DNA of 56,716 nt, from positions 1-56,716 of the forward strand of contig CAYOZB010000002.1 of the NCBI GenBank assembly GCA_964408365.1, written 5' to 3'. Origin of the DNA: an uncultured Halobacteriales archaeon (GTDB taxonomy: Archaea > Thermoplasmatota > E2 > JACPAO01). The position numbers were made by a program, and so were the translations under genes. A model generated the notes under the pieces. The model ran no database searches. It was not told the DNA's origin and saw only the letters and a program-made list of their open reading frames with translations. Within the stretch, counting starts at the first letter, position 1, and the number at the start of each line of letters is the position of its first letter. This document shows, piece after piece, positions 1-56,716 of the stretch.

Positions 1-534
1 CTCGGCAAGTACCGCAAGATGCACACCCCCGACGACCCGCGGTTCTACGAAAAATTCTACTTCGCACCCGGCGACCTCGGGTTCCAAGCCTTCGACACGC
101 GGTTCGGACGGATCGGCGTCCTCATCTGCTGGGACCAATGGTACCCCGAAGCGGCGCGCCTGACGGCCCTCAAAGGGGCCCAGATCCTGTTCTACCCGAC
201 CGCCATCGGCACCTGGGTCGGCGAGACGGAACACCAGAAAACCCAACACGACGCCTGGGAGACCATGCAACGAAGCCACGCCATCTCCAACGGCGTGTTC
301 GTCGCCGCCCCGAACCGGGTTGGACGCGAGGGCGAACTGCGATTCTGGGGCAACAGTTTCGTCGCAAGCCCCTTCGGGCAGGTCATCGCGCGCGCCAGCG
401 ACTCGGCGGAAGAGATCCTCATCGCCGACTGCGACCTCGGGGACATCGAACGGTTCCGACGCGGATGGCCCTTCCTTCGCGACCGACGCATCGACGCCTA
501 CGGACCCTTGACCGAACGCTACTTGGGCGAGTGA
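1..534 (+). CDS. aguB: N-carbamoylputrescine amidase (carbon-nitrogen hydrolase), 5' end cut by window edge
   Basis: Frame open from nt 1 (LGKYRKMHTPDDPRFYEKFYFAPGD). CN-hydrolase active-site Cys context GVLICWDQWYPE. Lies directly upstream of agmatine deiminase. Confidence 0.8.
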   Translation, partial: LGKYRKMHTPDDPRFYEKFYFAPGDLGFQAFDTRFGRIGVLICWDQWYPEAARLTALKGAQILFYPTAIGTWVGETEHQKTQHDAWETMQRSHAISNGVFVAAPNRVGREGELRFWGNSFVASPFGQVIARASDSAEEILIADCDLGDIERFRRGWPFLRDRRIDAYGPLTERYLGE

Positions 535-544
535 GGAACCCGCG

Positions 545-1588
545 ATGGCTCCCACGCCACGCGAACTCGGCTATCGGATGCCGGCCGAGTGGGCACCCCA
601 CGAGTCGACCTGGCTCGCCTGGCCCCACGACCCGGTCACCTGGCCCGACCGCGTGCCGATCGTCGAAGAACGCTACATCGAGATGATCCGAGCGCTCACC
701 CCGCACGAGCGCGTCGATCTTTTGGTCAAGGACGCCAACCTCGAATCCAAGGTCGAACAGCGGCTTCGCGACGAGAAGATCAAGAACGTCACCCTGCACC
801 GAATCCCGACCGCGGACAGCTGGATCCGCGACTACGGTCCCAACTTCCTCACCTTTCAACAAAAAAACAATAGCGGGGTCGCCTACAACCGGTGGATCTT
901 CAACGCCTGGGGCAACAAGTACGACGCCTTGCTCCCCGACGACGGCATCCCCGAACGCCTCCCCACCATCCAACACCTCCAACGCTTCACACCCGGCATC
1001 GTCCTCGAAGGCGGCTCCATCGAAGTCGACGGCGCAGGCAGCGTCCTCACCACCGAACAGTGCCTCCTCAACACGAACCGCAACCCCAAGCTCACCATCA
1101 CCCAGGTCGAGAAGAAACTCCGGGATCATCTCGGCGTCCAACAGATCCTTTGGCTCAAGGACGGCATCGAAGGCGACGACACCGACGGACACATCGACGA
1201 CATCGCACGCTTCACCGACGAGAACACCATCGTCGCTGCCGTGGAGAAGGACAAAACCGATCCCAACCACAAACCGCTTCGAGAAAATCTTGAGACCTTG
1301 AAGGCGATGAAGAACGCGACGGGCAAACCCTACCGCGTCGTCGAACTCCCGATGCCCGAACGACTCGACGCCGACGACGGACGACTCCCGGCCAGCTACG
1401 CCAACTTCTACATCGCCAACAAGGTCGTCCTGTTGCCCATCTTCGGTGGAAACGCCGACAGGAAAGCCGAAGCGGTGCTCAAGAGTCTCTTCCCAGGTCG
1501 AAAGATCGTGCCGATCCGCTGCGAGGACGTCGTGTGGGGCATGGGGACGATCCACTGCTTGTCCCAGCAACAACCCGCCGAGCCGTGA
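545..1588 (+). CDS. aguA: agmatine deiminase
   Basis: 347 aa with PAEWAPHESTWLAWPHD, GHIDD and the C-terminal catalytic-Cys motif GTIHCLSQQ. 10-nt gap after aguB. Confidence 0.85.
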   Translation: MAPTPRELGYRMPAEWAPHESTWLAWPHDPVTWPDRVPIVEERYIEMIRALTPHERVDLLVKDANLESKVEQRLRDEKIKNVTLHRIPTADSWIRDYGPNFLTFQQKNNSGVAYNRWIFNAWGNKYDALLPDDGIPERLPTIQHLQRFTPGIVLEGGSIEVDGAGSVLTTEQCLLNTNRNPKLTITQVEKKLRDHLGVQQILWLKDGIEGDDTDGHIDDIARFTDENTIVAAVEKDKTDPNHKPLRENLETLKAMKNATGKPYRVVELPMPERLDADDGRLPASYANFYIANKVVLLPIFGGNADRKAEAVLKSLFPGRKIVPIRCEDVVWGMGTIHCLSQQQPAEP

Positions 1589-2392
1589 TCAGTCGACATC
1601 GAACCCTTTGCGCACCGGGTTGAGCGCCTGACGCGGATACCCGACCGGGTTGTTGATGACGAACCGACCGGGCTCGATGAGTGTGACTGGCCCATGCGTG
1701 TGCCCGAACAGAAACCGGTTGACGCCACGCTTGCGAAGAAGTTCTTCGATTCGACGGCTGCCCATGTACGCGTTGAAGAAATCCCACGACGCCACGCCAC
1801 GACGCAGGACGAGTTCCTCCAACGGCACATGGTGGGAAACGAACACGACGCTGCCATCTGCTGCCGCTAGGCGTCTTTCGATGCCTGGAAGAAGCCGCGT
1901 GACGACCTCGGCATCCTCGGCGCCCCACTTCGCGTACGCTTCATCCATGTAGGTGAGGTCGCGGAACTTTTTCGATCTGTACTCGGCGAACGTCAGGCCG
2001 AGCTTGGGGGCAGCGTACGAATAATCGTACCAACCGATGGAACCGACGAACGTGAACCCGCCCGCCTGAACGTTTTTCTTCTCGAGATACTCGAACCCGG
2101 TCGCCTTGCACACATCGCCGAGTTGGTCGAGTTTCCGCCAACTGTCCGTATCGTCCCCGGGCGGCGGTTTGACGACCCAGATGTCATGGTTCCCGGCGAC
2201 GAACATCCGGATCGGTGCCAAGTCGCCGAGTTGTCGAAGCGCCTCTTCGACCTGCGGCAACTTGTGGCTCACGTCGCCCGCGACGACGAGGGCGTCGACC
2301 GGGTGTTCCCGCATCGACGCTGCGATCTCGGGTAACCGTTGCCGGTTCTCTAAATGGTCGACGTGAAGGTCCGAAAGGACATGCAGGCGCAT
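1589..2392 (-). CDS. calcineurin-like metallophosphoesterase
   Basis: LSDLHVDH, VVAGDVSH, AGNHD and GHTHGP motifs. ATG at 2392 (MRLHVLSDLH) preferred to the upstream GTG at 2434. Its stop abuts the aguA stop (TGATCA, 1586-1591). Confidence 0.7.
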   Translation of the reverse strand: MRLHVLSDLHVDHLENRQRLPEIAASMREHPVDALVVAGDVSHKLPQVEEALRQLGDLAPIRMFVAGNHDIWVVKPPPGDDTDSWRKLDQLGDVCKATGFEYLEKKNVQAGGFTFVGSIGWYDYSYAAPKLGLTFAEYRSKKFRDLTYMDEAYAKWGAEDAEVVTRLLPGIERRLAAADGSVVFVSHHVPLEELVLRRGVASWDFFNAYMGSRRIEELLRKRGVNRFLFGHTHGPVTLIEPGRFVINNPVGYPRQALNPVRKGFDVD

Positions 2393-2483
2393 CGGAACGA
2401 CCCCGAAACGCGGGGCCCGATAAAGCACGTTCACCCGACTCCACGCATCGGTTTTATCCGGCAGTACGGTTCCGGCGACCCGG

Positions 2484-3476
2484 ATGGCAGCGCGCGTTTA
2501 CACGGGCCTCGATCCCAACTCCGACTTTGGTGGCCTGTTCCCGTGGAAGAGCCGAAAGACCACGGTCGATGGCAAAAATAAAATGGCGTTCATCGACGAG
2601 GGACCCGAGAACGCGCCGCTCACGTTCCTCCTCGTCCATGGCAACCCCACGTGGGGATTCCTGTACCGTGAATTCATCCAACGGCTCTCCAAGACGTATC
2701 GCGTCGTCGTGCCCGACATGATCGGGTTCGGCCGAAGCGACAAACCCCGCGAACCCACCTACTACACCCTCAATCAGCACATCGAGAACCTCACCCAACT
2801 CGCCTCTGGACTCGACCTCAAGAACGTCGTCCTCGTCGTCCAAGACTGGGGCGGACCCGTGGGCCTCGCCTACGCCAGTAAGAACGCCCAGAACATCGCG
2901 GGCATCGTGATCCTCAACACGTGGGCCTTTGTTTCTGAGAAGGGAGGCGTCCGACTCCCCTGGTTCTTCAAACGGCTCCTGTTGGGAAAGGGGGGTTGGC
3001 GGCGTGCGACGAAGAAGAACATGTTCGTCGAACTCATGCTGGTCAAAGGCCAAAAACTGGGAGACCAGGAAGCCAACGCGTACCGCGCGCCCTTCCCGAC
3101 GCCCGCGGACCGCGTCGGCATCGCACGGTTCCCCCAACTCATTCCCGAAGTCGGCAAACCAGACCACGAAGCGTACGCAACCATGGAGACGATCGAGGAG
3201 GACCTCGGACGTCTCGCGTTGAAACCGGCCCTCATCGTATGGCCCATGAAGGACGTCGCATTCCGGAAACCCCAACTCTTGCGTTGGCAAGAAGTGTTCC
3301 CAAACCACGTCCTCCACCGGCTCGAAGGCGCCCGACATTACGCCCAAGAGAGCCACTCCACGGAGATCCTCGACCAGATCGAACCCTGGGTCACCTCCCA
3401 CTTGATCGGGCGCGGCCGCGTCGCCAAACCGGCGCCAAGCCGCAAGGCCGCGCCGAAGCGCAAGCGGAAGAGCTAG
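2484..3476 (+). CDS. alpha/beta hydrolase of the haloalkane dehalogenase-like family
   Basis: HGNPTWGFLY, nucleophile elbow VVQDWGGPVG, C-terminal GARHYAQES. Unusual basic tail KPAPSRKAAPKRKRKS. Confidence 0.7.
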   Translation: MAARVYTGLDPNSDFGGLFPWKSRKTTVDGKNKMAFIDEGPENAPLTFLLVHGNPTWGFLYREFIQRLSKTYRVVVPDMIGFGRSDKPREPTYYTLNQHIENLTQLASGLDLKNVVLVVQDWGGPVGLAYASKNAQNIAGIVILNTWAFVSEKGGVRLPWFFKRLLLGKGGWRRATKKNMFVELMLVKGQKLGDQEANAYRAPFPTPADRVGIARFPQLIPEVGKPDHEAYATMETIEEDLGRLALKPALIVWPMKDVAFRKPQLLRWQEVFPNHVLHRLEGARHYAQESHSTEILDQIEPWVTSHLIGRGRVAKPAPSRKAAPKRKRKS

Positions 3477-3509
3477 GGTTTTCAACCGCAGGCTTTCTCG
3501 CGAGCCTCG

Positions 3510-4502
3510 TTGGCCGTCCTGGGAATCGAGTCGACCGCGCACACGTTCGGCGTCGGCATCGTCGAAGACCCCCAGCCCGGACGCTGCCGTGTCCTCTCCA
3601 ACATCCGCGACATGCTACGACCCGAAACCGGCGGCATCCATCCCCGCGAAGCGGCGAACCACCACGCCGAGATCGCCGGAGACATGGTCCGACAATCCTT
3701 CGAAGAAGCCAAGCTCTCGCCTTCAAAGATCGAAGCCGTCGCGTTCAGCCAAGGACCCGGACTCGGGCCCTGCCTGCGCACGGGCGCGACGGCCGCACGG
3801 TCCCTCGCACTTGCCCTCGGCGTCCCCCTCATCGGCGTCAACCACTGCGTCGCGCACCTGGAGATCGGCAAGGGCACGACCGACGCCAAAGATCCCCTTC
3901 TCCTCTACGCTAGCGGCGGCAACACCCAGGTCATCGCCTTTTCCCACGGACGCTACCGCGTGTACGGCGAGACCTTGGACGTCGGCATCGGCAACATGCT
4001 CGACAAGTTCGCCCGCGACCAAGGCATCCCCTTCCCGGGCGGACCCAAACTCGAACAACTCGCCAAGGAAGGCAAGAAACTCCTTGACATCCCCTACCCA
4101 GTCAAAGGCATGGACACGGCCTTCAGCGGCGTCCTGACCGCCGCGAACACGTGGATCCAAAAAGGCGAAACCCTCCCCGACGTCGCGTTCAGCATCCAAG
4201 AGACCTGCTTCGCCGCCTTGACCGAGGTCACCGAACGCGCTCTTGCGCAGACGGACAAGACGGAGGTCCTGCTCGGCGGCGGGGTCGCCTGCAACGACCG
4301 CCTTTCCGACATGGTGCGCATGATGGCCGAAGACCGGGGCTGCCGTTTCTTCCGGCCCGCCAAGTCCCTGCTCGTCGACAACGGCACCATGATCGCGTGG
4401 ACCGGGCTCCTCATCCACCGAAGCGGACACTCCACGCAGCTCGACGCGAGCATCGTCGACCAACGCTACCGCACCGACCAGGTCCAGGCGGTGTGGCTGT
4501 GA
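3510..4502 (+). CDS. kae1: tRNA N6-adenosine threonylcarbamoyltransferase Kae1 (KEOPS catalytic subunit)
   Basis: MAVLGIESTAHTFGVGIV, HCVAHLEIG, SGGNTQVI, GGGVACNDRL. Confidence 0.9.
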   Translation: MAVLGIESTAHTFGVGIVEDPQPGRCRVLSNIRDMLRPETGGIHPREAANHHAEIAGDMVRQSFEEAKLSPSKIEAVAFSQGPGLGPCLRTGATAARSLALALGVPLIGVNHCVAHLEIGKGTTDAKDPLLLYASGGNTQVIAFSHGRYRVYGETLDVGIGNMLDKFARDQGIPFPGGPKLEQLAKEGKKLLDIPYPVKGMDTAFSGVLTAANTWIQKGETLPDVAFSIQETCFAALTEVTERALAQTDKTEVLLGGGVACNDRLSDMVRMMAEDRGCRFFRPAKSLLVDNGTMIAWTGLLIHRSGHSTQLDASIVDQRYRTDQVQAVWL

Positions 4503-5113
4503 GCGAACGGCTCTACCAAGGGGCCGAGGCCGACGTCCGACTCGAAGACTTCCTCGGTCAGCCGGTCGTGGCGAAGCACCGGTTGCCCAAACGGTACCGG
4601 CACGAGGCGCTCGATGGCCGGATCCGTCGCGAACGGACGAGACTCGAAGCCCAGATCCTTATTGAGGTCCGAGCCGCCGGCGTCGACGCGCCGGCCGTGA
4701 TCGACATCGACGTGGCCGCGGCGACGGTCCGCATGAGACGCATCGCCGGCGGACGGCTTCGCGCTGACTTGGAGAAACCAGGCGCCGACGTCGCAGTCCT
4801 GTGCCGCCGTTTCGGCGCAATCGTCGGCCGCCTCCACGCTGCCGGGTTCATCCATGGCGACCTCACGACGAGCAACGTGCACGTCGACGCGGACCGTTTG
4901 GTGCTCCTGGATTTCGGTCTCGCGCAACGGAGCCGGGAAGTCGAGGAGCAAGGCGTCGACCTTCACCTCGTCGAGCGTACATTCGAATCCAGCCACCCCA
5001 GCCTCCGCGGCACGTTCGACGCGTTCCTCCAAGGGTACCGCGGATCGTTCCCGGATGCGCGGTTGGTCGAGCGCCGCATGAACGACATCAAGGCGCGGGC
5101 ACGCTACGCATGA
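4499..5113 (+). CDS. bud32: Bud32/PRPK-type small kinase (KEOPS subunit)
   Basis: GTG at 4499 overlaps the kae1 stop (GTGA). Product starts VSERLYQGAEADV. Kinase motifs HGDLTTSNV and LLDFGLA. The longer ORF from 4151 overlaps kae1 and is discounted. Confidence 0.8.
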   Translation: MSERLYQGAEADVRLEDFLGQPVVAKHRLPKRYRHEALDGRIRRERTRLEAQILIEVRAAGVDAPAVIDIDVAAATVRMRRIAGGRLRADLEKPGADVAVLCRRFGAIVGRLHAAGFIHGDLTTSNVHVDADRLVLLDFGLAQRSREVEEQGVDLHLVERTFESSHPSLRGTFDAFLQGYRGSFPDARLVERRMNDIKARARYA

Positions 5114-5697
5114 AACTCCGTTTCGTCACGTCGAACAACGGCAAGGTCCAGGAAGCGCAGGCCCGCCTGGCTCCGCTGGGCATCGACGTGGTCGGCACGC
5201 GGCGCGAACTCGAAGAGATCCAAGCCGACACCATCGAAAAGGTCGCGCGGCACAAAGCCCGCCAATTGTTTGGCAAGGTCAAGCCGCCGTTCTTCATCGA
5301 GGACGCCGGACTCCACATCGACGCGCTCCAAGGGTTCCCCGCGACCTACAGTCGCTACGTGTTCCGCACCCTCGGACTCGACGGCATCCTAAAACTCCTG
5401 CAAGGAAAAACGGGAGACGAGCGTCGCGCCCATTTTTTGGCCGTGATCGCCTACGTCGACCCGTCCCGACGGGTGCGGACCTTCACCGGACGCGCAGACG
5501 GACGCATCGCCGACCGTCCCCGTGGGACCAACGGGTTCGGATACGACCCCATCTTCATCGCCGACGGCACGGGGGAGACGTTCGCCGAGCTCGACTCCCA
5601 AGAGAAGGGAAACCGGTCCCATCGCGGACGCGCGCTCGACCAGCTTGCCCAGCATCTGGGCCGCGCAAACCGTCGTGTCGGTAGAAAGAAACCTTAA
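5110..5697 (+). CDS. rdgB: non-canonical purine NTP pyrophosphatase (Ham1/RdgB family)
   Basis: ATG at 5110 overlaps the bud32 stop (ATGA). Motifs FVTSNNGKVQEA, FFIEDAGL, GFGYDPIF, SHRGRAL. Confidence 0.85.
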   Translation: MKLRFVTSNNGKVQEAQARLAPLGIDVVGTRRELEEIQADTIEKVARHKARQLFGKVKPPFFIEDAGLHIDALQGFPATYSRYVFRTLGLDGILKLLQGKTGDERRAHFLAVIAYVDPSRRVRTFTGRADGRIADRPRGTNGFGYDPIFIADGTGETFAELDSQEKGNRSHRGRALDQLAQHLGRANRRVGRKKP

Positions 5698-5705
5698 AGG
5701 CGCAC

Positions 5706-6116
5706 TTGGGGGTTCGACCGACACGAGCACCCGTGACCGACCCCAAGCCCCAATACGTCATCCGCCTCGAGCGACGACGACTTTTGTGGCTCCTCGGCTT
5801 CCTCGCGATCGCATCCACGATCTGGGTCGGCGTCGTGCTCTACGGTGAAGCCCAGGACTTCGGCACCGACCCCGGCCAATGGGCGCTTCTGCCCACATTC
5901 TTCTGGGCCCTCATCGCCGCGGCCTGCAACGTGCTCGTCCTCGTCTACGGGTTGGCACTCCTCACGATCCGCGAACGACCCGGCCAACTCTACCGACTCG
6001 AGGACGAATACGCCACCGTACCGGAAGGCGCGGCCCCCGCCGCACCCTCCTTCCTCCAACCGCAACCCGCACCCGTCGACGCTGAAGTACAACCCGAGAA
6101 CGCTCCGGCACAGTGA
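5706..6116 (+). CDS. small membrane protein, two predicted TM helices, Pro/Ala-rich tail
   Basis: 136-aa ORF with TTG start (true start uncertain). Hydrophobic spans LLWLLGFLAIASTIWVGVVLYG and LLPTFFWALIAAACNVLVLVYGLALL. GC-rich third codon positions. Confidence 0.4.
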   Translation: MGVRPTRAPVTDPKPQYVIRLERRRLLWLLGFLAIASTIWVGVVLYGEAQDFGTDPGQWALLPTFFWALIAAACNVLVLVYGLALLTIRERPGQLYRLEDEYATVPEGAAPAAPSFLQPQPAPVDAEVQPENAPAQ

Positions 6117-6160
6117 CTCCCCCCGAAGTCCACGTCCACCCATTTTCCGCCCGGTCACGC

Positions 6161-6168
6161 TTTTATAG
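6161..6168 (+). promoter_or_regulatory. TATA-like box upstream of rps15
   Basis: TTTTATAG in an otherwise GC-rich spacer, ~60 nt before the ATG at 6228. Function inferred only. Confidence 0.3.
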
Positions 6169-6227
6169 GGGAAGCTTCTTCGCGCGAAACTCCGGCGCAT
6201 CCGGAACCCTAGCACGGTTGATACGAC

Positions 6228-6683
6228 ATGTCACGCATTCACAAGCACTCCAAGGGCCGCTCGTCATCCACGAAGCCCTTCCGCACTGAGACCCCGTCCT
6301 GGCAACCGCTCAAGAACAAGGACGTCGAAGCCCAGGTCGTCGGACTCGCCAAGGAAGGCAAATCCACGGCCGTCATCGGCGCCTACATGCGCGACCAGTT
6401 CGGCGTCCCCGACGTCCAACTCGCCACCAAGAAAAGCGTCCTCGAGATCCTCCGGGAAAACAAGGTCGACCCGCGGCTCCCCGAAGAGATCGCCAACCTC
6501 CTTCGACGCGTCGTAAGCCTCCAAGGCCACCTCGCCCACAACCCGAAGGACCTTGCCAACAAGCGTTCCCTTTCGCTCGTCGAATCCAAGATCCGCCGTT
6601 TGGCGAAATATTTCATCCGCGAAGCCAAACTGCCCGTGGGCTGGAAGTACAGCGCCGACACGGTCAAGCTGCTTCTCGAATGA
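6228..6683 (+). CDS. rps15: 30S ribosomal protein S15 (uS15, archaeal type)
   Basis: 151 aa. MSRIHKHSKGRSSSTKP N-terminus, then LRRVVSLQGHLAHNPKDLANKRSLSLVESKIRRLAKYF. Confidence 0.9.
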   Translation: MSRIHKHSKGRSSSTKPFRTETPSWQPLKNKDVEAQVVGLAKEGKSTAVIGAYMRDQFGVPDVQLATKKSVLEILRENKVDPRLPEEIANLLRRVVSLQGHLAHNPKDLANKRSLSLVESKIRRLAKYFIREAKLPVGWKYSADTVKLLLE

Positions 6684-7693
6684 GGCTACTGGAGCAAGCA
6701 CAAGCCGCAGCCGACGTCATCCATGGTCTCCCAGCGAACGCCCGCGTGCGCGTCGTCGCGAAGACCAACGCGGACGGCGTCGCGGCGGCCGCGATCGCGA
6801 TGCGCGCACTCATGCGCGCCAAACGGTCGTTCCACATCAGCTACGTCGCCGACGTCGACGACCACTTGATGGAGACGCTGCGCGCCGATCGCGACGAAGC
6901 CGTGTTCTTCCTCGGACTCGGACACGGCTTCATGATGCTCCTCGACCGGCTCCCCGCCTCTGCCGTCATCATCGATTACGACAAGATCGCCGGAAGCCCC
7001 AAACAGAAAGCCAAGTTCGTCCACCTCAACCCCCGACACGATCCCGCCATGCCCGCCAACGCCGCCTGCGCGTCCACCTTGGCGTTCGCGTTCGCCGTCG
7101 CGCTCAACATGACCAACCAAGACCTCGCCGGCGTGGCGCTCGTAGGCGTCTTCTCCACGGGCCAAGACTCTCCCATGTTCCGGGGCTGGAACAAAGACGT
7201 GTACGAGACCGCCGTCGCCCGCGGACTCGTCCACGCCAGCACCGGCATCGCGTTGCCCGAAGCACCGCTCGTCGACGCCATCCGCACCCTCCCCGGCCCC
7301 TGGACAAAAGCCGGTGAGGACCTCGGCGACCCGACGTCGTTCCTCGCGGAACGCGGACTCGCCCCCGAAGCCAACCTCCACGAACTCCCCCGCGCCGACC
7401 TGGAACAGTTCACGAGCCTCATCGTCGTGCGCGGACTCCGACGCGGACTCGCCCCCGACGACCTCGGCCACCTGTTCCGCTCACTCCCCCGCTCCGCCCC
7501 GCACCAAGACCTCCCGTTGCCGCGGATCGTCAACCTCGTCGCGTCCGCCGCCGCCGAAGGCGACACCGGAGTGGCGCTCTCCTTCCTCCTCGGCGACCTC
7601 ACCGTACTTCCCGAACTCGAACAACTCGAGACCAAGCACCACGAACCCCACCACCGCACCGGACACGGCCACGTGAGGGACACCCATGGTTGA
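6680..7693 (+). CDS. DHH-superfamily (RecJ/Cdc45-like) protein with degenerate catalytic motifs
   Basis: ATGA overlap with rps15. The N-terminus VRVVAKTNADGVAAAAIAMRAL resembles DHH motif I context, but the DxD and DHH motifs are not intact (IIDYDKI where DHH is expected). Position next to rps15 matches the known archaeal recJ/GAN neighbourhood. Confidence 0.4.
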   Translation: MRLLEQAQAAADVIHGLPANARVRVVAKTNADGVAAAAIAMRALMRAKRSFHISYVADVDDHLMETLRADRDEAVFFLGLGHGFMMLLDRLPASAVIIDYDKIAGSPKQKAKFVHLNPRHDPAMPANAACASTLAFAFAVALNMTNQDLAGVALVGVFSTGQDSPMFRGWNKDVYETAVARGLVHASTGIALPEAPLVDAIRTLPGPWTKAGEDLGDPTSFLAERGLAPEANLHELPRADLEQFTSLIVVRGLRRGLAPDDLGHLFRSLPRSAPHQDLPLPRIVNLVASAAAEGDTGVALSFLLGDLTVLPELEQLETKHHEPHHRTGHGHVRDTHG

Positions 7694-7934
7694 CGCGACC
7701 GGCCAGATCTCCGTCCAGTACGAGGACAAAACCCAGGCCGAGCGGGCCTTCGGCGCCGTCCACCCGGACGACGACGCATTCGCCACGACCCGCCTCGACG
7801 GAAACACGGTGATCGTCGAATTGCGCGGCAAGGATTCCAAGTCCCTCCTTCGTGCGGCGGATGATTTTCTTGCGTGCTTGAGCGTCGCCGAAGACGTAAT
7901 GAACGCGCCCCCCATGGACCGCCGAAATGCTTGA
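7686..7934 (+). CDS. pcc1: KEOPS subunit Pcc1-like
   Basis: 82 aa. Pattern QISVQYEDKTQAERAFGAV...LDGNTVIVELRGKDSKSLLRAADDFLACLSVAEDV fits the Pcc1 fold signature (beta-beta-beta-helix with LRA..(N/D)S.L). 8-nt overlaps on both sides. Confidence 0.6.
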   Translation: MVDATGQISVQYEDKTQAERAFGAVHPDDDAFATTRLDGNTVIVELRGKDSKSLLRAADDFLACLSVAEDVMNAPPMDRRNA

Positions 7935-9207
7935 TGTGCAAGTGTTTCGCGAGCGTCCGGACGTCGTCCGCGACAGTCTAAAACGCCGCGGAATGGAGAC
8001 CGCACCCGTCGACGACGTCATCCGATTGGACGCGGATTGGCGGGCGGCCCGGAAAGCACTCGACGAGTTGCGTGCACGACGTAACAAGGCCGCCGTCGAA
8101 GTCGCGAATACAAAAAAACAAGGAAAGGACGCGAGCGCGCTCGTCGCAGAGATCCAGAACGCAGCGAAAGCGATGGAGTCACTCGAAGCCAACGCCAAGG
8201 CCGCCGAGGAAAAACGCAACGAACTCCTCTGGCGGCTCCCGAACCTCATGCACGAAAGCGTGCCGTTCGGCAAAGACGACACCCAGAACGTCCCCATCAA
8301 GACGGTCGGCGAGCCGAAACTCCACGCGTTCGAACCCAAAAGCCACGTGGACCTTCTCACCACGTTGGACATCGCCGACATCGAGCGCGCCGGCAAAGTC
8401 GCCGGGGCACGGTTCTTCTACCTCAAGAACGAAGGCGTGATGCTCAACCTCGCGCTCGAAAAATATGCGCTCGACCACCTTCGCCGACGCGGCTACATCC
8501 CCATCGATCCTCCCTACATGCTCCGACGCGACGCCATCGCCGGCGCGGTGGACCTCAACGATTTTGCCGACGTGATCTTCAAGATCCAAGACGAGGACCT
8601 CAACCTCATCGCGACGAGCGAACACGCCATCGCTGCGATGCACCAAGGCGACCTCTTCGAGGACGCGCAGCTTCCCCTGCGATACGCGGGCGTCTCTCCC
8701 TGTTTCCGAAAGGAGGCCGGCGCGCACGGCAGGGACACGAAGGGCATCTTCCGCGTCCGCCAGTTCCACAAGGTCGAGATGTTTATTTTTTGCAAACCAG
8801 AGGAGTCCTGGCCGCTCCATGATGAGCTTCGTGCGAACGCGGAAACCGTCATCGGCGGACTCGGGTTCCCCTACCGCGTCGTGAACATCTGCACCGGAGA
8901 CCTCGGGACCGTCGCCGCAAAGAAATACGATCTGGAAGCCTGGATGCCCGTCCAGAAGGCCTACCGAGAACTCGTCTCCTGCAGCAACTGCACCGACTAC
9001 CAGGCGCGACGATACCAGACGCGCACCCGCAAGGCGACGAACGAACCGACGCGCGTCTGCCACACCCTCAACTCGACCGCACTCGCGGTCGAACGCACGA
9101 TGGTCGCGATCTTGGAGAATTTCCAAGACGAACAGGGTCGCGTTCACCTGCCGCCGGCTTTGCACTCCTACATGGATGGCGTCAAGGTCCTCGAACCCAA
9201 GCGCTGA
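7927..9207 (+). CDS. serS: seryl-tRNA synthetase
   Basis: 426 aa with an N-terminal coiled-coil arm. Class II motifs FRVRQFHKVEMF, GDLGTVAAKKYDLEAW, SCSNCTDYQARR. Confidence 0.95.
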   Translation: MLDVQVFRERPDVVRDSLKRRGMETAPVDDVIRLDADWRAARKALDELRARRNKAAVEVANTKKQGKDASALVAEIQNAAKAMESLEANAKAAEEKRNELLWRLPNLMHESVPFGKDDTQNVPIKTVGEPKLHAFEPKSHVDLLTTLDIADIERAGKVAGARFFYLKNEGVMLNLALEKYALDHLRRRGYIPIDPPYMLRRDAIAGAVDLNDFADVIFKIQDEDLNLIATSEHAIAAMHQGDLFEDAQLPLRYAGVSPCFRKEAGAHGRDTKGIFRVRQFHKVEMFIFCKPEESWPLHDELRANAETVIGGLGFPYRVVNICTGDLGTVAAKKYDLEAWMPVQKAYRELVSCSNCTDYQARRYQTRTRKATNEPTRVCHTLNSTALAVERTMVAILENFQDEQGRVHLPPALHSYMDGVKVLEPKR

Positions 9208-9269
9208 CCGTCACCCCCGTTCCGTTTCACCACAAACCATATGGCGAAGCGCCACGGCTTGGCGATCTG

Positions 9270-10172
9270 ATGCAAAAGAGCCTCCCCGTCTTCGCCCTTG
9301 TCGCCTCCCTGTTGTTTGCCGGATGCGCAGGAGGCGACGCCAAGACGACCCCCACGTCGTCCCCCGACAGCCCGACGGGCCTCAAGGAAGTCGATTTCGA
9401 CGGCGACGGCGGATCGATCCAGGGAAGCGTGACCGACAGCCAAGTGGTCCCGATCGCGGGAGCGCAGGTCGCCCTCGACGAGCTTGGCGTCGTCCAGAGC
9501 GACGCCGACGGCGCATTCCGATTCCAGAACGTCCCGCCCGGATCACACACGATCTACGCGTCCGCACTCGGCTTTTCGTCGGCGGGGAAGAAGATCGAGG
9601 TGGTCGCAGGCGAAACGACGACCGTGGCATTCCTCTTGGAGGAGCTCGCTGTCGAGGAAGGCTACGTGTTGATCGACCAGAACGAAGGTCACATCTGCCT
9701 TCAGGTGGGCATCGCTCACCCGACCGGTGCGACGCCAGGCGTTTACGTCAATTTCGGGAACCTCATGTGCCCGAACGCGGGCCTCATCTTCATCGGATTC
9801 GAGATCGACCCCGGCATCCAGGCGATCGTGACGGAGATGGTCTGGCAGCAGACCTCCGGGGTCACGTCGCGTGAACTTCGGATCGAGAATTGGCAAGGCG
9901 GGGCTCGCAGCGGAGCCTTCACCTTCGACCACCGGTACGGCAGCGCAGCCGGAGCCAGCCCGGTCGTCCTTCGGTACGGACTGGGCGATGGCGAAGCGTT
10001 CGGCGGGGTCACGAACGAGACCGCAGCCGTCGACAACGCGGTCATTGTCCCACCCGACACGAGCAAACCCGGGGGCCTGAACATCGTCTTCGACCAGCGC
10101 ACGACGATCTACAACTCCATGTTCTACGGACTCGTCCCCGACGAGACCTACTCGTCGCTCCCCGACGCGTAA
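9270..10172 (+). CDS. secreted lipoprotein, CarboxypepD_reg-like domain plus PDA-tail domain (family member A)
   Basis: Lipobox LLFAGC. GSIQGSVTDSQVVPIAGAQVALD...DADGAFRFQNVPPGSHTIYASALGF matches the carboxypeptidase regulatory-like fold pattern. Ends ...TIYNSMFYGLVPDETYSSLPDA-stop. Confidence 0.7.
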   Translation: MQKSLPVFALVASLLFAGCAGGDAKTTPTSSPDSPTGLKEVDFDGDGGSIQGSVTDSQVVPIAGAQVALDELGVVQSDADGAFRFQNVPPGSHTIYASALGFSSAGKKIEVVAGETTTVAFLLEELAVEEGYVLIDQNEGHICLQVGIAHPTGATPGVYVNFGNLMCPNAGLIFIGFEIDPGIQAIVTEMVWQQTSGVTSRELRIENWQGGARSGAFTFDHRYGSAAGASPVVLRYGLGDGEAFGGVTNETAAVDNAVIVPPDTSKPGGLNIVFDQRTTIYNSMFYGLVPDETYSSLPDA

Positions 10173-10212
10173 CGTCGTCAGCTACAACTAAGGCGGCGAG
10201 CTTCCGGGTCTG

Positions 10213-11145
10213 TTGCCTTCCCCGTCCGACCAGCGGATTCTTTCCTTGCTTCCCGGCGCGACCGAGACGGTCTTCGCTCTCGGCGCCAACGACGGCTTGG
10301 TCGGCGTGAGCCACGAATGCGACCACCCGCCCGCTGCCAACAAACTGCCCCGCGTCACGCGGGCCCGCATCAATGCGCACGCGTCGAGCAAGGCGATCGA
10401 TGAGGAGATCAAGGCCCGCGGAAAAGCGAAGGAAAGCCTCTTCGAACTGGATCTCAACCTCATCAAGAAACTGCGGCCTAACGTGATCCTCACCCAGGTC
10501 CAATGCGACGTCTGCGCGGTCACGCCAGAAGACCTGAAGAAAGTCGTCGAGGTCCTCGACGAACGGCCCACCATCGTCGCCGTCGACGGCCAAGACCTCG
10601 AGGGCGTCCTACGCGACATGAGGTCGATCGCCGAAGCATTGGGGATGCGCGAAGAGGGCAAACTCCTCCTCTTCCGCCAATGGCGGCTCGTGAAAGAGAT
10701 CCGCAGTCGCGTCGAAAACCTCGACATCCCCAAAGTGGCCGTCCTCGACTGGGTCGACCCGGTGATGTTCGCCGGCAACTGGATCCCCGAACTCGCCAAG
10801 ATCGCCGGCGGAGACGCCTCCCTCGTCGAAGCCGGAAAACCCAGCCGGTGGGGTTCCTGGGAAGAACTCGAAGAATTCGACCCGAACGTGCTCCTCGTCG
10901 CCCCCTGCGGACGCGGTGTCGCCGAGACCACCAAGGAACTCAACGCACCGCTCAAAAGGATCCGACGCGGCGAACTCACCGCACTCGACGACCAACGCGT
11001 CTTCGTCGCCGACGGACACCAATACTTCAGCCGACCCGGCCCCCGCCTCGTCTACACGGCCGCCCTCATGGCCCGGGCCTTCCACCCCACCCTGCCACCA
11101 CTGCCACCCGTCCTCGAGGAAATGGTCCGCCCGTGGCGCGGGTGA
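10213..11145 (+). CDS. BtuF-like periplasmic-binding-protein fold (Peripla_BP_2) protein without signal peptide
   Basis: ILSLLPGATETVFALGANDGLVGVSHECDHP, PNVILTQ and VFVADGHQYFSRPGPR are typical of cobalamin/siderophore-binding PBPs. No hydrophobic N-terminus. TTG start. Confidence 0.6.
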   Translation: MPSPSDQRILSLLPGATETVFALGANDGLVGVSHECDHPPAANKLPRVTRARINAHASSKAIDEEIKARGKAKESLFELDLNLIKKLRPNVILTQVQCDVCAVTPEDLKKVVEVLDERPTIVAVDGQDLEGVLRDMRSIAEALGMREEGKLLLFRQWRLVKEIRSRVENLDIPKVAVLDWVDPVMFAGNWIPELAKIAGGDASLVEAGKPSRWGSWEELEEFDPNVLLVAPCGRGVAETTKELNAPLKRIRRGELTALDDQRVFVADGHQYFSRPGPRLVYTAALMARAFHPTLPPLPPVLEEMVRPWRG

Positions 11146-11184
11146 CCGAACCGTAATTAGGGGACGCTGGGTCACCGCCGCTTC

Positions 11185-12981
11185 GTGGACGAGGCCCTCC
11201 GCCTCAAAGCCCGCAGCCTCCCTCGCGAACCGGGCGTCTACTTGTGGAAAGGACCCAACGGTCGCGTCCTCTACGTCGGAAAAGCGCAAGACCTCCGCGC
11301 ACGCGTCGGAAACTACCTCGGCAGCGGCACGAGCGAAAAGACCACGCAGATGGTCGGCGAAGCCACCGACCTGGAATTCGTCGCCGCCTCGAACGTCAAA
11401 GAAGCGCTCGTCCTCGAGCAGAACCTCATCAAACTCCATCGTCCTCCCTACAACGTCCTCCTCGTCGACGACAAAAAATACCCGTACATCGCGGTGACCG
11501 ACGAGACCTGGCCCCGCGTCGTCTACACCCGCGACCTGTCGCGAAAAGCCGCCGTCTTCGGACCGTTCCCCGACGCTGGAAAAGCGAAGCGGATCGCCCG
11601 GATGCTCAACCAGACCTTCCAACTCCGACAATGCCGCACCTTGCCGACGCGTGAATGCCTCTACTACCACATGCACCAATGCTCGGCCCCCTGCATCGGG
11701 GCCGTCTCGCAGGTCGACTACCAGAAACAGTCGGAACGCGCGCAAGAATTCCTTCGCGGAGAAGGCGCCCAACTCTCCAAACGGCTTCGCACGGAGATGG
11801 ACCAGGCCGCCGCCGCGCAACGGTTCGAGGCGGCCGCCGACTTCCGGGACCTCGCCGCCGCCATCGACAGCGTGCTCGAACGTCAACACGCGGAATCCCT
11901 CTCCGGCCGATCCTACGACGCGCTCGGGTTCTCCACGCGGGACGACCGTGCCTGCGCTGTCGTCGTCTTCGTCCGAGACGGCGCGATCGCCGGGCGCGAA
12001 TCCTATTTCCTCGCAAGCGTCCAAGGCGAACCGCTTGCTCGCGTCGCCAGCGCGTTCGTGGAACAATACTACGCCCAAGCGTTGCGGTTGCCGCCCGAGA
12101 TCCTCTTGCCCGTCGCGTTGGCCCAGCCGGAACCGGTGGAAGAGATGCTCTCTGAGCGCCGCGCCGGACGCGTCCGGCTTCGGGTCCCGGAACGGGGAGA
12201 ATCACGAAAGATCGTGGAGCTCGCTGAGAAGAATGCGCAACTTTCACTCGAACAGGAATTCCTGCTCCGCGAGCGTCGCGGCAGCGCGAGCATCGAAGAA
12301 CTCCAACGCGTCCTATCCCTCCCGGATCCGCCGACGCGCATCGAAGCGTTCGACATCAGCCACCACGCCGGGGAACACACCGTCGCCTCCATGGTGGTGC
12401 TCAAGGACGGAAAACCGTTCAAGGCGGATTACCGTCGGTTCAAGATCCGCACCACCGAAGGCGGGGACGACCCGGGCGCGATGCGCGAGGTCGTCCGACG
12501 CCGATACACCCGCGTCCTCGCGGAGGAAGGCGTCGACGCGTTGCCCGACCTGGTCTTGATCGACGGCGGCCCGACCCAGGTCGCGGCCGCCTGGGACGAA
12601 CTCCGAAGCCTGGGGCTTTCCGATCTGCCCGTCGTGGGTCTTGCGAAACGGTTCGAGGAACTCTACCGACCCCACCAACTCCACCCGATCCGTCTGAGTC
12701 GCGAATCCCCAGCGTTGCAAGCGTTGCAGCGGATCCGGGACGAAGCGCACCGGTTCGCCATCGGGTATCAGGGGCTCTTGAAATCGAAGGCGTTCCTTCA
12801 CTCCGAGTTGGACGAGATCGAGGGCATCGGTCCAGAACGCAAGCGTCGATTGTTGCAGACGTTTGGAAGCCTCGACGGGATCAAGGCCGCGACGATGGAA
12901 GAATTGGCCAAAGTGCCGGGAATCCATCGGCCGCTTGCGAAGAGGATCCACGATCAACTTCGCCAAGACGGTTCGCCATGA
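11185..12981 (+). CDS. uvrC: excinuclease ABC subunit C
   Basis: GIY-YIG N-terminus PGVYLWKGPNGRVLYVGKA. C-terminal helix-hairpin-helix pair ELDEIEGIGPERKRRLLQTFGSLDGI. GTG start. Confidence 0.9.
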   Translation: MDEALRLKARSLPREPGVYLWKGPNGRVLYVGKAQDLRARVGNYLGSGTSEKTTQMVGEATDLEFVAASNVKEALVLEQNLIKLHRPPYNVLLVDDKKYPYIAVTDETWPRVVYTRDLSRKAAVFGPFPDAGKAKRIARMLNQTFQLRQCRTLPTRECLYYHMHQCSAPCIGAVSQVDYQKQSERAQEFLRGEGAQLSKRLRTEMDQAAAAQRFEAAADFRDLAAAIDSVLERQHAESLSGRSYDALGFSTRDDRACAVVVFVRDGAIAGRESYFLASVQGEPLARVASAFVEQYYAQALRLPPEILLPVALAQPEPVEEMLSERRAGRVRLRVPERGESRKIVELAEKNAQLSLEQEFLLRERRGSASIEELQRVLSLPDPPTRIEAFDISHHAGEHTVASMVVLKDGKPFKADYRRFKIRTTEGGDDPGAMREVVRRRYTRVLAEEGVDALPDLVLIDGGPTQVAAAWDELRSLGLSDLPVVGLAKRFEELYRPHQLHPIRLSRESPALQALQRIRDEAHRFAIGYQGLLKSKAFLHSELDEIEGIGPERKRRLLQTFGSLDGIKAATMEELAKVPGIHRPLAKRIHDQLRQDGSP

Positions 12982-14070
12982 TCACGCGCCGGGCGCTTTG
13001 TGCACTTCCAACCAGAAGTGGTAATCCCCGTCCATGTAGACCGGCGAGTCGGTGGATTCTCCGCGCCAGTTGACGGCGACCTGCCAACCGGTCTGCGGCG
13101 CGAACGGGCTGTCCCACATCTCGGGATCGATCGGGATCCGCCACGCGAACCGTCCTTCTTGGAGACCAGGATCGGACACGGTGGGCGGCATGGCGCTCAC
13201 GTTCCACTCGGGCGAATCGAGGTTCGCTCCGCGGAAGAACAATGAGGGACGGTAGTGGAGTTGGCGCGAGGTGCTCGAATTGTAGAGCAGTTCGACGTGG
13301 AGTTCCGCGACGTCGCGCGACGGGACGTGTTTCAAGCCGGGTTGGTCGGGCGGCGTGGAACCGACGAGCGGGGGCCCCGAAGTGCCGGTGCCGGACGTTT
13401 CGGTGCGAGGTTCCCCGGGTCCGACCCGGGCATCGTAGAGGTCGCCGCGTTGGTCGAAGATCCGGACGACGCGACCGTCTTCCCAGCGGTCGTCGTAAGC
13501 GATCAGATCGGGCACGACCCCGTCCATCTTGACGATCTCGAGCCGCAACGTGTCGACCATGACGGCCACTTTTTCGGTGGACAACGAGAAGGTCCAGCGG
13601 GACCGGGGATCGGGTGCCCAGTCGTTCATCTCTTCGTCGACGCGGATGGTCGTCGACGCGGCGGTCAAGGGAACATTCCAGCCTGCACCGTTGGCTCCTC
13701 GCAGACTCAAGACGACGTCCGAGGGGGAACCGTCGGCGTTGCGGATCTCGTGCGTGAAGAGAAGGAACTCCGTCCCGGGCAGGATGGTGCGGCCGACGGG
13801 GACTTGGAGGGTGAGCGGGAACGTGGGCAGCACGTTCACGTTGTTGTACATGAAAATGAATTTCGACGACGCCCCGTCCCATTGGTCGTCCATCACGAGG
13901 AACGAGGGCGGATCGAAGTTGGGGAACACCAACGGGGTCCGGGGGGACATGCGGATCGCGTCGGACGTGTCCGTCGTGGGGTCATATGGCCACAAGACGG
14001 AGACGACGAGGAAGATCCCGACGAGGAACAGCAACTTGGAAGGGCGTCGCACTAGGGGAGTCCCTTGCAT
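12982..14070 (-). CDS. N-terminally membrane-anchored extracytoplasmic protein, no recognised domain
   Basis: ATG at 14070 gives MQGTPLVRRPSKLLFLVGIFLVVSVLWPY (signal anchor). 362 aa. Its stop abuts the uvrC stop (TGATCA 12979-12984). Confidence 0.5.
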   Translation of the reverse strand: MQGTPLVRRPSKLLFLVGIFLVVSVLWPYDPTTDTSDAIRMSPRTPLVFPNFDPPSFLVMDDQWDGASSKFIFMYNNVNVLPTFPLTLQVPVGRTILPGTEFLLFTHEIRNADGSPSDVVLSLRGANGAGWNVPLTAASTTIRVDEEMNDWAPDPRSRWTFSLSTEKVAVMVDTLRLEIVKMDGVVPDLIAYDDRWEDGRVVRIFDQRGDLYDARVGPGEPRTETSGTGTSGPPLVGSTPPDQPGLKHVPSRDVAELHVELLYNSSTSRQLHYRPSLFFRGANLDSPEWNVSAMPPTVSDPGLQEGRFAWRIPIDPEMWDSPFAPQTGWQVAVNWRGESTDSPVYMDGDYHFWLEVHKAPGA

Positions 14071-14128
14071 GCGGATGGTTAGCAAGGAGATTAGGTTTGT
14101 CGTCAATTTGTCGCTGCTTTCGCGACAC

Positions 14129-15763
14129 TTACAAGACCAGTTCAAACCCGATCGTGGGGGCTCCGAGCTCGAACGCCGTGATTACATCGGGTCGCAGTTC
14201 GCCGAACCAGCCGATTTCACGGCCATTGGCGTCGCGCAACGCGGCGCTTCGGCCCTCGTTGAACCCCGGGGCGGTCTTGGCGACGAACGTAGCGGTCATT
14301 CCGGCGTCGCGAAGGAACGTTTCGACGATGCCTTTGCATTCCGCGAAGCCGGCGTTCGCGCTGATGCGGCAACCCGCGACGCGCAACTCGTTCTTGGCGG
14401 ATACAGGGTCGGAGACGACGAGGCCGCTTTCGAAGATGGATTGGGGCAGTTCGCGTTGTTTGTTCGCGCGCAGGATCGACAAGAGGCTCGGCATGAGTCG
14501 GGGACGGAGGATGGCTTGCTCCAACGTGATCGGGTTCGCAATCTCAACCACGGGCGTCTCCTCGGCGGACATGCGTTCGAACACGTCGGCCTTCGATGTG
14601 ACGTTCAACGTCATGACCTCAGTGAACCCGAGTCCGAGGAGGATCGTGCGCGCGCGGCGGGTTTTCTTGGCGCGGGGCAAAACGCCGCCAAACAAGGCGC
14701 GTTCGGGCAACCGTGGTTCGAACCGTTCGAAGCCGTACCCGATCCCCATGTCCTCGACGAGATCGTCCGGGTGGAGGATGTCGATGCGGTACGCGGGGCT
14801 CGACACTTTCAGTTTTCCGCCGGGCTCGGCGACGACGTCGTGGCCCATGCGTCCGAGGTAGGTGCGCGCGGCTTCCTCGTCCGCTTCCAAACCGAGGACG
14901 TGCTTGGCGCGTGAGAGCCGGATCACGGTCTGGATGGGCGTCAGGTCCGGTGTGCGGATGCGTTTCTCTCCGCGGACGACTTCCATCGACTCGATCTTGC
15001 CGCCGCGTTCCGAGAGACTCGTGACGACGATGGCGAGGATCGCCATGACGGCGCGTTCGTCGGTGCCGGTCACATCGACGATGACGTCCTTGGTGCGGGT
15101 CGTGAGCGCCGTGAGTTCGCCGTTGATGACCGGAGGAAGGGAGAGGACCTTTCCGTCGGCGTCGACGATGAGCGGGACTTTTTCCATGCCCTCCAAGAGC
15201 GGGGCGTAGATGCGGCCCTTCTCGTGACGCTCGAAGATCTCATTCGGCGTCAATGCCTCGGTCATGCCGAGGGGCACGAAGTTGACTTCCTCGCGTCCGA
15301 CGGCTTTGTAGGTGAACGGACCGCGGACCGGAGCAGCGTCGTGGATGCCGATCGCGACCTTGCGTCGCTTCCGGCCCGGGCCGACCGTGAGTCGTTCCTG
15401 GAGTTCGATGAGCGCGGCCAAGCGTTTGTCGTCGATGCTCAAACCGCGCACACGAGCAAACCCGATGACGGGACGCACCTTGGTGACGCTCGGGTCGACG
15501 TTCACGACGTCGTTGCTCGGGTGGACATCGAACTTCGGCAAACCGGGGTTGACGTCGAAGAAGGCGCGGCACGCCCGCGCGAGTCCTTCGATCGATAAGA
15601 GGTCGGGTCGGTTGGGGAAAAATTCGAAGAGATGCAGGCCGTCGTCGTCGATGCCGTCGTAGGCGCCGCCCATCATGGGGACCCGCGCAACAAGTTCCTC
15701 CGCGGGGATGCGCCGACCGATGAGTCCGACGAGTTCTTCGTACTCGGCGGCCAAGACCGGCAT
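14129..15763 (-). CDS. pheT: phenylalanyl-tRNA synthetase beta subunit, archaeal type
   Basis: 544 aa. MPVLAAEYEELVGLIGR...FFPNRPDLLSIEGLARA and B3_4/B5-like central regions. Confidence 0.9.
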   Translation of the reverse strand: MPVLAAEYEELVGLIGRRIPAEELVARVPMMGGAYDGIDDDGLHLFEFFPNRPDLLSIEGLARACRAFFDVNPGLPKFDVHPSNDVVNVDPSVTKVRPVIGFARVRGLSIDDKRLAALIELQERLTVGPGRKRRKVAIGIHDAAPVRGPFTYKAVGREEVNFVPLGMTEALTPNEIFERHEKGRIYAPLLEGMEKVPLIVDADGKVLSLPPVINGELTALTTRTKDVIVDVTGTDERAVMAILAIVVTSLSERGGKIESMEVVRGEKRIRTPDLTPIQTVIRLSRAKHVLGLEADEEAARTYLGRMGHDVVAEPGGKLKVSSPAYRIDILHPDDLVEDMGIGYGFERFEPRLPERALFGGVLPRAKKTRRARTILLGLGFTEVMTLNVTSKADVFERMSAEETPVVEIANPITLEQAILRPRLMPSLLSILRANKQRELPQSIFESGLVVSDPVSAKNELRVAGCRISANAGFAECKGIVETFLRDAGMTATFVAKTAPGFNEGRSAALRDANGREIGWFGELRPDVITAFELGAPTIGFELVL

Positions 15764-15792
15764 CGGGGCGCGAAAATCGGGCCACTATTAGA

Positions 15793-15802
15793 AATTATAT
15801 AC
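15793..15802 (-). promoter_or_regulatory. TATA-like box ~30-39 nt upstream of the pheT ATG (leaderless-type spacing)
   Basis: AAATTATATA is the only AT-rich block in the 117-nt divergent spacer 15764-15880. Confidence 0.35.
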
Positions 15803-15880
15803 CCCCCGCGTCGATATTGGGAGTCGTCGCGTGCTCGTGGGTTTCCCGTCCGCTCTTTTTCTCGTGGGTTCGAGCTTTCC

Positions 15881-16528
15881 ATGAATCGGTACGGTTCTGA
15901 CTTTCCCGAGCCTCCATGGACGTACGCGCCGAAGGAAGTCGACACGTGGCTGACCTCCGTCGCCCAAGGCGCGAAAGTCCAGAAAATGGACGCGTTCAAG
16001 AACGAGAAGGACCGCACGTTGGAGAACGTCGAGATCGTCCTGGACGTCGACTCGGTCAAGACGAAGATCAAGCCCAGCACTTTCTTCATGACGTGGCTTC
16101 GCGACTTGACGGGCCGCGTCAAGTTTGAACAACATTTCGAGGTCGCCGCCGCGGCGGAGCTCGTCGTGCGGGCCCTCGCGAAGGCCCGGTACCATTCCAT
16201 CACCAAGATCGCCGTCGACGGGAAGGTCGAATACAACAAGCCCGACCACCCGAAGGACGTGCGCGGCACCATCGAACTGTTGGCCGAAGCGAGTCACCGC
16301 GCGACCCGGTGCGAAGCCGTGCAGATCGAGGCGATCGACGACGAGGTCGGCGACACGACGGCCCTCGTGACCGTCAAACGCATCCTCAAGAAAGGCGAGC
16401 ACGCCATCGGAGTGAAGTTCAACGGCTCCGTCGTCGAGGAAGACTTCCGCACATTCCTCAGCTTCCTGTCCCAGAACCTCAACGCGACCTTCGTGTACCA
16501 GAACAGCGCGGCCGCCCCGGCACCGTAG
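15881..16528 (+). CDS. hypothetical cytoplasmic protein (215 aa)
   Basis: ATG at 15881 (MNRYGSDFPEPPW). Protein-like composition and GC-rich third positions. The upstream part of ORF 15632.. overlaps pheT and is discounted. Confidence 0.5.
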   Translation: MNRYGSDFPEPPWTYAPKEVDTWLTSVAQGAKVQKMDAFKNEKDRTLENVEIVLDVDSVKTKIKPSTFFMTWLRDLTGRVKFEQHFEVAAAAELVVRALAKARYHSITKIAVDGKVEYNKPDHPKDVRGTIELLAEASHRATRCEAVQIEAIDDEVGDTTALVTVKRILKKGEHAIGVKFNGSVVEEDFRTFLSFLSQNLNATFVYQNSAAAPAP

Positions 16529-16563
16529 GGCTTTAACTTCGCCCCTCGGGTTCGACGCGTCCA

Positions 16564-17730
16564 ATGCCTGATTCGGCCCCGACCGGACTCTACAAGCTCG
16601 CTCCCAGCGAGCGCGTCCGATTGGTCGCCAAATGGGCCGCCCTGACGAAAGAAGAGACGCGGCTCCTGCGCTCCTCCTTCGCCACCAATAGCGCGCTCGA
16701 CGCCGACACCGCCGATGGCATGATCGAGAACGTCGTCGGCACATTCTCCCTTCCCATGGGCATCGCGACGAATTTCCGCATCAACGGCACGGACGTGCTC
16801 GTGCCGATGGTGATCGAAGAACCCTCCGTCGTGGCGGCCGCATCGAACGCCGCGAAGATCGCTCTCGTGCGCGGCGGGTTCAAGGCACGCGCAAGCGAAC
16901 CCATCATGATCGGCCAAATCCATCTCGAAGGGGTGAAGGACTCCGCCGCGGCGGCCGAGGAGATCATCCGACGAAAACTGGACGTGCTTCGCGCTGCACG
17001 CGACGGTACCTCGAGCCTCGAGCGACGCGGCCTCGGCGCCGTCGACTTGGAAGTCCGGGTGCTGCGCGACGGCAAGACCTCCGTCCTCATCGTCCACCTC
17101 CTCGTCGACGTCGGCGACGCGATGGGAGCCAACGCGGTCAACACGCGCTGCGAACGCGCCGCCAAGTTCTTGGAACGTCTCACTGGAGGAAAGGCGCGAC
17201 TGCGCATCCTTTCGAACCTCGCCGATCGCCGCCTCGCGATGGCCGAAGCCACCTTCGCCGCGGACCAACTCGGCGGCGCGAAGACCGTCGACCACATCGT
17301 CGCCGCGTACAAGATCGCCGAGATGGACCCGTACCGTTGCGCCACGCACAACAAGGGAATCATGAACGGGATCGACGCCGTCGCCCTCGCCACGGGCAAC
17401 GATTGGCGCGCAATCGAAGCGGGAGCCCATTCCTACGCGGCGAAATCGGGTCGCTACGAAAGTCTCACGCGGTTCCACAAGAACAAGGACGGCGACCTCG
17501 TCGGCCAGATCGAACTCCCCATGTCGGTCGGCATCGTGGGAGGTTCCACCCAGGTCAACCCCATGGCCAAGTTGGCATTGAAGATCCTTCGCGTCCAATC
17601 CGCCCGCGAACTTGCCCAAATCGTCGCCTGCGTCGGCTTGGCCCAGAACCTCGCCGCGCTGCTCGCCCTCTCGACGGAGGGCATCCAGGCGGGTCACATG
17701 CGTTTGCACCAGAGGATTTCGAGGACCTGA
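16564..17730 (+). CDS. hmgA: hydroxymethylglutaryl-CoA reductase, short soluble (class II-like) form
   Basis: ENVVGTFSLPMGIATNF, IEEPSVVAAASN, DAMGANAVN, and GHMRLH near the C-terminus. 388 aa with no membrane domain. Confidence 0.9.
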   Translation: MPDSAPTGLYKLAPSERVRLVAKWAALTKEETRLLRSSFATNSALDADTADGMIENVVGTFSLPMGIATNFRINGTDVLVPMVIEEPSVVAAASNAAKIALVRGGFKARASEPIMIGQIHLEGVKDSAAAAEEIIRRKLDVLRAARDGTSSLERRGLGAVDLEVRVLRDGKTSVLIVHLLVDVGDAMGANAVNTRCERAAKFLERLTGGKARLRILSNLADRRLAMAEATFAADQLGGAKTVDHIVAAYKIAEMDPYRCATHNKGIMNGIDAVALATGNDWRAIEAGAHSYAAKSGRYESLTRFHKNKDGDLVGQIELPMSVGIVGGSTQVNPMAKLALKILRVQSARELAQIVACVGLAQNLAALLALSTEGIQAGHMRLHQRISRT

Positions 17731-17855
17731 GTCCCATCCGGTCAAGCGTCGACCGCGTTGGACCCTTCCCGGCATGGAAACAGTAGGACCAGCCGTACTT
17801 GACCCGGCGACGACATGTGCTAAATACCAGAGCCGGAGAATTCGGGCCGATCGGC

Positions 17856-18731
17856 ATGCGGGCACTGGCATTAATGGTGGTATTGGGCGTCGTATTCTCG
17901 GGCTGCGTCGCCAGCGACGCATCAGGTGACCCGAAAGCGGACTCCGTCGACCCGTCCGTCGTCGCACCGCCGAGTGACACCGAAGGCCAGATCCGCGGCA
18001 CCATCACCGACGATTCCCTCGCCCCGATCGCGGGAGCCCAGATCGGAATCCTCAACTCCGACCCACAAGTCGTCGTCTCGACCAACGCCGCCGGCCAATT
18101 CGCGATGGTGGGCCTCCTCCCGGGCACCTACGCGGTCGCAGCCCAATCCCTCGGTCACGAGAGCGCAACCCGCTCCGTCGAGGTTGCAGCCGGAGAAGCC
18201 ACCGAGGTCAACTTTGTACTCACCCCGGTCGCCATCGCCAGCGAAGCCCGCTACCAGACACTCATCGGGGAGGGGTACTTCGCCTGCGGCGCATACCTCG
18301 TCGTCACTTCGTGGGGCAACCTCCACGCGTGCGTCTTCGACGAACACAAACCTCGCTTCGTCTTCGAAGTCGACCGGACGGATCTGAAAGGAATCATGCA
18401 GGAAGTCGTCTGGACACAATCCTCCGGCCTGACCTCGCAGGAACTCGCGGTCCGCCTCCAGTACGGCGAACCCGTCTGCGATCCCTTCTGCTCTGAGGCC
18501 GACATGTACGCCGACGAAACCGGCTCCAGCCCCGTCCGCATCTACACGGACATGGACGGCGAGCTCGATGACAAGGGCGATGCCGCCGTTCACAAGCTCT
18601 CCTCGCTCACTTTCCCTGATGGCGACGAGACCCCAGTCCTGGTCTTCCAACAACGCATGACCCACTACGTGACCATGTTCTGGGGCGAAAAAAGCAACCT
18701 CGAAGACTTCTCGGCCATGCCGGACGCGTAA
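17856..18731 (+). CDS. secreted lipoprotein, CarboxypepD_reg-like domain plus PDA-tail domain (family member B)
   Basis: ATG at 17856 gives MRALALMVVLGVVFSGC (lipobox). GQIRGTITDDSLAPIAGAQIGIL...AAGQFAMVGLLPGTYAVAAQSLGH. Ends ...THYVTMFWGEKSNLEDFSAMPDA-stop. TAAATA box at 17821-17826. Confidence 0.7.
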   Translation: MRALALMVVLGVVFSGCVASDASGDPKADSVDPSVVAPPSDTEGQIRGTITDDSLAPIAGAQIGILNSDPQVVVSTNAAGQFAMVGLLPGTYAVAAQSLGHESATRSVEVAAGEATEVNFVLTPVAIASEARYQTLIGEGYFACGAYLVVTSWGNLHACVFDEHKPRFVFEVDRTDLKGIMQEVVWTQSSGLTSQELAVRLQYGEPVCDPFCSEADMYADETGSSPVRIYTDMDGELDDKGDAAVHKLSSLTFPDGDETPVLVFQQRMTHYVTMFWGEKSNLEDFSAMPDA

Positions 18732-18786
18732 ACCGCGGAATTAGTCGTAGACCAACCACGACCGATGCGAAGTTTCGGGCGTCGAC

Positions 18787-19251
18787 TCACTCGATGATGT
18801 TGCCCGCGACGTCCCGCACTTCCCGGCCACAATAGGCGCAGCGAAGGATCGGCGGATCCGGCTTCACGACCGCGAACCGGCTCTGGATCGGCTCCGACGA
18901 GTTAGTGATGCAACTCGGGTTCTCGCAGCGGACCAGGCCCACGACTTCTTTGGGAAGCTGGACGACCTGCTTCTTGTAGACCTCGAAGTTGCGGATGATG
19001 TTGATCGTCGCGCGTGGCGAGATCAATGCGATCTTGTTGACTTCCTTCGGATCGATCTCACGGTCTTCGATCTTCACGACGTCCTTCTGGGCGCCGTTCT
19101 TTCGTGTCGTCACGTTGATGGCGACGCTGATCACGGAGCGGGTTCCCTCCGTGGGCAAACCCATGATGCGCAGCACCTTGAGCGCGGCGCCCGGGGAGAT
19201 GTGGTCGATGACGGTGCCGTTCTTGATCGGCTGGACCTTGAGTTCCTTCAA
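18787..19251 (-). CDS. pyrI: aspartate carbamoyltransferase regulatory subunit
   Basis: 154 aa. LKVQPIKNGTVIDHI. Zn-site cysteines CENPSCITN ... RCAYCGRE. 4-nt overlap with pyrB. Confidence 0.9.
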   Translation of the reverse strand: MKELKVQPIKNGTVIDHISPGAALKVLRIMGLPTEGTRSVISVAINVTTRKNGAQKDVVKIEDREIDPKEVNKIALISPRATINIIRNFEVYKKQVVQLPKEVVGLVRCENPSCITNSSEPIQSRFAVVKPDPPILRCAYCGREVRDVAGNIIE

Positions 19252-20180
19252 ATCTTCCCCTCCAAGACCGCGCGAAGGATCGCCATGCGCACGGGCACCC
19301 CGTTGGCGGCCTGTTGGAAATACCGCGCGTTCGGGCTCTTGTCGACCTCAGGGTGGATCTCATCCACGCGCGGCAAGGGATGCATGACGATGAGGTTCTT
19401 CTTGCCCTTCGTGAGCAACTGGTTCGTGATCCGGTACGTGCCCGCGACTTTGCGGTACTCCTCCGGGTCACCGAACCGCTCCGCCTGGATCCGGGTCACG
19501 TAGAGCACGTCGGCCTCTTCGAGGGCTTGGCCGAGGTCGCTTGTCACGTCGACGGTGGCGCCTCGTGCGCGGCACTCATCGAGCACTTCTTTCGGCATCG
19601 GAAGGCTGCTCGGCGCGACGAGGACGATGCGGCTCTTGTACTGCGCCAACGCCACGGCCAGAGAGTGGACGGTGCGGCCGAACTTGAGGTCGCCGCAGAG
19701 GACGATGGTGTTGCCGTCGATCCGTTTCTTCTCTTGTTGGATCGTGAATAGGTCGAGCAAGGTCTGGGTGGGGTGTTCGCCGGCTCCGTCCCCCGCGTTG
19801 ATCACGGGGTGGCTGGCGTACTCGGCCGCGAGGCGTGCCGCGCCTTCTTTCGGATGGCGCAGGACGATGACGTCGGCCAACCCGTCGGCGATGCGGATCG
19901 TGTCCGCCAAGGTCTCGCCTTTCTTGGAGCTGGAGGCAAGGGGGTCGCTGAACCCGACGGCGGCGCCGCCCATGCGTTGCATGGCGACCTCGAAACTCAA
20001 CCGTGTGCGGGTGGAGGGTTCGTAGAACAGCGTGCAGAGGACCCGGCCCTCGAGGTCGGTGTTCTTCTTTTTCCCTTGGACGATCGGGACCATCCTCTCC
20101 GCCGACGCGAGCAACGCATCGATCTCGGAGCGGTCAAAGTCGCGGATCGACACGACGTTGCGGCCGGCCCAGTCCCCCAT
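19248..20180 (-). CDS. pyrB: aspartate carbamoyltransferase catalytic subunit
   Basis: EPSTRTRLSFE, GEHPTQ, HPLPRV motifs. 310 aa. Confidence 0.95.
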   Translation of the reverse strand: MGDWAGRNVVSIRDFDRSEIDALLASAERMVPIVQGKKKNTDLEGRVLCTLFYEPSTRTRLSFEVAMQRMGGAAVGFSDPLASSSKKGETLADTIRIADGLADVIVLRHPKEGAARLAAEYASHPVINAGDGAGEHPTQTLLDLFTIQQEKKRIDGNTIVLCGDLKFGRTVHSLAVALAQYKSRIVLVAPSSLPMPKEVLDECRARGATVDVTSDLGQALEEADVLYVTRIQAERFGDPEEYRKVAGTYRITNQLLTKGKKNLIVMHPLPRVDEIHPEVDKSPNARYFQQAANGVPVRMAILRAVLEGKI

Positions 20181-20275
20181 CGCGCGGCTCGATGAAGGGG
20201 CGGCTTTTCAACGTTTCCGAGCAGAAAGCGGGCCGTTGGGTACTCCGCCTCATCGCAAGCGGCTAATGCGGTTGC

Positions 20276-21640
20276 TTAGGGTTCCATCGCGCCGCTCAGC
20301 ACGGCCGACGGCGGCGCGGCGGATTCGCCCAGCGGGGGGAATTTTTTCTCCAACGATTTCAGCCAGGCGGGCGTGATGAGAGTCGTGAGGAGCACGACGA
20401 GGATGATCGTCGTGTATTGCCAGTTCGTCACGAGGCCGTGGTCGAGACCGAAGAGGGCGAAGATGAGGCCGACCTCGCCGCGGGGCACCATACCCACGCC
20501 GACGACGAACCGGTTTGCCTTGACGCCGACGACGCCGAAGCCGCACAGCAGTTTCGCGATGATCGCGATGATTGTGAGGCCGACGCCGATGCCGACCACG
20601 AGCAATGCGGTGTCTCCCGTGATCTGGCTCAGGTCGACGCGGGTCCCGAGGACGACGAAGAAGAATCCGACGAAGATGCTCCCGATCGGTTTGAGGTTCT
20701 CGAAGATGATGTGCCGATGCGTGCTGCCGCTTAGCGCCAATCCGGCGGCGAAGGCGCCGACGATGCTCGCAAGGCCGACGACGGTGGCGAGGTAGGCGAC
20801 GAGGATCATGAACGCCATCGCGAATCCGAGGTGGATGAATTCGGAGTGGAGCTTGCGGTGGATCACGTCGATCAATCGCGGAGCGAACAGTCGGCCGAGG
20901 ATGATGGCGAGGAAGAAGAACCCGAGGCTCACGACGAACACCTTCCCGACGCCGAGCGCCGTGAGGCTTCCGGGATCCGTGAGGAGTCCCCCTACGATTG
21001 CGAGGACGATGAGCCCCAACACGTCATCGAAGACCGCGGCGCCCAGGATAATTTGGGCCTCCGGGGTGCGGATCTTTTGAAGATCCCCCAGGACGCGCGC
21101 CGTGATGCCGACGCTTGTGGCCGTGAGCGTGGCCCCGATGAAGACGTGCAACATGTTCGGGGCGGCCACCGCGTTCTCCGTGATCACCCAGGAAATCTGC
21201 TTCGCGATGAGCCAACTGGCGGCGGCTCCGAAGATCAGGCTGAAAACGACCCCAAAGGTGCCAACGACGACGGCGCTTGCACCGACACGTTTCAGTTCCT
21301 GGAGGTTGGATTCGAGTCCGACCTCGAAGAGAAGGATGAGCACGCCGATCTCGGCGAGGATCGCCAGGACGTGGAGTTCTTGAGCGGCACCAAAGTCGGA
21401 TGCGGTCGGGGCGGTTCCGCCTTGGCCGCCGAAAAAGGCCTCGACGCCATGGAGGATATCGAAGCTCGGGACGAGATTCAGAAGGGTGGGTCCCAGGATG
21501 ATTCCGACGAGAATCTCACCGACCACGGGCGGCTGTCGGACCCGACGGGCCAATTCTCCTCCGATCTTGGCGCCGATGATGATCAGGGCGATGACAAGAA
21601 GAAGAGATTCCGCGCCGCCCGCCACGGTTGCGCCGTACAA
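20276..21640 (-). CDS. monovalent cation:proton antiporter (CPA2/Kef-type Na_H exchanger fold)
   Basis: 454 aa with ~12 hydrophobic spans. GEILVGIILGP, LLFEVGLE and GMVPRGEVGLIFA are typical of CPA2 transporters. TTG start. Confidence 0.8.
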   Translation of the reverse strand: MYGATVAGGAESLLLVIALIIIGAKIGGELARRVRQPPVVGEILVGIILGPTLLNLVPSFDILHGVEAFFGGQGGTAPTASDFGAAQELHVLAILAEIGVLILLFEVGLESNLQELKRVGASAVVVGTFGVVFSLIFGAAASWLIAKQISWVITENAVAAPNMLHVFIGATLTATSVGITARVLGDLQKIRTPEAQIILGAAVFDDVLGLIVLAIVGGLLTDPGSLTALGVGKVFVVSLGFFFLAIILGRLFAPRLIDVIHRKLHSEFIHLGFAMAFMILVAYLATVVGLASIVGAFAAGLALSGSTHRHIIFENLKPIGSIFVGFFFVVLGTRVDLSQITGDTALLVVGIGVGLTIIAIIAKLLCGFGVVGVKANRFVVGVGMVPRGEVGLIFALFGLDHGLVTNWQYTTIILVVLLTTLITPAWLKSLEKKFPPLGESAAPPSAVLSGAMEP

Positions 21641-21733
21641 GCCGGTTCGTTAAAGTGGTTTCGAGCCGGCACGATTATAGGCCGAGGACGACCAGTAACT
21701 GTTGATGATGAAGAAGGACCCGGAAATCGACGA

Positions 21734-22260
21734 TCATCCGCTTCTTTCGGAGGCCGAGATGAAGTTCATCAAGCGTTGGGCCCCGATCGTGGCCAAAGCC
21801 GGCGACTGACCCCCGACCATCTCGCTTACCCATTGGCGCGTGATTTCTTTGTGCCGAGGTGCAAGTCGCGCCTGCGCATACCCAGGCTCACCTCGGCGCC
21901 GGATCAGGGCTTGGCTTCGGTCGATCCAGACGTCGAGTTCTTTCGGGAAATCCTTCACCGTAGCCGCCGGAAGCCTGCGCCCGCATAGTCGACGAAGGAT
22001 TGCGCAAACAGGGTCGTGGTGCGGTGATTTCCGTTTCCGAGACACTGGCCCCAGACCAGACGATCGACCATTTCCGCCAGAAACGCCAACCCGGTTTCCT
22101 GGGATCGCCATAGGGCGTCGAAGACGCCTCGTAGACAATCGGGCTCCGTGGTCTTGTTCATCTCAAGCGGCCGGCCTGTCGCAGGGACGTGGGCGGCTTT
22201 GATGGCCTCAAAGTACGCCAAGGACTTGGCAACCGCTCTCGCCGTCGACGAAGCGTCCAC
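21734..22260 (-). pseudogene. possible Fic/Doc-like gene split over two overlapping frames
   Basis: ORF 21955-22260 carries a degenerate Fic-like core GQCLGNGNHRTTTLFAQSF and stops after ...DYAGAGFRRLR. A second frame (21734-22138) reads on as ...LPAATVKDFPKELDVWIDRSQALI... to 21734. By-eye call only. Confidence 0.25.
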
Positions 22261-22311
22261 GCGCCGCCTATCCGGCGGCCTGCTTGAACCGGTTTCCTCG
22301 CAGGTGCGCGT

Positions 22312-22788
22312 TTACTTGATGCGCGCGTCGTACTCGCCGGCGCTGACCTTCTTCTGCGCGGCGCGGGGGTCCATGCCTTCGACGGTGACTCCCATCGAGA
22401 CGCAGGTTCCCATGATCTCTTTGACGCGCATCTTGAGGTCCTTGCCGAGGAGGCTTCCTTCCTTCTGCTTGGCGACGAGGACGGCTTGTTCGATCGAGAT
22501 GTTTCCGACCTTGTTCGTGTTCGGCGTGCCGGAGCCTTTCTCGATGTTGAGCTGCTTGAGGATCAACGCGGACGCGGGCGGGGTTCCGACGATGATGTCG
22601 AACTTCTTGGTCGTGGGATCCACGATGACCTGGACGGGCACTTTCATGCCTTCGAAGACCCTGGTCTTGTCGTTGATCGCGTTGATCACTTGCATGATGT
22701 TGACGCCGAGCGGACCCAGGGCCGGGCCGAGGGGCGGGCCTGCGCTTGCTTTTCCACCGTCAACGAGGGCATCGACTTTTTCGGGCAT
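22312..22788 (-). CDS. rpl11: 50S ribosomal protein L11 (uL11)
   Basis: ATG at 22788 (MPEKVDALVDGGKASAGPPLGPALGPLGVNI). An upstream in-frame start at 22815 is possible. Confidence 0.9.
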   Translation of the reverse strand: MPEKVDALVDGGKASAGPPLGPALGPLGVNIMQVINAINDKTRVFEGMKVPVQVIVDPTTKKFDIIVGTPPASALILKQLNIEKGSGTPNTNKVGNISIEQAVLVAKQKEGSLLGKDLKMRVKEIMGTCVSMGVTVEGMDPRAAQKKVSAGEYDARIK

Positions 22789-22916
22789 TGGTTTCACAGT
22801 CCCTTCCGACCCCACGCCAACGGGCGCCTGGTTGGTCCATGGTCTGGACCGGGGATGGAAGGAATCGCGGGGACGCGGGTCCCCGCTATAAGGTTGACGA
22901 CGAGCCGTGTGGCGGA

Positions 22917-23786
22917 TTAGATGACTTCGATCGTCCGGAGGCCGCCCGTGCTCGTGGAGTTGTCTTGGACGAAGTAGTCGACGCCGTCGACGGTCAACGT
23001 GAAGACGAGGAGGTATTCGCCGCGTGCGCTGGGCAGGGTCTTCGTGCCGGCCGAGTATTGGATGGCGGAGCCGTCCGCGCTGCCGGTCGCTGGGAAGGGG
23101 CCCATGGCGATGGTGCCATCGGGGCGGTAGAGGGTGAACGTTGCTGGGGTCCCCGTTTCGATGTCGATGTCCGCGCTGACGCTGCGGGCACTGATGAGGA
23201 CGTCCGTGCCGGCGGGGTACTTCGGGACCGGGTCGCCAGCGGCGCCCGTGGCGGTGGAGACGACGTTGGAGACGCCGACGCCGGCTCCTGCGACGCTCTG
23301 GTAGGCGTAGGTGCTGCCGCGGACGCTGCCGTCGGGCACGGGCAACCCGACCGTGGCGATGGCGACGGGTGCGAAGGCCGCGATCGTGAGGTTGGCGAGA
23401 GTGGCGTTCACGCCGTCGGTCACGTTGAGGCGGACGGTGAAGTTGCCTTCGGTCTCGAAGGTGAAGTTGACGGAGGAGGGCAATTCGGTGCCGTTGAAGG
23501 CCGTGAGGTTGTCGCCGATGCCGAGCGTCCAGGTGAGGTTGTCGCCGTCGACGTCGGTGCCGTTGAGGCTGAACGTGACGTTGAATGGGATGCTGCCGTT
23601 GAGGGCCGACGCGTTGAGCGTGGCGGTCGGGGGCGTGTTCGGTGCCGGGGCAACGGTCTCGTTGGCGGCCTCGGCCGGGCTCGGTGTCGGCGTTTCGCTG
23701 ACGGCGGTTTCAGACGCCGGTTGGCCGAGGCATCCGCCCAGCATTACGATCAACAATGCGCTTGCGACGAGTTTGGCAACCACCAT
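22917..23786 (-). CDS. lipoprotein with PKD domain, extremely rich in N-glycosylation sequons
   Basis: ATG at 23786 gives MVVAKLVASALLIVMLGGC (lipobox). PKD-like IPFNVTFSLNGTDVDGDNLTWTLGIGD...GNFTVRLNVTDG. 14 N-x-S/T sequons. Confidence 0.7.
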   Translation of the reverse strand: MVVAKLVASALLIVMLGGCLGQPASETAVSETPTPSPAEAANETVAPAPNTPPTATLNASALNGSIPFNVTFSLNGTDVDGDNLTWTLGIGDNLTAFNGTELPSSVNFTFETEGNFTVRLNVTDGVNATLANLTIAAFAPVAIATVGLPVPDGSVRGSTYAYQSVAGAGVGVSNVVSTATGAAGDPVPKYPAGTDVLISARSVSADIDIETGTPATFTLYRPDGTIAMGPFPATGSADGSAIQYSAGTKTLPSARGEYLLVFTLTVDGVDYFVQDNSTSTGGLRTIEVI

Positions 23787-23820
23787 GCACGACCCTAGCT
23801 GGTCGGGTGTTGTCGGGGCC

Positions 23821-23991
23821 TTATGAGCGTTGTCGTGTTTTCTCCGCTGGGGTCGGGTCGGTGGCGCCGACGTGTTCCTCGATGACACGGGCGGGGACGC
23901 CGAGCCGGTACAATGTGATGCGCATCAGGGCGCGTTCGTTGTTGCCGTCGTAATCAAGGATGACCTTGCGGGGACGTCCGTGGAATTCCAT
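23821..23991 (-). CDS. small ORF (56 aa), below the ORF-track cutoff
   Basis: ATG at 23991, TAA at 23821. MEFHGRPRKVILDYDGNNERALMRITLYRLGVPARVIEEHVGATDPTPAEKTRQRS. Third positions mostly G/C like neighbouring genes. Fills the Kelch/PKD gene gap. Confidence 0.3.
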   Translation of the reverse strand: MEFHGRPRKVILDYDGNNERALMRITLYRLGVPARVIEEHVGATDPTPAEKTRQRS

Positions 23992-24062
23992 ACGGACGGT
24001 CCTTCGCGATGCCCGTACTTAGGCCCACGGCGGAACGGAGAGGTCCGAATAGGTCGCCCCGG

Positions 24063-25058
24063 CTACTTGGGCTGCAGGGCTTCGAGGGACACGGACGTCT
24101 GCTGGCCCGGCAAGCCGCCCGGCTCGTGGCCACCGGTCACCAGGTACACGACGCCTTCCCAGGCCGCGGCGCCGAACCCATGCCTAGGTTTGGACAGGGG
24201 CTCCAGGATGGCCCACGTGTCGGTCTTGGGATCGTAGGCTTCCACATCGTCGAACACATCGGTCGCGTTCTGGCCGCCGACGACAAGGACGTGTCCGCGG
24301 AACGGCAATGCGACGTTGGAGCCGCGCAAGGTGGGGACCTCGGCGAGCGTCTTCCAGGTCTTCGTGGCGGGATCGTACATTTCGTTCGCTTGCGTGTTGC
24401 TGCCGTGCCCGCCGATGTCGCCTGCCATCAGGTAGATCTTGCCGTCGACCGCCGCGGCCCCCGTGTGGTCGCGTTGGGTGGGCGGACCGGGTTCGACGCT
24501 CCACGTGTTCGTCGCGGTGTCAAAGACGTGTGTATCCGTGGTGTGCTGTCCGACCGCGAAGTATCCACCGACGAGGTAGACCTTCGGACCGATGGCGACC
24601 GCGGCGTGCGCGGCACGAGGCGTCGGCATCACGGGCAACGGCGTCCAACGTCCGACCATGGGGTCGAGGACGAAGCCGAGGTTGGTGGCCGCGACGCCAC
24701 TAAGGCCGCCGAACCCGTACACTTTCGCGCCGACGCCGACGACGGTGAGATGGTTCGATGGGATCGGGTACTCGGGGCCGCGTGTCCACTTGTCCGTCGC
24801 AATGTCGTACACTTCCACCAGGGTGACCTCGGTGGTCTCGTTGTTCATGCCGCCGACGGAGTAGAGTTTGCCCGCGGCGATCCCGGCTGCGTTCTCGGTC
24901 CGGTACGTGGGAGCGGGGGAAAGTTCGGTCCAATCCGCGTCCGGCCAAAGGTCCTCGAACGCTTCGCCTGCGGGGAGTTCGTTCGTCGGGACCGGGTCCG
25001 CGGCCTCGGACAGGCAGCCTGCAAGCAACACGAGGAGGATGAGTGGAAGCGTGCGCAT
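24063..25058 (-). CDS. Kelch-repeat beta-propeller lipoprotein
   Basis: ATG at 25058 gives MRTLPLILLVLLAGC (lipobox). Six repeats with GKLYSVGG, KVYGFGG, KVYLVGG, GKIYLMAG, GHVLVVGG, GVVYLVTGG. Confidence 0.75.
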   Translation of the reverse strand: MRTLPLILLVLLAGCLSEAADPVPTNELPAGEAFEDLWPDADWTELSPAPTYRTENAAGIAAGKLYSVGGMNNETTEVTLVEVYDIATDKWTRGPEYPIPSNHLTVVGVGAKVYGFGGLSGVAATNLGFVLDPMVGRWTPLPVMPTPRAAHAAVAIGPKVYLVGGYFAVGQHTTDTHVFDTATNTWSVEPGPPTQRDHTGAAAVDGKIYLMAGDIGGHGSNTQANEMYDPATKTWKTLAEVPTLRGSNVALPFRGHVLVVGGQNATDVFDDVEAYDPKTDTWAILEPLSKPRHGFGAAAWEGVVYLVTGGHEPGGLPGQQTSVSLEALQPK

Positions 25059-25069
25059 GTGGGTTGACC

Positions 25070-26017
25070 TCAGTGCGTCCACGTCGTGTCGAGAAGCACA
25101 TCGGGCGCGGGACCGATCGTCATTGTGCGATCAAACGTCTGGAACAACACCGCGGCGCCCGTGTAGCCGTAATGTTCGACGCCGGGGACATTCACGCCCT
25201 CAGCAACGGGTTGATCCTTCGTGTGTGCAAACGCGCGGGCGTTCTCGTTGACGACCCAGTGCTCCGCCGGAGCCGTGACCGTGTGCGTAAAGTCCAGGGA
25301 ACGCGGCCGGAACTTTTCTTCCTCGCCTTGCGACTCGTGACCGTGGTCTTCCATGGTGCTTACGGGGAACCAGAACCGTGTGTCCGAAAGTTCCAACGCG
25401 CGATATTCCTTGAGCCCAGCGAAGGTCTCGAATTTTCCGTGGCTCGTGTCCTGCATCACAGTGTGGATCACGTCGCTGCCGCCGACCCATTCGATGGTGG
25501 CGCCGATCGTGTGCGACACGTGGAAGCCAGGGCCCTTGGTGAGGATCTCCTCGATGTCAGGATCGTTGAACGATAGGTCCGCGAGGATGAATTGCCGCGT
25601 CACGGTGCCATCGTCCCAAGGCGGCGGCTTCACTTTGACGCCGACCCAGCCCCACATGAGCGTCGTCTTTGCGCCTTCGTAATCGTACGTGTCGCAGATC
25701 ACGGACATGTGCCAGATGCCGGTCGCGGGTCCGGTGATCGGATTTCCGTAAGAACCGAAGAACGGGTTGCCCATGTCGTCGCGGATGTCCTCGGCCTCCC
25801 AAGGCTCCGGGACCATCGGATTATCGGCGATGTTGTACATGGAAACAGAGCCGGCTTCGACGCATTTTCCCATCCCGACCGTGAAGCCTGCAAGGTCGAT
25901 GTGATCCATCGCCTGCTCGGCCAACGCTTCGGGATCGATCGGCAGGTTGTCGAGACAGCCAGCAAACACGCCCGCGACGAAAATGGAAACGACGGTCAGC
26001 GCCGGAAATCGACGCAT
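25070..26017 (-). CDS. lipoprotein, no recognised domain (possible CxE-family member)
   Basis: ATG at 26017 gives MRRFPALTVVSIFVAGVFAGC (lipobox). 315 aa. 11-nt gap to the Kelch gene. Confidence 0.55.
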   Translation of the reverse strand: MRRFPALTVVSIFVAGVFAGCLDNLPIDPEALAEQAMDHIDLAGFTVGMGKCVEAGSVSMYNIADNPMVPEPWEAEDIRDDMGNPFFGSYGNPITGPATGIWHMSVICDTYDYEGAKTTLMWGWVGVKVKPPPWDDGTVTRQFILADLSFNDPDIEEILTKGPGFHVSHTIGATIEWVGGSDVIHTVMQDTSHGKFETFAGLKEYRALELSDTRFWFPVSTMEDHGHESQGEEEKFRPRSLDFTHTVTAPAEHWVVNENARAFAHTKDQPVAEGVNVPGVEHYGYTGAAVLFQTFDRTMTIGPAPDVLLDTTWTH

Positions 26018-26141
26018 GGAATCACCTAACTGCGCAACCATATGCCCCCTCAAACAGCTTCCGCTATGCCGTATTTACCGCGGAGGGCGGGCGTCGAAAC
26101 GCGTAACTAGCGCTCGTCGGATTCAACCCGCGGGGTCTACG

Positions 26142-27134
26142 ATGAACTGGTTCTCCGCGTCCGCGGTTGTAGTGATGGTCGCCTGTTCCGCATGCCTCGC
26201 CCCCGGCGCGGCGACGGATGCAAGACCGCCGGACATCAAGGTCGACGCCGAAACCGGGGCGATCTCCGGCTCTGTCATCACACTCGACCTCCAACCGGTC
26301 TTGGGCGCGACGGCGACGGTGGTCGGCACACCTATCACCACGACCACGGACGAAGCGGGACGGTTCATCCTCGGATTCGTGCCGCCGGGGAACCAACGCG
26401 TGCGGCTCGAGTTTCCTGGATTCCAACCGGAAGAGCGGCAGACCGTCGTGGAGCCCGGGGAAACGACACCAGAATTGTTGTTTACGCTCGTCGAGATCGG
26501 CCGCGTGGTCCCCTACCACACGACCACCATCCACAAAGTGCTCGTGAGTGGATACTCCTTCACGGTGCCAAAGGACTGCATCTACGTGACGCCAGAGTAC
26601 AAGTCGTGCCAAGGATCGTTGTCGGATTGCAACCCGGACGAATGCGAAATCCATTACGGACACTGCGGCGACGACGGCGACTACTCCAATTGGGGCTGCG
26701 ACTTCGGCCTCGGATGGAAAACGATCGTCGCCGAACTCGACTCCCAACCCTCCTCCGCCGTGACGGGCCACGGCTGGAGCTTCACGGTGCTCGGTCCGAA
26801 CGTGTCGCGCGCGGGAGGCGATTCTGGCGCCGCGGACAATGGCGAGAAACGTGCGTGGCGGACGGTCGCCCGAGCCCCCATCTACACGTGGATCGACCAG
26901 GCCGAATTGGAGCGACGGCAAGTCCTGGAGCAAGATTGGTGCGGCGGCATCGACATCGCTCCCGGGCGCTGCGACTGGGTCTGGCGCGTGTTCCCTGGAC
27001 CTTGCGAGATCCAAAGCTGCGACTTCCCTGCCGGAAACATCGGCTTCATGCAAGAACAGGCCGCGACGATCTATTTCTCGTACTTCATGCACGAGCCCGC
27101 GCCGCCCGAATGGAGCGCTCGTCCGGATGCTTAG
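26142..27134 (+). CDS. secreted (lipo)protein, CarboxypepD_reg-like domain plus Cys-rich PDA-tail domain (family member C)
   Basis: ATG at 26142 gives MNWFSASAVVVMVACSAC. GAISGSVITLDLQPVLGATATVVG...DEAGRFILGFVPPGNQRVRLEFPGF. Ends ...TIYFSYFMHEPAPPEWSARPDA-stop. Its stop overlaps the stop of the convergent DASS gene. Confidence 0.7.
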   Translation: MNWFSASAVVVMVACSACLAPGAATDARPPDIKVDAETGAISGSVITLDLQPVLGATATVVGTPITTTTDEAGRFILGFVPPGNQRVRLEFPGFQPEERQTVVEPGETTPELLFTLVEIGRVVPYHTTTIHKVLVSGYSFTVPKDCIYVTPEYKSCQGSLSDCNPDECEIHYGHCGDDGDYSNWGCDFGLGWKTIVAELDSQPSSAVTGHGWSFTVLGPNVSRAGGDSGAADNGEKRAWRTVARAPIYTWIDQAELERRQVLEQDWCGGIDIAPGRCDWVWRVFPGPCEIQSCDFPAGNIGFMQEQAATIYFSYFMHEPAPPEWSARPDA

Positions 27135-28576
27135 CGCACGACGCTCACGATCACGTACACGACGACCGTGATCACGACGATGCTGACGAGATTCATCAGA
27201 AAGCCGACGCGGGCCATCTTTCCCAAAGTGAATTCGCCCGAGCCGTAGACGATCGCGTTTGAGGGCGTGCCGACCGGCATCATGAAGGCGCAGCTTGCGC
27301 CGAAGGCGATCGGGAACGCGAGGAACCACGCGTCCCGTCCGACGGCAATCACCAGCGCGCCGGCAATCGGTAGGAGGGTCGCGGCGGTGGCGGTGTTGCT
27401 CATGATCTCGGACGCGAACACGGCGACGATCGCGAGGATCAACATCAGGAGGATGAGGGACAGGGCGCCGAGTCCGCCCAGGCGGTCCGCGCCCCACGTC
27501 GCGAGGCCGGAGCGTTGGATGCCGGCGGCGAGGCTGAGCCCGCCGCCGAAGAGAATCAGAAGTCCCCAGGGGACCCGCAAGGCGGTCTGCCAGTCGAGAA
27601 GGAATTCGCCGCGCCGCAGGTTGGTCGGCACGAGGAACGTCAGCAACGCCCCCAGCATGGCCACGCCGGTCTCGTCGAGGAGGAAGCCGGGGATGCGGGA
27701 CAAGAAGGGAAGCGTGACCCACAAGGCCGCGGTTAACAAAAAAATAACGGCGATGGAGATCTCCGCGCGGCTCATCGGCCCGAGTTTCTCTTTCTCGTCG
27801 CGGATGTCCTCGTGCCATCCATCGATGGCGCCGCGGGGGACGCGGAACGCGACGCGCGTGAGGATGAACCAGGCCGCGGGCAGCAGGATGAGGATCAGCG
27901 GAACGCCGAGTTTCATCCAGTCGAGGAAACTGGGCCGTTCTCCGAAGGACTGGTCGAGGAACGCGACGGTCAGCGCGTTCGGGACGGTGCCGACGAGTGT
28001 TCCCAACCCGCCGATCAATGTGGCGTAGCCGATCCCGAGCATGAGGGCGGCGCCGAATTCGCCGCGGCCTTTGCCGACGAGTTGGATGATGGAGACGCCG
28101 ATCGGGAACATTAGGAGTACGGTGGAGGTGTTGCTGACCCACATGCTCATGACGGCCGCCGCGACCATCACCCCGCCGACGATGCCCGCGGGGCTTTCGC
28201 TCGCGGCGCCCAGGATCACCAGCGCGATGCGTCGATGGAGCCCGTGTCGCTCCACGGCGAGTGCGATCATCATTCCGCCCAACAGGAGGAAAATGACGGG
28301 ATCCGCGTAGGGCGAAGCGGCTTGGTTGATCTCGCCTAAACCGAGAAGCGGGATCAGGATGAGGGGGACGAGTGCAGTCGCGGCGATCGGGAGGGCTTCG
28401 GTGATCCACCACGTCGCCATGAGGAGCGCGAGGCCGAGGACGTTCCAGCCTTGCCGGGAAAGGCCCTCGGGGGGCGACGAGAGAAGGACAATAACGAGGA
28501 GCGCAGGACCGAGGACGAGTCCGATCCTCGGACGGAGACCAAAGCGAGGCGCTGCTTCCTTCTCCACCTCCGCCAC
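27131..28576 (-). CDS. DASS/SLC13-family anion:sodium symporter (di/tricarboxylate or sulfate type)
   Basis: 481 aa, polytopic. WWITEALPIAATALVPLILIPLLG and FMMPVGTPSNAIVYG hairpin motifs. Confidence 0.85.
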   Translation of the reverse strand: MAEVEKEAAPRFGLRPRIGLVLGPALLVIVLLSSPPEGLSRQGWNVLGLALLMATWWITEALPIAATALVPLILIPLLGLGEINQAASPYADPVIFLLLGGMMIALAVERHGLHRRIALVILGAASESPAGIVGGVMVAAAVMSMWVSNTSTVLLMFPIGVSIIQLVGKGRGEFGAALMLGIGYATLIGGLGTLVGTVPNALTVAFLDQSFGERPSFLDWMKLGVPLILILLPAAWFILTRVAFRVPRGAIDGWHEDIRDEKEKLGPMSRAEISIAVIFLLTAALWVTLPFLSRIPGFLLDETGVAMLGALLTFLVPTNLRRGEFLLDWQTALRVPWGLLILFGGGLSLAAGIQRSGLATWGADRLGGLGALSLILLMLILAIVAVFASEIMSNTATAATLLPIAGALVIAVGRDAWFLAFPIAFGASCAFMMPVGTPSNAIVYGSGEFTLGKMARVGFLMNLVSIVVITVVVYVIVSVVR

Positions 28577-28652
28577 GCGTTCGGATGGGGGACCGCGTTT
28601 AAACAGCCGGCGATGGGCCTTCCCGTGTCTCTCGGAGCAAGAGCCATTTGCT

Positions 28653-29042
28653 TTGGTGTCGGAACGCGGAGAAGATCCGCCCCGTTTCGTCGTGGGCGAC
28701 GGTCGAGAACTCGGCGTTCTCAGCGGGCGCGGCGGCGATCGCCCATTCGAGCACCGTGTGGGCGATCAGAGCAATTGCGTCACCACCGCTTGTTACTCGG
28801 AACAGGTCGGCAACTCGCCCGTGCGGATCGAATTCCGACCAGGGCTCCGGTGGCACGATGCGGATCCGTACGAGCCGTTTCCCGGTGACGCGGGGCATGC
28901 GTTCAACTTGTACCTGATGCCGCCGTTTGGGACCGCCGAGACCCCGTTGTTGCTGTACTTGGATCAACGGACGGACACGTTTCTGACGTTCTTCTACAAC
29001 CGTGAAGGTTCGCCCGGCTTCACGGCTTTGCCCGACGCTTGA
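28653..29042 (+). pseudogene. 5'-truncated relic of a PDA-tail family gene (member D)
   Basis: Only the C-terminal ~130 codons lie outside the DASS gene. VGNSPVRIEFRPG matches TGSSPVRIYTDMDG of member B, and the relic ends ...DTFLTFFYNREGSPGFTALPDA-stop. No signal peptide or CarboxypepD_reg part. Only TTG/GTG starts (28653/28656) are available. Confidence 0.45.
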
Positions 29043-29281
29043 TCAGCTCGGCTTCGGCGGCGACCGGTTTCGCTGGGCCGAATTCTTTCCGGCGTTGCTT
29101 CCGACGTCGTGGACCATCCGACCATTTTTTCGGCGAGGCATCCCACCATCGAAAAGGCCGGGAACGTGGAAAGATGTTCGGCGGAGGCTTGCCGTGGAAC
29201 ATCAGGTTCTTCTAGAAGTCCTTCATCCGAAGCGCCGTGGCCGACGCCCCCGCATCGAGGCAACCCAACCGACCGCTTGCC

Positions 29282-29458
29282 ATGGTTCTGCTGATCATCA
29301 CCGTCCTCGGGTCCATCTCGATGGTCTCCCTGGGAACGTGGCATCTGCTCGATGGGAGCCGGTTGACCGGGTTCGCGTGGCTTTCGTCCGGCGTGTTGTG
29401 GTTCGTGTTCTTCAGTTGGATCTTCCGCGCGACCTTGCGCCCCGGCCCGCAAGGCTAG
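29282..29458 (+). CDS. small two-TM membrane protein (58 aa from the ATG; 73 aa from the upstream GTG at 29237)
   Basis: MVLLIITVLGSISMVSLGTW...FAWLSSGVLWFVFFSWIF. Strongly GC-rich third positions. Confidence 0.4.
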   Translation: MVLLIITVLGSISMVSLGTWHLLDGSRLTGFAWLSSGVLWFVFFSWIFRATLRPGPQG

Positions 29459-29551
29459 GCGCAGTCGGCAAACGCGGGCGGCACGACGACGTGCGCGAAG
29501 TTGGTTCTGAGCACATGTATGCTGACCGGAGCCGATTGCCCAGCGGCCCGT

Positions 29552-30331
29552 TTACTGGAGGGGTGGTTGGGGCTGGAATTCGGGCGGACTGGAAGGCTCC
29601 GGCGACGTCGCGGGGGCAGGCGGTGGGGGTTGTGGTGCAGAGACCAGCGGCGGCGCCGGGGCACTCCAGTTCGCTTTCGTCGTGTCGATCACGATCGTCT
29701 TCGCGATCCGGTCGCTCGCACGTTGGTCGTCGTTCTTGAACGCGACCAAGTAGAAGATGACGTCAAGCAACAACAGGAAGGGCAAGGACTTCGCGATGTT
29801 GCGGATGAGCGCTCCTTCCATCGTGACGGGCCGTCCGTCGACCATCACTGTCCGCAGGTTGAAGACCATCTTTCCGATCGTCTGGCCGGTCTTCATCTCG
29901 AAGAGCACGAAGTAGCCGAACGCGATCGCGACCCAGGCGATGTTCCCGAACGGCCCGAAACCGACCACCACAAACATCCAGCCGATCGTCATGTAGAACA
30001 GTCCGGTGAGCACGACCAGGACCACGACGTCGACGAGGAACGCGAGGAACCGTTTCGCGAAACCCGCGCGCGGGTTCGCGGAGACGCGCGCTTGGAGGAA
30101 CGCGGCGGAGACGCCGGGAGCGCCGCCGAGTTCGGTGACGACGGCTTGGGTGTCCGCGAGCGTGATGTATTCGCCACCACGGTCTTCGACGCGGCGTTCG
30201 GCCTTCTCGTGGAGGTGGCTGAGGATCTCCCAATGCAGGCTGCTTCGTTGTTCCGGGGCGAGTCCCGCGTTCTGCAGGATTCCGGAGACGAATTCGTGGC
30301 TCCACGCGCGTGCGTGCTCGTCCATCTTCAT
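29552..30331 (-). CDS. RDD-family membrane protein with N-terminal helical (DUF1700/HAAS-like) sensor region
   Basis: ATG at 30331 overlaps the padR stop (ATGA). RDD core FAKRFLAFLVDVVV...GQTIGKMVFNLR...SDRIAKTIV. Pro-rich C-terminal tail. Confidence 0.7.
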   Translation of the reverse strand: MKMDEHARAWSHEFVSGILQNAGLAPEQRSSLHWEILSHLHEKAERRVEDRGGEYITLADTQAVVTELGGAPGVSAAFLQARVSANPRAGFAKRFLAFLVDVVVLVVLTGLFYMTIGWMFVVVGFGPFGNIAWVAIAFGYFVLFEMKTGQTIGKMVFNLRTVMVDGRPVTMEGALIRNIAKSLPFLLLLDVIFYLVAFKNDDQRASDRIAKTIVIDTTKANWSAPAPPLVSAPQPPPPAPATSPEPSSPPEFQPQPPLQ

Positions 30332-30744
30332 TTCTTCAATCCTCCGTTGAGTAACCGGTTGAGCGACTTGGTGTAGTTCGTCCACGTGGCGACCATGGCC
30401 TCGTGTTGTTGGATGCCGGCGGTGGTGATGCGGTAATATTTTCGCGGGGGGACGCCGGGTTCGATCTCACGCCAGTACGAGGCGACCGCGCCGTCGCGTT
30501 CGAGTCCATGGAGGGCGGGGTACACGTTTCCTTCCGCGAGGGCGAGTTCGCCGCCGGAGTGGCTCGCGAGTTCGCTGACGATCTCGTACCCGTAGCGGTC
30601 TTGTTGGCGGATGAGTTGCAGGATCGCGAGTTTTGTGCCGCCGCGCTTGAGTTCGGCGATCCAGCGGTCGCTGTCCGGAGCAGGGGCAGCGGGGGGCGGT
30701 GCGGTGGTCGCGGCGTTCATCGCAAGATCCTCAGAGTTCTCCAT
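30328..30744 (-). CDS. PadR-family winged-helix transcriptional regulator
   Basis: LAILQLIRQQDRYGYEIVSEL...GNVYPALHGLERDGAV...PRKYYRITTAG. Confidence 0.85.
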   Translation of the reverse strand: MENSEDLAMNAATTAPPPAAPAPDSDRWIAELKRGGTKLAILQLIRQQDRYGYEIVSELASHSGGELALAEGNVYPALHGLERDGAVASYWREIEPGVPPRKYYRITTAGIQQHEAMVATWTNYTKSLNRLLNGGLKK

Positions 30745-30865
30745 GTCGGGCGGTCAGGAAGAGTACTGTGGCAGCCCGCATACCTTTCCAGGAAAGGTAG
30801 ATGCTGAGACGATATAGATGTTTCGGGCAGCTTGTCGTTGAGGAATTCCGTGGCAGGCCGCGTGC

Positions 30866-31651
30866 TCACGTCGGCGGGACGCGTTCGAACGTCACGTCGT
30901 AACCGAGATTGTGGTAGGCGGGAAACGGCTGGGGGTACGACGTCGGCGCGGGGGCAAAGTCCGCCAAGGCTGCCCCGACCGCCGCGCCGTTTGCGTAGAA
31001 CGTGTAGTCGGAGAAAGACAATAGGAAGAGCTCGAGACCCTTGTCCGAGTCGCCGATGTAGGCGGCCATCGTGCCGGCGTTCCCAGCGCTCGGCGTGCCG
31101 GCCATGACGCTGTTCCAAGTGTCTGGACCTCCACCAGCGTCGAGCGAGAGCGACGCGCGCGCCTTGGCGTTCGGCCCTGCCGCCGAAAACCCGAGGTTGA
31201 CTTTTCCCGTCTCATTATCCAGGCGCGGACCGAAACCGTGGATCAGCGTCTCGGACTCCGTGACGAGAACGCCGATCCATACGTACGAGGAGACGTTCTC
31301 GTAGCGCAGGGAGGCGGAAGGTTCGACGGCGATCATTACGAAGAAGGCCGTGGGATCCTCAATGGTCTTCGTTCCGACCTGGGCCGTCTTGCACGACATC
31401 GCCGTGATGAGGATGTTCGCAAGTTGTCGGCCAGCATCGACGTACTGCGGTTGGAGGCCGTCCATGTCGAATCCAGAGACATCGGCTGGATAGTAGAAGT
31501 CGAGCTCGTCGCACGCATAGAACGCAAGCTGCTTCGGCAACGAGGACGACTCGGTGGGTGCGGGCGAGGCCGAATCGTCAGGCGAGTCTCCTGGGGGCGT
31601 CGCGCAACCGGCCGCAAGGACCAACGATGCAAAAAACAAGGCGGCGCGCAT
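30866..31651 (-). CDS. lipoprotein, no recognised domain (possible CxE-family member)
   Basis: MRAALFFASLVLAAGC lipobox. 261 aa. Confidence 0.55.
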   Translation of the reverse strand: MRAALFFASLVLAAGCATPPGDSPDDSASPAPTESSSLPKQLAFYACDELDFYYPADVSGFDMDGLQPQYVDAGRQLANILITAMSCKTAQVGTKTIEDPTAFFVMIAVEPSASLRYENVSSYVWIGVLVTESETLIHGFGPRLDNETGKVNLGFSAAGPNAKARASLSLDAGGGPDTWNSVMAGTPSAGNAGTMAAYIGDSDKGLELFLLSFSDYTFYANGAAVGAALADFAPAPTSYPQPFPAYHNLGYDVTFERVPPT

Positions 31652-31697
31652 GCTCTTCGAAGTTGCGCGGCACGCTTTTAGCTCTTCCCGAAGGCCG

Positions 31698-32264
31698 CTA
31701 CTTGTCGTCGTGGCGCTTCAAGACGCGCACGTTCTCGCCCTTGACCGTGACCGGGATCGGCACCATCGCTTCGAAGAGCTCGACCGTGATCTCTTCCTTC
31801 GCGTCGTCGATGCGGGTGACCTTCGCTTTTTCGCCGCGGAACGGGCCCGAAACGAGTTCGACGATGTCTCCTTCGCTGATCTTCGCGACCGCGGAGACGG
31901 GCGTGAGGAAATGCTCGATCTCGGCAAACGGTACAGGGTCCGTGAGCATGGTGCGAGCGTAGGAAATGATCTTGATGACGCGTTCCAGGGCTTGGACGTC
32001 GTCGGCTTCGCAGAACACGTAGCCGCGAAGTTCCTGGGGAGCGAGCACGGAGTGGACGCCCACTTTCATCTTGCGGGCCTTGGCGACGACGAGATCGGCG
32101 ACGGTGCGCTCTTGTCCGACCTGCGTCTTGATCGCGAACACTTTCGGGTCGCGGTCCGTGGGAGCGGGCAGCTCGACCTTCTTCTCCTCTTTCTTCGGGA
32201 GCTCGGGGGTCTTCTCCTCCCCGATCATGATGCCAAGACTGTCTTCCGTGTCGTCCTTGTTCAT
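31698..32264 (-). CDS. spt5: transcription elongation factor Spt5 (archaeal NusG)
   Basis: NGN domain FAIKTQVGQERTVADLV, KOW motif GDIVELVSGPFRGEKAKV. ~40-aa Lys/Glu-rich N-terminal extension. Confidence 0.9.
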   Translation of the reverse strand: MNKDDTEDSLGIMIGEEKTPELPKKEEKKVELPAPTDRDPKVFAIKTQVGQERTVADLVVAKARKMKVGVHSVLAPQELRGYVFCEADDVQALERVIKIISYARTMLTDPVPFAEIEHFLTPVSAVAKISEGDIVELVSGPFRGEKAKVTRIDDAKEEITVELFEAMVPIPVTVKGENVRVLKRHDDK

Positions 32265-32968
32265 GGTGGTCGCCTCTGTCGATGGCTGCCCCTCCCGCAG
32301 GTAGGTTACCTCAAAAAGGGGCGATTCGCGGTAGAAGGGACTCGTATTTTAGCGTTTGCCGCGTGCGCCAGTAAATCGGAGAGGTCCTTCGAGCCGCTCA
32401 AGTACCCGGCCCCCTAAGAATGACGTCCGGCGAGATCAAACCGAATCAGAAATGAAGGGGATCGCCTCGGCTTAAGGGGCAGTTTGGGAATTCAGCGATT
32501 CAATCTCGTTGCGCCCCTTTCCGATTTACCGGTGTGCGCGTCGGATTCGTGCACCCAATCGGGCGCACGGCCGCCGGGCGACGCCTCGGCGCGCCGCGCG
32601 TAAGACGAGCGCCGATGAAGCCATGACCGAGCGCCGTGCTCGCAAGGCCCGAGATTACCCAACAAATACCGTTTCCTTTTGAACAATAGAATTCTGGTGC
32701 AACCCAAGCGCGGAAGGGGGAGGGCAAATTTTCGTTGCCAACCCACCACCCACCCACACTCCCCCTTCCGTGGCTTCGTCCAACCCGGCCAAATCCCATG
32801 ACGGTCTGACGCGGGTCTTGTGGGGATTGCTTTTCCAGTTCCTTGCGCGGGCGCAGTCACGTGCGTTCCGATCCACAAGCGCGGCACGCCCGCGCGTTCA
32901 GTTACGGGCGGCTCCGCTCAACAAAAAAACAACTCCCGGGAAGCGATCCCATCTCGGCTTGAACGTGC
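32265..32968. other. ORF-free, helix-rich spacer between secE and spt5 (candidate structured RNA, class unknown)
   Basis: No protein-like ORF in any frame. Perfect stems at 32711-32722/32759-32770 (12 bp), 32845-32853/32887-32895 (9 bp) and 32474-32480/32513-32519 (7 bp), separated by A/U-rich linkers. Confidence 0.3.
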
Positions 32969-33397
32969 TTACACGACGTTGAGCAAGCCCATGATCCACG
33001 TCATGAGCAGGAAGACCAAGAACCCGATCAATCCGAGCACCAGGATGCCGAGCCCGGTGATCTGGCTCGCTTTCTGGAACTCGTCGGGCTCAGGTTTTCG
33101 CGCCATCTTCAAGACGCGACCGTAACGGCCGTGTCCGACCCGCTTGAGGCGGTTCTCGACGCGGTACTGGGTGTCCCAGGCCTTGTCCACGAACGATTTT
33201 TGGGGACCGTGCTGCACGTGCGGGGCCGGCCTGGGTTTGGCCGGGTGTTCCTTCTCGATCTCTTCTTCGATCTCTTCGATGGCCTTCTTCGCTTCGCGCT
33301 CGGCGACTTCCGGTGCGAGCGTCGACCGGGGCATGTCCTCGTCGTCTTCCTCCTCGACCGCGGGGGGGAAGGGATCAGGCTTTCTCGAAGATTCCAT
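32969..33397 (-). CDS. secE: preprotein translocase subunit SecE (Sec61-gamma) with long acidic N-terminal extension
   Basis: The C-terminal ~55 aa RVLKMARKPEPDEFQKASQITGLGILVLGLIGFLVFLL is the canonical SecE module. It is preceded by ~85 aa rich in E/D/K/P. Confidence 0.75.
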   Translation of the reverse strand: MESSRKPDPFPPAVEEEDDEDMPRSTLAPEVAEREAKKAIEEIEEEIEKEHPAKPRPAPHVQHGPQKSFVDKAWDTQYRVENRLKRVGHGRYGRVLKMARKPEPDEFQKASQITGLGILVLGLIGFLVFLLMTWIMGLLNVV

Positions 33398-33487
33398 CGG
33401 GAACGGGCCGCGCTAAAGGCTTCTCCTTCTTAAGCGTGGCGGGGTCGCGCCGTCTCTTTTCCATCGGCGCGGCGACGAACGGGATTC

Positions 33488-35647
33488 CTAGCCACGGCGT
33501 CGGCGAACCAGGAACGACACGACGATCGCCAGGAGCAGCAAGGCCGTGCCGAAGCCCGGGGTCGAGCCGTCCGTCGTCGCGGGGGACAAGCTTGCGGCCT
33601 CGTCCGGAATGTCGAGCACGTCCATCTCAATCACGGTGACACGGACGCGACCCAATGCGACCACGTTCTGGTCCTGCTGGCTTTGCGCGACGAGAAACAG
33701 CTCGGCGCGTTCACCAGCGACCGCGTCGTCGGGCGCGTTCACGATCAGGGAGACCTGCTTGGTCTCGTGCGCCGGGACTGTGATCTCGCTGCCTTCGTGG
33801 ACGCGGGCCCAGGCAGTGTTGATCCCTTCCGCGAGAAGGCTCATCGTGTGCGCTGCTTCGCCCGAATTCGTCACGTCGAACCGGAACACCGAGCCGCGGC
33901 CCGGGTTGACGCGCTTATCATACGGATCGAGCGCCTCGAGCGACACCGTTCCGACATTGAGGAACGTCTGGTCGACCGGATCATGGTACTCGTGCAAGGG
34001 AAGCGTCAGGAGAGATTCCGCCGGGTTCAACTCCGCCGTTGGCGGTTGCCCGACGTAGAGCATGCTCTGCGGCGTGTTGGTCACCAGCGTCACGCGTAAC
34101 TCGAGGAAGCTACCGACTTGGTGCGGGATCAGGTCAGCCGTAGCGTTCGGCACGAGTTCGACTGCAAACGCGTTCGGACCATTGGCGACGAGCGTGCGCG
34201 GGACGCTCTGTCCCGTCATGAGCCAGACCAGACTTCCGGGCCCAGACCTTCCGCACTCCGTCGTCTCTTCGCCCGGGATTGTGCCGCTCGGATCGCAATA
34301 CACGACCTCGACTGACATTTCTGCGGTCGTCGCCGGCGCCGTCGAGAGGAGCTCCGTTACGAAGGAACCCCGCCTGGAGATGTCCGGGTCCAATCCGATT
34401 TGCAAACCGGGATCCAGGCGGAACCACCATTCCGTTTCCGTGGGCATGGGCGCGCTGATTTCGTCCCGATCGGCCGACACGGTCCGCCCGGGCACCGGCT
34501 CGTCGGTGGCGCGCGGATTCGGATCGTCCGGCACCGCGTTCATCCACGCCGCCACGACACCGAGGGCCTCGTCGAAGGGCACGCCCCTGACTTCGCCGTT
34601 CCGCGCATAGGAGTGGATCCACAAGCGGTCATGGTGACCGGCAGGCTGCGGAATGTCCAGCCACGAAACGCCGAGTTCGATCTCCGCCCATTGACGCGCA
34701 TCATCGATGGACTGTGCCCGCACTCGAAAGAATTCCGTCTTTGCGTGTTCGTGCGCAAACTCCATCGACAGGATGACGGGCACCCGGACGGACGAATCGG
34801 CGGGGACATGCATGCGCTCCGGCAACCGGACCGCCCAGCCCGGGTTGTCCTCGATGGCGGTGAGCGTGATCACGCGGTCCACGTCACCCTCGTTGCCCAG
34901 CTCGACGTTGAAGACCATCGTCGTCGACTCGCCATTGCTCGCCCGGACCGGGACGTCCGTGCGTAGGAACAGATCGCCCCCGCGTTCGCTCGCTCCGCGT
35001 CGGAACCGGAAATCCTCGGCCGACTCGGCGTCCGGGGCCCGGTCCAGCGCAAAACCAAAGCCTGTGAGTTGACGTGCGACGACGAAGAACCCAGTGAGTA
35101 CGTCGCCCACCTGAGGCTCCAGGAACGCTGCCGAATGCAGCACGTTCTTCGGCACGAAGACCCGTGCGATGGCAAGTTCCGGCTCCACCTCGATGTCAAG
35201 GCATTCGTCGTCGGGCGTCAAACTGGTGCCATAGCCGGGTCCGAACGCGGACGTGCCGGGGGGACACCGGTGGCCGTCGAGCCCCGGTCCGTGGCTGATG
35301 ACGTAGGAAACGTTTCCAAACACGAAGACAGCTTGCACGAACCGGGACGTCGCGCCCTCCGTATCGAACGGATCCGACCACGTCTGGAGTTGGTAGCCGA
35401 CCTCAAACTCCGTCACGGTCTCATTCGAGATCCAGGCGTTCAGCACGTCGACATGCGGATGCGCATCCGCGACCGGCCCCAGGGCGACGTTTGATTGGTT
35501 GTACTCCACGTCGTCTCGCGCGTCTTCGATCCTGACCTCGCCGTCAAGGCCTTCCGAATGTTGCGCGGCAAGTCCGATCGAAAACGCCATCAGGACGACA
35601 AAAAAGCTCGACAGAACAGCCGGCGCGGCCTGAGAACGGACGGCCAT
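33488..35647 (-). CDS. large cell-surface protein with PGF-CTERM sorting signal
   Basis: ATG at 35647 gives MAVRSQAAPAVLSSFFVVLMAFSIGLAAQ (signal peptide). 719 aa. Ends ...TTDGSTPGFGTALLLLAIVVSFLVRRRRG. The 390-codon upstream extension of the ORF overlaps the pfkB-type gene and is discounted. Confidence 0.75.
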   Translation of the reverse strand: MAVRSQAAPAVLSSFFVVLMAFSIGLAAQHSEGLDGEVRIEDARDDVEYNQSNVALGPVADAHPHVDVLNAWISNETVTEFEVGYQLQTWSDPFDTEGATSRFVQAVFVFGNVSYVISHGPGLDGHRCPPGTSAFGPGYGTSLTPDDECLDIEVEPELAIARVFVPKNVLHSAAFLEPQVGDVLTGFFVVARQLTGFGFALDRAPDAESAEDFRFRRGASERGGDLFLRTDVPVRASNGESTTMVFNVELGNEGDVDRVITLTAIEDNPGWAVRLPERMHVPADSSVRVPVILSMEFAHEHAKTEFFRVRAQSIDDARQWAEIELGVSWLDIPQPAGHHDRLWIHSYARNGEVRGVPFDEALGVVAAWMNAVPDDPNPRATDEPVPGRTVSADRDEISAPMPTETEWWFRLDPGLQIGLDPDISRRGSFVTELLSTAPATTAEMSVEVVYCDPSGTIPGEETTECGRSGPGSLVWLMTGQSVPRTLVANGPNAFAVELVPNATADLIPHQVGSFLELRVTLVTNTPQSMLYVGQPPTAELNPAESLLTLPLHEYHDPVDQTFLNVGTVSLEALDPYDKRVNPGRGSVFRFDVTNSGEAAHTMSLLAEGINTAWARVHEGSEITVPAHETKQVSLIVNAPDDAVAGERAELFLVAQSQQDQNVVALGRVRVTVIEMDVLDIPDEAASLSPATTDGSTPGFGTALLLLAIVVSFLVRRRRG

Positions 35648-35763
35648 GGTTCGATGAACTTTCACGAGCCTCTTGAACGTTGTGGAGGCCCGGTGAAAAA
35701 CGTCATCGCCGACGTCGAAGCGGCCGCCAAGCGGTCGCTGCCCTTGGCCAACCCGCAGCGTCT

Positions 35764-36834
35764 TCAGTTCGCGAGTTCTTTCGGCGTCGGCGGCAACCCT
35801 GTGGCTCCAGTCACGTACTTGGTAGCGACGGTATGCGCGAACGCGATCCGTTCCTTCGCGTCCCACCCCAACAAGTAGCCACTGAGGTTGCCCGCGTTCC
35901 ACGCGTCCCCCGCGCCGGTGAGTCGTTTCGGCTGGTCCGGCAACGCCGGAACCTTGACCAGGCGCCCTTCGTGGATCGACGCCGCCCAGCCGCGGGTGTG
36001 AACGTCGAGGTGTCCTTTGATGCGTGTGGACAATTCCTTCGCGACCGTCAAGAGGGGCCCTTTCTTGTCTCCGGAAAAGGCGCGCACTTCGTTCTCGTTG
36101 AGCCCCCACGCGTCGATGTGGTCCCAGACTTTGCGTTGACGGATCAGGTCGCTCGCAGCGGCGGGCCCACGGTGGCGCGGATCGCCGGTGTCCGTGTACA
36201 CGAACGCGTTGTTCTTCTGCGCCCGGTTCGCGACGGCTTTGAGCAGGTCGGTGCCTTGGAAATTCTGCGCCCAGTTCACGATCACCACCGCGTCGGCTTC
36301 GTCGATCAGTTTCCAGTGGTGACGTCGGAGTTTCTTGGGACCAAAATCGTGGAGCGGCCCCGAATGGCTCAGCATCAGGTTCGCTCCCTCGAACTCGAGC
36401 GCGAGCGTCGCCGACGCCACAGTTCCCACCTCGACGGCTTCGATGTTGAGGTTGATGCCCTTCGCAGCGCGCTCGAGGAAAAACCGTCCCAACGCGTCCG
36501 TTTTGGTGATCAGGTCGACCTTCGCGCCCAGCCGTGCCAAGGCGATCGCCATGTTGGCCGCGTTGCCGCCGAGCTTGAACTCCACCGGGCCGACCGGGAT
36601 GTTGCCGCCGCCGTTCGCGATGACCTTCGCCATCTGCGGGAACATTTTCTTCCAAGGCGGCAACCGCAACAAGGCATCGATGTACGCGTCGGGCAACACG
36701 ACGACGCGCTTGCGGGAGAGGCTTGCGAGGGAGGACGGCACGTTGGCGGCGCATCGAGCGCGCCTCTTTTGGGTTTTGGCGGACGAAACCGCGACCGGCC
36801 CCACGGCCAAGGACCAAATACGGGGCCTTTCCAT
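35764..36834 (-). CDS. PfkB-family carbohydrate/nucleoside kinase
   Basis: GGNAANMAIALARLG near the N-terminus and TGAGDAWNAG near the C-terminus. ATG at 36834; an alternative GTG at 36741 is closer to the conserved core. Confidence 0.8.
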   Translation of the reverse strand: MERPRIWSLAVGPVAVSSAKTQKRRARCAANVPSSLASLSRKRVVVLPDAYIDALLRLPPWKKMFPQMAKVIANGGGNIPVGPVEFKLGGNAANMAIALARLGAKVDLITKTDALGRFFLERAAKGINLNIEAVEVGTVASATLALEFEGANLMLSHSGPLHDFGPKKLRRHHWKLIDEADAVVIVNWAQNFQGTDLLKAVANRAQKNNAFVYTDTGDPRHRGPAAASDLIRQRKVWDHIDAWGLNENEVRAFSGDKKGPLLTVAKELSTRIKGHLDVHTRGWAASIHEGRLVKVPALPDQPKRLTGAGDAWNAGNLSGYLLGWDAKERIAFAHTVATKYVTGATGLPPTPKELAN

Positions 36835-36843
36835 GGTCACAAT

Positions 36844-37968
36844 GTGGGTTGGGAGTGGTCCCTCGTAGGGGCGCTCGGCGTCGGCGTCGGTCTCCTGTTC
36901 TGGGCCCTGGCGCTGTTCGTCTTTCTTGCGGCCCCCAGCCGACGTTTGAACAAGATCCTCGGCCTGACCTTCTTCTGCAACGGCGTCAACGCCGGTTGCG
37001 GATCCGGACTCATGTACCTCGTGAGCGAATACCAGTATGGGTTCGCGTTCCAGATCGTCGCCTACGCCGCTTTCATCGGATCCATCGCACTCTATTCCGT
37101 CTTCCTGGGCATGGCACTCAACACACCCCTCGTTGCGCCCTTTCGCACGCGCGTCTGGAAGATCGGGATGATTGGCGCCGTTGTGGTCGCAGAGACCCTT
37201 CTCCTCACGCGGACGTCGTGGTTCAGCAGAGGCCTGTACGACCCAGGGTACGGCACATGGGAAAACAGCGGCGGTCCCGGTTCCAGCGCACTCTTTTACA
37301 CGTACGGCGGGCTGGCCGTGATCGGGCTCGTGGCAGCCTTCCACACATTCGTTCGCGCGGAACCCGGAACGGCCGCGCGATACAAGGCCCGACTCTACGC
37401 CGTCGCCTTCGCGACCATGGACGTTCCGTTGATCGCCTACTCGTTCCTCCCTTTCGTCCTCTCAGACGAACAGTTCCCGATCCTCCTCTACGGCGTCTAC
37501 GCCTCCTTGTCGGTGTTTCCCCTGCTCCTCGCATACGCCATCCTGCGCGGCCAACTCTTCGACCTGGACATTCGCCTAAAGACGACCCTGCGACGCGGCG
37601 TCCTCGCGTCCGGCTTCCCACTCGCGTACCTTGTTTTCTCCCAGATCGGCGAGAACATCCTCAACCGCGAACTCGGGATCCTCGCAGGCGGGATCGCCGC
37701 GGCCCTCCTTCTCTTGCTATTGGCGCCCTTGCAACGATTTTCGCACCGGGTCGCCGACGCCGCCATACCGGGTGTGAAGGACACACAACAGTACCAGGTC
37801 TTCCGGAAAATGGAAGTCTACAAGGACACGCTGGAATCGTTCCTCGTCGACGGGACACTCTCCGAACGGGAACGAACGGCCCTCGACCGGCTACGCGTGA
37901 AGCTCGGTCTCCAGCCAGGTGCGGTGGCGCAGCTGGAAGCCGACGTTCGGACCGGCGTCAGCGCGTAA
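36844..37968 (+). CDS. 7-TM receptor-like membrane protein with helical cytoplasmic tail, no output domain
   Basis: GTG at 36844 is the first start clear of the antisense kinase gene. Seven hydrophobic spans followed by AYAILRGQLFDLDIR, as seen after 7TM sensor modules. Tail SERERTALDRLRVKLGL. Confidence 0.6.
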   Translation: MGWEWSLVGALGVGVGLLFWALALFVFLAAPSRRLNKILGLTFFCNGVNAGCGSGLMYLVSEYQYGFAFQIVAYAAFIGSIALYSVFLGMALNTPLVAPFRTRVWKIGMIGAVVVAETLLLTRTSWFSRGLYDPGYGTWENSGGPGSSALFYTYGGLAVIGLVAAFHTFVRAEPGTAARYKARLYAVAFATMDVPLIAYSFLPFVLSDEQFPILLYGVYASLSVFPLLLAYAILRGQLFDLDIRLKTTLRRGVLASGFPLAYLVFSQIGENILNRELGILAGGIAAALLLLLLAPLQRFSHRVADAAIPGVKDTQQYQVFRKMEVYKDTLESFLVDGTLSERERTALDRLRVKLGLQPGAVAQLEADVRTGVSA

Positions 37969-37973
37969 CGCGC

Positions 37974-39146
37974 TTAGAGCACGAAGTCGACGCCGATCTT
38001 CTGTCCCGCCACGGGGCGGACCTTTGCGGGTCCCAGGATCTGCCGGGAACGCACGCCAACGACGACGACCATGGCGCGGATCGTGCGGTCGAGCGACGGG
38101 TCGACGCTCGTGCCCCAGATGATGCGCGCGTCCGGGTTGATCCGGTGGTGGATCTCCTCGACGACCCGTTCGGATTCGGAGAGCGTCATGTCCCCGCCGC
38201 CGATCACGTTCACCAAGGCGCCGGTGGCGTTCGTGATGTCGACGTCAAGGAGCGGTGAGTTGAGGGCTTGCAACACGGCTTCCTGAGCGCGGTTCTCGGT
38301 GTCGGATTCCCCGAGGCCGATCATGGCGACGCCGCCGTGACGCATGATGGTGCGAAGATCGGCAAAGTCGAGGTTGACCAAGCCGGGCTTGGTGATGAGT
38401 TCGGTGATGCCTTTGATCGCGCGCATGAGGAGTTCGTCAGCGACCTTGAAGGCAGCGGCCAGCGGGAGCCGTGGTGCGAGTTGGAGCAGTTTGTCGTTCG
38501 GGATCACGATGACCGTGTCGGCGGCCTCGCGCAGTTTCGCCAAACCGGTCTCCGCGTTCTTCATGCGTACCGCGCCTTCGACGCTGAAAGGTAGGGTGGC
38601 GACGACGATCGTCAACGCGCCGAGTTCTTTCGCCACTTTGGCGACGACGGGCGCGGAACCGGTGCCCGTTCCTCCACCGAGCCCGCAGGTGATGAACACC
38701 ATGTCGGCGCCTTGGAGGCTTTTCTTGATGTCCTCGATCGACTCCATGGCGGCTTCCTCCCCAATCTGGGGCAGGCTTCCGGCGCCGAGTCCTCTCGTCG
38801 TGTGACGTCCGAGGAGGATCTTGCGCGGCGAACGGATCATGAGCAAGTGCTGCGCGTCGGTGTTGCAGGCGACGAAGTCGACGTTCTCGATGCCGGCTTC
38901 GACGCAACGGTTGATGGTGTTGGTGCCGCCTCCGCCGCAACCGATGACCTTGATCTTGGTCGTCAATTGGCCGAGGGCTTTCACGAGTTCTTGGTCGTCT
39001 TGAGAAGCGAACGCGACGACGGGTTTCTTGCCGACGGCGATCATGGGCGCGACGACCTGCGCCACGCCTTTGGGTGCTGGCGCAAGCTTGCGGGCAGAGT
39101 TCTCTTGTGCGGCGCGGGCGACGGCTTCCCGAATAATGTCCTTCAT
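37974..39146 (-). CDS. ftsZ: cell division GTPase FtsZ
   Basis: [12 protein letters not shown] and [15 protein letters not shown] tubulin signature. 390 aa. Confidence 0.95.
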
Positions 39147-39244
39147 TGGCTCCCGCTCCTAGCCCGTACGCTTGGTGAGTGCATCCGTCTCCTGACAGGC
39201 CGAAAGAGCGTATTTCAAGATGTCGAAACGATTCCGCGGACTCG

Positions 39245-39535
39245 ATGGGAGTCTCGACTGCGAAGATCCGCCGGCACGTGTTCATCAAGGGCCGCGTCCA
39301 GGGCGTCAACTTCCGGAACGCCACCAAACAGGAAGCCGACCAGCTGGGGATCGTCGGTTGGGTGAAGAACATCGAGGACGGCCGTGTCGAAGCCATGTTC
39401 GAGGGGACGCCGGATGCAATCCAACGGATGATCGAATGGTGCAAACGGGGCCCGCCCGCGGCGCAGGTCGAAGAAGTCCGCGTTGCACCCGAATCGGCCG
39501 CGAGCGTGTTGATCCGGTTCCAAGTCCTGCGGTAA
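39245..39535 (+). CDS. acyP: acylphosphatase
   Basis: ATG at 39245. VFIKGRVQGVNFRN...GWVKNIEDGRVEAMFEG. TATTTCAA box at 39211-39218. Confidence 0.85.
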   Translation: MGVSTAKIRRHVFIKGRVQGVNFRNATKQEADQLGIVGWVKNIEDGRVEAMFEGTPDAIQRMIEWCKRGPPAAQVEEVRVAPESAASVLIRFQVLR

Positions 39536-39566
39536 ATTTATCAAGTATAGTATACCATAGTATATT
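39534..39566 (+). promoter_or_regulatory. AT-rich vapBC promoter/operator with 10-bp-phased direct repeats
   Basis: AAATTTATCAAGTATAGTATACCATAGTATATT lies immediately before the GTG at 39567. ATAGTATA occurs at 39547-39554 and again at 39557-39564. Confidence 0.35.
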
Positions 39567-39812
39567 GTGACCCGTCCGGTGACACTCAGCGAAGACGCCT
39601 TTGCGGCGCTCCAGAAGGAGAAGAAGAACGGCGAGAGCAGCAGCGACGTGATTCTTCGTTTAATCCGAAACTCACCGGAACGTCGCGATCCAACGTTCTT
39701 CCTGCGAGCGAGAATTCGACGCAGGATCTCGATCGAAGAACATCAGCGGTTGCTGGACGAGATGCGGAAATTAGACACCCCGAAGGCACGGAACATCGAT
39801 GCCCGTCATTGA
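39567..39812 (+). CDS. vapB: VapB-type antitoxin
   Basis: MTRPVTLSEDAFAALQKEKKNGESSSDVILRLI fits the short archaeal antitoxin N-terminal pattern. Overlaps the PIN gene by 14 nt. Confidence 0.6.
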   Translation: MTRPVTLSEDAFAALQKEKKNGESSSDVILRLIRNSPERRDPTFFLRARIRRRISIEEHQRLLDEMRKLDTPKARNIDARH

Positions 39813-40209
39813 TGCATCATTTCTGCTCGACCTCGAGCATGGTCGCCCCGACGCGCATCGCACGTTGAAGGCGTATCCCGAAGAAGAGTGGATCGTGCCT
39901 TACCAGGCAGCTCTCGAATACCTCGTCGGAGTCGACGACACGATTCCCGCAATGCGAGCCCTGGAAAGTGGGTACCGAATCGTTCACTCCAATCGCGAAA
40001 TCTTGTTGGAGGCTGCACGACTGTTCATTGTTAGCGAACGAAAAGGCCGACGACCGTCCTGGTCCGACCTTCACATCGCTGCGGTCGCGGCGCTCCTCCA
40101 AATGCCCATCGTGACGGCCGATGCGCGCGCGTTCGGATCCATGGAAATCCAGACGCACCTCTATCGCGACGAGAAAGAATCATCCAAGAAACCGCACAAA
40201 AGCGTTTAA
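39799..40209 (+). CDS. vapC: PIN-domain ribonuclease toxin VapC
   Basis: MPVIDASFLLDLE (first acidic residue), SWSDLHIAA, IVTADARAF. 136 aa. Confidence 0.8.
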   Translation: MPVIDASFLLDLEHGRPDAHRTLKAYPEEEWIVPYQAALEYLVGVDDTIPAMRALESGYRIVHSNREILLEAARLFIVSERKGRRPSWSDLHIAAVAALLQMPIVTADARAFGSMEIQTHLYRDEKESSKKPHKSV

Positions 40210-40245
40210 CGCGGCCTCCTGCTGCGACCAAACGGGGAGCACACG

Positions 40246-41634
40246 TTGGGCCTCGTTTGTCCGCTTGAATTCCGTTACGGCCGGAAAGAGATGAAGGAAC
40301 TCTTCTCCGAAGACGCACGACTCCGCTACGTCCTTCGCGTCGAAGCCGCCTTGGCCCGCGCCCAGGCGAAGGTCGGGAACATCCCCGGCGCCCACGCCTC
40401 GGAGATCACCCGCAAAGCCACCCTCGAATTCGTGAAACTAAAACGGGTCAAAGCCATCGAGAAAGAGATCCGCCACGACCTCATGGCAATCGTCAAAGCC
40501 CTCGCGGAGCAATGCAAAACGGGCGGCGGCTCGGTCCATCGGGGCGCAACCAGCTACGACATGATCGACACCGGTATCGCGCTCCAGATCGGCGACGGCC
40601 TCGATCTCGTCGAAGACCGGCTGCGCGTCCTCCTCAAGGCCCTCCTGGGGCTCGCGAAGAAACACAAGAATACGGTGATGCTCGGGCGCACCCACGGCCA
40701 GGCCGCAATCCCGATGACGTTCGGGTTCAAGATGATCGTCTTCGCGGCCGAGGTCGCCCGGCACCTGGATCGGGCCGAAGAAGTGCGCGAACGCGCGGTT
40801 GTCGGCAAGATGAGCGGCGCCGTCGGCACCGGTGCCGGCTTCGGCAAACACGCGTCCAAGATCCAATCGCTCGTCATGGCCGACCTCCAGATCGGCATGG
40901 AACCGGCGGCCACGCAGATCGTCCAACGCGACCGGTACGTCGACCTCATCGGATTCTGCGCGAACATCGCCACGTCGATGGAAAAATTCGCCACCGAGAT
41001 CAGGAACCTGCAACGCACAGAACTCTGGGAAGCCGCCGAATACTACGATACAAAAAAACAAGTCGGCAGCTCGACCATGGCGCAGAAACAGAACCCGACC
41101 ATCTCGGAGCAAGTGAGCGGCTTGGCGCGACTCGTGCGGGCGAACATCATCCCCACGATGGAGAACGCGATCCAGTGGCACGAGCGGGACCTCGCCAACA
41201 GCGCGAGCGAGCGGTTCATCCTGCCCCACACCATGATCCTCACCGACTGGATCATCCACCAGATGGCGAACGTGTTCGAGGGCCTCCGGGTCTTCCCGGA
41301 GCGCATGCGCGAGAACCTTGACCGCACGGGCGGCATGGTGATGGCCGAGCCCGTCCTTTTGGCGCTCACCGAGAAGGGGATGAACCGTCAAGACGCGCAC
41401 GAGCATGTGCGGTTGCTCGCAGCCCAGGCGCATGAGACGAAGGCGACCCTAAGTTCAATCGGCGCCAAGGACCCCCTCATCGCGAAGTACCTCAGTGCGA
41501 AAGAGTTCCGCAAGGTCGTCGACCCCGCGGGCTACGTGGGCCAAGCACCGAACGTCGTTGCGCAGCTCATTCGGGCGCTTACCCCGAAGACGCGAACACC
41601 CGCGACGCTGCGGCAACGCCGGCGCCGGGCGTAA
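40246..41634 (+). CDS. purB: adenylosuccinate lyase
   Basis: PLEFRYGRKEMKELFS N-terminus, fumarate-lyase signature GSSTMAQKQNP. TTG start assumed. Confidence 0.9.
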   Translation: MGLVCPLEFRYGRKEMKELFSEDARLRYVLRVEAALARAQAKVGNIPGAHASEITRKATLEFVKLKRVKAIEKEIRHDLMAIVKALAEQCKTGGGSVHRGATSYDMIDTGIALQIGDGLDLVEDRLRVLLKALLGLAKKHKNTVMLGRTHGQAAIPMTFGFKMIVFAAEVARHLDRAEEVRERAVVGKMSGAVGTGAGFGKHASKIQSLVMADLQIGMEPAATQIVQRDRYVDLIGFCANIATSMEKFATEIRNLQRTELWEAAEYYDTKKQVGSSTMAQKQNPTISEQVSGLARLVRANIIPTMENAIQWHERDLANSASERFILPHTMILTDWIIHQMANVFEGLRVFPERMRENLDRTGGMVMAEPVLLALTEKGMNRQDAHEHVRLLAAQAHETKATLSSIGAKDPLIAKYLSAKEFRKVVDPAGYVGQAPNVVAQLIRALTPKTRTPATLRQRRRRA

Positions 41635-42727
41635 ACGGGTGCTGGGCTCGGACCAAGAGATCCTCCAACGCGGCGACGAGGGTCAGGATCTCGCGCGGCT
41701 GCGCGAAGCCCATGTGACCGACGCGGAAGATTTTGCCTTTCAACTCGCCCTGGCCGCCCGCGACGACGATGCCGTGTTCCTTGCGCAACGCTTCGCGGAT
41801 CTGCGCGTCGCTGACCGCGGGGGGATTCCGCACCGCGGTGATCGTCGGCGACGAGATGGACGCGTCCGGGAGGAGCATCAGGTTGAGCCCGTTACACGCG
41901 GCGCGGAAGGCCTTCGCCATCTTTGCGGTGCGTTCGATCCGCTTCTCGCGGGTCTCTTCGACGAGCATGTCGAGAGCTTCCGCGGTCGCAAAAAACAAAT
42001 GCGTGGCGGGGGTGAACGGCGTCTCATCGTCCTTCCACTTGTCAAAATGCGCCTTGAGGTCCAGGTACATGCTGGGAGAACGGAGTTCCCCGTACGCCTC
42101 ATCCGAACACGCCACGAAGCAGAGGCCAGGCGGAGCCCCGAGGCATTTTTGTGAACCCACGATGGCGATGTCGATGCCCAACTTGTCGACGTCGACATCC
42201 ATCCCGCCGAACGCGGTGACCCCGTCCGCGATGAAGTACACATTGTATTTCCTCGCCAAGTCCGCGAGTTTGTCGACCGGGTTCACGACGCCGGAACTTG
42301 ACTCGTTGATCACTGCGGCGAGCGCCTTGACGTTGCCCTTTGCCAGCGCTGCCTCGATGGCCACAAGGTCCAACGGCGCACCCATGGGCGTGGCGATGAC
42401 CGTCGTGCCCTCAGGGCAGTACCGCTTGGCGAGTTCCGCGAACCGTTCACCGAACTTCCCGTTCTGCGCGACGACGATCTTCTCCATCGGACGCATCAGG
42501 TTCGAGATCGCCGCTTCCATGCCCGCAGACGCCGATGCGGTGAGGATCGTGACGCGACCCTTGGTCTGGAAAAAGTATTGCAGGCCTTTCGTGAGGTTCC
42601 GTAACACGTTCTTGAAATCTCCCGACCGGTGCGCGACCGCGGGGACCATCATCGAACGCAAGATCCGGGGGTGTATCTTCACAGGCCCCGGCAACAAGAA
42701 CACGTTATCTTCGACGTCGAACGGCAC
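41579..42727 (-). CDS. class V pyridoxal-phosphate aminotransferase (serine-glyoxylate/alanine-glyoxylate type)
   Basis: LLPGPVKIHPRIL N-terminus, PLP-lysine context GSQKCLGAPPGL. 382 aa. 3' end overlaps the purB 3' end by 56 nt. Confidence 0.85.
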   Translation of the reverse strand: MPFDVEDNVFLLPGPVKIHPRILRSMMVPAVAHRSGDFKNVLRNLTKGLQYFFQTKGRVTILTASASAGMEAAISNLMRPMEKIVVAQNGKFGERFAELAKRYCPEGTTVIATPMGAPLDLVAIEAALAKGNVKALAAVINESSSGVVNPVDKLADLARKYNVYFIADGVTAFGGMDVDVDKLGIDIAIVGSQKCLGAPPGLCFVACSDEAYGELRSPSMYLDLKAHFDKWKDDETPFTPATHLFFATAEALDMLVEETREKRIERTAKMAKAFRAACNGLNLMLLPDASISSPTITAVRNPPAVSDAQIREALRKEHGIVVAGGQGELKGKIFRVGHMGFAQPREILTLVAALEDLLVRAQHPFTPGAGVAAASRVFASSG

Positions 42728-42875
42728 CTAAGCTCCCCTCGCTGGTCCGCGCCAAGCAAAGGCTCGGCAATAGAGGTTTGCGGGCCTCTTCCGGTGGAGT
42801 AACCGAGCCGTTTTGGGGCCCCTGCGCGGGCGCAGCCCAAACCCATTTAACAGGAGAGTTTGTCGCCGCGACCTG

Positions 42876-43349
42876 ATGAGTGTCCAGATCCTCCTCGGGT
42901 CGATCAATGACCGCGAAGTCGCGGCTGGCGCCGAGAAGGTCCTCAAGGAGATGGGCGTGGCCTTTCAGACCACGGTCGCGTCCGCGCACCGCTCCCCGGC
43001 ACGCGTAGAACAGATCGTGAAAACGTCGAAGGCGGACGTGTTCATCGCGATCGCCGGCCTCACCAATGCCCTCGCGGGCGTCGTCGGCGCACTCACCATC
43101 AAACCCGTCATCGGCGTCCCCGTCTCTGGCAAGCTCAACCTCGACTCCCTCCTCAGCGTCACCCAGTTGCCCCCGGGCATGCCGGTCGCGGCGGTCGGAT
43201 TGGACCGCGGCGAGAACGCGGGCCACTTGGCCTGCCAGATGCTCGCCATCAAGGACCCCGCCTTGCAGAAAAAACTCGTCGCATACAAGCAGAAACTCGC
43301 CGACAAGGTCGAAGCCGACGCCAAGACGTTAGAGGCAAGCACCCAATGA
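42876..43349 (+). CDS. purE: N5-carboxyaminoimidazole ribonucleotide mutase
   Basis: ATG at 42876 (MSVQILLGSINDREV). SAHRSP, IAIAGLTNALAGVV, GVPV. ATTTAA box at 42845-42850. Confidence 0.9.
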   Translation: MSVQILLGSINDREVAAGAEKVLKEMGVAFQTTVASAHRSPARVEQIVKTSKADVFIAIAGLTNALAGVVGALTIKPVIGVPVSGKLNLDSLLSVTQLPPGMPVAAVGLDRGENAGHLACQMLAIKDPALQKKLVAYKQKLADKVEADAKTLEASTQ

Positions 43350-44326
43350 CGACCACCATCGCCGCCTTGTTCAACTCCAGAGAATTCATCGACGAGCAGG
43401 TCGAGAAGGTCCGCAAGACCGTCGGCAAGGGGCACGCGGTCATCGCCACCTCGGGCGGCGTCGACTCCACGGTCGCCGCGGCCATCGTCGGCAAAGCGAT
43501 CGGCAAGAACCTCACCGCGGTGTACGTCGACACCGGGTTCATGCGAAAAGGCGAGACCGAACAGGTCCGCGACATGTTGGGCGCGTTGAAAATCGACGTT
43601 CGCATCATCCGCGCCGAAGAGGAGTTCTTCACTGCGCTCCATGGCGTCACCGAGCCGGAAGCCAAGCGCAAGATCATCGGCGAGAAATTCATCCGCATCT
43701 TCGAACGGGTCGCCAAGGAAGTCAAAGCAGATTTCCTGGTCCAAGGCACCATCGCCCCCGACTGGATCGAATCCGGCGGCGGCGCCCGCGACGTCATCAA
43801 GAGCCACCACAACGTCGGCGGCCTCCCGAAGGACATGAAACTCAAACTCGTCGAACCCCTCTACGACCTCTACAAGGACGAAGTGCGAAAAGTCGCACGC
43901 GAACTCGGCCTGGCGATCAGCGAACGGCAACCGTTCCCCGGACCCGGGCTCGCGATCCGCGTCTTGGGCGACTTGACGAAGGAACGGGTCGGCATCGTGC
44001 GCGAAGCCTGCGCCATCGTCGAAGAAGAGATCGAGATGGCCCACAAACAAGGCCGCTTGGGCGTCCTGCCGTGGCAATACTTCGCCGCCCTCCTCCCGGT
44101 CAAATCCGTGGGCGTGCAGGGCGACATCCGCGCCTACGGCCAGACCATCGTGGTCCGCGCCGTCGCCTCGATCGACGCGATGAGCGCCACCTACTTCCAC
44201 ATCCCCCACGACGTGTTGGAAAAGATCAGCAGACGAATCACCAACAACGTCGTCCTCAAAGAACACGTCAACCGCGTCGTCTATGACATCACCGACAAAC
44301 CGCCCGGAACCGTCGAGTGGGAGTAA
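43346..44326 (+). CDS. guaA: GMP synthase subunit B (ATP pyrophosphatase/dimerisation part)
   Basis: ATGA overlap with purE. P-loop SGGVDSTVAA. C-terminal DITDKPPGTVEWE. Confidence 0.9.
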   Translation: MTTTIAALFNSREFIDEQVEKVRKTVGKGHAVIATSGGVDSTVAAAIVGKAIGKNLTAVYVDTGFMRKGETEQVRDMLGALKIDVRIIRAEEEFFTALHGVTEPEAKRKIIGEKFIRIFERVAKEVKADFLVQGTIAPDWIESGGGARDVIKSHHNVGGLPKDMKLKLVEPLYDLYKDEVRKVARELGLAISERQPFPGPGLAIRVLGDLTKERVGIVREACAIVEEEIEMAHKQGRLGVLPWQYFAALLPVKSVGVQGDIRAYGQTIVVRAVASIDAMSATYFHIPHDVLEKISRRITNNVVLKEHVNRVVYDITDKPPGTVEWE

Positions 44327-44328
44327 CC

Positions 44329-45108
44329 ATGCGAAGCGCCTCGATCCTGATCGTCGTGGTAGTTCTCGCGGGCTGCTTCGGCTCCCGCGGCGACGCACCG
44401 TCCGGGCCGCCAGCGTCGTCGGACGTTCCGACGTTGGAACCGTTGTCGGAGCTCGATTGGTCCGGGACCGGATGCGGCGAGTTTGCGCTCTTCGTGAACC
44501 GACCCGTCAGCGCGGTGCGGCCGTACGTGGATCCGCGGTTCGAGATCTTCGAGGCCCAAGGACAAGCCGTGGTGGCGCTCGCCGTCGCCCGGTGCGCGGA
44601 CGCCGTCATCGGCGGCGAACCGACGAACAACCTCGTCTTCAGTGACATCGGCGTCAGCATCCAGGATCCGGAGGGCGGCCGGGAGCCGGCGTACTACTAC
44701 TTCTGGCAGGCGACGAACCGCGAGCTCCACCGAGAAAACATGACCCGCCTTGGGCTCAACGCGGTCGACGCACCGGGCTCGAACTATCTAACGTTCGGTC
44801 TTTTGCAGGCGACGCTCGTGCAAAGCCGGATCGGATGGCCCAACGAGGCGTACCACGCAAGCGGCACGGGAACGCCCCAGGCGATCGCTTCTCCGCCGCC
44901 ACCGCTCGTCTGGTGGCACGGCTCCGAGAACGGCACCATGAAGACCGACTACACGGTGACGATCCAAACGATTGGACCAGCGAACGGCAACTTCAGCCTC
45001 ACGCCTGGGAGCTTGTTCGCGACGATCATGGGAACGACCGAGGTCCAAGGGGACGGGATCATGACAACGTTCACCTTCGCGGCTAGGTCCGAACGCGTCG
45101 AAGTCTAA
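44329..45108 (+). CDS. lipoprotein, no recognised domain (possible CxE-family member)
   Basis: ATG at 44329 gives MRSASILIVVVVLAGC (lipobox). 259 aa. Confidence 0.55.
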   Translation: MRSASILIVVVVLAGCFGSRGDAPSGPPASSDVPTLEPLSELDWSGTGCGEFALFVNRPVSAVRPYVDPRFEIFEAQGQAVVALAVARCADAVIGGEPTNNLVFSDIGVSIQDPEGGREPAYYYFWQATNRELHRENMTRLGLNAVDAPGSNYLTFGLLQATLVQSRIGWPNEAYHASGTGTPQAIASPPPPLVWWHGSENGTMKTDYTVTIQTIGPANGNFSLTPGSLFATIMGTTEVQGDGIMTTFTFAARSERVEV

Positions 45109-45122
45109 GGTCGAAGTCTAAG
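45097..45122. repeat. perfect 13-bp tandem duplication spanning a stop codon
   Basis: GTCGAAGTCTAAG at 45097-45109 is repeated at 45110-45122. The TAA of the lipoprotein gene is at 45106-45108. Confidence 0.9.
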
Positions 45123-45198
45123 GGAACGTTCCTCCGGAAACGACGACACTTGACCCAACCGCCAACGGTCTTTTCCGCCTAACCCCCTTTCGAGCGGT

Positions 45199-46542
45199 GT
45201 GGTTGACTCCGCGTACCTGATCGAGGTCACGTGGAACGTCGCCCTCGTCGCCTTCTTGGTCCTTCTCAACGGGTTCTTCGTCGCCGCAGAGTTCGCCATC
45301 GTCAAAGTCCGCGAGACACAACTTCTACAATCCAAAGGTCCGAGAGGCCATGCGGCGCTCCACGCCGTCCGGAACCTCGACGCCTACCTCTCCGCATGCC
45401 AGCTCGGCATCACCATCGCAAGCCTCGGACTCGGATGGGTGGGCGAACCGGCCGTCGCGCACCTCATCGTCGAACCCCTGCTTGGGAAGGTCCTCGTGGA
45501 TCCGGAGACCATCCAGACCATCGCACTCGTCCTCGCGTTCCTCATCATCATCGCGCTGCACATCGTCATCGGCGAACTCGCACCGAAAGGTCTAGCGATC
45601 CGAGCCGCCAAACAGACCACACTCTGGACCGCAATCCCCCTGCGGCTCTTCCGAAAACTGTTCGCACCCATGATTTTCCTCCTGAACGGCAGCGCAAACC
45701 TCATCCTCCGCCTCATCGGTATCAAACCACTCACCTCTGCGGACGCCGAGCACACGATCGACGAGCTCCGCATCCTACTGGCTCGCGCACACTCGAAAGA
45801 GAAGACGCAGCGACAAAGCGCCGAAGTCGCCTCCCGCGTCTTCGGCCTCACGGACCTGGAAGCGCGCGACATCATGGTGCCGCGCGAACGCTTGATCCTC
45901 CTCGACGTGCGAAAGACCTTCGAAGAAAACTTCCAGGTCGTGGAAACCCACACCTTCACCCGCTACCCCGTCTCCGACGGAGGCCCCGACTCCATCCTCG
46001 GCTTCGTCCACCAACGCGACGTGTTCTCGGCCGCGAAGATGGACCCAAAACCCCGTCTCCAAGACCTCCTGCGAGAGGTCCACGTCGTGCCCACCTCCCA
46101 AACCGTCAGCCGGGCCCTTTTCGACATGCTCGACAAACGCAGACAGATGACCATCGTCGTCAACGAGTTCGGCACCACGGTCGGCCTCTTGACCCTCGAG
46201 GACATCTTCGAAGAACTCGTCGGCGACATCCCGAGCGAGTTCGAACGCGCCGATCCCCGTCTACGCGTCGTCGCCCCGGGACACTACCTCGTCGACGCGT
46301 CGATGCCGCTGCACGAACTGCAGGTCGTCCTCAAGGAACCCTTGCCGGAAAAAGGGGCGGCGACCCTGGCGGGACTTCTTAACAACCATTTGGGACGCAT
46401 CCCCACCAAGGGCGAGAACATCCGCATCGGAAACTACGGTTACTGGGTGAAGGAAGCCGACAAACGACGCGCCCGGCTCATCGAGATCCGACGCAACGAA
46501 ACGCCGCTTCCGACCGACGACTCTGCACCGGCGGGCCCATAA
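45199..46542 (+). CDS. HlyC/CorC-family transporter-associated protein (DUF21 membrane domain, CBS pair, CorC_HlyC domain)
   Basis: LNGFFVAAEFAIVKVR, IGELAPK, CBS-like MVPRERLILLD, C-terminal transporter-associated domain. GTG start. Confidence 0.85.
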   Translation: MVDSAYLIEVTWNVALVAFLVLLNGFFVAAEFAIVKVRETQLLQSKGPRGHAALHAVRNLDAYLSACQLGITIASLGLGWVGEPAVAHLIVEPLLGKVLVDPETIQTIALVLAFLIIIALHIVIGELAPKGLAIRAAKQTTLWTAIPLRLFRKLFAPMIFLLNGSANLILRLIGIKPLTSADAEHTIDELRILLARAHSKEKTQRQSAEVASRVFGLTDLEARDIMVPRERLILLDVRKTFEENFQVVETHTFTRYPVSDGGPDSILGFVHQRDVFSAAKMDPKPRLQDLLREVHVVPTSQTVSRALFDMLDKRRQMTIVVNEFGTTVGLLTLEDIFEELVGDIPSEFERADPRLRVVAPGHYLVDASMPLHELQVVLKEPLPEKGAATLAGLLNNHLGRIPTKGENIRIGNYGYWVKEADKRRARLIEIRRNETPLPTDDSAPAGP

Positions 46543-46576
46543 CGTTTATCACAAAAATGGTCCTGGCTCGCCTGCA

Positions 46577-47173
46577 ATGAAGGTGTTCGTCGTCGACAAC
46601 GGCAGTCAATGGACGCATCTTCAATATCGTGCCCTCGGCAACATGAAGGTCACCACGAAGGTGGTGCCGAACACGACCCCCGTCGAAGAACTCGAGCGGG
46701 AGCAACTCGACGGCGTCATCCTCTCCGGCGGAGCGGCCCGCGTCGGCCTCGACGGCCGCCTCGGTGCCGTCGGCGATTACCTCGACCGACTCAAGATCCC
46801 CATCATGGGCGTCTGCGCGGGTCACCAATACATGGCCAAGCACTTCGGCGGCCAAGCCGCCCCCGGCAAAGGCACGGCCGAGTTCGGCATGGTCGAGATC
46901 GACGTCCTTGAACCCAACGACATCCTTCGCGACGTGCCCCCCAAGACCGTCGTCTGGGCGAGCCACCATGACGAAGTGTCTGTGGTACCGCCCGGCTTCA
47001 AGGTCCTCGCCTCCTCTCCCGCGTGCCCCGTCCAAGTGATGCGGCACCGCGAGCGGCCCTTGTTCGGACTCTCCTTCCACCCGGAAGTCCGGCACACCCA
47101 GCATGGGGGGACCATTTTCCAAAACTTCATCCGCATCTGCGACGAGCACAAGCGCAAGGCCATCTCACCATGA
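46577..47173 (+). CDS. guaA: GMP synthase subunit A (class I glutamine amidotransferase)
   Basis: MKVFVVDNGSQWTH, nucleophile GVCAGHQYM, FHPEV. 198 aa. Confidence 0.85.
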   Translation: MKVFVVDNGSQWTHLQYRALGNMKVTTKVVPNTTPVEELEREQLDGVILSGGAARVGLDGRLGAVGDYLDRLKIPIMGVCAGHQYMAKHFGGQAAPGKGTAEFGMVEIDVLEPNDILRDVPPKTVVWASHHDEVSVVPPGFKVLASSPACPVQVMRHRERPLFGLSFHPEVRHTQHGGTIFQNFIRICDEHKRKAISP

Positions 47174-48039
47174 AATTCGAAGTCCAACTCGAGGAAGAGG
47201 GGGACTCCGAGATGTTCGAGGACCTGGCGCGGTACGTCAAGTACCATCCCAAGCTCGCCCGGTTCCTCTTCAATCCGGCCGGGTTGACGTTCCTCATCGG
47301 CTGGTTCCTGTTCTTCGGCATGGCCATCGGATGGATCGCCATCGCCATGCTCGACCCGGAATCAGGCCAAAAGATCGCTTTGACGGTCGCCACCGAGTTC
47401 TTCCCGGGGAAGGAAGCGGCCGTGTTCCTCGGGATCGTGTTCCTCGATCTTCATCCCGTGATCGTGTGGGGGATCTCCTGGATCATCGACATCATCACCA
47501 CGACGTGGGCCTATCCGCTTTTCTACCTCTTCCGGAAACGCCAGGTCGGACGGCAGACCTTCTTCGGTTATTTTTTTGCAAAAATGGAGCGGGGCGCCAA
47601 ACGTCACCAACACAAGGTGGAAAAGTACGGCGGCTGGGGCATCTTCCTCTTCATGCTCATCCCGTTCGCCGTCAACGGATCGCTCATCGGCGCCATCGTC
47701 GGCAAATTGGCCGGCGTCCGCACCCGTTACATCCTGCCCGCCGTGGTCGGCTCCACCATGGTCTCGAGCGCCTACTGGGTCCTCCTCTGGTACTTCTTCG
47801 AAGACCAGACCGAATCGTTCGTCGCAAGATACGGCGGACCATGGATCGCCATCGTCATCGTCACGCTGTTCGTCCTGTTCTTGCTCAAGAACGTGATCGA
47901 GTTCTGGCGCGACCTGCGACATTTCCGGGAGATCCAGGCCCGGCGCCGAGAACTCATCAGTCGGCAACGGCACGAACAGACCTTGTTCCTCAGCGAGACC
48001 GTCGAGGTCGACTCGCGCACGGACGCGTCAAAAGAATGA
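47170..48039 (+). CDS. membrane protein, small-multidrug-export-like (COG2426-type) core
   Basis: ATGA overlap with guaA subunit A. KVEKYGGWGIFLFMLIPFAVNGSLIGAIVGKLAGV resembles the family core. 289 aa. Confidence 0.45.
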   Translation: MKFEVQLEEEGDSEMFEDLARYVKYHPKLARFLFNPAGLTFLIGWFLFFGMAIGWIAIAMLDPESGQKIALTVATEFFPGKEAAVFLGIVFLDLHPVIVWGISWIIDIITTTWAYPLFYLFRKRQVGRQTFFGYFFAKMERGAKRHQHKVEKYGGWGIFLFMLIPFAVNGSLIGAIVGKLAGVRTRYILPAVVGSTMVSSAYWVLLWYFFEDQTESFVARYGGPWIAIVIVTLFVLFLLKNVIEFWRDLRHFREIQARRRELISRQRHEQTLFLSETVEVDSRTDASKE

Positions 48040-48040
48040 T

Positions 48041-49945
48041 TCAGGCCAATCCGAGTTCAGCGCGGCTTGTGCCGATCGCCAAGAGGAGTTCGTCGATGTG
48101 GGCAGAGTCTACGTCGGCCGAGCGCTCTTCGCCGCCCGGGTTCCAGGGTCCCCAGATGGCTTGGCGGACCTCGCTGTCGACGCTCGCCCATAGGTCTTCC
48201 GTCGCGCGGGCCGGGGCGGCCATGTCGCCGAGGGCGACCTTGATTGCGTCTTCGGCACTTGCGGCGTTGATGAGTCCGTATCCGGAATAGATGAACGAGG
48301 CCGGTCCGCCGGGGAGGCCGGCTGGGTTCGCGGTCGCCGCACTGCCGTCGGTCTTCGCGGTGATGAGAAGCGCTCGTTCGGCCTCGGCGCGCGTGAGTTT
48401 TCCGTCGCCCACGAGGCCCGACAGGGCGGGTCCTTCAGCGACGACGGCGCCGGGACGCGGACCTTCGGCGGTGTCTCCCAAGCGTTCGCGCGCGGTCATG
48501 ACGATGTGGGCGTACGCGCCCGCGACCACGGGCGTCGCGGCGCTCGTCCCGCTGAAGGTACGGATCGAGTTCATCGATTGGTGCGAAGCGCCTCGCCAGT
48601 TCACACCATAGGAGGTGACGTCGAACGGTCTGCCCGTGCCGACGGTGCGCGCGGAGTTCGATGCGTCGCTGGAGCCGATCGTAAGGATCCAGTCCGGGCC
48701 GGTCTGGGAATGAAGGTAGGTCAACGTGGGCGCGTCGAACGCGTTGAGCATACCGTTGCCGGCCGCGAACAGGACTTCTTGGCCCGCTTCGACGGCGTCG
48801 CGCGACGAGGAGGAATCATAGACGACCTCGGGGACGATGCCCGGGTCGGCGGAGCAGCCGAGGGAGGAGGCGGGGATGCAGAAGGTCCAGGAGTTGGAGA
48901 CGACGTCGATCCAGCTCTGTTCGAACGCCCACTCGAGGGCTTCGTCGCCCGGTCCCTCGATGATGACGATGAGACAGTCGGGGCAGGTGCCGACCGTGGC
49001 ACCCGCGGCGTCGGAGGCGGTCGCAGTGCCGTGCCCATCCTCATCGAGGATCGCAGTCGCCCCGTACTCGTTCATGGAGATCGCGCCAATGATGCGGGTA
49101 CCAGGGATCCAATACAAATCGCCCGTTTCGACGCTTGCCCAGGTGGCTTCGTCGCGCACCGTGGCGGCCTTGAAGGTCGGCGCATCCAAAGCGAGGCGCA
49201 GTTCCGACGCGGCCGGGGGGTACCCGTTGACGTACTGAGACGGGTGCGCGTCGAAGCGGTCATCTCGGAACTCGGAGTGGTACGGGTTGACGCCGCTGTC
49301 GATGATGGCAACGACGGCGAAGCTCTGGGAGGCGAGATCCGTGGGTTCGCCGATGTCGACGCCGATGGCGAGAAGGTGCTTCGCCTGCGAGATGCGGGCA
49401 CTGGAGCTTCCGCGCAACGAGACCTCATACACGGCTTCCGCGGCGTACGTGTGGGTCGGGGCGGATTCGCGGCTGGATTCTCCGTCGCCGAAGTCCCAAT
49501 GGTAGAGATCGACGACGGCGCCCTCGGGCGTGACGATGGGTTCAAAATCGACGGTACGGCCGGAGACGCTGTAGCGGAAGTCCAGGCGGAACTCGTCGGA
49601 GCCGCTGACGGAACCGATGGCGAGCGTCTGACGGGCCGAGTCGACGTTGCCCGCTTGGTCCTCGATGAGCAGTTTGATGTCGTAGGTCGTGGCGGCCTTG
49701 AACTCGTGGACGGGGTGTTGTTCGTCGCTAGTGTTGCCGTCACCGAAGTCCCAACGCCAAAGGGCGATGGAGCCGCTCGACGTGTCGGTGAACTGGATGG
49801 GTTCGCCGATCGCGGCAACGTCGGGCGTCATGGTGAACGACGCTTGGAGGTCGCCCGTGGGGGCCTGTTTGGGCCCGCCGCCTCCGCCCATGCAACCTGC
49901 AAGGAGGATGGTGAGGATGAGAAGGCTGGCCGGACGGGGACCCAC
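48041..49945 (-). CDS. subtilisin-like (S8) serine protease lipoprotein with two N-terminal PKD domains
   Basis: Lipobox LLILTILLAGC. PKD motifs WRWDFGDG and YHWDFGDG. Catalytic triad contexts AIIDSGVNPYH, DGHGTATAS, SGTSAATPVVAG. GTG start. Confidence 0.85.
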   Translation of the reverse strand: MGPRPASLLILTILLAGCMGGGGGPKQAPTGDLQASFTMTPDVAAIGEPIQFTDTSSGSIALWRWDFGDGNTSDEQHPVHEFKAATTYDIKLLIEDQAGNVDSARQTLAIGSVSGSDEFRLDFRYSVSGRTVDFEPIVTPEGAVVDLYHWDFGDGESSRESAPTHTYAAEAVYEVSLRGSSSARISQAKHLLAIGVDIGEPTDLASQSFAVVAIIDSGVNPYHSEFRDDRFDAHPSQYVNGYPPAASELRLALDAPTFKAATVRDEATWASVETGDLYWIPGTRIIGAISMNEYGATAILDEDGHGTATASDAAGATVGTCPDCLIVIIEGPGDEALEWAFEQSWIDVVSNSWTFCIPASSLGCSADPGIVPEVVYDSSSSRDAVEAGQEVLFAAGNGMLNAFDAPTLTYLHSQTGPDWILTIGSSDASNSARTVGTGRPFDVTSYGVNWRGASHQSMNSIRTFSGTSAATPVVAGAYAHIVMTARERLGDTAEGPRPGAVVAEGPALSGLVGDGKLTRAEAERALLITAKTDGSAATANPAGLPGGPASFIYSGYGLINAASAEDAIKVALGDMAAPARATEDLWASVDSEVRQAIWGPWNPGGEERSADVDSAHIDELLLAIGTSRAELGLA

Positions 49946-49971
49946 GGCGTCTTCCTAGGCCGCCCGTTCCC

Positions 49972-49978
49972 ATAAAAA
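49972..49978 (-). promoter_or_regulatory. TATA-like box 27-33 nt upstream of the S8 protease start
   Basis: The minus strand reads TTTTTAT in a short GC-rich spacer between the thioesterase stop and the protease GTG (49945). Confidence 0.35.
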
Positions 49979-49999
49979 CGTTGTGGGTTGCGTGCTGAA

Positions 50000-50422
50000 T
50001 CACTCCGGCAAGGGCACGCCCGGGCCCGTGGCCAGGTCCGCTTCCAGTCGCGCCCGCAACGCCGGATCGACGGGTTTCTTAGCGTTCTTTTCGTAGTCGA
50101 ACATGACGAGGACGGTCTCGGCCGTGGCGACGATCTCGCCGTCGATCGTGCGCAACGCGTAGTTAAGGGTGAAGCTGGTGTTGCCGATCTTGGTCGGCCA
50201 CACGTGGATGTCGAACACTTCGTCGTACACGAGGCCGCGAAGGTACCGGCAGTTTTGGGCGGCGACGATGATGTCGAGGTCCTTTGGACGCGTCTGGTTG
50301 CGGATCTTCATGTAATAGTGGCAGCGGGCGGTCTCCATGTAGGTGAAGTACGCCGCGTTGTTGACGTGTTCCATGACGTCGACGTCGCGGTACGAGACGC
50401 GCATGCGTTCCGAGTAGCTCAT
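50000..50422 (-). CDS. hot-dog fold acyl-CoA thioesterase (4HBT/YbgC-like)
   Basis: ATG at 50422. MSYSERMRVSYRDVDVMEHVNNAAYFTYME. 140 aa. Confidence 0.8.
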   Translation of the reverse strand: MSYSERMRVSYRDVDVMEHVNNAAYFTYMETARCHYYMKIRNQTRPKDLDIIVAAQNCRYLRGLVYDEVFDIHVWPTKIGNTSFTLNYALRTIDGEIVATAETVLVMFDYEKNAKKPVDPALRARLEADLATGPGVPLPE

Positions 50423-50475
50423 GTGGGGGACGATGGGTCGGACCCGGGTGCGGCGAATAACGTTTTCGAGCCCGA

Positions 50476-52710
50476 CTACTCGAACACGTACACCTGGATG
50501 TACACGGTGACGAGTTGTTTGAGTTCCGGGTGGTAGACGCTTGCGATGCGGGTCTGCACACCGTTGGCGGCGTTGAGCGGGATCGAGGGACCGTAGTCGA
50601 GGTAGAGGTTCCGGTAACTCAGGACGACGAGGTTGTGCATCAAGGCCAGGCCTTGGCACGCGGAGGTGAGCGGCGTGCCGCAGGATTGTGCTTGTTGGGC
50701 GGGGCTCTGCAACGCGAACGGTCGCCAGCCAGAGAGGATGACCTTGCCGGAGCCGAAGGAGCCGCCGTTGCTGATCCCGAGGACGTCATCGTCGCCTTGC
50801 GACACGACGTGGGAGAAGTACGCGTCGGATCCCGAATTGTAGTCCCAGTCGCTCAATGCGTTGAAGGTCGTGTAGTCGAGATCGTTAGGGACGTTCAGCG
50901 CTGGGTGGTCTGGGTCTGGCGTGTAGAGGCTGGCGCTGCCTCCGTCCAAGGCGGCGTGGAAGATCGGTTGCAGCCATTGGACGGATTGGCTCGTGCTTCC
51001 GAAGACGACCAAGGTGCCGCCGGCGTACACCCATTCACGGATGGTTCCCTTGGCGGCGTCGCTCGTCATCACGTTGTGGTCGACGTCGCTTCCGACGATG
51101 AGGGTCGTGTAGACTTCGAGCGTGGGTTCGCCTGCCGCGTTCTCAAGATAGTTCGGAAGATCGTTGTTCATTGCGCACTTGATGTCCGGGAACACGTCGC
51201 CGCGGTCGTGGATGGTCGGGCCCGTGATGTACGGCAGGTCGATGGGGGCATCGGGGTCGGCAAAGTCTGGGTCGTTGGAGCCTTTTTGGAACTGATGGAA
51301 CAATTGGTCGACGTATTCGGCTTCCGTGTACGTGGAAGCTGCTGGCACGAAGTCGCCGAGGCTGATGGTACATTCACTCGCAGTAGCGAGAATCTCGAAG
51401 TAAGCGGTACTTTGGCGAACTCCGGCGGCGATGGTCGGCACCCAGAGCTCGGCACGGAATCTGCCAAAACCAGCGTCCGGCGATCCATCCACGGGGCTCG
51501 CGTCCAGCCAAGTCTCCAGACTCTGACTGGGAGTCGGGTTCGGGATGTCCCGTGCGACGGTTTCCGTTCCGCCCGGGTCCTTGATGATTCGGATTTCGAC
51601 ATCGTCGCCATTGAAACTGGGGACCGCATTGCCCTGGCCGTCGTACGCGTCGTACTTGACGTTGGGCCACTTGTTGGATCCGCTGAACGGCAACGCGTAG
51701 TTCCGGCGGTCCATGCTCAACGTGGTGATCGGATCGTCCGTGTTGGTCGCATCCGACATGTCGCCCGTCATGGGCACCGTTCCCGTGCCGCCCGTCGGCA
51801 TCGGCCCGATGGCATCGCTGACACTGTAGGTGAACTGTGCCGGGTTCGTGCCCCAGTCCCAGTCGTCGACCCTTCGGATCGTTGCTGACACCGTCTGCGA
51901 ACATGCGGTGAAGTCGGGTGACGTGCAGCCGCCGTCGATCGGGAAGGAGTTGACCGTGAACGTGACAGGTTTCTTCTTCAGCAGGAAGGAGAAGTCGACC
52001 GAGAACCCAGACGTTACAGAGCCAGTGTTGGTGATGGCGACGGACACGGTCCCGAACTTGTCCGTTGGGTCCGTGGCCTCGTTGATCTCGAACGAGCCAA
52101 CCGTGGTGACCGTTGCACGCGTGACCGGCGACGAACCATCGACGTAGTTGCCGAGGTACAGGGGCCGGAGGTACTGGTCCTTGTAGCCCATGCCGAGGAT
52201 CTGCCGGACCGACGCCAAGACGGGTTCGCTGCGGATGTGGAAATCCAAGCCCTTGCCGGCAAGGCCGAGGCTTCGGTGCGCTTCGACGTAGTCGACGAAA
52301 TTGTTGGTCGGCGAAGCGGCGTGCGCGGCGTTGTTGATGTTGCTGAACTTGGCGTAGCTGAGATTGTTGTTGTGCCGTGGATCAGAAGGATTGTAATCGC
52401 ATCCTTCGTCGCCGAGGCCGAACCGTCCGAGGGGCTCGCCGGAGCCGTCGAGGAGGCCGACCCCTTCCGCCGTCATGACGGTGGCCGGAAGGCACGGGTC
52501 GGCGGTGTACCACCCGTCGCCTTTGTCGAAGATCTGGCCGGCGACGCTCATGGCCAGTTGGTGGAAGTTTGCCGCTTCTGCGGGAGTGGTGTTGGCTTCG
52601 CGTTCGATGCTGGATTCTACCACGTAGTAGAAGCTGACAGAAAAGAGAACGATTGCGATGATGAATCCAACCAGGGCGCTGACGCCATGGTCGTCATTGT
52701 GTTTGCGCAT
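50476..52710 (-). CDS. giant pilin-like protein with class III (prepilin) signal peptide (744 aa)
   Basis: MRKHNDDHG-VSALVGFIIAIVLFSVSFYYVV matches the archaeal pilin N-terminal pattern (charged, G, VS, ~20 hydrophobic residues). The rest has no domain recognisable by eye. Confidence 0.6.
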   Translation of the reverse strand: MRKHNDDHGVSALVGFIIAIVLFSVSFYYVVESSIEREANTTPAEAANFHQLAMSVAGQIFDKGDGWYTADPCLPATVMTAEGVGLLDGSGEPLGRFGLGDEGCDYNPSDPRHNNNLSYAKFSNINNAAHAASPTNNFVDYVEAHRSLGLAGKGLDFHIRSEPVLASVRQILGMGYKDQYLRPLYLGNYVDGSSPVTRATVTTVGSFEINEATDPTDKFGTVSVAITNTGSVTSGFSVDFSFLLKKKPVTFTVNSFPIDGGCTSPDFTACSQTVSATIRRVDDWDWGTNPAQFTYSVSDAIGPMPTGGTGTVPMTGDMSDATNTDDPITTLSMDRRNYALPFSGSNKWPNVKYDAYDGQGNAVPSFNGDDVEIRIIKDPGGTETVARDIPNPTPSQSLETWLDASPVDGSPDAGFGRFRAELWVPTIAAGVRQSTAYFEILATASECTISLGDFVPAASTYTEAEYVDQLFHQFQKGSNDPDFADPDAPIDLPYITGPTIHDRGDVFPDIKCAMNNDLPNYLENAAGEPTLEVYTTLIVGSDVDHNVMTSDAAKGTIREWVYAGGTLVVFGSTSQSVQWLQPIFHAALDGGSASLYTPDPDHPALNVPNDLDYTTFNALSDWDYNSGSDAYFSHVVSQGDDDVLGISNGGSFGSGKVILSGWRPFALQSPAQQAQSCGTPLTSACQGLALMHNLVVLSYRNLYLDYGPSIPLNAANGVQTRIASVYHPELKQLVTVYIQVYVFE

Positions 52711-52862
52711 CAGTCGGTTCCTACCCAGGGCGCGCTAGTCGTTGCTTCTGTTCCCGTAGTATTTAGGCGCCTGCCGATAGCAGTAAGTACCACTATTTCA
52801 GGGTCGCTCTAGAGGACCAGCGCCCTAAACCCCGGTTCTCCAGGCTTATAGCCGGCACCGAA

Positions 52863-53348
52863 TTAAGTGGGCGCGGCGCCGACGCAGTTGGTGTAGAATC
52901 GGACCTCTTCGATGATCGAAGCGTCTCCGTCGCTCAGGTAGAGTTGGACTTCGGTCAGCAATTCCAGGTTCGAAACGGCGGGAGCCTGATCCGTGATGAA
53001 CTCGGCCGAGCCGACCTGGACGACGGTCCCGTGAAAGCTCAGGCCGCGGTTCGATTCCAATTGGGTGATCGTCGCGAGCATCGTATCGACCCGGCCCTGC
53101 CAGTTCGTCAATCGGGTCGGGCACTGGATGACTCCAGCGTTGTCCGTGAGTTCGTCGTCCATGGCCTCGGCCAAACCGGTGCGAACAATGAGGAAATCCG
53201 TAAAGAGCGGGCTGGTGGCCTCGCGTCCGGCTTCTTGCCCGACCGTCGCTAGGAGGGCGGTCTGGGTGGAGAAGATGAGGTACGACATGACGAGGAGCAA
53301 TCCCGCCAGGAGGATCATCTGGCCGTGTTCGTCCCGCCTAGATGCCAT
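52863..53348 (-). CDS. pilin-like protein with class III signal peptide (161 aa)
   Basis: ATG at 53348 gives MASRRDEHG-QMILLAGLLLVMSYLIF. 11-nt overlap with the upstream gene. Confidence 0.55.
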   Translation of the reverse strand: MASRRDEHGQMILLAGLLLVMSYLIFSTQTALLATVGQEAGREATSPLFTDFLIVRTGLAEAMDDELTDNAGVIQCPTRLTNWQGRVDTMLATITQLESNRGLSFHGTVVQVGSAEFITDQAPAVSNLELLTEVQLYLSDGDASIIEEVRFYTNCVGAAPT

Positions 53349-54783
53349 ACCACACCACCAGTCGGATGTCATACACGTAGCGGGTCGTCGGGTTTCCCTT
53401 CGGGCTGAGGTGAATGTCGTACGCTTCGAGGCCGGAGGATTGGCCGTGTCCTTCGAAGTCCAGGTAGACCGGCTCTCCGAGGTCGATGTCGTTGAGGCCC
53501 CCCGCGTCCAGGTCGCCCCAGCGGACGGTCTCACTGGTGAAGGCGGACAGAAGCGTGGTCCCGAGGTCGGAGTCGCCCGCCGTTGCAATGCTTCCGAACG
53601 CGTAACTGCCGACGCGGGTGAGACGGCGATCCCCCTCGGAGACGACATTGTAGGGCGCCGTCATCGACAGGTACACGGCGTCCCCTTCCTCCAATTCGTT
53701 CGGGAACGTGCCGGTCTGGGTTGCGCGGACGAAGCCAGTCGTCACCGGCAGCAATGCAGTGGGTGTCGTCACATCCGTGTCTCCCGAGTCGACCCGGGTT
53801 CCAGCGGCGCATGGTTTGGTGAGCCGGCAGTTGGAATGGATGGTCAAGCGGAGGTCTCCTCGGGAAACGTCCGATCCGGCCGTCGTGAGGTCGAGATAGA
53901 GTGCGTCCTCCGCGCTGAAGCCAGCGGTCGCGACGTCAGCGTACTTGAGCCGCCCGCCGAAGGCTCCCGCGCTCACGAGACTCGTCGTGTTGTCGCGGTC
54001 CTTCGTGAGGATGGATGAGCCGGCACCGAAGATGCCCGGCGGGACGACGGTGAAGTAGGTGCAGTCCGTTGCCACCGCGCGGCAGACCTTGTAGGTGCCG
54101 TACACGATGTTTTCTGGGACCGTTTTCGTTCCGGCCGCGTTCGTGAACAGAGAAATCATCGTGTCTGGCGTCGGGGATTTTTCGTTCTCGACGCGGTTGA
54201 GCGGATCGTTGATGGATGAGACTTCGGCGGTCTTGAACCCGGTCGTCTCGTCGATCCGGATGATCATCGAGTCGTCGACCTCGGTCCCGAACTGATTCCA
54301 ATTGAACGTCATGAACAAGTGGCCGACCGACACGTCGAGCGCGGGTGGCACGAGGTCCTTCGGATGGATGGTCGTCGTCGAGACGCCGTTCGAATAGGAA
54401 AGAATGTACCGCGTGCCGGGCGGCAACGCCTGAACGAGATACTCCACGACCTCGCTTGTGCTCGGATCCGACGCGGTGGCGGGAGTATCCGGCGTTGTCG
54501 CCCCCTCGAATCCGAGCGCGAGACTCATCAGACGTTCCAATTCAGATCCAAACGGACACGGGCTTTCGTTGCAGTCGGAGCCTTGGGTCGGCGGCTTGGC
54601 CAGAAGCGCGACGAGCGTGTCATCGGCCAACCCCGCCAGTTCTGCTTGTTGGAACGTGGACGCCGACGTGGGGAGCCGGAACACGGAGGTGACGAACAAG
54701 ATGGTGAAGACCAGCACGCCCACGATGATGGCCTCGACGACATGCAATTGTGCGCGTTGGTCGCGTCGCCAGAGCCGCTTCAT
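53338..54783 (-). CDS. large pilin-like/TadE-like protein with class III-type N-terminus (481 aa)
   Basis: MKRLWRRDQRA-QLHVVEAIIVGVLVFTILFV. 4-nt overlap with the FlaJ/TadC gene. Confidence 0.55.
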   Translation of the reverse strand: MKRLWRRDQRAQLHVVEAIIVGVLVFTILFVTSVFRLPTSASTFQQAELAGLADDTLVALLAKPPTQGSDCNESPCPFGSELERLMSLALGFEGATTPDTPATASDPSTSEVVEYLVQALPPGTRYILSYSNGVSTTTIHPKDLVPPALDVSVGHLFMTFNWNQFGTEVDDSMIIRIDETTGFKTAEVSSINDPLNRVENEKSPTPDTMISLFTNAAGTKTVPENIVYGTYKVCRAVATDCTYFTVVPPGIFGAGSSILTKDRDNTTSLVSAGAFGGRLKYADVATAGFSAEDALYLDLTTAGSDVSRGDLRLTIHSNCRLTKPCAAGTRVDSGDTDVTTPTALLPVTTGFVRATQTGTFPNELEEGDAVYLSMTAPYNVVSEGDRRLTRVGSYAFGSIATAGDSDLGTTLLSAFTSETVRWGDLDAGGLNDIDLGEPVYLDFEGHGQSSGLEAYDIHLSPKGNPTTRYVYDIRLVVWYGI

Positions 54784-56716
54784 CCGATGAGCACCCGGAA
54801 GAAAAACCAGGACATGACAGTCATGATGACGGAGTGCTTGAGGCCGCTCAGCGGGTTTCCCTGCTGCATGATGCCGCTCACGAGGCCGCCGCCGATCCCT
54901 TGCACGATGGCCGCGTGGAAGAACACGGTCTTGAAGTCTTCCGGATCGAACTGTTGGATCGATGCGCCGGACACTTGGGCGCCAGTGTTGGCTCCGGCGG
55001 CTTCGTGGAACGCCGGCAGGAACTGGGCGGACAGGATGAAGACGACGACCAAGAACACCATGAATGCGATGTAGATGATGATCCCGTAGATCCCCATCTG
55101 GCGTTTTCGTTCCTCGACGATCTGTTTGATCTCACGCGCATCGTCAGAAGCGGCGGTCAAGATGTCGATGACGTTGCCTCCGGCGCGCGACGCTTCAACG
55201 ATGAGCGCGACGGTTCGTTCGATGAGCGGCGTCTGCACGCGACGGGAGAAACGCTGGAGCGCCTCGCTGAAGGAGACGCCCCACTCGACCTGCGCGTTCA
55301 TCTGTTTGATCTCGGGCGTGAGCGCGCCGTACACACCCTTCGATGCGCTTTGCAGGGCGCGGGGCAGGGTCATTCCCGCTCGTTCGGATTCGGCGAGGTC
55401 TCGAAGGAAGTCCGGGAACTTGTCGTCCATCGCGCGGATGCGCTTGAGACGGCGGCCGCGGTGCCAACCATAGGGCCCGACGCCGACGAGGAACGCGACG
55501 ATCAGCAGGTCGGTACCGTACTTTTCATGGAACGGCATCCGACCGAGAAGCGTCAAAAGGCCCATCACCGTGAAGAGGAAGCCGAAGAACCCGCTGAAGA
55601 TGAACATCACGCGGAGGTTGATCTGCGCGCGGCTCATGCGTTTCTTCGCGATGACTTCGCCCGTCGCCGCGCGGCGCTTCCGGCTTTCGATGTACCGGTG
55701 CTGGAAGTACCGCGTAAGCACGAGGCCTATCACGATGACGCCGACCAAGGCGTAGGTGACGATGATGAAGTTGAGGGATCGGTCGCTTTGTTCCGGGAGT
55801 TGTTTGGTCGCGACGCCCCCGAGCAGGAACATCGAGATGAGGACGAACGCCAGGCCGCCGAAGTACGCGTGAAGGGCCCGTTTCTGGATGTCGTCGCGCA
55901 CTTCCTTGTTCGCTCGTCGAGCGGCATCGATCTCACGGGTGACAAGCTGGGCGATCGCGGGGTACTTGAGAAGGACCTTGAAGGCGACGATCTGGAACAG
56001 GACACCGAGCGTGAGGATGTAGATCGCTTGCTCCGCCGTGATCTCGGCAAAGGGGCCCTGGTCGAGGATGCGGAAGCTCACGAGGAGCCCCAGCAGGGAG
56101 ATGACCGCGCCGGCCGCGAGGAGCGCCCATGAGATGGTCTTTTTCCAAGGCTTGAGGGTGTCTCGCGTATTGAAGCTCGTTCGGACGATGAGCAACATCG
56201 AACAGAACAGCAAGGTGAAGACGGCGAACAGGACATAGTTCGATGCGAACGCGACCGAGGCGTCCGACGTGCGGCTGATGAACCCGAGGAAGGCAAGGAG
56301 CGCTGCCGTCTCGAAGAACAGCATGAGGCCGAGGACGATCGTCGCGCCGACCGTCATGATGGTGAGGATCATGTCCTGTCGATACTTTCGCATGATCCGT
56401 TCGTCGAGGCTGCGTTTCTTGAGCTCGAAGTGGGCGGGTTCGAAGGCGAGGACGCCGCCCGTCAGCATCAGCGATGCGACGACGAGGACCGCGTGGATGA
56501 TGCTCGTGTCGAGTTGAATGAGGCCGAACCGGGCGAGCGGGACTACCGCCAGCAGAAGGAACGAGACGATGCCGACGGATTCGGTCAGGAACTGCAGGCC
56601 TTTGCTTTCCGTCACCGGTTTCGACGGCAAGGCCGTCTTTTCGGGGGCGGGCGCCGCCGGGATCCCGCCAGGACCAGCGGCCGCCGGCGGCACCGCGAGG
56701 GCGGTGGGCTTGCGAG
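54780..56716 (-). CDS. FlaJ/TadC/PilC-type (T2SS-F family) polytopic pilus-assembly membrane protein, possibly 5'-incomplete
   Basis: T2SSF-like segment DKFPDFLRDLAESERAGMTLPRALQ...GVSFSEALQRFSRRV...ASRAGG. Many TM spans. The frame stays open from the GTG at 56693 to the window edge. Confidence 0.75.
   Translation of the reverse strand, partial: RKPTALAVPPAAAGPGGIPAAPAPEKTALPSKPVTESKGLQFLTESVGIVSFLLLAVVPLARFGLIQLDTSIIHAVLVVASLMLTGGVLAFEPAHFELKKRSLDERIMRKYRQDMILTIMTVGATIVLGLMLFFETAALLAFLGFISRTSDASVAFASNYVLFAVFTLLFCSMLLIVRTSFNTRDTLKPWKKTISWALLAAGAVISLLGLLVSFRILDQGPFAEITAEQAIYILTLGVLFQIVAFKVLLKYPAIAQLVTREIDAARRANKEVRDDIQKRALHAYFGGLAFVLISMFLLGGVATKQLPEQSDRSLNFIIVTYALVGVIVIGLVLTRYFQHRYIESRKRRAATGEVIAKKRMSRAQINLRVMFIFSGFFGFLFTVMGLLTLLGRMPFHEKYGTDLLIVAFLVGVGPYGWHRGRRLKRIRAMDDKFPDFLRDLAESERAGMTLPRALQSASKGVYGALTPEIKQMNAQVEWGVSFSEALQRFSRRVQTPLIERTVALIVEASRAGGNVIDILTAASDDAREIKQIVEERKRQMGIYGIIIYIAFMVFLVVVFILSAQFLPAFHEAAGANTGAQVSGASIQQFDPEDFKTVFFHAAIVQGIGGGLVSGIMQQGNPLSGLKHSVIMTVMSWFFFRVLIG

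Follow-up and report, generated by a model that had tools for sequence, protein, structure and literature searches.

A paralogous family of predicted archaeal surface lipoproteins with an unnamed beta-sandwich domain, whose shared PDA ending probably closes the domain fold

Archaeal lipoproteins with a lipobox are substrates of AliA and AliB in Haloferax volcanii (PMC12462473). At the opposite end of archaeal surface proteins, PGF-CTERM/archaeosortase signals combine a conserved Pro-containing motif with a following transmembrane helix and a basic cluster, and a transthyretin-like CarboxypepD_reg domain is found in carboxypeptidases N, D, and M. The locus described here is a contig stretch of 56,716 nt from an uncultured Halobacteriales archaeon (hereafter called the window), in which four open reading frames end in the tripeptide PDA directly before the stop codon. 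The original prediction regarded these as paralogous lipoproteins of one architecture and took their invariant tripeptide as a sign of selection on the free terminus itself, e.g., as a sorting or processing tag or a docking peptide. In our analysis the tail is probably a structural segment that closes the last domain, not a sorting or processing tag, and genes A, B, and C encode paralogous, predicted extracellular proteins.

All four open reading frames were confirmed on the plus strand at 9270–10172 (A), 17856–18731 (B), 26142–27134 (C), and 28653–29042 (D), each with PDA before the stop codon. Their features are as follows.

9270–10172, plus strand: gene A, 300 aa, stop codon TAA (open reading frame; orthologues P0002–P0005)
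9324–9326, plus strand: Cys19 of gene A, in the lipobox ...LFAGC of its signal peptide (MQKSLPVFALVASLLFAGC, judged by inspection)
between lipobox and CarboxypepD_reg, plus strand: Ser/Thr/Pro-rich linker of gene A
9414–9638, plus strand: CarboxypepD_reg domain of gene A, residues 49–123 (PF13620, E = 2.4e-17, 63.5 bits)
9645–10169, plus strand: C-terminal beta-sandwich domain (C-domain) of gene A, approximately residues 126–300 (nine strands in the AlphaFold model)
9825–9884, plus strand: conserved internal block of gene A, IVTEMVWQQTSGVTSRELRI, containing the strongly conserved Glu189 and Trp192
10137–10169, plus strand: C-terminal tail of gene A, PDETYSSLPDA, probable domain-closing motif (column frequencies, pLDDT ~94)
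17856–18731, plus strand: gene B, 291 aa from the ATG at 17856, stop codon TAA (open reading frame)
17904–17906, plus strand: Cys17 of gene B, in the lipobox ...VFSGC (MRALALMVVLGVVFSGC, judged by inspection)
17988–18224, plus strand: CarboxypepD_reg domain of gene B, residues 45–123 (PF13620, E = 4e-18, 65.9 bits)
18231–18728, plus strand: C-domain of gene B
26142–27134, plus strand: gene C, 330 aa, stop codon TAG (open reading frame; orthologues P0006–P0012 and P0014)
26193–26195, plus strand: Cys18 of gene C, in the lipobox ...ACSAC (MNWFSASAVVVMVACSAC, judged by inspection)
26262–26489, plus strand: CarboxypepD_reg domain of gene C, residues 41–116 (PF13620, E = 3e-13, 50.3 bits)
26496–27131, plus strand: C-domain of gene C, cysteine-rich variant
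28653–28760, plus strand: 5′ part of the called D reading frame, not family-derived (across a deletion junction, opposite the 3′ remnant of the neighbouring minus-strand gene)
28761–29042, plus strand: relic D, the last 93 codons and stop codon TGA of a family gene (blastn against L002)

The terminal codons read CCC GAC GCG TAA in gene A, CCG GAC GCG TAA in gene B, CCG GAT GCT TAG in gene C, and CCC GAC GCT TGA in relic D. Three different stop codons are thus in use, as had been noted, and the codons of the tripeptide differ synonymously, which supports purifying selection on the tail at the amino-acid level. Among all stop-to-stop open reading frames of at least 100 aa in the six frames of the window, the PDA ending was exclusive to these four loci. 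Relatedness of the C-terminal domains was evident in pairwise BLASTP between A and B (E = 2.6e-13), A and D (2.3e-8), and B and D (7.5e-8), and was marginal between C and A (0.008, over the last 33 aa only). Gene C is nevertheless firmly grouped with the others because a local hmmsearch of the window with the family profile joined all four (C 2e-81, A 2.5e-60, B 9e-43, D 8e-27); in the same search of the whole window, no fifth locus matched. Overall identity among the copies is only about 22–34%, and the internal block (IVTEMVWQQTSG...) and the aromatic-rich last strand align across them. The proposed paralogous family, with its shared block and last strand, was therefore upheld, and the similarity among copies is statistically sound, by BLASTP for A, B, and D and by the profile for C.

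The predicted architecture, i.e., a lipobox, a CarboxypepD_reg domain, and a domain of about 180–200 aa, applies to A, B, and C, but not to the D relic, which has neither a signal peptide nor a CarboxypepD_reg domain; in A, B, and C, the part behind CarboxypepD_reg measures about 170–210 aa. A, B, and C exceed the PF13620 gathering cut-off of 32.3 bits and, by inspection, fit the lipobox pattern ...[AGS]-C after a basic n-region and a hydrophobic h-region. PF14686 (fn3_3, PL4 domain II) also matches gene A (E = 1e-5), and an alternative upstream start (TTG at 17799) is open for gene B. A weak NCBIfam match covers residues 7–55 of A (9288–9434), namely NF058595, 'lipo-invert putative C-terminal anchoring domain' (E = 0.003, 17.9 bits against a cut-off of 37); this match on the signal peptide and linker is probably compositional, reflecting a hydrophobic segment followed by a Ser/Thr/Pro-rich linker.

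The family genes of the window are scattered singly among unrelated housekeeping genes. Gene A follows the gene for SerRS and precedes those for a Peripla_BP_2 protein and UvrC, and gene B follows the gene for HMG-CoA reductase and faces those for PyrI and PyrB; the order HMG-CoA reductase, B orthologue, PyrI is kept in L086. Gene C lies beside the genes of a divergent Kelch protein and an unnamed lipoprotein and faces a DASS transporter gene, after which come the D relic and the gene for an RDD protein. The gene order around the family loci is kept in L002 and L086. The stop codon TAG of gene C (27132–27134) shares nucleotides with that of the convergent DASS/Na_sulph_symp transporter gene (27131–28576, minus strand), and a comparable overlap of the two gene ends occurs in L002; this arrangement may constrain the last codon of subfamily C at the nucleotide level as well. 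The unnamed lipoprotein (here E, 327 aa, 25070–26053, minus strand, predicted lipobox ...VFAGC, divergent from C) has no Pfam or NCBIfam match. Beside the Kelch beta-propeller gene, L002 and L086 have Pfam-less genes in the equivalent place, probably orthologues of the gene for E. Lipoprotein E was considered as a fifth family member and rejected, as it was unrelated by BLASTP and by hmmsearch of the window. The window has a GC content of 63% and holds many long spurious open reading frames on the opposite strand or in other frames, e.g., 26064–28412 (minus strand, 782 aa) over gene C and the transporter gene. A scan of the whole 56.7 kb returned neither tRNA genes nor Rfam matches at the gathering score.

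The origin of D was traced by comparison with L002. By blastn, positions 28761–29044 of the window correspond to L002 6625–6908, i.e., the last 284 bp of the gene for P0015, and the preceding 1777 bp of L002 (4848–6624), which comprise most of a 362-aa minus-strand neighbour and codons 1–208 of the D orthologue, are missing from the window. D has full-length orthologues in P0015 (301 aa), where a lipobox, CarboxypepD_reg, and the C-domain are all present, and in P0016 (291 aa). The earlier description of D as a relic family member consequently holds for 28761–29042, but not for 28653–28760, which lies beyond the junction of the 1.8 kb deletion. The relic shares 85% amino-acid identity with P0015 at a dN/dS of about 0.05, which dates the truncation as recent compared with the split between the two genomes.

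The window lacks in total three blocks of 0.6–1.8 kb that are present in the syntenic L002 (~78–81% identical nucleotides). The gap sites are at 28748–28761, 29533–29558, and 30745–30762 of the window, against L002 4848–6624, 7281–7884, and 9084–10131. In L002, these blocks contain the 362-aa gene, which has faint BNR matches, together with two thirds of the D orthologue from its 5′ end; the larger share of a gene for an Rce1-like (CPBP) protease; and a gene of 360 aa. The missing blocks suggest repeated deletions in the lineage of the window, or insertions in the other lineage.

For an estimate of the family beyond the window, 1.84 billion cluster representatives (clustered at 50% identity) were searched exhaustively with the profile, which yielded 391 proteins at E ≤ 1e-3, 66 of them at E ≤ 1e-10; a word-indexed search gave 18 clusters only. 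Nearly all of the 391 members are 280–350 aa long, with a C-domain match that reaches within a few residues of the protein end, and almost all begin with a signal peptide ending in ...LAGC. Within 144 sequences, G18 and C19 of the lipobox are conserved in at least 90%. The few members with names in their sources are called 'hypothetical protein' or 'carboxypeptidase-like regulatory domain-containing protein' and stem from MAGs labelled Candidatus Thermoplasmatota, and matches among the GTDB species representatives carry the label 'uncultured Halobacteriales archaeon'. P0014 (labelled Candidatus Thermoplasmatota) is about 91% identical to gene C, whose subfamily has at least 10 additional invariant cysteines; a search for related loci with the subfamily-C alignment returned only a spurious match in Verrucomicrobiota. 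The closest SerRS (74% identity) stems from a groundwater 'Methanobacteriota archaeon' (L004), and no family member was present on that contig. The host of the window is thus an uncultured high-GC archaeon, probably related to Thermoplasmatota, and the family belongs to uncultured archaea of this probable affiliation. Elsewhere, family genes lie in pairs and triplets, arranged in tandem or divergently (contigs L084 6935–8981, L085 7018–10198, and L001 1–513 and 2001–2894).

Three architectures were observed: lipobox, CarboxypepD_reg, and C-domain; signal peptide and C-domain; and signal peptide with two C-domains. The C-domain thus stands behind a plain signal peptide without CarboxypepD_reg in P0060, P0083, and P0150 and occurs in two tandem copies in P0042, P0076, and P0132, which makes it an autonomous module. 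Neither the four proteins nor 11 isolated C-domains gave a Pfam or NCBIfam match for this domain at E ≤ 1, a C-domain profile searched against PDB sequences returned nothing significant (best E = 0.94), and no description of the family or of a PDA-type signal was found in the literature. What is new is the extracellular beta-sandwich domain, unnamed in Pfam and NCBIfam; the proteins themselves are already in public databases. With about 390 clusters, the C-domain could be defined as a family, the value of which would lie at the level of annotation, and its expansion into paralogues in uncultured archaea indicates that it is probably part of their cell envelope.

The invariance of the ending held for all four copies in the window, but not for the wider family. 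Whether homologues always terminate at PDA was a question raised by the original prediction, and only 50 of 164 inspected sequences from the profile search do so; others end in PDQ (11), PDS (7), PDT (6), PDG (5), ADA (4), or PDE (3), at least 5 end in ...LP, and some stop at ...IP. Endings of the form PDx together account for about 54% of the inspected sequences. Variation extends to close relatives: PDG is the ending of P0004, which shares 74% identity with A, PDT that of P0008, and PDS that of both P0012 and P0016. P0005 (41% identity with A) stops at ...ALP, and the TAG behind it lies within the contig. Longer endings also exist (PDPHEH, PDGHTP, ...GDPFPF, and P0073 with 15 extra residues), and in 11 proteins the sequence continues for 3–15 residues past the motif. 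In the profile alignments of 162 proteins, the number of residues past the conserved Pro was 2 in 121, 1 in 16, 0 in 11, 3 in 5, 5–6 in 5, and 15 in 1. The position of the stop is hence sharply peaked, with 76% of the proteins ending exactly two residues after Pro. PDA is the modal and probably the ancestral ending, and its presence in four of four loci is a sample of one genome whose nearest subfamilies mostly retain it.

Column conservation (weighted, alignment of 144 sequences) placed the tripeptide below the core of the domain: P298 reached 0.73, D299 0.59, and A300 0.35, compared to 0.99 for C167, 0.97 for P231, 0.94 for W192, 0.90 for F285, and 0.85 each for E189 and Q276. The remaining tail columns were conserved at 0.91 (aromatic F/Y/W), 0.93 (S/T), 0.70 (A), and 0.83 (L/V/I), i.e., the aromatic residue and the following Ser/Thr are better conserved than PDA itself.

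The strongest single argument on the role of the tail comes from proteins with two C-domains, three rather distant relatives in which the first domain keeps the tail internally: P0042 reads ...APEGYSPLPHA|DDREPY... (...FYHEPAPEGYSPLPHA|DDREPYVENNEW...), P0076 reads ...APLEAIPD|PWSEV... (...HYLEHAPLEAIPD|PWSEVRSW...), and P0132 reads ...APENATALP|VGVEEDEG... (...YYGEAAPENATALP|VGVEEDEG...). These internal tails align to profile positions 195–197 and are followed by a short linker and the next domain. As the block is kept at an internal position, it probably belongs to the domain fold and is not a terminal tag. The original prediction had named homologues that lack PDA or run on past it as evidence against its reading, and homologues of both kinds exist. 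Together with the internal copies, they speak against selection of the free terminus for a tag or docking function.

Structure prediction is in line with this. AlphaFold2 modelled the C-domain of A poorly from 18 sequences (pLDDT 73.8), and with 144 sequences the model of A reached a mean pLDDT of 90.3 and a pTM of 0.74. The modelled C-domain is all-beta with nine strands, of which the first (132–148) and the last (271–286) are long. Residues 287–300 have no regular secondary structure, with a pLDDT of about 94 for 291–300; the model thereby indicates an ordered segment, probably packed on the domain, and not a flexible tail. In Foldseek searches against PDB and BFVD, about 80 residues of the N-domain of A superposed at 1.3–1.8 Å on transthyretin-like domains from carboxypeptidases N, D, and M. 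Full-length A matched generic tandem beta-sandwich proteins (PL4 lyase 1nkg, BcpA, and SlaB) with an rmsd above 16 Å. No specific match to the C-domain was obtained in these two databases, as matches were driven by the N-domain or were generic tandem sandwiches.

According to the most probable reading, A, B, and C would be exported and probably anchored to a lipid through the lipobox cysteine, as their N-terminal sequences suggest. A Ser/Thr/Pro-rich stalk of about 25 residues may then hold out two beta-sandwich domains, the first a transthyretin-like CarboxypepD_reg domain and the second the predicted nine-strand, family-specific domain with one conserved cysteine pair (C143–C167 in A) and a conserved patch of E-x-x-W, Q, and an aromatic residue. 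The block of about 25 residues, Q-x4-Y-x3-FY-x-E-x-AP-x-x-[FYW]-[ST]-A-[LIV]-P-D-A, would form the last strand and the ordered closing segment of this second domain, and its conservation would be structural. The stop would follow directly after PDA because the C-domain is the last module of the protein. The family, its architecture, the variable ending, the internal copies of the tail, and its prediction as ordered are shown directly, and lipidation, surface exposure, and a disulphide are inferred. The conserved E189, W192, Q276, and Y223, the beta-sandwich fold, and the expansion into paralogues faintly hint at a putative binding role of the C-domain, whose partner might be a glycan or some other constituent of the envelope.

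The alternative that survives best accepts a structural tail and assigns an additional, specific role to the terminal Asp and the free carboxylate in the lipoprotein subfamily, so that the position of the stop itself would be selected; the terminus might latch onto the CarboxypepD_reg domain, be joined to it by a salt bridge, or take part in binding a metal or ligand. Such a role would account for the sharp peak of tail length at two residues and for the conservation of Asp (0.59) and Ala (0.35), both well above background. The pTM of 0.74 points to a definite placement of the two domains relative to each other, and the proteins without CarboxypepD_reg (P0060, P0083, and P0150) tend to end in ...IP or ...LP. 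However, in many members of the lipoprotein type Asp or Ala is missing or the tail differs in length by one to several residues, and a stop codon behind a terminal domain is expected to be stable by descent, since read-through adds long random extensions. We consider this alternative unlikely, though it deserves more credit than those below.

A free C-terminal PD[A] that serves as a sorting, processing, or docking tag and is read by a dedicated surface enzyme or receptor is quite improbable. The identical ending of the four window copies despite synonymous codon differences, the share of PDx endings, and the predominant stop two residues past Pro would all be compatible with a tag. Against it stand the differing last residues even in close orthologues, at least five independent clusters that end in ...LP, the proteins that run on for 3–15 residues, the internal copies in two-domain proteins, and a tail that is less conserved than the core and predicted to be ordered. 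Moreover, no processing enzyme recurs among the neighbours of the family genes in the neighbourhoods of the window, L001, L002, and L084–L089. The Rce1-like (CPBP) protease encoded near the D orthologue of L002 was considered as such an enzyme and rejected, as neither the window nor the other loci have its gene.

Slightly less credible still is the more far-reaching version, in which ...[FYW]-[ST]-A-[LIV]-P-D-A is a new C-terminal signal of archaeal surface lipoproteins that lacks a transmembrane helix and is read by an envelope factor for S-layer or glycan attachment or for trimming, with the internal copies as non-functional leftovers. If true, it would add a mechanism to the biogenesis of archaeal surface proteins, and the evidence argues against it. 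Finally, chance or recent gene conversion among the copies, for which nothing speaks except the shared tripeptide itself, can practically be dismissed: the copies are highly diverged overall, the orthologues of each copy on other contigs carry the same block, and the synonymous differences in the PDA codons together with the three different stop codons exclude a recent conversion.

The reading of the tail as a domain-closing segment leaves the following relations to described systems. With the CarboxypepD_reg proteins (carboxypeptidases N, D, and M), the family shares the N-domain, which in A superposes on 2nsm, 3mn8, and 1qmu over about 80 residues at 1.3–1.8 Å. The proteins described here differ in that they have no peptidase domain and carry a lipobox before, and an unnamed domain after, CarboxypepD_reg. 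Common to haloarchaeal lipoproteins and this family is the N-terminal signal peptide with a lipobox Gly/Ala-Cys, lipidation being predicted here from the sequence, whereas the mature part of the family proteins is unrelated to characterised ones. PGF-CTERM/archaeosortase signals have in common with the tail that a conserved, Pro-containing motif stands at the C-terminal end of a surface protein in archaea; the proposed distinction from them was borne out, since the family proteins typically end 0–2 residues past Pro, with no transmembrane helix or basic tail behind it, and no NCBIfam sorting-signal model matched the four proteins. Domains II/III of the PL4 rhamnogalacturonan lyase (1nkg), the BcpA pilin, and Sulfolobus SlaB were aligned by Foldseek over about 255–295 columns, covering both sandwiches in the same order, but at an rmsd of 16–25 Å, an identity of 10–13%, and a TM-score of about 0.25, with no sequence relationship to the C-domain and no catalytic domain in the family; judged from the model of A, this is a generic resemblance in topology only. 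The family thus consists of predicted archaeal surface lipoproteins built from beta-sandwich modules, one of them an unnamed domain, and does not constitute a new type of C-terminal signal.

Follow-up and report, generated by a model that had tools for sequence, protein, structure and literature searches.

The window (the whole 56.7-kb stretch of DNA analysed) comes from an uncultured Thermoplasmatota archaeon, and its far end is the tail of a type IV pilus-like gene cluster. From gene content, synteny, domain homology and N-terminal architecture we suggest, with a probability of about 65%, that the region makes up the last third of an operon of nine genes that encodes a type IV pilus-like surface filament, with the pilin-like proteins as its substrates. 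The type of system is known already from archaea, and the locus is a real but lineage-specific variant of it. Novel to the lineage are the split platform with a 9-TM extension, the repeats of p481, and the Ig-like sandwiches and DUF4350-like α/β domain of p744.

Gene order and the split platform

On the minus strand, a T2SSF/FlaJ-type membrane protein (TadC2) is followed by ORFs of 481, 161 and 744 aa (p481, p161 and p744). The features, with the evidence for each, are:

54780..56716, minus strand: TadC2, 5'-truncated by the window end (Pfam T2SSF, NCBIfam ArlJ, ortholog alignment)
55032..55409, minus strand: cytoplasmic T2SSF domain of TadC2, aa 429-554 with the GTG at 56693 as residue 1 (Pfam)
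53338..54783, minus strand: p481, pilin-like, MKRLWRRDQRA|QLHVVEAIIVGVLVF (ORF, family alignment)
53389..53958, minus strand: three repeat copies, aa ~276-465 of p481 (profile search)
52863..53348, minus strand: p161, small pilin-like protein, MASRRDEHG|QMILLAGLLLVMSYLIF (ORF, ortholog alignment)
52711..52862, minus strand: intergenic gap, 152 nt (sequence; conservation in L002 and L003 only)
50476..52710, minus strand: p744, large pilin-like protein, MRKHNDDHG|VSALVGFIIAIVLFSVSFYYV (ORF, family alignment, AF2)
51376..52164, minus strand: tandem Ig/FnIII-like β-sandwiches, p744 aa ~183-445 (AF2, Foldseek)
50479..51213, minus strand: C-terminal α/β domain, p744 aa ~500-744, weakly DUF4350-like (Pfam, AF2)

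The ORFs and junctions are as an earlier note on this DNA described them: TadC2 and p481 overlap by 4 nt (ATGA), p481 and p161 overlap by 11 nt, and p161 and p744 are separated by the 152-nt gap. The T2SSF match predicted for 54780-56716 was also obtained (Pfam E-value 1.1e-20; 74 bits, cutoff 25). The TadC2 frame has its stop at 54780 and stays open as far as the window end; upstream of the first GTG (56693) no stop codon occurs. Its complete ortholog in L002 has 687 aa, and the window protein is 81% identical to residues 38-687 of it. The N-terminal extension of TadC2 covers ~390 aa, with 9 predicted TM helices (TM scan) and a Pro/Ala-rich N-terminus. About 100 orthologs were found; those with source names all come from Thermoplasmatota or "Euryarchaeota" MAGs. 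The NCBIfam ArlJ match of TadC2 covers model positions 244-538 of 555, i.e., the C-half, and the adjoining 293-aa TadC1 of the relatives matches the N-half. These alignments indicate that the platform is split, TadC1 being the N-half and TadC2 a homolog of the C-terminal half of FlaJ/PilC.

The operon in relatives and its likeness to named systems

Syntenic relatives carry a conserved operon of nine genes, and the window genes are its distal part; the gene order is KaiC/ArlH-like ATPase, DUF7289 pilin, DUF7266 pilin-like protein, PilB-type ATPase, TadC1, TadC2, p481, p161 and p744. It is complete in L002, where the T2SSE ATPase carries a PilB3_C domain, is kept at 33-68% identity in L004 and L006, and is partly present in L005, L007 and L008. 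In close relatives, a secreted S8/PKD protease is encoded immediately downstream. For the genome studied here, the ATPase, TadC1, the peptidase and the two upstream pilins are read from the relatives and would lie beyond this contig's end. The secretion ATPase expected next to the locus is found in syntenic relatives as the PilB-type ATPase just upstream of the contig-end position, while the expected prepilin peptidase, of the A24 family, was seen directly upstream of the operon in a single relative, L008. The T2SSF domain and the operon synteny together bear out the assignment to a FlaJ/TadC-type pilus-like locus.

Each full operon has five pilin-like genes, of which only the DUF7289 and DUF7266 members pass Pfam thresholds (p379, 39 bits vs 27; start-corrected p183, 28.7 vs 27.6 bits). 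No Pfam or NCBIfam pilin model is at threshold for p481, p161 or p744. The p481 family and orthologs give N-terminal DUF7262/DUF7288 matches that are sub-threshold but consistent (DUF7262 in 8/9 family members), and p161 orthologs match DUF7261, also sub-threshold.

In haloarchaeal loci, the genes after PilB-PilC are DUF7287, DUF7288, a DUF7261-like gene, DUF7266 and DUF7289. Using hhalign, the best score of each of p379, p161, p481 and p744 goes to a separate one of these families, with p161 matching the DUF7261-like gene at a probability of 41%. The full-length match of p183 is to DUF7266, with a slightly higher DUF7289 score over the N-terminal ~37 residues only, and the p481/DUF7288 and p744/DUF7287 alignments span only about 20 N-terminal residues at a probability of about 4%. 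Judged by sequence, the five pilin-like genes of the operon appear to map one-to-one onto DUF7287, 7288, 7261, 7266 and 7289.

We take the haloarchaeal loci, L011 and L012 (plasmid), to be the euryarchaeal "clade 2"/PilB4-type system. For clade 2, a pilin set of its own, two tadC genes, variable-length minor pilins and a KaiC association have been described (Makarova 2016, PMC4858521), and PilB4/C4 has been proposed to assemble "two relatively large pilins" (PMC4371748). Because the five DUF families are the genes behind haloarchaeal PilB-PilC, the "undescribed subunit composition" of the earlier note is not upheld; this type of system, its separate pilin set and the "relatively large pilins" were already published (PMC4858521, PMC4371748), and large pilins under common regulation had been noted for it.

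The present operon and PilB4-C4/clade 2 of Haloferax volcanii (PMC4858521, PMC4371748) have in common a PilB-type ATPase with PilB3_C, a T2SSF platform, a dedicated five-gene pilin-like set whose N-termini map onto the same DUF families, and variable-length minor pilins with "relatively large pilins"; two tadC genes are common there too, and KaiC-family ATPases are associated. However, here the motor has two pilin genes before it and three after it, the platform is in two halves of which the C-half bears the 9-TM N-terminal extension, the KaiC/ArlH-like gene is fixed at the operon head, and only two of the five families reach Pfam thresholds. Further, p481 is 2.5x the size of DUF7288 and p744 4x that of DUF7287, because of inserted repeats, Ig-like domains and the DUF4350-like domain. 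The present examples are Thermoplasmatota MAGs, outside the coverage of the 2016 census.

Within the same phylum, CdiP of Cuniculiplasma divulgatum (Thermoplasmatales; PMC12448462) also has a split platform, CdiPFa and CdiPFb. However, compared by description, CdiP is Aap-like with two ATPases and pilins encoded about 500 kb away, and its published account includes neither a five-gene pilin-like set nor giant pilins (PMC12448462).

The bacterial Tad/Flp system (TadA, TadB and TadC, TadE/TadF and the large TadG) likewise has a platform of two single-T2SSF-domain proteins and several pilin-like accessory proteins, one of them large, and neither system has a retraction ATPase. However, secretin, TadZ and TadD are lacking here, and the Flp motif G|XXXXEY differs from the archaeal class III signal; the p481 family has Glu at +6. 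Pfam and NCBIfam models of TadE/TadF, Flp and TadG gave no sequence matches. Tad is reported to have an archaeal origin.

N-termini and inserted modules of the pilin-like proteins

All three ORFs start with charged residues, G/A and a hydrophobic helix, and each protein has exactly one hydrophobic segment, residues 9-31. The G/A at -1 is conserved across orthologs of all three, and R/K/D/E are frequent at -2, where some close p161/p744 orthologs have Arg or Asp. The strict FlaFind rule asks for a charged residue (K/R/D/E) at -2, which in the window only p481 has (R-A|Q-L); p161 and p744 have His at -2 and therefore fail the rule. The class III signature read from these N-termini holds for all three as a pilin-like architecture, but in the strict sense for p481 alone. 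The cluster is not due to chance, since a class-III-like regex over six frames of the whole window gave no further convincing candidate; what it otherwise picked up was a lipoprotein-type signal and stretches within polytopic membrane proteins or cytoplasmic proteins. In the p161 ortholog alignment, the motifs G/A-Q-[MILV]-x-L-L and GQxxGRE are conserved.

The p481 family keeps an A/G-Q-x-x-V-x-E-A motif and a C-terminal strand, YDIRLVVWYGI. Among 1.84 billion representatives there are 17 full-length orthologs. The same operon position is held in other genomes by short (244-287 aa) and giant (1690 aa) versions, all sharing the N- and C-terminal motifs. The repeat unit of p481 is ~65 aa long and acidic ("DxDxxG ... 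VYLD ... GDxRLS"), and is missing from the short orthologs. Profile positions ~240-460 match about 480 large surface proteins, which have 250-4000 aa and are each matched in 2-8 stretches, with E-values down to 1e-49. The repeat has no Pfam or NCBIfam model, EF-hand or dockerin matches being sub-threshold only. It appears to be a Ca-binding-like repeat inserted into a short pilin-like scaffold. The AF2 model of p481 is of moderate quality (p481/p744 models pLDDT 68-70), with no significant fold match in PDB.

p744 belongs to a family of 14 members (36-100% identity) and has an N-terminal helix (aa 12-61) and a conserved N-domain to about aa 190. In its AF2 model (pLDDT 70.5), the middle gives only local Foldseek matches (E about 5e-6), to Factor XIII barrels, RbmA and ScpA Fn domains; the shorter paralogs p464 and p489 are without this Ig-like part. 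The C-terminal domain has an alternating β-α pattern, and PF14258 is matched by 11/14 family members, with a best E-value of 2e-4 and all below the 30.4-bit cutoff. The earlier note could name no domain in the two large proteins. This holds only in part, as domains can be named, namely the three repeats common to ~480 surface proteins in p481, and the Ig/FnIII-like sandwiches and weak DUF4350-like domain in p744; none of them passes a curated family threshold.

Both proteins thus look modular, with a conserved pilin-like core and a variable insert. The insert is three acidic Ca-binding-like repeats in p481 and Ig-like sandwiches in p744, while the DUF4350-like/GATase1 domain is predicted to be non-catalytic and to belong to the core, not the insert. 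Pilins with functional modules are known from Streptococcus sanguinis, where PilB carries a vWA module and PilC a lectin module, and GspK is a tip minor pseudopilin; in these, the adhesive module is fused into or interrupts the pilin module, and the protein is built in at the tip or in small amounts. The likeness would be one of concept, as there is no relationship in sequence and none was detected in structure. In the present case a pilin-like N-domain precedes the insert and a conserved C-terminal strand follows it, and the insert is exchanged from lineage to lineage (244-1690 aa).

Alternative readings and a proposed mechanism

At 481 and 744 aa, the two large proteins would be more usual in size for bindosome substrates than for pilins. 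In the Sulfolobus Bas system, sugar-binding proteins with class III signals are handled, and by analogy PilB/TadC could here insert and organise large surface proteins in the envelope, which would then not be filament subunits. The DUF4350-like domain of p744 and the S8/PKD protease would fit, as would secondary NCBIfam matches of the relatives' ATPase and TadC1 to BasE (200 bits) and BasF. However, these scores are far from the cutoffs (BasE 200 vs 1000, BasF 46 vs 1300) and archaellum/pilus models score higher, the operon and its immediate neighbours show neither solute-binding-protein nor ABC-transporter domains, the inserts are adhesin-type repeats and Ig-like domains instead of ligand-binding folds, and each of the five genes appears to have its counterpart family in the haloarchaeal pilin-like set. 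We consider a bindosome-like role unlikely.

It is also distinctly unlikely that the helices are uncleaved signal anchors and p481, p161 and p744 accessory (stator) parts of the machinery, like ArlF/ArlG or PilN/PilO. The His at -2 of p161 and p744, the translational coupling of the genes to the platform gene, and the KaiC/ArlH-like and ArlI-like ATPases in the relatives' operon (426 bits to the FlaI model) speak for such parts, but the conserved G/A at -1 and the charged residues frequent at -2 in orthologs do not, no ArlF, ArlG or other archaellum accessory model is matched, and the size range and adhesin-type inserts would suit displayed proteins better than stators. It is highly improbable that the operon is a divergent archaellum (motility) operon, even though FlaI is the best NCBIfam match of the ATPase, the KaiC-like protein weakly resembles ArlH/FlaH and both TadC halves align to ArlJ. 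None of these scores reaches its equivalog cutoff (426 vs 550, 21 vs 215, 54 vs 400), there are no ArlC/D/E/F/G/X matches and no archaellin, and the N-terminus of the 379-aa pilin is of the Pilin_N/DUF7289 type, in agreement with the earlier statement that this is not an archaellum.

For the preferred pilus-like filament, we suggest that the five pilin-like proteins would enter the membrane via their N-terminal helix, be trimmed after the conserved G/A by an A24 (FlaK/PibD-type) peptidase, and be extracted into the filament by the hexameric PilB-type ATPase and the TadC1/TadC2 machine. p481, p161 and p744 would most likely be minor (priming or tip) pilins and not the bulk subunit, with the modules of p481 and p744 exposed on the filament and serving in adhesion. 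A protein of 481-744 aa is an awkward subunit for a helical filament, and these could instead be anchored surface proteins.

The p744 gene may also have its own start of transcription. The 152-nt gap begins with a short hairpin plus T-run following p161. It also has a TAAATA box some 50 nt ahead of the p744 ATG, which may serve as an internal archaeal promoter. The earlier note pointed out two "TATA-like" blocks; close relatives conserve GCCTAAATAC only, not GGCTATAAGCC.

Operon structure at the contig end and in relatives

The window ends in four minus-strand reading frames, whose coordinates and junctions in the ORF listing agree exactly with those claimed in the earlier note.

Minus-strand reading frames at the window end and the repeat region of p481
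Stop at 54780, open to 56716, minus: TadC2, T2SSF protein; the ORF listing starts at GTG 56693
53338-54783, minus: p481, 481 aa; ATGA overlap with the TadC2 gene
53389-53958, minus: three repeat copies in p481 (aa ~276-465), located with the p481-family profile
52863-53348, minus: p161, 161 aa; 11-nt overlap with the p481 ORF
50476-52710, minus: p744, 744 aa; 152-nt gap after p161

TadC2 had been proposed to be a FlaJ/TadC-type protein, and the profile search bears this out, with a match to PF00482 (T2SSF) at aa 429-554 (74 bits, cutoff 25). Its reading frame is stop-free up to the final base of the window and its alignment begins at residue 38 of a 687-aa ortholog. Thus, the gene runs off the window, inside its Pro/Ala-rich N-terminus. 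An exact-sequence look-up returned a single further assembly, with the identical end point.

Homologs of p744 are rare (14 clusters), and one of them lies on a 60-kb contig of a relative, L002, which carries the entire locus.

Genes of the complete operon on contig L002, in order (a slash marks the putative processing point)
Gene 1: KaiC-like ATPase
Gene 2: p379, 379-aa pilin; DUF7289, 39 bits vs 27; Pilin_N-type N-terminus RG/VSPVVGTILIL
Gene 3: p183, ~180 aa, truncated at the start in the database call; true start RRDQRG/VSEVIGYLLGFF; DUF7266, 28.7 bits vs 27.6
Gene 4: 680-aa T2SSE ATPase, carrying a PilB3_C domain
Gene 5: TadC1, 293-aa T2SSF protein
Gene 6: 687-aa TadC2, ortholog of the window protein
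Genes 7-9: orthologs of the 481-, 161- and 744-aa ORFs

All nine genes are found in unchanged order on L004 and L006, at 33-68% identity, and the operon is present in part on L005, L007 and L008. There are about 100 TadC2 orthologs, and every one with a named source is labelled a Thermoplasmatota, Thermoplasmata or 'Euryarchaeota' MAG. The 'Halobacteriales' label of two relative MAGs is probably unreliable. The cytoplasmic proteins of the window, judged by eye, have no acid-shifted look.

At L002 2410-2955 the database call is a 154-aa protein starting from an internal ATG, and the open frame upstream of it encodes a class-III-type N-terminus. This is p183, which attains the DUF7266 threshold only with the corrected upstream N-terminus. 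In the annotations of other MAGs, pilin signals are probably hidden by wrongly called starts of this kind.

A probable type IV pilus-like filament system and its rivals

We suggest that the locus encodes a type IV pilus-like filament system, with a probability of about 0.9. In this system p481, p161 and p744 would be minor or tip pilin-like subunits, of which the two large ones, p481 and p744, would display adhesive modules. That they serve as minor or tip adhesins has roughly an even chance.

The secretion ATPase sits two genes upstream of TadC2 in L002, L004, L006, L007 and L008 (T2SSE 2e-34, PilB3_C), and it is missing from the window contig because the window ends inside TadC2. No VirB11/PilB-family ATPase or second platform gene is found elsewhere in the window, and tblastn detects no homolog of an A24 prepilin peptidase (FlaK/PibD/EppA) in its 56.7 kb. 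On L008, a protein with Peptidase_A24 and Arc_PepC_II matches and a weak match to FlaK lies directly upstream of the operon. Within ArlJ, the alignment of TadC1 covers the N-terminal half and that of TadC2 the C-terminal one (244-538 of 555 positions); the platform is therefore split, as it likewise is in bacterial TadB/TadC. TadC2 also has an N-terminal extension of ~390 residues with nine predicted TM helices, for which no family match was obtained.

Each of the three downstream proteins has a single hydrophobic segment, at residues 9-31, and none further along. A six-frame scan of the 56.7-kb window for the class-III-like pattern gave no convincing case beyond these three, so that three successive cases following a T2SSF gene are not due to chance. 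The class III signature read in them earlier holds in its architecture for all three, while the charged residue at -2 of the strict FlaFind rule (followed by G/A at -1 and a hydrophobic helix) is found in p481 (RAQL) and not in p161 or p744. Both of the latter have His at -2 in the window and Arg or Asp in some close orthologs. Across all three families G/A is kept at -1, and in the p481 family Q at +1 is invariant and is accompanied by Glu at +6. We infer that the three signals are cleaved; a rival explanation is that the proteins are uncleaved components of the machinery or a stator.

A second rival is an envelope assembly resembling the bindosome, in which functional proteins carry class III signals. 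Against the models of the Sulfolobus bindosome (Bas) the scores are low (BasE 200 bits vs 1000, BasF 46 vs 1300), and solute-binding domains are not found among the operon proteins. A divergent archaellum would explain why the top-scoring model of the relatives' ATPase is FlaI (426 bits, below the cutoff of 550) and why their KaiC-like protein weakly matches ArlH (21 bits, cutoff 215). However, both scores lie below the equivalog cutoffs, and no operon protein has a Pfam or NCBIfam match to archaellin (ArlB/FlaB) or to ArlC/D/E/F/G/X. An archaellum, which the earlier note had already rejected, is thus essentially excluded. As for a bacterial Tad/Flp pilus, there is no Flp, TadE or Tad-family Pfam match at E<=0.1, so that the TadE-like models named in the earlier note came up empty.

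The type IV pilus-like reading can be placed more closely by comparison with haloarchaea, using the plasmid loci that match the operon ATPase best. In Halobaculum halophilum and Haloferax mediterranei five small genes follow PilB-PilC. Scanned in the Halobaculum locus, they read gene by gene DUF7287, DUF7288, DUF7261-like, DUF7266 and DUF7289. The profile-profile comparison is near-diagonal, with p379, p161, p481 and p744 top-scoring on different haloarchaeal families. The probability is 94% for p379 against DUF7289. For p183 it is 58% over ~95 residues against DUF7266 and 68% against DUF7289, the latter over the N-terminal ~37 residues only. With hhalign, p161 reaches 41% against the DUF7261-like gene, and p481 against DUF7288 and p744 against DUF7287 reach 4% each, both on the N-terminal helix alone; examples of such helix pairings are RAQLHVVEAIIVG vs RAQAHTLEGLIAG and SALVGFIIAIVLFSVSF vs IDFVLGIVVFLFAFSFV. 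In direct searches, sub-threshold matches to DUF7262/DUF7288 occur in 8/9 members of the p481 family, at the N-terminus only; p481 itself scores 20.2 and 14.6 bits over its N-terminal ~60 residues and does not reach the threshold of 27. The window p161 has no DUF7261 match, and its orthologs score 14-17 bits, below the 27-bit threshold.

For the euryarchaeal clade 2, of which the H. volcanii PilB4 locus is typical, a separate pilin set, frequently two copies of tadC, minor pilins 250-550 aa long and an association with KaiC ATPases are described (Makarova et al., PMC4858521). PilB4/C4 probably assemble "two relatively large pilins" (Pohlschroder and Esquivel, PMC4371748). We take the window locus to be of this system type. 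A literature search under the DUF names found no papers. The type of machine and the set of five pilin-like genes had both been catalogued before, and the "undescribed subunit composition" claimed earlier largely dissolves given the relatives' operons and the haloarchaeal loci. The locus reveals no new kind of machine. What is new is specific to the lineage: the order of the genes in Thermoplasmatota, the split platform and its 9-TM extension, a KaiC/ArlH-like gene that is a fixed part of the operon, two pilin-like proteins enlarged in modular fashion and a repeat family without a model. The haloarchaeal families DUF7261, 7262/7288, 7266, 7287 and 7289 are now linked to a second phylum.

Modules of the two large pilin-like proteins

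A search of 1.84 billion representatives with the p481-family profile finds 17 full-length orthologs. About 480 further proteins match profile positions ~240-460 only, in 2-8 stretches each. They are surface proteins built from a repeat, their lengths lie at roughly 250-4000 aa, and some have PGF-CTERM-like or dockerin-like ends. The repeat is acidic and ~65 aa long ('F.D.nGDG....ePVYLD.d.sG.V..gDvRLs...GskV..gD.D'), its hallmarks being a DxDxDG-like loop, VYLD and GDxRLS. No Pfam or NCBIfam model covers it, and the only matches there are sub-threshold ones to EF-hand or dockerin. The locus thereby exposes an unmodelled repeat that hundreds of large surface proteins share.

At the equivalent operon position in other lineages, the p481 orthologs are 244-287 aa long and without repeats. 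In L009 (13370-19599), from a distant Thermoplasmatota relative, a 1690-aa protein with FG-GAP/BNR (Ycf48-like) regions takes this position. It is framed by the p481-type N-terminal motif (…G-S-T-H-V-L-E-A-V) and C-terminal strand (…VQLTTWY…), and a 386-aa paralog adjoins it. From the short orthologs and the shared ends of the L009 giant it follows that p481 is a short pilin-like scaffold with a lineage-specific insert. The AF2 model of p481 is of moderate quality (pLDDT 68.5), and its fold search against the PDB gave nothing at E<=0.001.

In the AF2 model of p744 (pLDDT 70.5), a long helix at the N-terminus is followed by a conserved N-domain, by β-sandwiches (~183-445) and by an α/β C-domain. 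Foldseek finds generic Ig/FnIII sandwiches only (Factor XIII, RbmA, ScpA; TM about 0.1 over the whole model), and the p744-family profile finds nothing among PDB sequences. At aa 536-661, p744 scores 16.7 bits on DUF4350, below the threshold of 30.4, and 11/14 family members have such a sub-threshold match in the C-domain. The α/β pattern of the model is compatible with DUF4350, which we take to belong to the GATase1-like fold class. In two lineages a shorter p744 paralog of 464-489 aa comes after the long copy: p464 (L008 15752-17146) and p489 (L007 9051-10520) have the N-domain and the DUF4350-like C-domain without the sandwiches, the L007 copy being interrupted by an assembly gap (run of X). 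The arrangement points to a tandem duplication of the p744-type pilin-like gene.

It can tentatively be speculated that p481-type proteins are a lineage-wide 'cassette' minor pilin, in which the N-domain and a closing C-terminal strand are fixed and the insert is swapped between Thermoplasmatota lineages. The insert would be absent at 244 aa, consist of Ca-binding repeats at 481 aa and extend to FG-GAP/BNR propellers at 1690 aa. In combination with p744, which could show Ig-like domains and a GATase1-like domain on the filament, this would make a programmable adhesion or capture filament. If so, bacterial modular pilins and PilY1 would have a counterpart in archaea, resting on a split platform with a 9-TM extension for which no equivalent has been described.

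Uncultured Thermoplasmatota are widespread, and the locus is a conserved, testable candidate for their attachment to particles or partners, a candidate pilus system with exchangeable surface modules on its accessory pilins.

Intergenic gap, flanking genes and contig break

In the three closest genomes, the 152-nt gap keeps a short hairpin with a T-run behind p161 and, ~50 nt ahead of the p744 ATG, a GCGCCTAAATA box, with a purine-rich GGTAGGAAC following near the start. Of the two TATA-like blocks pointed out earlier, GCGCCTAAATA is thus conserved there and GGCTATAAGCC is not. These features are loosely compatible with a putative internal archaeal promoter.

The genes directly downstream, at 48041-49945 and 50000-50422 on the minus strand, encode a 634-aa lipobox protein, which carries two PKD domains and an S8 subtilase domain, and a 4HBT-type thioesterase. 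In the close relatives L002, L003 and L005, and with insertions in L004, these two genes keep their synteny with the pilus operon; in L007, L008 and L009 they do not. On L004, between the p744 ortholog and the thioesterase (12132-14885), two genes on the opposite strand encode large secreted proteins, one of 404 aa with a C-terminal TM anchor and the other of ~500 aa and rich in Asp-repeat motifs.

Rfam and tRNA scans of the window were empty. Opposite real genes there are long antisense ORFs, the longest reaching 460 aa (54750-56132 and 50515-51888, plus strand, and others); they are Arg/Asp/Gly-rich artefacts of GC content and no genes.

Independent assemblies from the window population and close relatives all break inside the TadC2 gene (window 56600-56716, L001 1-120, L003 1-650 and one JGI contig), the window itself ending in the low-complexity Pro/Ala-rich N-terminal region. 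This points to variability between strains, or to a repeat shortly upstream of the break, that defeats short-read assembly.
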